Origin: an uncultured Chloroflexia bacterium
GTDB lineage: Bacteria; Chloroflexota; Anaerolineae; Anaerolineales; Anaerolineaceae
Assembly: GCA_963704755.1 (NCBI GenBank)
Contig: OY969938.1
Location: 1,020,001 to 1,052,000 of the forward strand
Direction of reading: 5' to 3'
Length of the DNA stretch: 32,000 nucleotides
Shown here: one piece after another, positions 1 to 32,000 of the stretch
How positions within the stretch are numbered: the stretch's first letter is position 1
How the letters are laid out: every line of letters begins with the position of its first letter
Position numbers and translations under genes: made by a program
Notes under the pieces: generated by a model
Database searches by the model: none
What the model was told of the DNA's origin: nothing
Seen by the model: only the letters and a program-made list of their open reading frames with translations

Positions 1-232
1 GCGTATGAGTCTGCACCACCATCCCTTCCTCGACCGGGGTGGTACAGGCGGTCGGGGTATTGGCGCGTCCCTGGATCTCGACGATACACAACCGGCAACT
101 GCCATGCGAGGGCAAGCCGGGATAATGGCACAGGGTAGGGATTTCGATCCCATTCAGCCGGGCTGCATCCAGTATCGTGAGCCCCGCTTCAACTTCCATT
201 GGCCGGTCGTTGATGGTTATTCGTAAGCTCAT
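1..232 (-). CDS. N-terminal fragment (gene runs off the window) of a NuoG-like [2Fe-2S] subunit, i.e. the catalytic or large subunit of a formate dehydrogenase or hydrogenase-type complex
   Basis: This gene is absent from the ORF track because it has no stop codon in the window. Hand translation of the minus strand from ATG 232-230 gives MSLRITINDRPMEVEAGLTILDAARLNGIEIPTLCHYPGLPSHGSCRLCIVEIQGRANTPTACTTPVEEGMVVQTHT. The Cys spacing C-x10-C-x2-C-x13-C matches the plant-type ferredoxin domain at the N-terminus of NuoG, HydA and FdhA. The ATG overlaps the stop of the upstream gene (ATGA, 229-232). Confidence 0.75.
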   Translation of the reverse strand, partial: MSLRITINDRPMEVEAGLTILDAARLNGIEIPTLCHYPGLPSHGSCRLCIVEIQGRANTPTACTTPVEEGMVVQTHT

Positions 233-2136
233 TCGCCCACCTCGACCAGGCATTCGGCCGGCCCATGGGTCGAAACCGGGAAGCTCAAGATCGCGCCGCG
301 GTTGCAGGCGTTCACACACGACTGGCAGTGCGTGCACAGGCTGGCGTCCAGGCTGAACGGCTGGCGCGGCTCCCCTTGGATCGCCCCGCTCGGGCAGACC
401 GGCAGGCACAGGCCGCAGCCGGTACAGCGCTCAGCGATAATATGGTATTCGTACAGGTCGCCGCACACCCCAGACGGGCAATACTGATCCTGGATGTGAG
501 CCTGGTATTCGGGCAAGAAATTGCGCAGGGTGCTGGTGACCGGGTTCGAGGCCGCCTGGCCCAACCCGCACAGCGCGGTCTTCACCATCGTGGCGGAGGT
601 GCGCTGTAAAATCTCCAGGTCGCCCGGCTCGCCATCCCCACGGGAGATCTTTTCGAGGGTGTCCTGCAGCACGCGGGTGCCTACCCGGCAAGGTGTGCAA
701 TTGCCGCACGATTCACGGGCGGAAAACGAAAGGAAGTAGCGGGCCACATCGACCATGCAGGTGGTCTCGTCCATCACGATCAGCCCGCCCGAGCCCATAA
801 TCGAGCCGTTAGCCTTAAGAAACTCGTAATCGACCGGTGTATCCAGGTGCTCCTCCGCCAGGCAGCCCCCTAGCGGGCCGCCCGTCTGTACAGCCTTGAA
901 AGTCTTGCGCGTGCCGCCGCCGATGTCATAGACGATCTGGCGCAGGCTCATTCCCAGCGGTACCTCGATCAGCCCGGTGCGGCGCACCTTGCCGACCAGC
1001 GAAAAGGTCTTGGTGCCGCTGTTGCCGGCCACGCCGAACTGGTGGAACCACTCGCCGCCGTTACGCAGAATATTAGGCACTGTGCCGAAGGTCTCGGTAT
1101 TGTTGATCAGGGTGGGCTTGCCGCGGAAGCCTTTCACCGCCGGATAGGGCGGGCGTGGACGGGGCATCCCGCGCTGGCCTTCCAACGAGGCGATCAAAGC
1201 GGTCTCCTCGCCGCACACGAAAGCTCCGGCGCCTTCCTTGATCTCGATCTCGAAGTCGAAACCGGAGCCGAGGATATTTTTGCCCAGCAGTCCGTAGGCG
1301 CGCATCTGGGCCACAGCGTTTTTCAGGCGGGTCACCGCCAACGGATACTCGGCCCGCACGTAAATATAACCGTTGGTCGCGCCGATGGCGTAACCGCCGA
1401 TCAAGATCCCTTCCAGCACCGCATGCGGGTCGCTCTCGATCAAAGCCCGGTTCATGAACGCGCCCGGGTCGCCTTCGTCGGCGTTGCAAATCACGTATTT
1501 CGGCGATCCGCCGGACTTGCGACAGGCTTCCCACTTGCGATACGTCGGAAAGCCTGCTCCGCCGCGCCCACGCAGCTCGGATCCTTTCAAAACATCGATC
1601 ACCGCTTCGGGTGTCATCTCCAACGCTTTGGCAAAGCCCAGGTAACCGTCTTGAGCCAGATAATGGTCGATTTCTTCCGGGTCGATCAGGCCGCAGTTGC
1701 GCAGGATCACCCGCACCTGGGGTTTGAGCATGGGCTGGTCGAAAAAGCGCTGGATGCCGCTTTCGGCAGTGAAAGCCTCATCGCCGAAATGGCCGGCCGC
1801 TTGTTTGGGCAGCAAATCGCCCTCCACCAGGTTGGCCAGCACGATCTTGCGCGCTTTTTCAGGGGTCACTCTGGCATAACTGACCCTGGGTTTGCCCGGC
1901 CGGGCAACGTCCAGGAGCGGCTCGAGGTAACACGGACCAATACAGCCCACCGTGACGACGCGGGCCTGTAAATTATTTTCCGCCAGGGTCTCCTGGACCG
2001 CCTGCAGCACTTCCTGCGCGCCGGCAGCCAGTCCACACGAGGCCGCCCCCAGGTAGATCACCGGCAGGTCACCTTCAACAAGGTCCGCCCAGCGAGATTT
2101 GGCTTGTGAGCGCAGCGTCTCAAACGTCGCGTTCAT
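229..2136 (-). CDS. nuoF: NuoF-family NAD(P)H-binding flavoprotein subunit (HydB/HndC/FdhB-like). It has a thioredoxin-like N-domain, a 51-kDa FMN core and a C-terminal 2x[4Fe-4S] ferredoxin.
   Basis: The 635-aa ORF carries the motifs LRGRGGAGFPT (FMN), GEETALIASLEG (NADH) and ESCGNCTPCR (N3 cluster). The C-terminus has CTGCGLCLPVCP and CTHCQSCVNAC. The N-terminus has a GCIGPC thioredoxin-like cluster motif. Confidence 0.9.
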   Translation of the reverse strand: MNATFETLRSQAKSRWADLVEGDLPVIYLGAASCGLAAGAQEVLQAVQETLAENNLQARVVTVGCIGPCYLEPLLDVARPGKPRVSYARVTPEKARKIVLANLVEGDLLPKQAAGHFGDEAFTAESGIQRFFDQPMLKPQVRVILRNCGLIDPEEIDHYLAQDGYLGFAKALEMTPEAVIDVLKGSELRGRGGAGFPTYRKWEACRKSGGSPKYVICNADEGDPGAFMNRALIESDPHAVLEGILIGGYAIGATNGYIYVRAEYPLAVTRLKNAVAQMRAYGLLGKNILGSGFDFEIEIKEGAGAFVCGEETALIASLEGQRGMPRPRPPYPAVKGFRGKPTLINNTETFGTVPNILRNGGEWFHQFGVAGNSGTKTFSLVGKVRRTGLIEVPLGMSLRQIVYDIGGGTRKTFKAVQTGGPLGGCLAEEHLDTPVDYEFLKANGSIMGSGGLIVMDETTCMVDVARYFLSFSARESCGNCTPCRVGTRVLQDTLEKISRGDGEPGDLEILQRTSATMVKTALCGLGQAASNPVTSTLRNFLPEYQAHIQDQYCPSGVCGDLYEYHIIAERCTGCGLCLPVCPSGAIQGEPRQPFSLDASLCTHCQSCVNACNRGAILSFPVSTHGPAECLVEVGE

Positions 2137-2596
2137 TATTCAATACCTCATCCAGCCTGGCCGGGGTCATTTTGGCGTAAATTTTGCCGTTATATTCCAC
2201 CACCGCCGCCTGAGCGCAGCAGCCCAGGCAAGCGACCTCTTCGTATTCATACTCGTTATCCGGGGTAGTCTCGCCGGGACGAACACCGAGCTTCTTGCGG
2301 ACTTCTCGCGAAATCTGCGCGCCTCCCTGAACATGGCAGGCCGTTCCCTGGCAAACCCGGATGGTGTTCCGGCCGGGTTTGGTCAGGCGGAACTGCGAAT
2401 AAAACGATACGACTCCAAATACCTGGCTCTCGGATAAATTAAGAAAATTTGCGACCTGCTGAACACATTCTTCTGAGATATACCCAAATTTGTGCTGGTA
2501 ATATTGGAGCAGCCGGATCAATTCTTCAGGATGACCACTAAACCCGGCCTGGTGCAGCTCTGCTTGAACATCTTCTCTAAGCTCGATTTCAACCAT
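2120..2596 (-). CDS. nuoE: NuoE-family 24-kDa [2Fe-2S] subunit (HydC/HndA-like)
   Basis: The 158-aa ORF has the Cys motifs VCQGTACHV and ACLGCCAQA, typical of the thioredoxin-like [2Fe-2S] ferredoxin fold. It overlaps the next gene by 17 nt and has an AAGGGTGA Shine-Dalgarno sequence upstream. Confidence 0.85.
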   Translation of the reverse strand: MVEIELREDVQAELHQAGFSGHPEELIRLLQYYQHKFGYISEECVQQVANFLNLSESQVFGVVSFYSQFRLTKPGRNTIRVCQGTACHVQGGAQISREVRKKLGVRPGETTPDNEYEYEEVACLGCCAQAAVVEYNGKIYAKMTPARLDEVLNNERDV

Positions 2597-3141
2597 TCGT
2601 CACCCTTTAATGTAGCATCCTCAACGTTGGTTTCGCGTGGATTTTTTCTGGTCTTGAAAAGGGAAACTTTATTTTTCGCTGATGTATTTGGCAAGAAAAG
2701 GACGCTTCCTTCTGCTCAATAAACGGTCGTATCTTCAAGGGAACTCAGGAGATCGGCCAGGCCTGAAAACAAATATCCATTTCAAGGCAGCTTATCGAAA
2801 TCGTTCACCCTTACGTATGAACTCCGCGGGTTTACAGCCCATCCGGCGGGGCTTTCGCGATGCATATAAAAATTATGGGCAGACGGGAAGAACCAAGAAA
2901 AATGACGCAATCTGATTGGTATGGGACAGCTTCGTAAAGAGGAATCACGACAATACTTATCCCAATTTCAACTTTTTACGAAATTTATTATATACATAAA
3001 ACTAGCTTTTTGATCGAATTCAAGGAACGAACGTGATTAATGTCACCCAAGGATCAGTCGATCTACTTTCCCCACTGCAAGGCAGAAAATTGTTAACCGG
3101 TCTGTTTTCGCAGCCTAAGCGTTCCCGGCAAACCACCGGAA

Positions 3142-3825
3142 TTATGGTTTTTCCACTTTTATCTTTTCGGTAATTTCTGGCCCAAAAACCGTCTCTTGAT
3201 TGGTCTCGGTCAGGCGCACCTGCATGGTACGGTCGAAAGATACCCGGTTCAGCACTTCGAGCCTGGCGCCCGGGTGGATACTCAGGTTTTTCAGGTAGGT
3301 CAGCAGGCTGGAGTCGCTCAATTCGATCTGGCGGATGATCACCAGGTTGCCAATGGGGATGGCGGCCAGGGAAACCGTGTTTGGAACCGGCATGTTCAAT
3401 TCATGATCCGGAATCGGGTCGCCATGCGGATCGTAGGATGGGTTTCCCAGTAATTCGGCCAGGCGGTCGATGAACTTTTCTGATGCGCCGTGCTCTAACT
3501 GCTCTGCTTCAGCGTGGACCTCATCCCAGGCATACCCCAACTTCTCCACCAAAAATAATTCAATCAAGCGATGCCGCCGGATCACCCGCAGCGCTTCCGT
3601 ATTTCCGGCCGGCGTCAAAAATACCCCCTGGTATTTATGATAGACCACCAGAGGCGGCTCCAACCTGGCCAGGCGCTGCACCATCACCGTGACCGAGGCA
3701 GCGCTGATCCCAATCTGGTCGGCGATCAGATTGGTCGTGGCTGCCTCGTGATTGGCGGTGAGGCGGTAAATGGCTTTCAAATAGTCCTGAATCGAATTGC
3801 TCAGGTCGGCTTTCGTTCGGGGCAT
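3142..3825 (-). CDS. DtxR/SirR/TroR-family metal-dependent transcriptional regulator with a C-terminal FeoA/SH3-like domain, probably Mn-responsive
   Basis: The 227-aa ORF has an N-terminal winged HTH (YLKAIYRL...IADQIGISAASVTVMVQRL), a dimerisation/metal-binding helix (RRHRLIELFL...H.EAEQLEH) and an SH3-like tail. It is the last gene of the operon that begins with mntH. Confidence 0.85.
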   Translation of the reverse strand: MPRTKADLSNSIQDYLKAIYRLTANHEAATTNLIADQIGISAASVTVMVQRLARLEPPLVVYHKYQGVFLTPAGNTEALRVIRRHRLIELFLVEKLGYAWDEVHAEAEQLEHGASEKFIDRLAELLGNPSYDPHGDPIPDHELNMPVPNTVSLAAIPIGNLVIIRQIELSDSSLLTYLKNLSIHPGARLEVLNRVSFDRTMQVRLTETNQETVFGPEITEKIKVEKP

Positions 3826-3861
3826 CGCTATTCCTATACCGCTACTTATAATGGAACAGGT

Positions 3862-4776
3862 CTACTCTTCTTTAAGGCTGGCACAGGTGGGTACCAACAG
3901 TAAGGGCAGATCGGTCAGGCCGGGCACCCGCGGGGCAACGCTGCCGGCCCAAAAAGCATCCATGCCGCGTTTGCCATGGGTCGTCATCACGATCATATTG
4001 ACGTCCTCTTCCTCACCCGTTTTACCGATCAACTCGGCCGGGTCGCCGCGCCGGACAAGTTTGGCCACCTTAACGCCCTTGTCCTGCCATTCCCTGGCCC
4101 GCTCGTCCAACATGCGAATGACCTCTTCTTCTTCGATATCCAACAAAGCCACCGTGGTGGCCGGTTGGAACTTGCTCACGGCAGCCTCCTGGCCCTTCAG
4201 GCTGCCCAACTTGGGGACTACGTTTAGCAGCACCAGGCTGGCCCCCGACCGTTCCGCGATATCGCCGGCCAAGATGGACCCGCAAGTGTGTTCGGGGTCA
4301 CCGTCCAGGGCCACCAGCAGTTTATCGACGTTGGCAAAGAGGGCATTTTGGTCACGCTGCGGATGCACCAGCAGCACCGGCGTCTTTCCCAGACCGATCA
4401 CCTGCTGGGCAATCGTGCCCACCATCCACTGGCGCAGGCCGCTGCGCCCATGCGAACACATCACGATCAGGTCCTGGTCCAATTCTCCGGCATGCGAAGC
4501 CAGACTGCGGGCCACATCGCTCACCTCTTCGCGGTGGACGTGATACTCGACCCGGGTGCCTTCCGGGAAGCGCCGGGCAATCGCCTGTAGATAAGCCATG
4601 GCATCGGCTTCGTTGGTCAGGTGGCGCTCGCCATGAACAGTCGCCGGCGCATTATGTTCGATCACGTGCAGCAAGGTCACCCCGGCCGAATAGAGCCGGC
4701 TGAACCAGATCGCGCCGGGCAGTGCCGCTTCTGCCAGGGATGATCCATCCAATGGGACGAGAATGTTATTGATCAT
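3862..4776 (-). CDS. Tandem-domain universal stress protein (UspA family)
   Basis: The 304-aa ORF contains two USP repeats. Each starts with ILVPLDGS or LLVALDGD and ends with a G-x2-G-x9-GS-like motif (SHGRSGLRQWMVGTIAQQV and THGKRGMDAFWAGSVAPRV). Confidence 0.85.
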   Translation of the reverse strand: MINNILVPLDGSSLAEAALPGAIWFSRLYSAGVTLLHVIEHNAPATVHGERHLTNEADAMAYLQAIARRFPEGTRVEYHVHREEVSDVARSLASHAGELDQDLIVMCSHGRSGLRQWMVGTIAQQVIGLGKTPVLLVHPQRDQNALFANVDKLLVALDGDPEHTCGSILAGDIAERSGASLVLLNVVPKLGSLKGQEAAVSKFQPATTVALLDIEEEEVIRMLDERAREWQDKGVKVAKLVRRGDPAELIGKTGEEEDVNMIVMTTHGKRGMDAFWAGSVAPRVPGLTDLPLLLVPTCASLKEE

Positions 4777-4778
4777 GA

Positions 4779-6158
4779 TTACCCTCCGATGAAAACCAAT
4801 TGATACAACAAGAAGAGATTCAACGCGACGATCAGCGCAGATACTACGCTGGCGGCAATGGTGGTCAGCTTGTGGTTCACCAAAGAACCCATAATTTCTT
4901 TTCGAGAAGTATATACTACCAGCGGAATGATTGCGAACGGCAGTCCAAAACTGAGGATCACCTGGCTGAGGACCAGCGTGCGGGTCGGGTCAAGCCTCAT
5001 GGCAATGACGATAAAGGAAGGCAGCATGGTCATCAGCCGGCGGATCCACATCGGGATGTGGCGATGCAGGAAACCCTGCATGATAATCTGGCCGGCCATC
5101 GTGCCCACGGTCGAAGAGGAATGGCCCGAAGCGACCAGTGAGATGCCAAATACCAGGCTGGCTGCGCCGCCCAATAAAGGCGTCAGCGTGCGGTAAGCCT
5201 CTTCGATCGTTCCCACGTTAGTCAGGTTGTTCGTATGAAAAGTCGAGGCCGCCATGACCAGCATGGCTGCATTGACCAGGCCGGCAATGCTCATGGCGAT
5301 AATCACATCGACCAATTCGAAGTGAAACAGCCGGCGTAATTTCTTGGGGTCGTGGGTGACGATGCGCCGCTGAGTAAGACCCGAATGCAAGAAAATCGCG
5401 TGAGGCATTACCGTCGCCCCTAGAATGCCGGCTGCCAGCAGTATGCTCTCGGTGCCGCTAAAAGACGGTACCACGGCATGATAAGCCAGCGAACCCCAAT
5501 CCGGTTTGTCCAGAATAGTTTCGATGATGTACGAGACCGCGATCACCCCAATCAGGGCAGTGATCAGTGCTTCCAGCGGGCGGAAACCGCCATGCTCCAG
5601 CAGCAGAACGACCAGGGTCAAGAACCCCATCAAAACCGCCGGGATCAACAATTCCGGAATCCCAATCGTTGCTCCCAGATTATTAAACAAGTTGGGGAAC
5701 AGCAGGTAGATGCCCAGTGCAGCTCCCAAAAATTCGGCCAGATCGGTAGCCATGGCCACCAGCTCCATGACGATCCACATAGTAAATCCGGCCCAATACG
5801 GATAGTGGTCGCGCATGGTCTCGGCCAGGTTCTTGCCGGTCGCAATCCCCAATTTAGCCGCCAGCGACTGGATCAGCATGGCCATGATATTGCTGGCGAA
5901 CACCACCCACAAAAGCATATAGCCATATTGAGCGCCGGCCTGGATATTGGTGGCATAATTACCCGGGTCCACGTAAGCAACCGAGGCAATAAAAGCCGGT
6001 CCCATAAAGGGCAGCAGGCGCAAGAAAATGTTTTTCTTACTGGTGCCTTCCAAAACTTCCTGGGCCGCATTGACGGTGCCCACATCCGCCGAGCCAATTT
6101 CAGCTTCGACCGGTTCCTCTTCGCCCATTGCGGCTTCGGGCTTGATTGATCCTTCCAT
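4779..6158 (-). CDS. mntH: NRAMP-family divalent metal (Mn2+/Fe2+) proton symporter
   Basis: The 459-aa polytopic membrane protein has the Nramp signature VAYVDPGNYATNIQAG. A GAGGTG Shine-Dalgarno sequence lies 5 nt upstream of the ATG at 6158. Confidence 0.92.
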   Translation of the reverse strand: MEGSIKPEAAMGEEEPVEAEIGSADVGTVNAAQEVLEGTSKKNIFLRLLPFMGPAFIASVAYVDPGNYATNIQAGAQYGYMLLWVVFASNIMAMLIQSLAAKLGIATGKNLAETMRDHYPYWAGFTMWIVMELVAMATDLAEFLGAALGIYLLFPNLFNNLGATIGIPELLIPAVLMGFLTLVVLLLEHGGFRPLEALITALIGVIAVSYIIETILDKPDWGSLAYHAVVPSFSGTESILLAAGILGATVMPHAIFLHSGLTQRRIVTHDPKKLRRLFHFELVDVIIAMSIAGLVNAAMLVMAASTFHTNNLTNVGTIEEAYRTLTPLLGGAASLVFGISLVASGHSSSTVGTMAGQIIMQGFLHRHIPMWIRRLMTMLPSFIVIAMRLDPTRTLVLSQVILSFGLPFAIIPLVVYTSRKEIMGSLVNHKLTTIAASVVSALIVALNLFLLYQLVFIGG

Positions 6159-6235
6159 AAATCACCTCTTATGAATGCCTCGCGAGGGTGTCCCTCGCAA
6201 TAAATCGGTTTGCGATTGACAATTTTCGATAAACG

Positions 6236-6274
6236 AAATAGCCTCAGCTAATATTTATTTTAGATTTGTCTAAA
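6236..6274 (-). promoter_or_regulatory. Candidate metalloregulator operators in the mntH leader: a DtxR/IdeR-like box plus a TTTAGA-n4-TCTAAA palindrome
   Basis: The minus strand at 6256-6236 reads ATATTAGCTGAGGCTATTT. Its core TTAGCTGAGGCTA matches 11 of 13 positions of the IdeR/DtxR consensus core TTAGGTTAGGCTA. Positions 6259-6274 form a 6+4+6 palindrome. Both lie just downstream of the predicted -10 element. The assignment is by eye only. Confidence 0.35.
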
Positions 6275-6284
6275 TTTATGCTTA

Positions 6285-6313
6285 ACTATAACAAACAGCG
6301 CATTAAATGTCAA
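6285..6313 (-). promoter_or_regulatory. Sigma70-type promoter of the mntH operon
   Basis: The minus strand reads TTGACA (6313-6308), a 17-nt spacer, then TATAGT (6290-6285). This is about 125 nt upstream of the mntH ATG. Confidence 0.55.
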
Positions 6314-6355
6314 TATTTTTTGAGAGTGACTTTTCCTTCGCACTTTAAAAATCAA

Positions 6356-6409
6356 GGCAGTATGTTCTTTTTGGTGCGGGAAATCCTACACCAAAAAGAA
6401 CATACTGCC
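6356..6409. repeat. Perfect inverted repeat with a 21-bp stem and 12-nt loop
   Basis: GGCAGTATGTTCTTTTTGGTG (6356-6376) and CACCAAAAAGAACATACTGCC (6389-6409) are exact reverse complements. The repeat lies between the divergent mntH and cspA promoters. On the minus strand the stem is followed by TTGATTTTTAAAG. Confidence 0.9.
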
Positions 6410-6443
6410 GATTAAGACTAAATTTACCCACATAAAGTGGTGC

Positions 6444-6472
6444 TTGACTTATCGGGTACAATATAGTATTAT
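6444..6472 (+). promoter_or_regulatory. Sigma70-type promoter of cspA
   Basis: TTGACT (6444-6449), a 17-nt spacer, then TATTAT (6467-6472). This predicts a 5' UTR of about 145 nt, which is typical of cold-shock genes. Confidence 0.5.
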
Positions 6473-6515
6473 TTTCATGCAGGATACCAGTAGTTTACGT
6501 TGGAAGTGACGAGCA

Positions 6516-6543
6516 ACTCATGGTTATATCCATGGGTTTTTTT
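6516..6543 (+). promoter_or_regulatory. Terminator-like hairpin plus U-tract inside the cspA 5' leader, a possible attenuator or thermosensor element
   Basis: ACUCAUGG (6516-6523) pairs with CCAUGGGU (6530-6537) to give 8 bp including one G-U pair. A T7 run follows at 6537-6543, about 80 nt upstream of the start codon. Confidence 0.4.
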
Positions 6544-6625
6544 GTTCTACCCGTTCCGATGAAACAAACCGAGTTCCTGACAAATCCTTTTTCTTTTTTT
6601 ACTTGCCACAAGGAGGCAAATCACA

Positions 6626-6838
6626 ATGTCTGAACGTATCATCGGTACGGTCAAATGGTTCAATGGCAGCAAGGGTTATGGTTTCATTGCTCGCGATGGT
6701 GGAGACGACGTCTTCGTTCATTTTTCCGCCATTCAGAGCGATGGGTATCGCACTCTTGAAGAAGGCCAAAAAGTTGAGTTCACGGTAGAAAAAGGCGCCA
6801 AGGGCCCCCAGGCCAGCAACGTCACCGTGGTCAGCTAA
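6626..6838 (+). CDS. cspA: Cold-shock protein (CspA family, single CSD)
   Basis: The 70-aa ORF reads [36 protein letters not shown] and contains the RNP1 (KGYGFI) and RNP2 (VFVHF) motifs. An AAGGAGG Shine-Dalgarno sequence lies 8 nt upstream. Confidence 0.97.
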
Positions 6839-6853
6839 TTTAGCCGCTGAACC

Positions 6854-6895
6854 AAAAATCACCCCCCGGTCAAGACCGGGGGGTGATTTTTTTTT
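6854..6895. terminator. Bidirectional rho-independent terminator shared by cspA (+) and the opp-like operon (-)
   Basis: ATCACCCCCCGGTC (6858-6871) and GACCGGGGGGTGAT (6874-6887) form a perfect 14-bp GC-rich stem. A T9 run follows on the plus side and an A5 run precedes it, which reads as a T-run on the minus strand. Confidence 0.9.
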
Positions 6896-6986
6896 CGGCC
6901 GCTTCCACCCTGGTGAAACTTCCATTCTGAGTACCTACTCAGGCTGGTACGGAAATTTTGCGGTAACAGAGTAGTTGCCTTTTAGA

Positions 6987-7883
6987 TTATTCGATTGCAA
7001 CGTAATGATCAGGTTCCACCGCGACCAATCCACTGTAACTTTCGTCCTGACTCTGCGTTCCGGCCGGAACGACCGTTTCGGTCTTGTATTCCTTGCCGGG
7101 TTCTTCCCACTTCTTATCCAGCCGGGGAATTGAAGCCATCAGCATACGCGTGTAGCTATGCTGCGGGTTGTTGTAGATCTTTTCGGTCAAACCCATTTCC
7201 ACTACCTGCCCCCGGTAGAGGATAACGGCCCGTTCACTGATGTAATAGCCCAGCGACAGGTCATGGGTGATGAATAAAATGGATAACCCCTGCGATTTTA
7301 GGTCGGCCAGCAGGTTGAGTACGTCGATCCGCGTGGAAGCGTCCAACATGCTGATAATCTCATCCGCTACCAGGAAGCGAGTGTTCAACAAAAGCGCCCG
7401 GGCGATCAGGAAACGCTGGAGCTGGCCGCCGCTCAACTGGTGCGGGAATTTGTCGAGCACTTGCTCGGGGTTCAAGCCCACTCCCTTGAGCGAAGCCTCC
7501 ACCCGGCCGGTCCATTCCGACCCGGCAATGTGTGGGAAGAACTCATCGTGAATGATCTTAAACACCCGGTCCGCTTTGAAGATTGGATTATACGAGCTGA
7601 ACGGGTCTTGAAACACGCCCTGGACGGTACGGTAATATTCTTTTAATTTCGGGCCTTTTAAAGTGGTGATGTCCACGTCATCATGCAGGATTTTGCCCGA
7701 GCTGATCGAGATCAAGCGCAGGATCATCTTGCCGATCGTACTCTTACCGCTGCCGCTTTCGCCGATCAGCGAAACCACTTCGCCGTCTCGCAGGTCGAAA
7801 CTGACGTTATTGACCGCGCGCAGTTCTTTGCCGCCAAAGGCTCCAATCCGATAAATCTTTGAAATATTATCAAGCTTAAGCAT
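6987..7883 (-). CDS. Opp/Dpp-type ABC transporter ATP-binding protein (OppF/DppF-like)
   Basis: Motifs are Walker A GESGSGKST, signature LSGGQLQR and Walker B FLVADEIISMLD. I prefer the start MLKLDNISKIY at 7883, which gives an 8-nt ATGCTTAA overlap with the upstream stop. The ORF-track start at 7970 would add 29 aa that overlap the preceding gene. Confidence 0.88.
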   Translation of the reverse strand: MLKLDNISKIYRIGAFGGKELRAVNNVSFDLRDGEVVSLIGESGSGKSTIGKMILRLISISSGKILHDDVDITTLKGPKLKEYYRTVQGVFQDPFSSYNPIFKADRVFKIIHDEFFPHIAGSEWTGRVEASLKGVGLNPEQVLDKFPHQLSGGQLQRFLIARALLLNTRFLVADEIISMLDASTRIDVLNLLADLKSQGLSILFITHDLSLGYYISERAVILYRGQVVEMGLTEKIYNNPQHSYTRMLMASIPRLDKKWEEPGKEYKTETVVPAGTQSQDESYSGLVAVEPDHYVAIE

Positions 7884-8839
7884 TCGTACCGGTCTCCCTC
7901 CAGCAGGCCACCGAATGGCCCGGCTCGACTTCGATGAACGGCGGTTTTTCGATACACTTTTCGAACGCAACCGGGCAACGGTCCCTGAAACGACAACCGA
8001 CCGGTGGGTCGAGCAGCATTGGCGGTCGACCGGGAATTCCCATCAAGCGCTTTTCGGAGAATTTCACGCCTACCTTGGGCAGTGATGAAATCAGCAGTTT
8101 GGTGTAAGGGTGACGCGGGTTTTGGATGATCGCCTTGGTCGAGGCTTTTTCGGCTAATTCCCCGGCATACATGACCATAATACTGTCTGCGATCTGATAC
8201 AGGATGGAAATATCGTGAGTGATGACGATCACACTTTTGACGAATTTGCGGTCACGGAACTCGACCAGCATCTCGGCCACTGCCTTCTGGCTGGAAACGT
8301 CCAGCGCCGAGGTGATTTCATCCGCAATCAGCAGTGAAGGGTTCAACAGGGTCGAGAGCACCATCACCATGCGCTGTTTCATCCCACCCGAGAGTTCGAT
8401 CGGGAACATGTTCAGCACACTGGTAGGTAGATTTACCAGCTCCAGGCGCCGTTCCAGCTCGGGCAGCATTTCATGGTAACTTACCTTCCGGGATGCCAGC
8501 AAATCCGCGGTCATTCGGCCAATTTTGCGGGTCGGGTTCATCGCGTTCATCGCGTATTGTGGAATGATCGAAACCCGCTCGAACCTGAAACTATCCATCA
8601 TCTCGGAATCGTGGATCGGTAAATTGTCGCCATCCAGAGTAACCTGGCCACCCACATATTTCATCGGTGGGTTGAGCCGGATCAGGCTGTGACCCAGGGT
8701 GGTCTTTCCGCAGCCAGATTCTCCCGCCAGGCCCATGATCTCACCATCGGCTATTTTAAAGGTAGCGCTTTCCAGGGCATGGACATCTCCATGGAGAGTT
8801 CTGGTAATAGACTGTGAGTTTATCTACTTGTAAGCTCAT
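7876..8839 (-). pseudogene. Opp/Dpp-type ABC transporter ATP-binding protein (OppD/DppD-like) interrupted by a one-nucleotide frame change at 8800. This is a true frameshift, a sequencing error or recoding.
   Basis: The ORF track begins at MGLAGESGCGKTT, so Walker A would sit at residue 5 and the N-terminal strands would be missing. An ATG at 8839 lies 3 nt after the oppC stop and has a GGGAG Shine-Dalgarno sequence. It encodes MSLQVDKLTVYYQ in another frame. The +1 frame then continues TLHGDVHALESATFKIADGEIMGLAGESG. The total of 964 nt equals 321 codons plus 1 nt. Confidence 0.85.
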
Positions 8840-8842
8840 CCG

Positions 8843-9700
8843 TTACATCTCCCTGAGTTTGGGATTGAAAACTTCGTCCAGGCCGACGTTCATGATATAA
8901 AGCCCGCCGACGATTGCCGTGATGGCCAATCCTGGTGGTACAAACCACCACCACACACCCAGGAGAAGTGCTCCCCAAAGGACCGCATTATTCATCATCA
9001 AACCCAGCGAAATGGCGTTCGTCGGGCCTAACCCGATGAAATCCAGGGTCGCAGCCGTGAGAACCGCGCCGCCGAATTGCAAGATGAAGGTCATGAATAG
9101 ATAAGACATCATGTTCGGGGCAATTTCGGTGAAGATAATATTCCCCGAACGCATCCCGCTCATCCGTGAAAGATCCACAAAATCGCGGTTGCGCAGCGAG
9201 AAGGTCTGCGCACGGATGGCCCTGGCCGCCCAGGGCCAGGAGGTAAAGCCGATAAAGAGACTCTCAACCATCACACCGCGAACCTTCAGGTAAGCAGCAA
9301 TGATAAGCAAAATAGCCAGGGTGGGGATGACCAGGACGATATTGGTCAAAACATTGAGCACTTCGTCCACAAAACCACCGCGATAGCCCGCCGTAAAGCC
9401 AATTACCACGCCTAAGAGTGTACCCAGGCCGCCACCCACAATACCGACCAGGAAGGTTGCCTTAAGGCCTAGCAGGAATTGGGTCAATACATCCTGCCCC
9501 AGGGTGGTCGTCCCCAACAGGAACTTGGATGAAGGCGGTAAGGCGCCCTGAGAAACGAATTCATCTGGCTTGTGTGTAACGAACATTGGGCCGACGATTG
9601 CTAAAATGACGAAGAACAGCACCACAAACAGGCCAATCCGCAGTTTGGTGTTTCGCCATGCAAAATAGAGGAACTCGTTCTTCTTTTTCGTCGCCTTCAT
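8843..9700 (-). CDS. Opp/Dpp-type ABC transporter permease (OppC/DppC-like)
   Basis: The 285-aa membrane protein has an N-terminal TM helix and a BPD-transporter EAA-like loop (SRMSGMRSGNIIFTEIAPN). It overlaps the preceding permease gene by 4 nt. Confidence 0.88.
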   Translation of the reverse strand: MKATKKKNEFLYFAWRNTKLRIGLFVVLFFVILAIVGPMFVTHKPDEFVSQGALPPSSKFLLGTTTLGQDVLTQFLLGLKATFLVGIVGGGLGTLLGVVIGFTAGYRGGFVDEVLNVLTNIVLVIPTLAILLIIAAYLKVRGVMVESLFIGFTSWPWAARAIRAQTFSLRNRDFVDLSRMSGMRSGNIIFTEIAPNMMSYLFMTFILQFGGAVLTAATLDFIGLGPTNAISLGLMMNNAVLWGALLLGVWWWFVPPGLAITAIVGGLYIMNVGLDEVFNPKLREM

Positions 9701-10689
9701 GCTGATTTACCTAGCATTCCCATCCGGGTGCGCGGATCCACCAGGACATAAACGATATCGATGGCGAAATTAGCCAGCAACACCCCGATAATAATGAACA
9801 AGAAACATCCTTGCAGCAGGAAGTAATCCTGGTTTTGGATGGCTTCCAGAATCAGGTAACCGATGCCCGGGTAAGAAAACACGATCTCGGTGGCCAGCGC
9901 TCCGGCAATAATGACACCCAGTTGCAGTGCCAGGCCAGTTAATTGGGGCAGGACGGCATTCCTAAATGCATACCGCCGGACCAGTTTTTTTGGCGCCCCC
10001 AGCGCTTCGAGATAGTGTGAATAGTCGGCTTCGAGTTCGTAGATAATCATGTTACGCATGCCGATCGCCCAACCGCCGAATTGCACCATGAAGAGCGAGG
10101 CAAATGGTAAAAACCAGTGTTGCAATAAGCTGCCGATAAAAGCCCAGGACAAAGTGGGCCTCATCGAAAAGCTATACGCTCCTGAAATTGGAAAGATATG
10201 AAGGACGATTCCAAACACCCATCCCAGCAAAATTCCCAGCCACATATACGGCGTAGCGGTGAGGATATAGCCAATAGGTGAAATCGTGTTGTCCAGCCGT
10301 TTGGTGCGAGCTGCGATCGCTCCGAAATTATTACCGGCAAACCAGCTTAACAGGATAGCCGGGAGCAGCAGAAAGAGGTCGTAGGGTACGGCTCTTTTAA
10401 TGACCGTGATCACGGGTGTCGGATAAACAAATACGCTCGTTCCCAGGTCACCATGGAAAAGAGCCACCCAAAAGTTTAGATATTGTTTCCAAATCGGTAA
10501 ATCCAGGCCAAAAGCTTTGGTGAAATAACCGGTCATGGCCTGGGCGGCATTTGCCCGTAAACTATAGCGTGACAAAAGAATTTGGACGGGATCACCGGGC
10601 ATGAAGCGCGGGATCATCCAATCGATGGTCACCGCCAGGAAGAATGTTAAGAGGTAGATGAGGATCTTTCTCCTGATGTATCGGTTCAC
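9697..10689 (-). CDS. Opp/Dpp-type ABC transporter permease (OppB/DppB-like)
   Basis: The 330-aa ORF has the N-terminus MNRYIRRKILIYLLTFFLAVTIDWMIPRFMPGDP, characteristic of OppB/DppB. It also has an EAA loop (YLEALGAPKKLVRRYAFRNA). It starts at GTG with a GGAG Shine-Dalgarno sequence. Confidence 0.9.
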   Translation of the reverse strand: MNRYIRRKILIYLLTFFLAVTIDWMIPRFMPGDPVQILLSRYSLRANAAQAMTGYFTKAFGLDLPIWKQYLNFWVALFHGDLGTSVFVYPTPVITVIKRAVPYDLFLLLPAILLSWFAGNNFGAIAARTKRLDNTISPIGYILTATPYMWLGILLGWVFGIVLHIFPISGAYSFSMRPTLSWAFIGSLLQHWFLPFASLFMVQFGGWAIGMRNMIIYELEADYSHYLEALGAPKKLVRRYAFRNAVLPQLTGLALQLGVIIAGALATEIVFSYPGIGYLILEAIQNQDYFLLQGCFLFIIIGVLLANFAIDIVYVLVDPRTRMGMLGKSA

Positions 10690-10808
10690 GCGAGCTCCTT
10701 CTTCCTTAAAAACAATTTACTACTCAGCACCAATTACAAAATCGCGGAGAAATAAGCCTACCATCCGGCGCAGTCCCCTTCTGCGTCCTTGTTTCTCCAA
10801 AAGTAAAT

Positions 10809-10880
10809 AAAAAAAATAGGCGGTAGTGAAGGGAGGATGTTCAATCCCGCCCCTCCCATTGCAAGCAACGAGAGGGGCGG
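10809..10880 (-). terminator. Intercistronic stem-loops plus a T8 tract between the SBP and permease genes, a putative partial terminator or mRNA-stabilising element
   Basis: On the minus strand CCGCCCCTC and GAGGGGCGG form a perfect 9-bp stem (10880-10847). An alternative GGGAGG/CCTCCC pairing follows, then TATTTTTTTTATTT (10818-10805). Such elements are common downstream of highly expressed SBP genes. Confidence 0.4.
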
Positions 10881-10894
10881 TTCGGAGAAAGATG

Positions 10895-12706
10895 CTACTG
10901 AGCGGCCGCGGCAGGCTGTAAATCACACAGCATGAGGATAGCGGTCATATTCCAGTAACCACGCCAGGTTACCGGCAGGTAATGGTTGGCATCGGTTGCC
11001 TCAGACGGCCAGTTGGTCCAGTAGGTGTTGTTGTACTGAGCCCAGGCGCCGTTGTACCACATCGGGATCAACGGTACGTTTTGCATCTGGATCGTCTGCA
11101 ATTGCGAAATGATGGATTTCATCGTAGCAACATCATCAGTCTTGGTCTGGTCGAGCTGATCAACCAGGTCGAAGGCTTTTTGATTGTCGTAGCGGCCATA
11201 GTTACCATTCTGGATGGTCGCGACGTTCGCCAGATCGCTCATGAATATCCAATGGTAGTACGTCCAGGGGCTGTTGCTCATCTGCGCGTCATTGGCGATC
11301 ATCATATCGAAGGTGGCGTTGTTGCGCTGATCGATGTAGCCGCCATAGTCCGGGAAGTTGGATTGGGCATCAATGCCGATCGCCTGCAGGCTGCTGACGA
11401 TGATCTTGTTGGCTTCCATCCAGTCTGTCCAGCCATCCGGGTTATTGACGTTCAATTGAATCTTCGAGCCATCCGGAGCTTCAACGAAACCATCGCCATC
11501 GATATCTTTGTAGCCGGCGGCTGCCAGGATTTGCTTGGCCTTGTCCGGATCGTATGAGATACCGTCTTTGCTGACGACAGCCTGATCCACATACTGGTCC
11601 CAAATGGGCAGTAAGCCGGTCGGGTTGGAGGCAGCTACGATGTTGCCATAGTCCTGGTCAACGATCTGCTGAACGTTGATGCCGTAGGCAACTGCCTTGC
11701 GGAAGTTGACGTCATCCATAGGCTTCTTGGTCAGGTTCAGGAGCAGCCAGGCCGTGTTGGCAGAAAGCATATATGGAGGCTGAGAGTAGTAAGTCTGAAC
11801 GCCATAACCACCGTTGACCAGCGTGGCGATGCCGGGCAGGAAGTTGTTACTCAGGTCAAGTCCGCCTTGCAGGACCATACCCAGGGCAACGTTGTTGCTG
11901 CCGTTGACCACATCGACGATGTACTTTGGCTTGGGATCCAGATTGAGAGCCGAAATCGCCCACCAGTTGGGGTTCTTCACCCACACCATGCGGTCCTGGC
12001 CGTAGGAGTTGAACAGGTACGGGCCGGTGCCGACAGGTTTCTCATTGGCGCCAGAGGTGATCTCATCCTGGCTCATGCTAGACCACAGGTGCTGCGGCAC
12101 AACGGGGGTTGAGTAGAGGACGTTCGCCCACTGTTGGTACAGAGCCTTGGTGAAATTGAAGTCGAGGGTGTAATCATCCACCTGGTCGATGCTGGAGAGG
12201 AAGTCCCAGATTGTGCTGATGTTGATCGGGTTCGTTTTGCCAAGTTCGAATGTGAATTTCACATCCGCAGCGGTGAGGGGCTGGCCATCCGACCAGTTGA
12301 TGCCCTGGCGAATTTTTACTTCATAGACGGTATCGCTCGTCCAGTCGCCGCTTTCGGCCAACCAGGGTTTGTACTCGTTGGTCATCGGGTCATACAGGAA
12401 CAGGGTTTCATAGACCAGGCCCAGGGTGCCCATGGCATAACCACCGGTGTTGAAGGGGTTCCAACTGGAAGGTGGGCCATACTGTGTACCGCTGGTGTAA
12501 AGGGTTTCATCCCTTGGGAAGGTTTCTGCTGAGGCTTCCGGGGTGGCGGTCACGATTTGTGTTTCTGGCGTGCCCGGGACGATCACGGTCTGCTGAATCA
12601 CTTCCGGGGGCTGAGTCGCAGCCGGCGTTGCTGCCGGGCTACAGCTTGTTAGTGCCAAGCTCGCTAAAATAACGATACTTGCGACAGTCAATACTACCTT
12701 ACGCAT
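10895..12706 (-). CDS. ABC transporter substrate-binding lipoprotein, family 5 (OppA/DppA-like), probably binding an oligosaccharide
   Basis: The 603-aa ORF has a signal peptide with the lipobox LALTSC followed by a Pro/Ala/Thr-rich linker. Its size and position ahead of the BCDF genes fit an OppA/DppA-type SBP. A GGAGG Shine-Dalgarno sequence lies upstream. Confidence 0.88.
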   Translation of the reverse strand: MRKVVLTVASIVILASLALTSCSPAATPAATQPPEVIQQTVIVPGTPETQIVTATPEASAETFPRDETLYTSGTQYGPPSSWNPFNTGGYAMGTLGLVYETLFLYDPMTNEYKPWLAESGDWTSDTVYEVKIRQGINWSDGQPLTAADVKFTFELGKTNPINISTIWDFLSSIDQVDDYTLDFNFTKALYQQWANVLYSTPVVPQHLWSSMSQDEITSGANEKPVGTGPYLFNSYGQDRMVWVKNPNWWAISALNLDPKPKYIVDVVNGSNNVALGMVLQGGLDLSNNFLPGIATLVNGGYGVQTYYSQPPYMLSANTAWLLLNLTKKPMDDVNFRKAVAYGINVQQIVDQDYGNIVAASNPTGLLPIWDQYVDQAVVSKDGISYDPDKAKQILAAAGYKDIDGDGFVEAPDGSKIQLNVNNPDGWTDWMEANKIIVSSLQAIGIDAQSNFPDYGGYIDQRNNATFDMMIANDAQMSNSPWTYYHWIFMSDLANVATIQNGNYGRYDNQKAFDLVDQLDQTKTDDVATMKSIISQLQTIQMQNVPLIPMWYNGAWAQYNNTYWTNWPSEATDANHYLPVTWRGYWNMTAILMLCDLQPAAAAQ

Positions 12707-12747
12707 TTTCGTCCTCCTAAAGAGTCACTCGGTTTAGAAAAGAGACA

Positions 12748-12760
12748 TTGTGAGTCACAA
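12748..12760. promoter_or_regulatory. LacI-type operator candidate upstream of the SBP gene
   Basis: TTGTGA-G-TCACAA is a perfect 6+1+6 palindrome located 42-54 nt upstream of the SBP ATG. It resembles the lac-type half-site TGTGAG. Confidence 0.45.
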
Positions 12761-12866
12761 ATTGGTTGCTCTTGTTATCTTCACCTCCTGAGATTGGCCG
12801 GCGATTTTGCTTCCCTTCCCTCAAACCGCCTTTATACGAAAAACACGTGCACCGAATTTGCTAAGC

Positions 12867-13898
12867 TTACTTCCTGCGGGATGCTCCGCAAGAATTGCGA
12901 ATTATTAATTCTGTATCCATGATGATGCGCCGGACCGGCTTGAGACCGTTGACAATCTGGTCGATCAGCACTTCGACTGCCTGGAAACCAAACTGGTAGA
13001 TCGGCTGGCGCACGGTCGTCAGGGGCGGATCTGGCAGCTTTGCCATAGGCAAATCATCAAATCCCACGATCGCCACATCGTCGGGGATGCGCAGCCCGGC
13101 GTCATGGATTGCCCGTACCGCTCCAATTGCCATCAAATCCGAGGCCACAAAAACCGCGTCGGGCTTGGCAGAAAGAAGCTGCTGCATGGAATAATAGCCA
13201 CTCGTTTCGGTAAAATCGCCACAAATAATTAATTTCTCGTCCACGTCGCGGCCGCGCTCGGTCAGCGCTTTGATATAGCCGGCCTTCCGGTCGATACTCA
13301 CCGTACTTTCCGGGGTACCTGTGATCGTACCGATGCGCTTGTAGCCCAGGCGGATCAGGTGACTGACGGCGTTATAAGCTGCATTGACGTTGTCCACGTC
13401 GATGTAGCTGACGTCTTCGTCGTGGAATGGGCGGCCAGCGATGACCAGCGGCACGTTGGATTGGACCAGGCGGTCGATCAATTGATCACCGAACTGGCCG
13501 GATTGGACGATAATGCCATCCAAAAAACTCTTACGGCTTATTCGCGGATAAATTTTCTCCTCGTCCTCTTTGGTGCCAATCAGGAAGAGGTTGAGGGTGT
13601 AATCGTATTGATTGCAGGCCTGGGCAATGCCCTGGGTAAGCCGGGGAAAATAAGGATCCAGAAAAAAGCTGTTTACGCTACGTGGAACGACCAGGCCAAT
13701 CATCCAGGTGCGCTGCGATGCCAGAGTGCGTGCAGCCGCATTGGGATGGTAGCCGGTTTTTTCAATCACCCCCAGAACACGTTTGCGGACGTCATCTCTG
13801 ACGTTAGGATGATCATTAATTACCCGAGAAACTGTTGATCTTGAGACCCCCGCCTGTTTTGCCACGTCTTCCAGAGTTAAAATCTGACATATCCCCAT
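12867..13898 (-). CDS. LacI-family transcriptional regulator (copy 1)
   Basis: The HTH is LTLEDVAKQAGVSRSTVSRVINDHPNV, followed by a periplasmic-binding-protein-like sugar-binding core. The ORF track extends to a TTG at 13934. The ATG at 13898 (MGICQILTLEDVAK) gives the usual short N-terminus, but the start is uncertain. Confidence 0.88.
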   Translation of the reverse strand: MGICQILTLEDVAKQAGVSRSTVSRVINDHPNVRDDVRKRVLGVIEKTGYHPNAAARTLASQRTWMIGLVVPRSVNSFFLDPYFPRLTQGIAQACNQYDYTLNLFLIGTKEDEEKIYPRISRKSFLDGIIVQSGQFGDQLIDRLVQSNVPLVIAGRPFHDEDVSYIDVDNVNAAYNAVSHLIRLGYKRIGTITGTPESTVSIDRKAGYIKALTERGRDVDEKLIICGDFTETSGYYSMQQLLSAKPDAVFVASDLMAIGAVRAIHDAGLRIPDDVAIVGFDDLPMAKLPDPPLTTVRQPIYQFGFQAVEVLIDQIVNGLKPVRRIIMDTELIIRNSCGASRRK

Positions 13899-13942
13899 CC
13901 CAAGACAGCTATAGTATTGAATGTGACAACCCAATATGGGAT

Positions 13943-13956
13943 TGAAAGCGCTCCCA
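13943..13956. promoter_or_regulatory. cre-like or LacI-family operator in the leader of LacI copy 1
   Basis: TGAAAGCGCTCCCA matches 13 of 14 positions of the cre-type consensus TGWAANCGNTNWCA. It sits about 10-25 nt downstream of the predicted -10 element. Confidence 0.4.
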
Positions 13957-13967
13957 ACGTCTCAATC

Positions 13968-13996
13968 ATTATATAAAATTTTAATTCAAGAGTCAA
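13968..13996 (-). promoter_or_regulatory. Near-consensus sigma70 promoter for LacI copy 1 and possibly the whole transporter operon
   Basis: The minus strand reads TTGACT (13996-13991), a 17-nt spacer, then TATAAT (13973-13968). Confidence 0.6.
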
Positions 13997-14372
13997 TATT
14001 ATTTATTAAATTATTTCAAATTGGCCGCCGAATTCCACTGCATTCATCAAATTTTCATTATCTAGTAAAAAATAGTCTTACAATCCGCTAAAATTTTAGT
14101 GCAATATGCCGCAATCCGGCATTATAGCCCCCATTTTTGCAGGGCTTTGCAACAAAATGCTTAAAATTTGCGGATCGACCGCCCAACCAGAGAAGGGTCG
14201 GTTGGAACCGTTCCCAAGGCCAAAAACGGATAAAACGAGGCCGGAAAACCACTCTACCGGCGCATTTTTGTTGTAATTCGGAAAATTGCTCCCTCAAAAA
14301 GACCCCCAAACTGCACTAAAAACGGTCCAAAACTCACCCTTGAGTCGCAATTTAAGGCACAGAAAGAATTGC

Positions 14373-14400
14373 TTGACAACTAAAAAGAGAATGCTAAAAT
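14373..14400 (+). promoter_or_regulatory. Sigma70 promoter with an extended -10 for the operon of LacI copy 2 and the GH130 gene
   Basis: TTGACA (14373-14378), a 16-nt spacer ending in TGC, then TAAAAT (14395-14400). Confidence 0.6.
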
Positions 14401-14425
14401 ATAGTTTGATTTTATTTAAAATTTG

Positions 14426-14440
14426 ACTAAATTGTTTAGT
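14426..14440. promoter_or_regulatory. Operator-like palindrome between the promoter and the start of LacI copy 2
   Basis: ACTAAA-TTG-TTTAGT is a perfect 6+3+6 palindrome, about 20 nt downstream of the predicted transcription start and 18 nt upstream of the ATG. Confidence 0.4.
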
Positions 14441-14457
14441 AAATATCGAGGAATTGA

Positions 14458-15495
14458 ATGAAAGACAAGACCAAGATCAGCGATATCGCCCGTGAAAGTA
14501 ATGTTTCCATTTCGACCGTGTCGCTTGTCTTGAATAATAAACCGGGTGTGTCGATTGAAACCCGCTCACGGGTGCTTGAAATCGCTCAAAAATACGAATA
14601 CCCGGTCAAGTCTGGCAGCGTAATCAGCAAATCCACCCGCCTGGGGACCATCGGTATGGTGGTGAAGACCGACCCGGAAATGCCCCCCACCGCAAACCCA
14701 TTCTATTCCAAAGTGATGATGGGTATCGAAGATAGTTGCCGCAAGAACGGCATCGACTTGCTTTTTGCAACGCTGCCAGTGGACGAGAACAATTACCCCC
14801 AGGAAATTCCTCAACTGATTTACAACGATCTGGTGGATGGTTTGCTGTTGGTGGGCACTTGCATGGACGGGCCGATCCAATCTCTGCCGGGCAAGCGAAA
14901 ATTTCCCGTGGTACTGGTGGACGGCTATTCCACCAGCGAAAGCTACGACACCGTCATTTCGGACAACTTTCGGGCATCCTACCAGGCGATCGAATATTTG
15001 CTGGAAAAGGGCCACCGCCACATCGGCTTAATCGGCAGCGAGGCAGTTTGTTATCCCAGCCTGCGCGACCGGCGGAACGGCTATCTGCGCGCATTGAAAG
15101 AAAACGGCATCAACGATACCTATTTGGCCGATTTCAATTTGAACCACACGAAGGGCTTTCAGGAAACGATCGACCTGCTCAATGCCAACCCGCAGGTAAC
15201 GGCATTATTCTGCATCAACGATGATGTCGGCTGCATGGCCATCCGCGCGGTACAAAGCATGGGCAAACGTGTGCCCGAAGATATCTCCATCATCGGCTAC
15301 GACGATACCTACCTGGCATCGAACTCACTGCCCGGACTGACGACCATGCACGTGGATACCGTGGCCATGGGGCGCGCGGCCGTCGATTTATTATCTCTTC
15401 GGCTCAATAACCCTGAGTCAGCTCGAATGACCTTGACCATTCACCCCAAATTGACCCTCCGTGAATCGGTCGGTGTATCCCAATCCATCTCTTGA
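14458..15495 (+). CDS. LacI-family transcriptional regulator (copy 2)
   Basis: The 345-aa ORF has the HTH KISDIARESNVSISTVSLVLNNKPGV and a PBP-type effector domain (IIGYDD). Confidence 0.9.
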   Translation: MKDKTKISDIARESNVSISTVSLVLNNKPGVSIETRSRVLEIAQKYEYPVKSGSVISKSTRLGTIGMVVKTDPEMPPTANPFYSKVMMGIEDSCRKNGIDLLFATLPVDENNYPQEIPQLIYNDLVDGLLLVGTCMDGPIQSLPGKRKFPVVLVDGYSTSESYDTVISDNFRASYQAIEYLLEKGHRHIGLIGSEAVCYPSLRDRRNGYLRALKENGINDTYLADFNLNHTKGFQETIDLLNANPQVTALFCINDDVGCMAIRAVQSMGKRVPEDISIIGYDDTYLASNSLPGLTTMHVDTVAMGRAAVDLLSLRLNNPESARMTLTIHPKLTLRESVGVSQSIS

Positions 15496-15513
15496 ACAGG
15501 TTGATTTAGCCCT

Positions 15514-16476
15514 ATGACCGATCGTGCTCTGCCTAATATCCCCTGGGAAGAACGACCTGCGGGTTGTTCCGATGTTGTCTGGCGCTACAGCGCCAATCCG
15601 ATTATCCCGCGAAATTTGATTCCCGCTTCCAACAGTATTTTCAACAGTGCGGTGGTGCCCTACCAGAGCAAGTATGCCGGTGTATTCCGCTGCGACAACA
15701 AGAAGCGTGAAATGAACATCCATCGGGGTTTCAGCCAGAACGGCATCGATTGGCAGATCGATAACGACCCGATCGCTTTCCATTTCGACGACCCCGAGCT
15801 CAGTCCCTTCCAATACCGCTACGACCCGCGGGTGGTCTGGCTGGAGGACCGCTATTACGTGACCTGGTGCAACGGTTACCACGGTCCGACCATCGGTATT
15901 GGCTACACGTACGATTTCAACGATTTCTACTTCATGGAAAATGCCCTCCTGCCCTTCAACCGCAACGGCGTGCTTTTCCCGCGTAGAATCAATGGGAAAT
16001 ACATGCTGCTCAACCGGCCCAGCGACAATGGCCATACCCCCTTCGGCGATATTTACCTCAGCCAGAGTCTCGATCTAATCCATTGGGGCGAGCACCGCTT
16101 TGTGATGGGTACCCGCGGCGGCTGGCAAAGCACCAAGATTGGCGCCGGCCCGGTACCGATCGAGACCCCGCAAGGCTGGCTGCTGTTCTATCACGGGGTC
16201 ATCACATCCTGCAACGGGTTTGTGTACAGCTTTGGCGCCGCCTTGCTCGATTTGGACCAGCCCTGGAAGGTCATTGCCCGCAACGATTCGTACCTGCTCT
16301 CCCCGCAAACCTTCTATGAGTGCGTCGGCGACGTGCCCAATGTGGTCTTTCCCTGCGCCACCCTGTATGACCAGCCCACCGGGCGGATCGCCATCTATTA
16401 CGGCGGGGCCGATACCGTCACCGCCCTGGCCTTCGCAAAAATCGGCGAAGTCCTGGATTTTTTGAACGAGAAATAA
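15514..16476 (+). CDS. Glycoside hydrolase family 130 beta-1,4-mannoside phosphorylase (mannooligosaccharide, Man-Glc or Man-GlcNAc phosphorylase type)
   Basis: The 320-aa ORF has an N-terminus [35 protein letters not shown] and internal motifs [38 protein letters not shown] and IYYGGADT. These are characteristic of the GH130 five-bladed propeller phosphorylases. No signal peptide is present. Confidence 0.85.
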
Positions 16477-16492
16477 TCTACCCGACAGTTGT

Positions 16493-16539
16493 AGCCGGGC
16501 CTCGTATCCCGGCTTTGTAGCCCGGCTTTCAAAGCCGGG
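16493..16539 (+). repeat. Two tandem GC-rich hairpins built from AGCCGGG/CCCGGCT units, a 3' UTR or weak terminator of the GH130 gene
   Basis: AGCCGGG (16493-99) pairs with CCCGGCT (16508-14) and is followed by TTGT. CCCGGCTTT (16521-29) pairs with AAAGCCGGG (16531-39). Confidence 0.6.
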
Positions 16540-16554
16540 AATCCTCTTGGATCG

Positions 16555-16586
16555 AAAAAACCCCTCTCCCGTTTCTAGGAGAGGGG
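16555..16586 (-). terminator. Rho-independent terminator of the molybdenum hydroxylase operon
   Basis: CCCCTCTCC (16561-69) and GGAGAGGGG (16578-86) form a perfect 9-bp stem. On the minus strand it is followed by TTTTTT (16560-16555), 30 nt after the stop codon at 16616. Confidence 0.85.
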
Positions 16587-16615
16587 TTGGGGTGAGGGCG
16601 AAACACCGGCGAATA

Positions 16616-19426
16616 TTACGCCTTGCGCAGCGCCATTAAAATCTTTTCCTGGTCCACCGGTAGACTGTCCAGGCGGACACCGACTGCATTGTAGATGGCA
16701 TTGGTGATGGCCGGGCTGGTGGGAATGAGGACGATCTCGCCCACGCCTTTGGCGCCAAAGGGCCCGTCCGGGCTGGGGTGTTCGACCACGATCGTGGTAA
16801 TCTCCGGCGTCATGGTGATCGAGGGGATGCGGTAACGCGCCAGCCGGTCGGTGATCACCATGCCCTTATCGACGATAAATTGCTCGGTCAGGGCATGGCC
16901 AACCCCCATCATCGCTCCGCCTTCGAGCTGGCCTTGCAGCCCGAGCGGATTGACGGCGATGCCTACATCGTTCGCGGTGATCAGGCGCAGCACCTTCACC
17001 TCGCCGGTCAGCAAGTTCACTTCGACTTCGATCGCCTGGGCAGCGAACGAAAAAGCGAAGTGCATATCTCCGCCTTCACCTAACGGGCGTGTAGCCGGGG
17101 CCCAATAGGTATACATCGCCTGGGGCGAGCGCCCATCTTCGATAATCTGCTGGGCTAACTCGGAAAGCTCCACGGTAAAACCGTTGGCGTGCGCCAGGCC
17201 CTCTTCGTAACGGATCTTCTCCGGCGGCACATCGTACCGCTCGGCCAGTTCGCTGGTCATCAACTCGCGTAGGGCCCGTGAAGCGTAGCGCACCGCGTTC
17301 CCGGTGACGAACGTTTGCCGTGAAGCGGTGGTCGGTCCGCCGTCCGGGGTCAGGTCGGTATCCGAGAGCAGCACGTCCACCTGGTGGGCGGGTTGGTCCA
17401 GCTCTTCGGCCGCGATCAATTGCAACACTGTGGGCAGCCCCTGGCCCAATTCGGCCGACGAGGTCCGTACCTGGAAAGTCCCATCCCGGCGCAGCTCGAC
17501 TTCGGCACCGGCTTTGTCCGGCGCACCGCCGCCCAGGCCGGTGTTCTTGTAAGCCACAGCGAAACCCCACGAGCGCACCAGGTGTGGTGCGCCGGCCACT
17601 TTTTTCGCCTGGAAGGGCTGATCACCGCCCAATTCGTGCAATTTAGCTTCGACCTGCGCAATGCAATCCAGCAAGCCCACACTGTTGCGCAGCACCTGGC
17701 CGGTGTTGGTAACGCTGCCTTCGTGCAGGGCGTTCATCCGGCGCAGCTCCAGCGGATCGATGGCCAGTTTCTCGGCCAGCGTGTCCATCATGCTTTCCAC
17801 CGCAAAAGCCGACTGCATGACCCCAAACCCGCGGAAAGCGCCCGCAGGCGGGTTGTTGGTGTACATCGCGAAACAATCCGCCTTGACGTGCGGAACCTCG
17901 TACGGCCCGGAAGAATGGGTGGTGGCGCGGGTCATGACCTTATCGCCCAGCGAGGCGTATGCGCCGGTATCGCCGTACAATTCGGTCTCGACCGCGGTTA
18001 GCCGGCCGTCTTTCCTGGCACCAACCTTGACCCGGATCTGGGTCGCATGGCGCTTGGGATGGGCGATCAGGCTCTCCTGGCGGTCGTACAGCAGCTTGAC
18101 CGGCCGGCCGGTGGCCTGCGTCAGCAAAGCCGCAAAAATTTGCCCGGCAATGTCCTCTTTCCCGCCGAAACCGCCGCCGATCAACTGGCCCACAATCCGC
18201 ACCCGCGATTCCTCCCAACCTAACACCCGCGCAACCTGGCTGCGGTCCTCATAAGGGATCTGTGAGCCGACGAAAATCTCCATGCGTCCCTCCGGAGTCA
18301 GGCGCGAGATGCTGCATTCGGGCTCCAAAAAGGCGTGGTCGTGCACCGGAGTATGGTAAGTATGTTCCAGGATAACGTCCGCTTCCGCAAAGCCTTCCGT
18401 AACGTCACCCTTGCGGACCTTGATATGTTTGAGCAGGTTGCCCTGGGGGTGGATAGACTCCGCGTCCGGCTGATTTGCCAGAACCGGGTCATCCACGACA
18501 GGCAATAAATCGAACTCGGCTTCGATCAAATCGACCGCCTGGCCGGCAATCTCGCGGGTGTCGGCGGCCACAATCGCCAGAGCATCCCCTACCGTGCGGA
18601 TACGCTCGCCCAGGCCGACCATCACCGGCCAATCGAAGACCACCACGCCGTGATTGTGCTCACCGGGGATGTCCGCGGCGGTCAAAACCGCCACTACACC
18701 GGGCAGCGCGCGGGCTTTACTGACGTCCAGTTTGCGCAAGGTTGCCGACGGCACCATGGCCCGTTTGACCCGTGCATGCAGCATATTCTCAAATACCAGG
18801 TCGTCGGTGAAAATAGCTTTCCCGGTCACTTTCGCCACCGCATCCGGCCGCGGGCGGATCTGGCCCACTTCTTTTCGCCCGGCCGGCGAAGGCGCCAGCC
18901 TGGGCAGCGCCACCGGCTCGCCGGTGCGCAGGCTGTCCGCAGCCGCATGGATCGCCCGCAAAATGCTCGGGTACCCTCCACAGCGGCAAAGGGTATCTTT
19001 CAAAGCGTCCTTAATCTCGTCGTCGCTCGGGTCCGGGTTATGCTGCAGCAGTGCATAGGACGTCAATAACTGCCCAGGGATGCAGAAACCGCACTGGACC
19101 GAGCCGTATTTGATAAATGCTTCCTGAAGGGGATGGAGCGCCACTTCCTCCGGGGTTTGTTGGGCTTGCGGGGCGGCCTTCCCCAACCCTTCGATTGTCA
19201 TGACCGAAGCGCCATCCGCCTTGGCGGCCGGGTAGGAACAGGACAGCACCGGCTCGCCATCCAGGATGACGGTGCATGAGCCGCACTCGGCTTCGTTACA
19301 GCCGATCTTGGTCCCGGTCAATCGCAAGCGGTCGCGCAGCAGGTCCGCCAGCATTTCACCGGGGACTTCTTCCAATTCATACGGTTGCCCGTTTACAGTC
19401 AAGTGGATCATTCGCTCGCCGGTCAT
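16616..19426 (-). CDS. Xanthine dehydrogenase/aldehyde oxidoreductase-family molybdenum hydroxylase, with the [2Fe-2S] small subunit fused to the molybdopterin-binding large subunit (MOP-like)
   Basis: The 936-aa ORF has N-terminal CNEAECGSCTV and CRCGGY two-cluster motifs. The MoCo domains follow, with the signature GGGFGGK (LIGGGFGGKEDI). A 4-nt ATGA overlap links it to the FAD subunit gene. Confidence 0.9.
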   Translation of the reverse strand: MTGERMIHLTVNGQPYELEEVPGEMLADLLRDRLRLTGTKIGCNEAECGSCTVILDGEPVLSCSYPAAKADGASVMTIEGLGKAAPQAQQTPEEVALHPLQEAFIKYGSVQCGFCIPGQLLTSYALLQHNPDPSDDEIKDALKDTLCRCGGYPSILRAIHAAADSLRTGEPVALPRLAPSPAGRKEVGQIRPRPDAVAKVTGKAIFTDDLVFENMLHARVKRAMVPSATLRKLDVSKARALPGVVAVLTAADIPGEHNHGVVVFDWPVMVGLGERIRTVGDALAIVAADTREIAGQAVDLIEAEFDLLPVVDDPVLANQPDAESIHPQGNLLKHIKVRKGDVTEGFAEADVILEHTYHTPVHDHAFLEPECSISRLTPEGRMEIFVGSQIPYEDRSQVARVLGWEESRVRIVGQLIGGGFGGKEDIAGQIFAALLTQATGRPVKLLYDRQESLIAHPKRHATQIRVKVGARKDGRLTAVETELYGDTGAYASLGDKVMTRATTHSSGPYEVPHVKADCFAMYTNNPPAGAFRGFGVMQSAFAVESMMDTLAEKLAIDPLELRRMNALHEGSVTNTGQVLRNSVGLLDCIAQVEAKLHELGGDQPFQAKKVAGAPHLVRSWGFAVAYKNTGLGGGAPDKAGAEVELRRDGTFQVRTSSAELGQGLPTVLQLIAAEELDQPAHQVDVLLSDTDLTPDGGPTTASRQTFVTGNAVRYASRALRELMTSELAERYDVPPEKIRYEEGLAHANGFTVELSELAQQIIEDGRSPQAMYTYWAPATRPLGEGGDMHFAFSFAAQAIEVEVNLLTGEVKVLRLITANDVGIAVNPLGLQGQLEGGAMMGVGHALTEQFIVDKGMVITDRLARYRIPSITMTPEITTIVVEHPSPDGPFGAKGVGEIVLIPTSPAITNAIYNAVGVRLDSLPVDQEKILMALRKA

Positions 19427-20310
19427 AATACACCTCCATCCGCGGCCCGTGACCAGGCCTTCTCCAATACCTCTTCTAATAATCCGTCACTTAATTCGTA
19501 CCGATAAGCAGACGAGGCCCGCATCGCGCTGGAGCGGAAGCGGATGGTCTCGCGTAATTTTGCTTTTGCATTGGCAACAGCCTGTGGGGTAAACTTCTGG
19601 CCCGCCAGAACTTCTTCGACCGCCGTGGCTCGTGTGGGTACCGCGCCTCCCGGCCCAATGGAAATCCGCACCGAGTGGATAAAGTCAGCTTCCCGTTCAA
19701 GCCAGACGGCCATATTCAGGATGGGTAAGGCCACTCCTTGCGGCCGCATAATCCGGCTGAAGGCCGAGCTTTGCCCCGCCCTTCTTTTTTGGATGGAAAA
19801 ACCGACCAGAATTTCCCGGCAGGGATCCAGCGCTGATTTACCCGGCCCGAGGAACAATTTTGCCAGCGGCGCTTCGCGTATCCCTTCCGGGCTGGCAATT
19901 TGGACCAGTGGGTCGAATGCTAACAAAGCGATCGTGCCATCCGCGGCCGGCAACGCGTGAGCGACGTTACCGCCCAGGGTGGCCGCGTTGCGCACCTGCG
20001 GCCCGCCGATCAAGTTACAGGCCTCCGCCAGGGCTTTGGCATGCTCGCGGATAAGTTCCGAAGTCGTGATTTTGCGCAATGGCAGGCCGGCCCCGATAAA
20101 AATACTGTCCCCACTCATTTCCAACCGGTTGAGTTCGGCAATGCGGGTGACATCGACCAGCGTTTGAGGAGGTGGCTGCCTGTTTTGTTGAATATCCAGC
20201 AGTAGATCGGTTCCTCCCCCTATCGGGCGAGCCGGGCCGCTTGCGGTCGCCAGGGCTCGCAGGGCATCCTCTAACGAATGCGCCAAAATGTAATTTTGCC
20301 ATGTGCTCAT
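19423..20310 (-). CDS. FAD-binding subunit of the molybdenum hydroxylase (CoxM/XdhB-like)
   Basis: The 295-aa ORF has the GGGTDLL motif of the FAD_binding_5 fold and a C-terminal CO-dehydrogenase flavoprotein domain. A GGAGGA Shine-Dalgarno sequence lies upstream. Confidence 0.88.
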   Translation of the reverse strand: MSTWQNYILAHSLEDALRALATASGPARPIGGGTDLLLDIQQNRQPPPQTLVDVTRIAELNRLEMSGDSIFIGAGLPLRKITTSELIREHAKALAEACNLIGGPQVRNAATLGGNVAHALPAADGTIALLAFDPLVQIASPEGIREAPLAKLFLGPGKSALDPCREILVGFSIQKRRAGQSSAFSRIMRPQGVALPILNMAVWLEREADFIHSVRISIGPGGAVPTRATAVEEVLAGQKFTPQAVANAKAKLRETIRFRSSAMRASSAYRYELSDGLLEEVLEKAWSRAADGGVL

Positions 20311-20515
20311 AATCGGTGGATTCCTCCGGAAGGCGGTACTTTTCGACGGGCTCTGAGGCCCGACGCCGACTTGTAATGGGTTTGGCCAAGCCGACCACCG
20401 ATTGGTTTCTGCTATAAATCTGCCAGACAGCAGTTTTTTGTTAATTCACGAAAATCATCTTCCCCATAAATGCATGGGGAGTTCTTTTATTATAAGACGT
20501 TTTAGGTCTAAATTG

Positions 20516-20529
20516 AACTTTCATTTTTG
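20516..20529. repeat. Direct repeat copy 1 (AACTTTCATTTTTG)
   Basis: This is an exact 14-nt copy of 20636-20649. The two copies bracket a 106-bp segment that contains the 55-nt palindrome. Confidence 0.9.
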
Positions 20530-20557
20530 GCAACTGCCCAGCCAAACAGGGAAGAAA

Positions 20558-20612
20558 CCCGAATTCAAGGTGTTTGCTTGGGCTTTGCCCAAGCAAACAC
20601 CTTGAATTCGGG
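20558..20612. repeat. Perfect 55-nt palindrome with a 26-bp stem and 3-nt loop
   Basis: CCCGAATTCAAGGTGTTTGCTTGGGC (20558-20583), TTT, then GCCCAAGCAAACACCTTGAATTCGGG (20587-20612). I verified base by base that the arms are exact reverse complements. An outer AAGAA/TTCTT pairing (20552-56 with 20616-20) extends the stem across a small bulge. Confidence 0.95.
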
Positions 20613-20635
20613 AACTTCTTAGCAAGTGTCTGGGT

Positions 20636-20649
20636 AACTTTCATTTTTG
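20636..20649. repeat. Direct repeat copy 2 (AACTTTCATTTTTG), which contains the last two sense codons and the stop of the ABC ATPase gene
   Basis: It is identical to 20516-20529. The minus strand reads CAA AAA TGA AAGTT, i.e. ...Q K stop of the 524-aa ATPase. Confidence 0.9.
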
Positions 20650-22215
20650 AAGGTCGCCGGTTTCGTGGACTCCGGCCATCATCAACCCAAGCTGTTCGGT
20701 TGTGGCCGTGCGGCCATCGACAATGCCTACGATCTGGCCTTCGTAAATCACCGCGATCCGGTCCGAGATGGCACGGACTTCATCCAGGTCCTCCGAGATC
20801 AACAAAGTGGCGGTACCGGTTTCGCGCTGTTCGAGCAGCTTCTTCTGAATGTATTCGGAAGCCCCAATATCCACCCCACGGGTGGGCTGGGCAGCGATCA
20901 AGACCTTTGGCTTTCGTGAAAGCTCGCGCGCCAGGATCAATTTCTGAATATTCCCGCCGGAGAGATTCTTGATGGGCGTATCCAACCCCGGTGTCTTGAC
21001 CGAATAATCCTGGACCAGGCGGGATGCCTCCCGCTGAATAGCCCGGGTATTGAGGAAAGTACGGCTCGAATAAGGCTTTTTGTTATGGTCCTCCAGGATG
21101 ACGTTATCGGCCACACTGAAATCTTTGATGGCCCCTTCGCGCATGCGCTCTTCCGGGATGTAGGATTGGCCGGCCTCGATCCGCCTGGCCGGGGAAGCGT
21201 TGGTCACATCCTTGCCGACCAGGGTAATTTGCCCAGTCCGCACCGGACGCAGTCCCGCCAAGGCTTCCGCCAGCTCGCGCTGACCATTGCCCGAAACGCC
21301 TGCCAACCCGAGGATTTCTCCGGCGTGTAAATCGAAGGAAATTCCGCGCAGCGCATCCTCGCCGCGGTCGCCGCGCACGAACAGGCTCTCGACTTTCAAC
21401 AAGACATCCCCAAAATGAGCCGGGGAGCGGTCGTACTGCAAGATTACCGGGCGCCCGACCATCATCTGGGCCAGCTCGGTCTTGGTCGCACCCTGGGTGG
21501 CGCAGGTCCCCACCACCCGGCCATCACGCAGCACGGTGATACGCTGGCTGATCGCCAGCACCTCATGCAGCTTGTGCGAGATGAATATCATCGCGTGGCC
21601 ATCCTTGGCCATCTGCTCGAAGGTCTTGAAGAGCTCATCGACTTCCTGCGGGGTCAACACAGCAGTGGGTTCGTCCAAAATCAAAAGCGCCGCACCGCGG
21701 TAGAGCGCCTTGACGATCTCGACACGCTGCTGTTCACCGACCGCCAACTGCCAGACGTATGCCCGCGGTTCTACTTTGAGGCCGTATTGCTCCCCCAGGA
21801 TGCGGATCCTTTTTTCGACCGTATCCAGGTCGAGGACCGGTCCACGGCCAGACTTCAGCCCCAGGGCCACGTTTTCCAGAACGGTCAATGAAGGCACCAA
21901 CATAAAATGCTGGTGGATCATGCCGATTCCAGCATTGATCGCGTCGGTGGGCGAATTGAAATGTTTTTCCTCGCCGTTGATTATAATTTTGCCTTCGTCC
22001 GGCTTGTATAACCCATATAACTGGCGCATCAGGGTACTTTTCCCGGCGCCATTTTCGCCCAGGAGCGCGTGAATCTCACCGGCTTTCAGGTCAAAATTGA
22101 CATGGTCATTCGCCAGAACGCCGGGAAAGCGTTTGACGATATCCACCATGCGCATTTCTTCGATTTGTCCTTTTCCTGCAGGAAGAAGGTCTGCCATTCG
22201 CTCAGAAATCCTCAT
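20641..22215 (-). CDS. ABC transporter ATP-binding protein with duplicated ATPase domains (partner of the BMP-family or sugar-type importer)
   Basis: The 524-aa ORF has Walker A GENGAGKST. Its two signature motifs are LAVGEQQRVEI and LSGGNIQKLILAREL, and its Walker B motifs are LLILDEPTA and VLIAAQPTRGVD. The start is uncertain: ATG codons for M1, M7 or M21 are all possible. Confidence 0.9.
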   Translation of the reverse strand: MRISERMADLLPAGKGQIEEMRMVDIVKRFPGVLANDHVNFDLKAGEIHALLGENGAGKSTLMRQLYGLYKPDEGKIIINGEEKHFNSPTDAINAGIGMIHQHFMLVPSLTVLENVALGLKSGRGPVLDLDTVEKRIRILGEQYGLKVEPRAYVWQLAVGEQQRVEIVKALYRGAALLILDEPTAVLTPQEVDELFKTFEQMAKDGHAMIFISHKLHEVLAISQRITVLRDGRVVGTCATQGATKTELAQMMVGRPVILQYDRSPAHFGDVLLKVESLFVRGDRGEDALRGISFDLHAGEILGLAGVSGNGQRELAEALAGLRPVRTGQITLVGKDVTNASPARRIEAGQSYIPEERMREGAIKDFSVADNVILEDHNKKPYSSRTFLNTRAIQREASRLVQDYSVKTPGLDTPIKNLSGGNIQKLILARELSRKPKVLIAAQPTRGVDIGASEYIQKKLLEQRETGTATLLISEDLDEVRAISDRIAVIYEGQIVGIVDGRTATTEQLGLMMAGVHETGDLQK

Positions 22216-22221
22216 TAATTC

Positions 22222-22251
22222 GGATAGCCGGGCTTTTCAACCCGGCTATCC
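22222..22251 (-). repeat. Intercistronic 11-bp perfect hairpin between the SBP and ATPase genes
   Basis: GGATAGCCGGG (22222-32) pairs with CCCGGCTATCC (22241-51). There is no U-tract. It shares the TAGCCGGG/CCCGGCTA core with the hairpins at 16493-16539. Confidence 0.7.
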
Positions 22252-22269
22252 GTAGATTTACCCGGTTGA

Positions 22270-23301
22270 CTACTGGCTCACAACCTGGTCGGGCAGCGTA
22301 ACGGTTCCATCTTCGATGCCCTTGATAGCTGCATCTGCGGCAGCTTTGACATCAGCGGGTACCGGTACCTGATCGTTGTATTTGATCACCAGGCCATTAT
22401 TCTTGAAGGTCAGGGTGTAGGCTTTGTTGCCCAACACACCGGCTTTGATACTGGCAATCATATCTTTGACCACGCCGGTCCAGTCGTAGACCATGCTGGC
22501 CACAACGGTATCCGGAGCCAGGGCGGTCTGGTCCCACTGGGCGCCGAACCACTTGGCGCCTTTGTCTTTGGCCACGCCGATAGCGCCCACCACCGACTGG
22601 GAAGATCCGGTCAGCATGTCGGCGCCGGCGGCGATGTGCGTCTCAGCGGCGGCAGCCATCAAAGACACATCCGAAAACGAGCCGGTATATGAAACGTTAA
22701 CCTTGATATCGGGTTTGGCAGCTTCCGCACCAGCCTTGAAGCCATCCACGTACAGTTTTGCGTCACCGGCCTCAACTGGGCCGGTCTCGCCTAACACACC
22801 CGACTTCGACATCATCGCAGCGATCGTACCCAGTACGTAACCGCCCTGCTCAGCCTGGGCCTGGTAGGCAAAAATATTGTTGATGCCATCTTCCTGGAAG
22901 GTATCCAGCGAAGTACCCCAGGCAAAACTGGTGTTCGGGAAGTCCGGCGCAATTTGCTGCAGAGACGAGCCGTACTGTGAACCGTGGGCGATGACCAGGT
23001 TGTAACCCTGGGAAGCATAATCACGGACGGCAGCGGCCGCATCCGGCACATTGTACAGGTTTTCGGAATAGGCAATCTCGAACTGGCTGGGGCCGCCCAT
23101 TTCGGTCTGTACGGAAAGCAGCGCTTCGTACATCGACTGGCTGAAGGCCTGGTCGGTAATGGCGCTGGGCATCACAATGGCCACCCGGAAAGGCTTTGCG
23201 GCTTCGGCGGTGGGTGTAGCGGTGGCAGCCGGCGCGCAGGCGCTCACGGCCATAACCAATACGGTCACCAACAATATCAACTTGAACATTCTCGATTTCA
23301 T
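22270..23301 (-). CDS. BMP-family (Med/PnrA/TmpC-like) ABC transporter substrate-binding lipoprotein, probably binding a purine nucleoside or nucleobase
   Basis: The 343-aa ORF has a signal peptide with the lipobox AVSAC. The core has the BMP pattern FRVAIVMPSAITDQAFSQS...VIAHGSQYG. Confidence 0.85.
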   Translation of the reverse strand: MKSRMFKLILLVTVLVMAVSACAPAATATPTAEAAKPFRVAIVMPSAITDQAFSQSMYEALLSVQTEMGGPSQFEIAYSENLYNVPDAAAAVRDYASQGYNLVIAHGSQYGSSLQQIAPDFPNTSFAWGTSLDTFQEDGINNIFAYQAQAEQGGYVLGTIAAMMSKSGVLGETGPVEAGDAKLYVDGFKAGAEAAKPDIKVNVSYTGSFSDVSLMAAAAETHIAAGADMLTGSSQSVVGAIGVAKDKGAKWFGAQWDQTALAPDTVVASMVYDWTGVVKDMIASIKAGVLGNKAYTLTFKNNGLVIKYNDQVPVPADVKAAADAAIKGIEDGTVTLPDQVVSQ

Positions 23302-23526
23302 TATATCTACTCCTCCATTTATTCATGTATTGATCGCAATTAGTCGGGCGTTGGCAAGAATTTCCCGGGAGGCAAGGGCGAACCTCCTGCAAATACCATA
23401 ATCCCGGGGTTCCTACTCATCCGACCGAGTAATTACCATGGATCAACCCTGCCTGGGGATACGTACAAGTGGATTAATGGATTCCGCGGCCTCCTTTCTG
23501 GACAAAATCGAATTCCTCGGATCAGG

Positions 23527-24459
23527 TTAGTTTTCGCCCCGTTCGAAGGGTTTGGTCAGCGCATCGGGTTGGTTGGTGCGGCGGACTGCGAAAACGAGCG
23601 CCAGGATGGTCAGGATATATGGCATCATGACCGCAATGTCAGAGGGCAGGTTGATACCTTTCACCTGGATCCAGAGCTGCAAGGCGTTGACAAAACTGAA
23701 CAACAAAGCGCCCGCCATCACACCGTTGGGGCGCCAACCACCAAAATAAACCAGGGCCACAGCTATGAAGCCCATCCCATTGGTCATGTTCTCCTGGAAC
23801 AGGTTAATCAGCGCGATTGAAAGGGAAGCCCCGGCGATACCGGCCAGAATCCCGCCAATACAGACCGTAATGTAGCGGATACGGTTGACGTTGACACCTA
23901 ACGTATCGGCGGCCTGGGGGTTTTGCCCGACCGCGCGGACTTTCAGCCCAAAGGTCGTCTTGTTGAGCACCCAGGTAGCCAGGGGAACCAGCAGGAAAGC
24001 CCCATAAACCAAAATATTATGGTCGAAAAGCACACTGCCAACGTAGGGGATATCTCCCAATAGGGGGATTTTGATCGGCTGAAAACCATTGATCAACTCG
24101 GCTCCGCCCAGGGTGGTCTTGAACAACAATGTGGAGAGTCCCAGGCCGAATAATTGCAAGCCAATTCCGCTGATACCCTGTTCGGCTTGCAGGGTAACGC
24201 TGATGACCGCCATCAGCAAACCCATCAGCAGACCTACCAGGCCGGCCGCCAGCAGACCCAGCCACAGGTTGCCGGTCTTCATCCCGGCAAAAAAGCCGGC
24301 GTAGGCGCCCATCAGCATAATGCCATCTACACCCAGGTTGAGCACACCGGAGGTTTGGGCAAAGGTCTCACCAATCGCGGCGTAAAGATACGGGGTCGCC
24401 AGGCGAATGCCCGAATAAATAATTCCCAGTAGTACCGGTAGCGTGAATAGATCAGACAT
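23527..24459 (-). CDS. ABC transporter permease (YufQ/NupC-type, BMP system)
   Basis: The 310-aa polytopic protein belongs to the BPD_transp_2 family (branched-chain/ribose type). Its start is coupled to the upstream permease through an ATGTCTGA overlap once that gene's frame is corrected. Confidence 0.88.
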   Translation of the reverse strand: MSDLFTLPVLLGIIYSGIRLATPYLYAAIGETFAQTSGVLNLGVDGIMLMGAYAGFFAGMKTGNLWLGLLAAGLVGLLMGLLMAVISVTLQAEQGISGIGLQLFGLGLSTLLFKTTLGGAELINGFQPIKIPLLGDIPYVGSVLFDHNILVYGAFLLVPLATWVLNKTTFGLKVRAVGQNPQAADTLGVNVNRIRYITVCIGGILAGIAGASLSIALINLFQENMTNGMGFIAVALVYFGGWRPNGVMAGALLFSFVNALQLWIQVKGINLPSDIAVMMPYILTILALVFAVRRTNQPDALTKPFERGEN

Positions 24460-25532
24460 CCATTTCTCTCCTGCGAGCCCGCCGTGTCCCCCAAATTTTG
24501 CTGCCCACCACGAATAGGACCACTAAACCCAATAGAGTTCTGGATTAATGCAGACGGTACCTGCACAGCGCGCTGCATTTTGTCTCCTCCCACCAGCAAA
24601 CCGCCAAACAAAATCGAGGCCGGGATGGCCCCCAGCGGGTGTAAATTCCCAAAGAGCGCGGCTACGATGCCCGAAAAGCCATATCCGCCGGACAAACCTT
24701 CCAGCATACGGTGCTGGACACCCAGCACCTCTACCGTCCCGGCCAGGCCGGCAAAGGCCCCACCCAGGGTCAACGCCAGCATCTGGTAGAAAGGTACCGG
24801 GATACCGGCATAGCGGGAAGCCTTGGGATTGAGCCCTACCGCGCGGATGCGGTAACCGATCGTCGTCCGCCAGAGGAAAATGTACACTAATCCGGCCAGG
24901 ACCACCGCCAGGATGGCGCCTGAGTGCAGCAGCGTTTGCGGCACCAGCCGCGCCAGGTAAACCTGTTTGGGCAGCAGGGCCGATTGGGCAATCCGCGTGC
25001 CGGCGGCGATTTCTGCCGGATCGATCAGCGGTCCGCGCAGCAGAAAATTTGCAAGCTGGGTCGCAATGGCGTTCATCATGACCGTGCTCAGGATCTCGTT
25101 CACCCCCAGTCGAGCCTTGAGGAAACCCGGGATACCCCCCCAGACTGCACCACCCAAAGCCCCTGCAAGCAGGCAGAGCGGCAGCAAGATCACACCCGGC
25201 CAGGTTGGGAAACTTACCGCCAGGGCGGTGGTGGCCAGAGCGCCGACCAGGATCTGTCCCTCCCCGCCGATGTTGATCACCCCGCCGCGAAAGGCGATCG
25301 TGACACCCAGGCCAACCAGCAGCAGCGGCGTGGCTTTGACCAGTGTCTGGGTGATACCCGAGACACTCCCAAAAGCACCTTGAAAGAGCGAGCCGTACGC
25401 CTCGATCGGGTTCGCCTTGAGGGCTAATAACATTATGGCACCGAATATAAAAGCAACCGGGACTGCCAGGAGTGGAAGTAATGCTTCCATGATACGGTTG
25501 AGTATGGTTCTCAATCCTTGATGATCCGGCAT
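24452..25532 (-). pseudogene. ABC transporter permease (YufP/NupB-type, BMP system) with a one-nucleotide frame change at 24539. This is a true frameshift, a sequencing error or recoding.
   Basis: After ...GGDKMQRAVQVPSALIQ the ORF-track frame reads an unlikely hydrophilic tail (NSIGFSGPIRGGQQNLGDTAGSQERNG...). That tail overlaps the next gene by 133 nt. The +1 frame gives TLLGLVVLFVVGSKIWGTRRARRREMDV-stop, a final TM helix plus a basic tail. It ends at 24452 in the classic 8-nt overlap with the next start. The total of 1081 nt equals 360 codons plus 1 nt. Confidence 0.85.
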
Positions 25533-26024
25533 TCTTTGATAGAACTCTCTTTCGGTTTTATGGTAAGGGGATAAGACAGGGCTGCGATGTCATCCCTGTT
25601 TGGTGAGGGCAATTCCCAAAGAAACAGGCTATTGGGGCAAATTCACGATCTTGCGATTACCCTGGAGGTAAGGTGCGGCTGATCCACCGAAAACCATTTG
25701 AATCCACAAACAACTGTATATGCGGGAGCAGCGGCCGAATTTTGGCCCCACATATAGAGGATCACTCCCCTATGGTGAATTATTATTATCGGGAAATCAG
25801 TAAGGTTATCAATCAGTATAGAAGAATTTAAACCTTTTGCCAACTGATTTTAATAATGATCTTACGATTTTTCGGGAAATGTATGACATTTCGATGATTA
25901 AATTGCCATCCTTTCACCCGGGTAACCATAAGTAACAAAGGTTATCCAATTTCGCCTGATTTACCTAGCCCCGTTTGGGTAGTTTTCATAAATCGGTTCT
26001 CCGGGATTTCCCGTGGTAAGGGGA

Positions 26025-26073
26025 ATATCTGGGGGTTGCTGGCGGGCGAAGCCCGCCAGCAACCCCCAGATAT
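26025..26073. repeat. Perfect 49-nt palindrome with a 23-bp stem and GAA loop
   Basis: ATATCTGGGGGTTGCTGGCGGGC (26025-26047), GAA, then GCCCGCCAGCAACCCCCAGATAT (26051-26073). The arms are exact reverse complements and no U-tract follows on either strand. Confidence 0.95.
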
Positions 26074-26277
26074 CTTAACCATCACGGCGATTCCCAATGA
26101 GCCTTTAAATCAACCTTGGGAGAGAATCGATTTTGGAGGCTGCCCCAAAGCGGTTTTGGAACAGCCTTTCGACCCGATCCGCTGTTTTTGGGGGTGGCTC
26201 CTCAAGAAAAATTCGTTCGTGGAGAGAAAAGCTGTGAAAACCAATAACATAACCTTAACAAGACCCAGGGCAATCCC

Positions 26278-26286
26278 TGCTATAAT
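26278..26286 (+). promoter_or_regulatory. Extended -10 promoter element upstream of the sulfotransferase gene
   Basis: TGCTATAAT (TGn + TATAAT) lies 27 nt upstream of the TTG start, which has a GGAGGT Shine-Dalgarno sequence 6 nt upstream. Confidence 0.45.
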
Positions 26287-26312
26287 TTCTCCATTGATTT
26301 TGGAGGTAACCA

Positions 26313-26942
26313 TTGTCCTTAAACCCTGAAATGTCCCTGGGTGAACCCGTTTTTATTGTTTCCGGGTTACCCCGGTCGGGCACGTCCCTGATGATGAAAA
26401 TGCTCCAGGCGGCCGGATTCGATATCCTGACCGATCACCTGCGCCAGGGGGATGAGTTCAATCCGAACGGCTATTTCGAGTTCGAGCCGGTCAAGGAACT
26501 CAAGACGGGCCATAACGACTGGCTGAAAGCCGCTTCGGGACAGGTGGTAAAAATTGTTTCCCCGTTACTGCAATACCTGCCTGAAGATTGCACCTACAAA
26601 ATCATTTTCATGCAGCGCGACCTGGCTGAAGTGATGGCTTCCCAGGCCAGGATGCTGGCCGGGTTTCAAAAATCGACCAGCGCTGAAAAGGAAAGCTCGC
26701 TGGAACTGGTTTATCGCGAACATCTGCTGCGGATCAACCGCTGGATGAGCCAGCAGTCGAACCTTTCCTTTCACGTCGTGGACTATAATTTGCTCTTTTC
26801 CGATCCACACGGCATAATCACCGAGTTAACCGAATTCCTGGAAAGGCCCTTGCCGGTCGAGCGCATGATCGAAATCATCGACCCGAATCTTTATCGCAAC
26901 CGGCATACCGGCTTGCCCTCGCCAGTTCATCTCCCCATTTAA
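26313..26942 (+). CDS. Sulfotransferase-family protein (PAPS-dependent fold)
   Basis: The 209-aa ORF has the 5'-phosphosulfate-binding loop VSGLPRSGTSLMMKML near the N-terminus and is of small cytosolic size. The TTG start is supported by the Shine-Dalgarno sequence. An alternative ATG lies at 26331. Confidence 0.65.
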   Translation: MSLNPEMSLGEPVFIVSGLPRSGTSLMMKMLQAAGFDILTDHLRQGDEFNPNGYFEFEPVKELKTGHNDWLKAASGQVVKIVSPLLQYLPEDCTYKIIFMQRDLAEVMASQARMLAGFQKSTSAEKESSLELVYREHLLRINRWMSQQSNLSFHVVDYNLLFSDPHGIITELTEFLERPLPVERMIEIIDPNLYRNRHTGLPSPVHLPI

Positions 26943-26955
26943 AGGTATTGGCTTT

Positions 26956-28575
26956 ATGGAAAACCTGACCATTTCGCCATCCGCCGGCGCGAAAACCAAC
27001 TTTGTCCTGATCATTCTCGACACCCATCGCGCTGACCGGATGGGCCTGAATGGTTATGCCCGCAGCACCACCCCTAACCTGGATGCTTTCGCCCGCTCGG
27101 CCACCGTGTTTGAGAACGCGGTTGCCCCGGCCCAGTGGACGATTCCCTCGCACGCCTCCATGTTCACCGGCCTGCCCCCCACCAGTCACCTGGTCACCCA
27201 GGCCAACAGCGTACTGGACGATCACTTTACCACCTTCGCCGAGTTCCTTTCCGCCGCCGGGTACGAGACGGTGGGTTTTTGCAACAACCCCCTGCTGGGG
27301 CTGATCCACAATAATTTACGGCGCGGGTTCGAGACGTTTTACAATTACAGCGGCACCACGCCGGACATTCCCCAGGATTTCCCCCAGAATTCGGTCTATC
27401 CCTTTGTCCGTACCTGGGATAAGCTGGCCAGTGTGGTACGCCGTACCCTCGACCCGATCCAAAACAAGTTTGCCACCTCGAACAAATTGCTAGTCGCGGC
27501 CACCAACCCTTTGTTCGTGCCGCTCTGGACCCGGTTTGTCCATTTCAAGGGCAATACCCGCATTTCCATCCGCCATTCTGCCCGTTTCCTGGCCCAAAAT
27601 ACGGGCCGCCGCAATGCCACTCCCTACCTCTTTTTCTTGAATTTGATGGAGACGCACCTGCCGTTTTTCCCTCCGCGCGAATACATCCAGCGCTTTGCAC
27701 CTTATGTCAAAGATGAGCCGGCCGCGGAAAAATTCATGCGCTCTTTCAACAAGCAGGCCATGCAATGGCTGATCCCACTTAAAACACCCTTCACCGAGTT
27801 GGAAGCCAGCACACTCAGCGATATGTACGACGCCGAGGTAGCCTACCAGGACCATCTTTTGGGCGAATTGCTGGAAACATTGGAGCGGCCGGCCATTCGC
27901 GACAACACCATGGTGATTATCGCTGCCGACCACGGCGAAATGCTCGGCGAGCACAATTTCATGGGCCACGGTTTTGGCGCCTACAAAGAGCTGGTCCAGG
28001 TGCCCTTGATGATCCGCCTGCCCGGACAAACATCCGGCCGCAGGATTGCCCGCCCGGTATCCACCACCCGCCTGTTCCACACCATTTTGGATACAGCCGG
28101 CATGCCCGAGGTCAAAAACCAGACCGGCGAAACCACGAACAACCACATCAACAGCCTGCTCTACGACCTCGATCTCCCGGCCGCCCCCTTTACACCGCAA
28201 GGATACGAGGTGGTCACCGAAGCTTATGCGCCGCAAGACGCGATCCAGATGATGGAAAAGTTCGAGCCGGAGTTGATCCCTCAGTACCAAACCCGCAAAA
28301 CTCACCGGGCGGTCTATTCCCAAGAATATAAGCTATACGCAATCGAGGATGTCCGCCAGCAGCTATTGACCTTGCTCGACCAGGAACTGAACCCCGAAAG
28401 CGAAGATTTTTCCGCCGAGGCCAGCGAACAGGCTCGCGAGCGTCTGGCACACCAATTGGAACGCTTTGTCAGCGTCAGCCGTGAAGGCCACCCGATCGGC
28501 TGGGCCCCGGCTACGGCCGACCTTTCCGATCCGCTGATCGAACAGCAACTGCGCGACCTGGGCTATATGGCCTGA
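26956..28575 (+). CDS. Sulfatase-fold (alkaline phosphatase superfamily) hydrolase/transferase with T-x-P-x-H in place of the C/S-x-P-x-R formylglycine motif
   Basis: The 539-aa ORF has an N-terminus VLIILDTHRADRMG...TPNLDAF...WTIPSHASMFTG, collinear with the arylsulfatase pattern DD.RAD...TPN.D...C.P.RAS..TG. A later segment, IIAADHGEMLGEH, corresponds to the sulfatase metal-ligand region. Confidence 0.8.
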   Translation: MENLTISPSAGAKTNFVLIILDTHRADRMGLNGYARSTTPNLDAFARSATVFENAVAPAQWTIPSHASMFTGLPPTSHLVTQANSVLDDHFTTFAEFLSAAGYETVGFCNNPLLGLIHNNLRRGFETFYNYSGTTPDIPQDFPQNSVYPFVRTWDKLASVVRRTLDPIQNKFATSNKLLVAATNPLFVPLWTRFVHFKGNTRISIRHSARFLAQNTGRRNATPYLFFLNLMETHLPFFPPREYIQRFAPYVKDEPAAEKFMRSFNKQAMQWLIPLKTPFTELEASTLSDMYDAEVAYQDHLLGELLETLERPAIRDNTMVIIAADHGEMLGEHNFMGHGFGAYKELVQVPLMIRLPGQTSGRRIARPVSTTRLFHTILDTAGMPEVKNQTGETTNNHINSLLYDLDLPAAPFTPQGYEVVTEAYAPQDAIQMMEKFEPELIPQYQTRKTHRAVYSQEYKLYAIEDVRQQLLTLLDQELNPESEDFSAEASEQARERLAHQLERFVSVSREGHPIGWAPATADLSDPLIEQQLRDLGYMA

Positions 28576-28620
28576 GCCGCTTCCCCCCGCCGGTTCATTA
28601 ACTTTAAAGGGAGCAGAGCT

Positions 28621-29493
28621 ATGATCAATCCAATCATTTTCACCATTCGCATCGGCAGCTTTTCATTAGCCATCCACTGGTATGGGGTCATCGTCATGTC
28701 GGCGATCCTGATTGCCACCTGGCTGGCCACCCGTGAACTGGAGCGCAAACACGGCGACCCGAACTGGATCTGGGATTCGCTGCCCCTGATCGTCCTGTTC
28801 GGCGTGATCGGCGCCCGGCTGTGGTATGTGGTCAACGACATCCTGGGCGGAGATCCGCATTACCTGGCCCAGCCGCTCGATATCCTCAACATACCAGCCG
28901 GCGGGCTGCATATTTTTGGCGGTTTCCTGTTCGGCGGGATTACTTTTTTGATTTATGCGCGCAAGAACAAGGTAGACGTCTGGAAAGTAATCGATTCGCT
29001 CGCGCCCTTCCTGCTCATTGGCCAGGCGCTCGCCCGGCCGGCCAATTTCATCAACCAGGAGCTTTACGGTCCGCCCACAACCTTGCCCTGGGGTATCCCT
29101 ATTTCAGCCGACCACCGCATCTTTCCCTGGACAGACCTGGTCCAATATCCGGTCGCCACGACCCGCTTCCACCCCACCTTTGCCTACGAAATGATCTGGA
29201 ATTTTGCCGCCGGCGGGCTGCTGGTCTGGCTCTCGCATAAATACGAGGACCGCCTGCGCCCGGGCGCGGTCTTCTTCGCCTGGTTGATCCTGGCCGGGGT
29301 TGGGCGGGTGATTATCGAAGCCTTCCGCCCGGACCAGCCGGTTATTCCCGGCACCGGCTTGAGCTATTCACGGCTCATCTCAGGACTGATGGCCCTGGCC
29401 GGGATAATCCTGCTTCTCGGGCGATACGACGTCTTCCACTTCAAGTTTTTACCCCCTGCCGCCGAAAGCGACGCGCCTGTAGAAGAGAAATAA
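28621..29493 (+). CDS. lgt: Prolipoprotein diacylglyceryl transferase
   Basis: The 290-aa ORF has the Lgt hallmarks HWYGVIV, GARLWYV, GGLHIFGG, RPANFINQELYG..T.LPWG and FHPTFAYE. Confidence 0.92.
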   Translation: MINPIIFTIRIGSFSLAIHWYGVIVMSAILIATWLATRELERKHGDPNWIWDSLPLIVLFGVIGARLWYVVNDILGGDPHYLAQPLDILNIPAGGLHIFGGFLFGGITFLIYARKNKVDVWKVIDSLAPFLLIGQALARPANFINQELYGPPTTLPWGIPISADHRIFPWTDLVQYPVATTRFHPTFAYEMIWNFAAGGLLVWLSHKYEDRLRPGAVFFAWLILAGVGRVIIEAFRPDQPVIPGTGLSYSRLISGLMALAGIILLLGRYDVFHFKFLPPAAESDAPVEEK

Positions 29494-29496
29494 CCC

Positions 29497-30171
29497 TCAT
29501 CCTATCCCCAACTGGCGCGCCTTCAGTGCTGCCTGGGTGCGGTCCTGGACGTTCAGCTTCTGGTAAATCACCGATATGTAATTCTTGACGGTCCCTTCGG
29601 TCAGGTTCAGCCGCCGGGCAATTTCTTTATTGGTCAGCCCGCGACTTAGCCAGCCTAAAATCTCATTTTCTCGCGCCGAAAGCGGCTCAGGCAGGACAGC
29701 GCCAACCGCGGAGTGGGTGGGTGCCAGCCGTGAAAACTCCGCCAACACTTTGCGGGCCACCGAAGGTTGGATCAAGGCGCCCCCACGGGCTACCTGACGA
29801 ATGGCATCGGCCAGTTCCTGGCCGGAAACGTCCTTGAGCAGGTATCCCAGGGCGCCGGCCCGCAAGCCATCAAAAATATAGGTCTCATCGTCGAAGGTGG
29901 TCAAAATGATCACCTTGGCGTCCGGCCAGCGATTTAACATCTGGCGGGTGGCCTCCACCCCATCCATGCCGGGCATACGCACATCCATCAGCACTACGTC
30001 CGGGTGGACAGCCTCGTATAGGTGCAGGGCAGCCTGGCCTTCCTCGGCCTCGCCGACCACGTCCAGGCCATCTTCCAGTTCCAGCAGCGTGCGCAACCCA
30101 TCACGCATCAGGCGTTGATCGTCTACCAGGCAAACGCGAATGGGAGCATCATCCGCAGGCGCGGTCTTCAT
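29497..30171 (-). CDS. NarL/FixJ (LuxR-type HTH) response regulator
   Basis: The 224-aa ORF has a receiver domain (VCLVDDQ...VVLMDVRMPGMDG...IILTTF). It also has a C-terminal LuxR HTH (LSARENEILGWLSRGLTNKEIARRLNLTEGTVKNYIS). Confidence 0.92.
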   Translation of the reverse strand: MKTAPADDAPIRVCLVDDQRLMRDGLRTLLELEDGLDVVGEAEEGQAALHLYEAVHPDVVLMDVRMPGMDGVEATRQMLNRWPDAKVIILTTFDDETYIFDGLRAGALGYLLKDVSGQELADAIRQVARGGALIQPSVARKVLAEFSRLAPTHSAVGAVLPEPLSARENEILGWLSRGLTNKEIARRLNLTEGTVKNYISVIYQKLNVQDRTQAALKARQLGIG

Positions 30172-31360
30172 ACGGAACCTCCCTGGGCAGCGGGATGCGG
30201 AAAATCAACTGCGTACCTCCGCCCGGACGCGGAACAACCAGAAATTCACCCTCCAACAGCGCCGCCCTTTCTTTGAGCCCGGTCAGACCGAAACCTTTAT
30301 GGTCCGTTTCGGCGGTTAGACCGACGCCGTTATCGCTGACGAGCAAAGTCAGGTTTCCATCACGCTGATCCATTTGCAGCCAGGCCTCGCTGGCGTGCGA
30401 GTGGCGCTGGATATTGGTCAGCCCCTCCTGGGCGGCCCGGTAAATCGCCTGCCGGTGGGCGGCCGGCACCGGTTCGGGACATTCCCCCAGGCTGAGATTG
30501 ATTTGAATGCCGGTCGCTTCCTGCACCTGGCGAGCTAGCAACGGCAGGGCCTGTTCTAACGGTAGATCCTCTTCCACAGCCGCGCGCAGGATCGCTACCG
30601 TCCGGCGCAATTCTCCCAATCCTTCGCGAATTTGTTCGCGCACCGTCCCCAGGATTTGTTCGGCCCGCTCCGGGTTGGAACGGACCAGGCGCTGGGCACC
30701 TTCCAACTGCACCGAAACCACCGTCAGCCGGTGACCCAGCGTATCGTGCATCTCGCGGGCAATGCGGTTACGCTCCTGGGTGATGGTCAATTCTTCGAGC
30801 CGGCTGGTGTATTCCTGCAACTGGTTGTGGGCCGCCTGGAGCTCGGCCAGGAGCTGTTCGCTGCGCTTGCGGTCCTTCATCGCCTGGCTGGTCGTCCAGC
30901 CAAAAATGGCAAAGAAAAGGTACCCGGCCGCATACGGCAGCAATAAGAGCAGTCCCATCCAGCCGATGAAAACGGCAAAAATCACCCCGGTTACTAAAGT
31001 GAAGATGCCTACCCAAACCACACCGATCGTGATGGGGAAACGGATAAGCGCTTCAGGCCCCAGCAGGAAAAACAGGATCGGAAACACGCCCCAATTGGGC
31101 TGCATGTAGATCAAACCGGCCACCACACAGGTCTCGGCGGCCAACTTCGATTGCATCAGCCAGTTAGAAGCATGGTGATAATCCGGCACAAAAAAGAGAA
31201 CCGCAAAAACGACCAACAGGCCAATGGCCAAAGCGCGTTTGCGGGGCTCTTCCAGGTCCATTACCCCTGTAACTGCCACGGCCAGGTAAGCCAATACGGC
31301 TGGCAGGAGCAAATAATTGGGCTTTGGAGAACGGCGTTCCATATCATGATTGTACATCAA
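30149..31360 (-). CDS. Membrane-embedded sensor histidine kinase, HisKA_3 type (DesK/LiaS/NarX class)
   Basis: The 403-aa ORF has about five N-terminal TM helices with no sizeable extracytoplasmic loop. It has the H-box REMHDTLGH, an N-box and the G-boxes DNGVG and GFGLTGLKERA. It overlaps the response regulator gene by 23 nt. Confidence 0.9.
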   Translation of the reverse strand: MMYNHDMERRSPKPNYLLLPAVLAYLAVAVTGVMDLEEPRKRALAIGLLVVFAVLFFVPDYHHASNWLMQSKLAAETCVVAGLIYMQPNWGVFPILFFLLGPEALIRFPITIGVVWVGIFTLVTGVIFAVFIGWMGLLLLLPYAAGYLFFAIFGWTTSQAMKDRKRSEQLLAELQAAHNQLQEYTSRLEELTITQERNRIAREMHDTLGHRLTVVSVQLEGAQRLVRSNPERAEQILGTVREQIREGLGELRRTVAILRAAVEEDLPLEQALPLLARQVQEATGIQINLSLGECPEPVPAAHRQAIYRAAQEGLTNIQRHSHASEAWLQMDQRDGNLTLLVSDNGVGLTAETDHKGFGLTGLKERAALLEGEFLVVPRPGGGTQLIFRIPLPREVPYEDRACG

Positions 31361-31464
31361 AGCACCTCTCGCTTAGGAAAAGACCATCTATAAGGGATAA
31401 GGTAGAACCGCTGAAACCCCAATCATTCAAACCTCGATCCCGCTTGACCGCACTCGCTTTGCCG

Positions 31465-31517
31465 GACAAAACGCCGGCACCTTCCCCTTGATTTTTCCTC
31501 AAGGAAAAGGCACCGGC
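31465..31517 (-). terminator. Strand-specific rho-independent terminator of the ABC-2 permease gene
   Basis: The 19-nt arms are 31473-31491 and 31499-31517. On the plus strand there are 4 C/A mismatches, but on the minus-strand RNA these become G-U pairs, so all 19 positions pair. GUUUUG follows on the minus strand (31472-31467). Confidence 0.7.
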
Positions 31518-31582
31518 ATGCAATAATGTGTATCTGGATTTCAAAGATAAACCTGCTTGAGCATGTGGAAATGCTGCCCGGC

Positions 31583-32000
31583 CTAGTCGAAGCGGAAGCG
31601 CCAGATGGCGATGCCCCAGAAGATGACGGCGAAACCTAGCAGCACACCAACACTGGGCAGGATAGCGCTTACGCCCAGCCCGCGGACAATCACGTCCTGG
31701 AACCCGTTCAGCGCCCAGGAATGGGGGGTGAACTTGGCCAGCGTCTGCATGAAGTGCGGCATCACATACAACGGGATCATGCTGCCGCCGATAGCGGAGA
31801 GCATCACCGCCAGCAGCGTGCCCAGGCTGCCGGCCTGTTCCTGGGTCTTGGTCAGGCTGGCCAGCAGTAAGCCCATCCCGGTCGCGGCGGCAGCCGAGGC
31901 CAGGGATAGCAGGATCAATGCCAGGTAGTTATTGCCCAGGGTCATGTGGAAGACCAGGATGCCGACCGTGAACATCAACGCGATCTGGACCAGGTTGACC
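31583..32000 (-). CDS. ABC-2 type transporter permease, C-terminal part (gene continues beyond the window)
   Basis: The frame stays open up to position 32000 (...VNLVQIALMFTVGILVF...). The hydrophobic C-terminal half carries the ABC-2 pattern (SLGTLLAVMLSAIGGSMIPLYVMP...PHSWALNGF). Confidence 0.8.
   Translation of the reverse strand, partial: VNLVQIALMFTVGILVFHMTLGNNYLALILLSLASAAAATGMGLLLASLTKTQEQAGSLGTLLAVMLSAIGGSMIPLYVMPHFMQTLAKFTPHSWALNGFQDVIVRGLGVSAILPSVGVLLGFAVIFWGIAIWRFRFD

Follow-up and report, generated by a model that had tools for sequence, protein, structure and literature searches.

Within the 32,000-nucleotide stretch of DNA analysed here (the window), two transporter genes are each broken by a single surplus nucleotide in the same 10-mer, CCAGAACTCT. 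The extra A is very probably a context-specific consensus insertion error at an N6-methylated (m6A) GANTC site and not a biological feature. It would be absent from the organism's DNA, and both sites would in reality read CCAGACTCT (...CAG ACT CT..., encoding Gln-Thr-Leu). As the extra A would not be part of the DNA, both genes are most likely intact, one coding for an OppD-type ATPase of 320 aa and the other for a permease of 359 aa. The initial annotation had already ranked a motif-specific artefact, possibly linked to modification, above recoding. This ranking is now backed by the GANTC site in the corrected word, by miscalls restricted to GANTC, by a contig break at the first site, and by relatives that are in frame.

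The first break is located in an oligopeptide-type ABC transporter operon on the minus strand, which comprises oppA (12706-10895), oppB (10689-9697), oppC (9700-8843), an oppD-like gene, and oppF (7883-6987). The oppD-like gene starts at an ATG at 8839-8837 (minus strand), 3 nt past the stop codon of oppC and separated by 9 nt from a preceding GGGAG sequence. From there, frame 0 reads MSLQVDKLTVYYQ-NSPWRCPCPGKRYL and terminates at the TAA at 8758-8756. The +1 frame opens past a TAG at 8826-8824 and reads ...TLHGDVHALESATFKIADGEIMGLAGESGCGKTT; from this TAG until the Met at 8736 it contains no ATG, GTG or TTG. Start, frame 0 and +1 frame were all as the initial annotation had described them, and its coordinates for this site were accurate wherever checked. 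The site and the two parts of the gene are arranged as follows:

8795-8804, minus strand: site 1, the 10-mer CCAGAACTCT with the surplus nucleotide, placed by homologue alignment
Minus strand, layout of site 1 by homologue alignment: CAG at 8803-8801, surplus A at 8800 or 8799, then ACT
8756-8839, minus strand: 5' fragment of the oppD-like gene in frame 0, consisting of MSLQVDKLTVYYQ, 14 out-of-frame codons, and TAA
7876-8799, minus strand: remainder of the oppD-like ABC ATPase gene in the +1 frame (TLHGDVHALES... Walker A ... stop)

Joining the two frames results in a product of 320 aa. This product was compared with its best 119 non-self OppD homologues, which share 76–81% identity with it, are mostly 320–322 aa in length and cover 98–100% of the joined sequence. 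All of them read YYQTL[RHK]G across the junction, and the join is therefore free of gaps, as had been proposed. The sole shortened OppD match was the 286-aa gene call of the source genome itself (P0001). As a side observation near this operon, a match to the Rfam cspA thermoregulator was obtained at 6484-6889 on the plus strand (102.7 bits compared to a gathering score of 78). It spans the leader and the coding region of a gene for a 70-aa cold-shock protein (ORF 6626-6838), which is situated between an Nramp gene and oppF.

The second break claimed initially likewise proved to be a true one-nucleotide break, at 24534-24543 in a BMP-type permease gene:

24534-24543, minus strand: site 2, the 10-mer CCAGAACTCT, identical to that at site 1
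Minus strand, layout of site 2: CAG at 24542-24540, surplus A at 24539 or 24538
24540-25532, minus strand: BMP-type (BMP/PnrA-type) ABC permease 1, from its start through ...VPSALIQ, frame 0
24452-24538, minus strand: +1-frame part that supplies the true C-terminus of permease 1, reading TLLGLVVLFVVGSKIWGTRRARRREMDV up to a TGA

The joined product of permease 1 has a length of 359 aa, which is the modal length among its homologues, and these read PSAL[IV]xTLLGL across the junction (also given as PSALIxTLLGL). The TGA reached in the +1 frame overlaps the ATG of permease 2 at 24459. Since the joined products match their homologues at both sites, each break can be described as one surplus nucleotide in a CAGA that stands in the place of one codon. 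If left uncorrected, permease 1 appears as a false ORF of 401 aa (24327-25532, minus strand) that overruns the start of permease 2 (23527-24459, minus strand). For permease 2, the source genome's own call is shortened to 272 aa (P0253) compared to 310 aa.

As the initial annotation had noted, CCAGAACTCT is present at both breaks. There are exactly two copies in the window (8795-8804 and 24534-24543, both on the minus strand), compared to an expectation of about 0.06 exact copies for 32 kb. Among the approximately 27 genes of the window, these are the only two frame breaks, and the roughly 25 remaining genes show full-length Pfam domain coverage. Both breaks resemble the homopolymer indels of long reads in that a gene that is otherwise intact appears frameshifted owing to a length error of one base. 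However, the difference here is one between A and AA that is tied to a flanking word, and longer runs, such as the A7 in oppB, are unbroken; no frame break occurs at a homopolymer anywhere in the window.

That exactly one nucleotide is surplus and that it is located within CAGA held up well, but its assignment to A8800 goes beyond what homology fixes. Deletion of G8801, A8800 or A8799 in each case yields Gln-Thr, and deletion of A8802 yields Arg-Thr, which is present in some homologues. The surplus base was chosen as an A because of the GANTC argument and not by homology alone. Removal of one A converts CCAGAACTCT into CCAGACTCT, which contains GACTC and hence a GANTC site, and a GANTC methyltransferase would modify the very A that is duplicated. 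Similarly, the 10-mer put forward as the unit does mark both breaks, but the true 9-mer CCAG(m6A)CTCT is probably the unit that matters. No intact CCAGACTCT occurs in the window; GACTC with other flanks occurs at 16 sites, none of which coincides with a frame break. The Thr codon at both breaks (8797-8799 and 24536-24538, minus strand) is ACT, which is rare in the window (4.6 per 1000 compared to 35.3 per 1000 for ACC). That only two genes are hit in 32 kb is explained in part by the need of GACTC in this position for the rare ACT codon.

The initial annotation had suggested an alignment of orthologous oppD genes. In this alignment, all species representatives with a readable site were in frame and read YY[QR]TL; five of them carry the exact CCAGACTCT (TAC CAG ACT CT) at the oppD site. 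At site 2, an independent ENA metagenome contig (L084) reads ATC CAA TCC CTG in frame, with permease 1 terminated by the same overlapping TGA. The adjacent permease of L084 shares 97% amino-acid identity with that of the window, and the contig stems from a different strain or species. JGI metagenome contigs were scanned with a degenerate pattern that requires one extra base between the Gln and the Thr codon, using the in-frame pattern as control. No copy with a +1 insertion was obtained, compared to at least 120 in-frame copies. A role of the 10-mer as a recoding signal of the family was rejected: in 1.32 Mb from 80 related species representatives, CCAGAACTCT occurs twice, which is the chance rate, and one of the copies is inside an intact ORF of about 840 codons.

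The insertions might also be real, in which case both genes would be true pseudogenes that perhaps arose by a site-specific mutational process. The deposited assembly does carry the extra base, and pseudogenes do exist in uncultured lineages. However, two independent, identical insertions in the same 10-mer within 32 kb are very unlikely to result from random decay, and to our knowledge no mutational process inserts an A at GACTC. Each gene has only one lesion, the joined products align end-to-end with homologues at about 80% identity, and every operon partner is intact. A further point against true decay is that the link between GANTC and miscalls, described below, plays no role in it. We therefore regard true pseudogenes as a quite unlikely explanation, even though the contig break at site 1 (see below) could also reflect real allelic heterogeneity. 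On general grounds, a diversity-generating retroelement or phase variation would seem improbable, as there is no repeat tract and the indel is located in a housekeeping transporter gene.

Programmed recoding would require either a +1 shift at CAG-A-ACU in CCAGAACUCU or a tRNA with an expanded anticodon that reads CAGA as Gln. The occurrence of the same word at both breaks would be in line with such an event. The trans-frame products are perfect full-length proteins (with the trans-frame peptides LTVYYQTLHGDVHALESATFK and ...VPSALIQTLLGLVVLFVVGSK), and at site 1 CAGA stands in the place of a conserved Gln codon. In contrast, the frameshift is absent from the relatives with a readable site, including the 97%-identical neighbour. 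As the initial annotation had pointed out, the site lacks a classical slippery codon, since tRNA-Gln on CAG cannot re-pair on AGA, and no other frameshift signal was seen. No Shine-Dalgarno-like (GGAGG-like) stimulator is located upstream of either site, and the folding of 90 nt downstream did not differ from that of shuffled sequences (z of -0.34 and +0.71). Furthermore, the A site is occupied in frame 0 by AAC, which is preferred among the Asn codons (24 per 1000) and thus neither 'hungry' nor a stop. We consider it extremely improbable that programmed recoding accounts for the breaks.

Comparison with known recoding systems leads to a similar picture. In the +1 frameshift of prfB (RF2), which takes place at CUU UGA C with an upstream Shine-Dalgarno stimulator, a full-length product likewise needs a +1 shift. 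Unlike prfB, the present sites lack a slippery codon in the P site as well as a Shine-Dalgarno stimulator, their A-site codon is neither a stop nor slow, and the shift is not conserved in orthologues. The +1 shift of the Ty3 type and four-base suppressor tRNAs of the sufB2/sufD type come closer in that no P-site re-pairing is needed, and a single residue could in principle be decoded from CAGA. However, there is no 'hungry' codon here, no such tRNA is encoded in the window, which contains no tRNA gene at all, and again there is no conservation. In addition, CAGA is read normally elsewhere: in the intact genes of the window, an in-phase CAG is followed by A 40 times and an in-frame CAG AAC occurs once, in no case with a break. 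General quadruplet decoding of CAGA was thus rejected, because it would be harmful at these 40 sites. What would be left is a real AA together with a context-dependent +1 event at CCAGAACUCU, by four-base decoding of CAGA through a dedicated tRNA or by a new, non-slippery signal acting genome-wide, and this we judge to be scarcely credible.

Exact-protein look-ups led to Logan contigs of the sequencing run ERR11571143, which originate from the same strain and cover 16 kb of the window:

5820-8799 of the window: Logan contig L002
8803-11461 of the window: Logan contig L001
18973-22636 of the window: Logan contig L205
25269 to beyond 32000 of the window: Logan contig L083

Two of these contigs meet at site 1. 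L001 ends with ...GTCTATTACC at 8803, L002 starts with ACTCTCCATGG... at 8799, and only AGA (8802-8800) is uncovered between them. The reads of ERR11571143 are ambiguous at site 1, as judged from this break in the assembly graph and not from a read pileup. The left contig stops 1–3 nt earlier than a simple two-allele GA/GAA bubble predicts. The other end of L001 is located inside GAATC at 11458-11462. Over the 16 kb covered, only three SNPs distinguish the Logan contigs from the window, at 10211, 26128 and 28993. All three are G-to-A differences at the leading G of a GANTC site, on either strand, and the probability of this occurring by chance is (40/16035)^3, or about 1e-8. The GANTC sites concerned are:

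11458-11462, plus strand: GAATC at the end of L001; the contig leaves out the G at 11462
10207-10211, minus strand: GAATC on the minus strand; L001 has A for the leading G
26124-26128, plus strand: GAATC; C/T difference at the last base between L083 and the window, corresponding to G-to-A at the leading G on the opposite strand
28993-28997, plus strand: GATTC; G/A difference at the leading G between L083 and the window

The L001 allele at 10211 would replace a Gly by Glu in a membrane segment of OppB. Because this Gly is near-invariant among OppB homologues, we regard the contig allele as a read error and the window as correct at this position.

Two findings count against a role of methylation: about 15 of the 20 GANTC sites covered by Logan contigs are without any difference, and of the seven contig ends that fall within the window, four are away from GANTC. 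Alternatively, the insertion could be specific for a k-mer and unrelated to methylation, with CCAGACTCT being miscalled as CCAGAACTCT by a certain version of the basecaller or polisher model. Such an error would be expected to hit the same word in the same way twice without any further frame break in the window, as is the case, and it agrees with disagreement at only a minority of GANTC sites. However, with three of three SNPs between reads and assembly falling on GANTC, modification is favoured over bare sequence context. In addition, an intact in-frame CCAGACTCT occurs at the homologous OppD position (position 10036) in L047 (MFD04408.bin.1.182, contig_25101), a megabase-contig MAG of a relative that, judging from its name, presumably stems from the same nanopore-only project. 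The bare 9-mer hence escapes miscalling in some cases, in line with an error that depends on methylation; the GANTC observed/expected ratio of L047 is 0.81. A k-mer error independent of methylation therefore appears unlikely to us.

A methylation-linked insertion, the explanation we prefer, could arise as follows. The organism most likely methylates GANTC by a CcrM/HinfI-type enzyme that produces N6-methyladenine, as suggested by the positions of the miscalls together with the depletion of the motif. The source genome was most likely assembled from native-DNA nanopore reads, a platform that we infer here as we do for ERR11571143. The methylated A would distort the pore signal, and basecallers are known to confuse the purine directly before such an A. 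The consensus, resulting from assembly and one round of polishing, would then have settled on GAACTC for GACTC in this 9-base context. As about 9 bases shape the pore signal, two loci that share both the 9-mer and the methylation would suffer the same error, and GACTC with other flanks would be called correctly.

With regard to the depletion, 48 GANTC sites are present in the window, compared to 122.8 +/- 11.5 expected from dinucleotide-preserving shuffles (100 of 100 shuffles contained more). In related Anaerolineae loci, the observed/expected ratio lies between 0.25 and about 1.0 (median 0.71). The depletion would fit a lineage that carries a GANTC restriction-modification system; because the relatives are also somewhat depleted, it lends this assumption weak to moderate support. 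No methyltransferase gene is located in the window. CTAG is rarer still in the window (13 compared to 122), and scarcity of CTAG is common to many bacteria.

Methylation-induced errors of R10.4.1 nanopore sequencing have been described as 'ambiguous positions' with the minimal motif RA/TY (Lohde et al. 2024, PMC11610573), and in Brucella, assembly errors linked to GANTC affect only some occurrences of the motif (PMC12392509). The errors reported in these studies resemble our observations in several respects: disagreement occurs at the purine directly before the presumed methylated A, in a short palindromic motif, at some occurrences only and inside coding sequences, and ambiguity of the reads shows up as breaks in the assembly graph. 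In contrast to the published cases, which are mainly A/G and C/T substitutions, we observed a one-base insertion in a single 9-mer context, and methylation is presumed; a report of this exact insertion was not found. Among the matches listed, close relatives assembled into megabase contigs are 'MFD...bin' MAGs, presumably from the Microflora Danica long-read project. This project is nanopore-only and used super-accurate basecalling with Guppy, Flye and one round of Medaka 1.8.0 without short-read polishing (PMC12313526). The source genome, which is deposited at NCBI and ENA as one contig of 4,871,623 bp, appears to fit a nanopore-only project of this kind.

For the biology of the organism, little is at stake: the genes for the oligopeptide ATPase and the nucleoside/sugar permease should be treated as intact and neither as pseudogenes nor as recoded. 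For quality control, our findings suggest that a nanopore-only consensus can contain not only substitutions but also a reproducible one-base insertion owing to a methylation motif. Such an error would recur at every copy of one 9-mer. By chance, a genome of 4.9 Mb should contain roughly 30–40 of these copies, so that a corresponding number of false frameshifts is possible. The effects extend to annotation, as exemplified at site 2 by the false ORF of permease 1 and the shortened call of the gene that follows. Scans of long-read MAG catalogues for recoding or pseudogenes therefore need a filter for motif-linked breaks.

Some minor observations concern the Logan contigs. No exact full-length permease 2 product from ERR11571143 is on record. 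The contig ends at 5820, 18973, 22636 and 25269 revealed no convincing common motif. Those at 5820 (L002) and 22636 (L205) are in GTCTC or a few nt from it (ATGGT/CTCGG and GATG/TGCGTCTCAG, with the slash marking the end), and nothing similar was seen at 18973 and 25269. The proximity of GTCTC to two contig ends might point to GAGAC/GTCTC as a second modification motif or be due to chance. L083 and the window also differ by two indels in the intergenic region 26070-26107, between the permease operon and a sulfotransferase gene. The window has an extra AT at 26070-26071 (...CCCCAG[AT]ATCTT...), and an A-run differs by 1 nt at 26106/26107. Both indels are located within 20 nt of the GATTC at 26089-26093 and represent either errors or strain differences.

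Follow-up and report, generated by a model that had tools for sequence, protein, structure and literature searches.

Frame breaks at a recurrent 10-mer in two ABC importer genes of an Anaerolineaceae-like Chloroflexota MAG: a probable consensus insertion at methylated GANTC

GANTC-linked errors and +1 frameshifting in described systems

GANTC is the target of N6-adenine (m6A) methyltransferases of the CcrM/HinfI type, CcrM being the cell-cycle methylase of alphaproteobacteria. In R10.4.1 nanopore reads, DNA modification gives rise to strand-specific G-to-A/A-to-G miscalls at motifs such as GATC; some of the methylation-induced miscalls reach the assembly, and extra depth is no cure for them (PMC11610603; bioRxiv 10.64898/2026.01.14.699587). 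In Brucella, errors in ONT assemblies were associated with GANTC, with some occurrences of the motif affected and others spared (PMC12392509). Methylation-induced systematic errors of R10.4.1 were also described by Lohde et al. 2024, as that work is cited in PMC12392509. The methylation-linked errors documented in these papers are mostly substitutions (PMC11610603; PMC12392509; bioRxiv 10.64898/2026.01.14.699587).

We analysed a 32,000-nt stretch of DNA (the window) from a 4,871,623-bp single-contig MAG (NCBI/ENA), a form typical of long-read MAGs. A +1 frame break was found at each of the two copies of a 10-mer, CCAGAACTCT, one in a gene for an OppD-like ATPase and the other in a gene for a BMP-system permease. 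Very probably, the surplus A found in both copies is a context-specific consensus insertion at methylated GANTC and not a real feature. The case resembles the R10.4.1 methylation errors of Liu et al. 2024 (PMC11610603) in its clustering at a methyltransferase motif and in G/A confusion beside presumed 6mA; we also liken it to them in that those errors affect a subset of motif occurrences, survive polishing and lie mostly in coding sequence. As with the GANTC-linked errors of Brucella (PMC12392509), both corrected sites and two other anomalies fall on GANTC. Unlike the R10.4.1 cases, which are mainly substitutions, the change here is a 1-nt insertion in a context of 8-10 nt, and we infer both the platform and the methylation. 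Unlike the hosts of CcrM, the organism is an Anaerolineaceae-like member of the Chloroflexota, for which a HinfI-like restriction-modification system or an orphan methylase must be assumed. No methyltransferase gene was seen in the window.

The other system for comparison is +1 frameshifting of the prfB/RF2 type. As in that system, a +1 shift is required here for a full-length conserved protein. Unlike in that system, there is no re-pairing site of the CUU-U type, neither an in-frame stop nor a hungry codon at the point of the shift, and no upstream Shine-Dalgarno sequence, and orthologs do not share the shift.

Two frame breaks at one 10-mer

Exactly two copies of the 10-mer are present in the window, and both lie on the minus strand (Table 1). 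Its expected count is 0.02, and at least two copies appeared in none of 100 dinucleotide-preserving shuffles. An earlier note on this DNA had claimed that the 10-mer is unique to the two sites, that the two breaks share sign and position within it, and that ATTA lies 0-2 nt upstream of both; all three claims were confirmed, the distance to ATTA being 0 nt at the OppD site and 2 nt at the permease site.

Table 1. Positions of the genes, 10-mer copies, read-derived contigs and GANTC sites discussed in the text.
Feature	Position in window	Strand	Remarks
BMP-system (PF02653) permease 1	24452..25532	minus	359 aa with one A dropped; 401 aa, to 24327, as assembled
BMP-system permease 2	23527..24459	minus	ATG overlaps the restored permease-1 stop codon (ATGTCTGA)
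OppD-like ABC ATPase	7876..8839	minus	320 aa with one A dropped; 27-aa and 286-aa ORFs as assembled
CCAGAACTCT, copy 1	8795..8804	minus	surplus A at 8799 or 8800; Logan L001 stops at 8803, L002 begins at 8799
CCAGAACTCT, copy 2	24534..24543	minus	surplus A is 24538 or 24539; one A less gives CCA-GACTC-T
Logan L001	11461..8803	minus	99.96% identical to window
Logan L002	8799..5820	minus	100% identical to window
GANTC site (GAATC) in OppB-like gene (9697-10689, minus)	10207..10211	minus	Logan G-to-A at G
GANTC site (GATTC)	11458..11462	minus	L001 starts between G and A (G/ATTC)

Around the permease break, the sequence of the coding strand is GCA TTA ATC CAG AAC TCT ATT GGG. In frame 0 (...VPSALIQNSIGFSG...), the 401-aa ORF overlaps the next permease gene by 133 nt, which is the intrusion of the frame-0 tail described before. 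Removal of one A, either 24539 (the nucleotide skipped in the earlier proposal) or 24538, gives ...ALIQTLLGLVVLFVVGSKIWGTRRARRREMDV-stop, and the restored stop codon overlaps the start of the next gene via ATGTCTGA; the proposed restoration and start/stop overlap are therefore upheld. With the correction, coverage of the Pfam profile by permease 1 is extended from positions 2-245 to positions 2-268 of 269.

For comparison with relatives, 80 related genome loci were fetched, and the 61 with the conserved stretch MQR.VQ.P..L were counted. The frame is intact across the site in 61/61, and the spacing ALI-x-x-x-x-GL is constant. Among the matches listed, nearly all permease homologs are 359 aa long, equal to the corrected length, and 76-84% identical (83-84% for the next-best match). 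These homologs are from Anaerolineaceae and other Chloroflexota; the window's own product (P0001) has 401 aa.

In the OppD-like gene, the coding strand at the break is TAT TAC CAG AAC TCT CCA, and frame 0 runs into a stop after 27 aa. One A less gives YYQTLHGDVHALESATFKIADGEIMGLAGESGCGKT, including the Walker A motif, in line with the earlier view that this oppD-like gene is broken at the aligned 10-mer. Residues 3-314 of the corrected OppD show a gap-free alignment to the structure of Mycobacterium tuberculosis OppD (8j5q_D), and the Thr just past the junction pairs with a Thr in 8j5q_D. The match of the corrected protein to ABC_tran now begins at profile position 2 instead of 15. Based on the intact frame in all 61 loci, the 359-aa homologs and the gap-free alignment of OppD, each break is an insertion of one base with respect to the relatives examined.

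Programmed +1 recoding at C-CAG-A-ACU-CU, through quadruplet decoding of CAGA by a tRNA with an expanded anticodon or through a new +1 signal, would also account for two breaks of identical sign and position in the same 10-mer, and both restored products are indeed full-length and conserved. We consider such recoding extremely improbable. The corresponding picture of a real A skipped by the ribosome, with full-length proteins produced and the peptide AVQVPSALIQTLLGLVVLFVVGSK to be expected, has only the faintest chance of being correct. For a tRNA-Gln on CAG, re-pairing with AGA is not possible; AAC, which follows, is an ordinary codon, neither rare nor a stop; and there is no GGAGG-like element upstream at either site. 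Downstream folds were no better than those of shuffled sequences (z = +0.76 and +0.54). The Rfam scan gave no element at the sites, and the window is devoid of tRNA genes. The shift is present in 0/61 related loci and in no homolog among the matches listed. Quadruplet decoding would need 4 nt alone, yet CAGAA is found 48 times in the window, mostly within intact genes. Recoding would also leave the breaks between read-derived contigs, described below, unexplained. The biological options raised in the earlier note, a programmed +1 shift and a tRNA whose anticodon loop has 8 nt, find no support in these data.

Partial copies of the 10-mer were used to delimit the part associated with the breaks. 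The 8-mer CCAGAACT is also present at 19605 (+), within the intact gene for a xanthine-dehydrogenase FAD subunit, and the 8-mer AGAACTCT at 25541 (+), in an intergenic region 9 nt upstream of the start codon of permease 1. Neither is accompanied by a break, so that the break-associated core is narrowed to CAGAACTC, the sole sub-motif confined to both breaks within the window. In the related loci (1.34 Mb), CAGAACTC occurs 16 times, with a paired frame break in 0/16; as the full 10-mer is present in 0/16 as well, this is a weak control.

Three other sources of the extra A were considered and rejected. A target site (TTAC) of the IS200/IS605 type was dismissed since there is no inserted element. 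A remnant of the Illumina small-RNA 5' adapter, which shares AGAGTTCT, was dismissed since the match extends over 8 nt only, and transcriptional slippage since there is no homopolymer at the sites.

Among the approximately 28 genes of the window, no further frame breaks were found. An ABC-2 gene (31583-31978) was examined as a third frameshift and rejected, because its ORF simply leaves the window at the right edge. Homopolymer-type frameshifts are absent from the rest of the window, which points to a high-accuracy long-read consensus with residual errors that are motif-specific.

GANTC sites and read-derived contigs

At both break sites, removal of one A creates GACTC, an instance of GANTC, in the context CCA-GACTC-T; among random 9-mers, about 2% would include a GANTC. 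In the window there are 48 GANTC sites, covering about 0.75% of positions. GANTC is 2.5-fold under-represented, with 48 sites compared to 122 expected from composition and ~117 +/- 11 from a second-order Markov model. CTNAG and TCNGA are depleted in the window to much the same degree, and CCNGG is 2.1-fold enriched. Because the depletion is common to CTNAG and TCNGA, it is not specific evidence, and we dropped it as a signal of restriction-modification.

When the proteins of the OppC- and OppF-like genes on either side were looked up for exact matches, each gave one Logan contig (L001 and L002), both from run ERR11571143. L001 ends with ...GTCTATTACC and L002 starts with ACTCTCCATGG..., leaving AGA of CC/AGA/ACTCT (slashes mark the contig edges) uncovered at the OppD site; in L002, the OppD frame is open up to the contig edge (TLHGDV...). 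In a k-mer graph, a fixed clonal insertion does not produce a break, whereas disagreement among reads or spanning k-mers below threshold do. The contig ends are thus indirect evidence that reads disagree at the OppD site. Because the left contig ends at CC and not at CCAGA, more than two read variants or a dropout of k-mers must be assumed.

The two contigs together show a single mismatch to the window in 5.6 kb. It is located at window position 10211, where the window has TTTG-GAATC-G and Logan TTTG-AAATC-G, within a GANTC site of the OppB-like gene. The G-to-A change would convert Gly160 of the OppB-like protein, a residue of the hydrophobic segment LGILLGWVF[G/E]IVLHIF, into Glu. As a Glu would then lie within a hydrophobic membrane helix, the mismatch is taken as a read error rather than a variant; the window version looks correct, and the Logan G-to-A looks like a methylation-linked miscall at the level of reads. 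The start of L001 interrupts another GANTC site (Table 1). In the region covered by Logan contigs, trouble was seen at 3 of the 8 GANTC sites, and the other five were read cleanly. By our estimate, the joint chance of two contig anomalies on GANTC together with two corrected sites that are both GANTC is about 1e-6. The remaining contig end, at 5820 (GGCCGAG/ACCATG, in an intact Nramp gene), is outside any GANTC; low coverage, a variant between strains or a different motif may lie behind it.

The contig break could also stem from allelic heterogeneity in the population, and AA stands in the assembly consensus at both sites; these observations would fit real insertions, that is, pseudogenes or population-variable alleles arising by site-specific mutation, such as error-prone repair acting on a GANTC-related site. 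We regard real insertions as very unlikely. A bubble of two alleles predicts a left contig end at CCAGA, but CC was found, and the G-to-A discrepancy at the other GANTC site resembles a read error. Two independent events in 32 kb that otherwise holds no pseudogenes would be odd. We know of no mechanism for insertion of a single A at a non-repetitive 10-mer, and a site-specific mutational process not yet known would have to be invoked. More generally, that the A is truly in the DNA, as the site of +1 recoding at C-CAG-A-ACU-CU or as a GANTC-derived mutational or phase-variation switch of the importers in a subpopulation, is highly improbable. With such a switch, k-mer contigs would likewise break at the site, and a real A would mean a new sequence-specific frameshift or a mutational hotspot.

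Near variants of the predicted true sequence are read without insertion: AGACTCT after a G (9258+, 16064-) and CAGACTC before an A (position 7-). The predicted true 8-mer itself, CAGACTCT, is found 0 times in the window, where just ~0.5-1 copy is expected. The need for the full 8-9-mer, and the fact that most GANTC sites are read correctly, would suit a long-read consensus error without methylation, in which the basecaller or polisher mis-sizes CAGACTCT on unmodified DNA. We consider an error of this kind unlikely, as the other two contig anomalies fall on GANTC, which makes up so small a part of the window, and this is hard to explain without a cause at the level of the motif.

Look-ups for additional sequences of the organism gave little. 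No second independent assembly of the species was found in the collections, where the search with junction-spanning peptides returned identities of at most 89%. No exact protein match was obtained for the frameshifted permease, for permease 2 or for the Bmp binding protein. In cluster look-ups of 20 window proteins, 15 were found, each in the source contig alone. By these exact-protein, cluster and junction-peptide look-ups, no read-derived contig was found at the permease site. A search of papers for the run accession ERR11571143 had no matches.

Proposed origin of the extra A and gene context

Of the alternatives left by the earlier note, which had inferred the action of some sequence-specific process, either technical or biological, at the two sites, the technical one is favored by the appearance of GANTC upon correction, the contig break and the anomalies at other GANTC sites. 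According to our model of a methylation-linked consensus insertion, the extra A is most likely absent from the DNA of the organism, where CCAGACTCT, with GACTC inside it, most likely stands instead. The organism would carry N6-methyladenine at GANTC. In long reads of native DNA, most likely from nanopore sequencing, the modified A would disturb the signal of the surrounding k-mer, and reads would differ over 2-3 bases around the G-A step, with confusion between G and A. Where the context is C-AGACTC-T, assembly or polishing may then end in a consensus with one A too many (GAACTC). At both sites, either of the two A's may be the surplus one.

An error tied to a local k-mer is bound to recur wherever that k-mer recurs, and such recurrence would explain why breaks of the same sign are placed identically within the 10-mer in two unrelated genes. 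If the extra A is a consensus error, both ABC-importer genes are probably intact and functional, and the biology of the two transporters is ordinary. It would also follow that MAGs built from long reads only can hold recurrent false frameshifts at one methylation-linked k-mer, leading to false pseudogenes, split gene calls and mimicry of recoding signals. A single k-mer that recurs at frame breaks could therefore serve as a cheap flag for error and, indirectly, for a methylation motif.

The two permease genes belong to a BMP-type nucleoside ABC importer, completed by a double ATPase and a Bmp binding protein, in the region 16616-25532 on the minus strand. The importer genes are located directly upstream of genes for FAD and Mo/2Fe-2S subunits of the xanthine-dehydrogenase family, an arrangement that suggests a cluster for purine uptake and catabolism in 16616-25532 (minus). 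An ORF of 67 aa (20441-20644, minus) shares 4 nt with the end of the ABC ATPase gene, across its stop codon. No Pfam family matches this ORF, and the protein collection has no identical sequence.

The sole match in the Rfam scan of the window was a cspA thermoregulator (RF01766, 102.7 bits) at 6484-6889 (+). It covers the 5' leader and the coding part of a gene for a 70-aa cold-shock protein (6626-6838, +).
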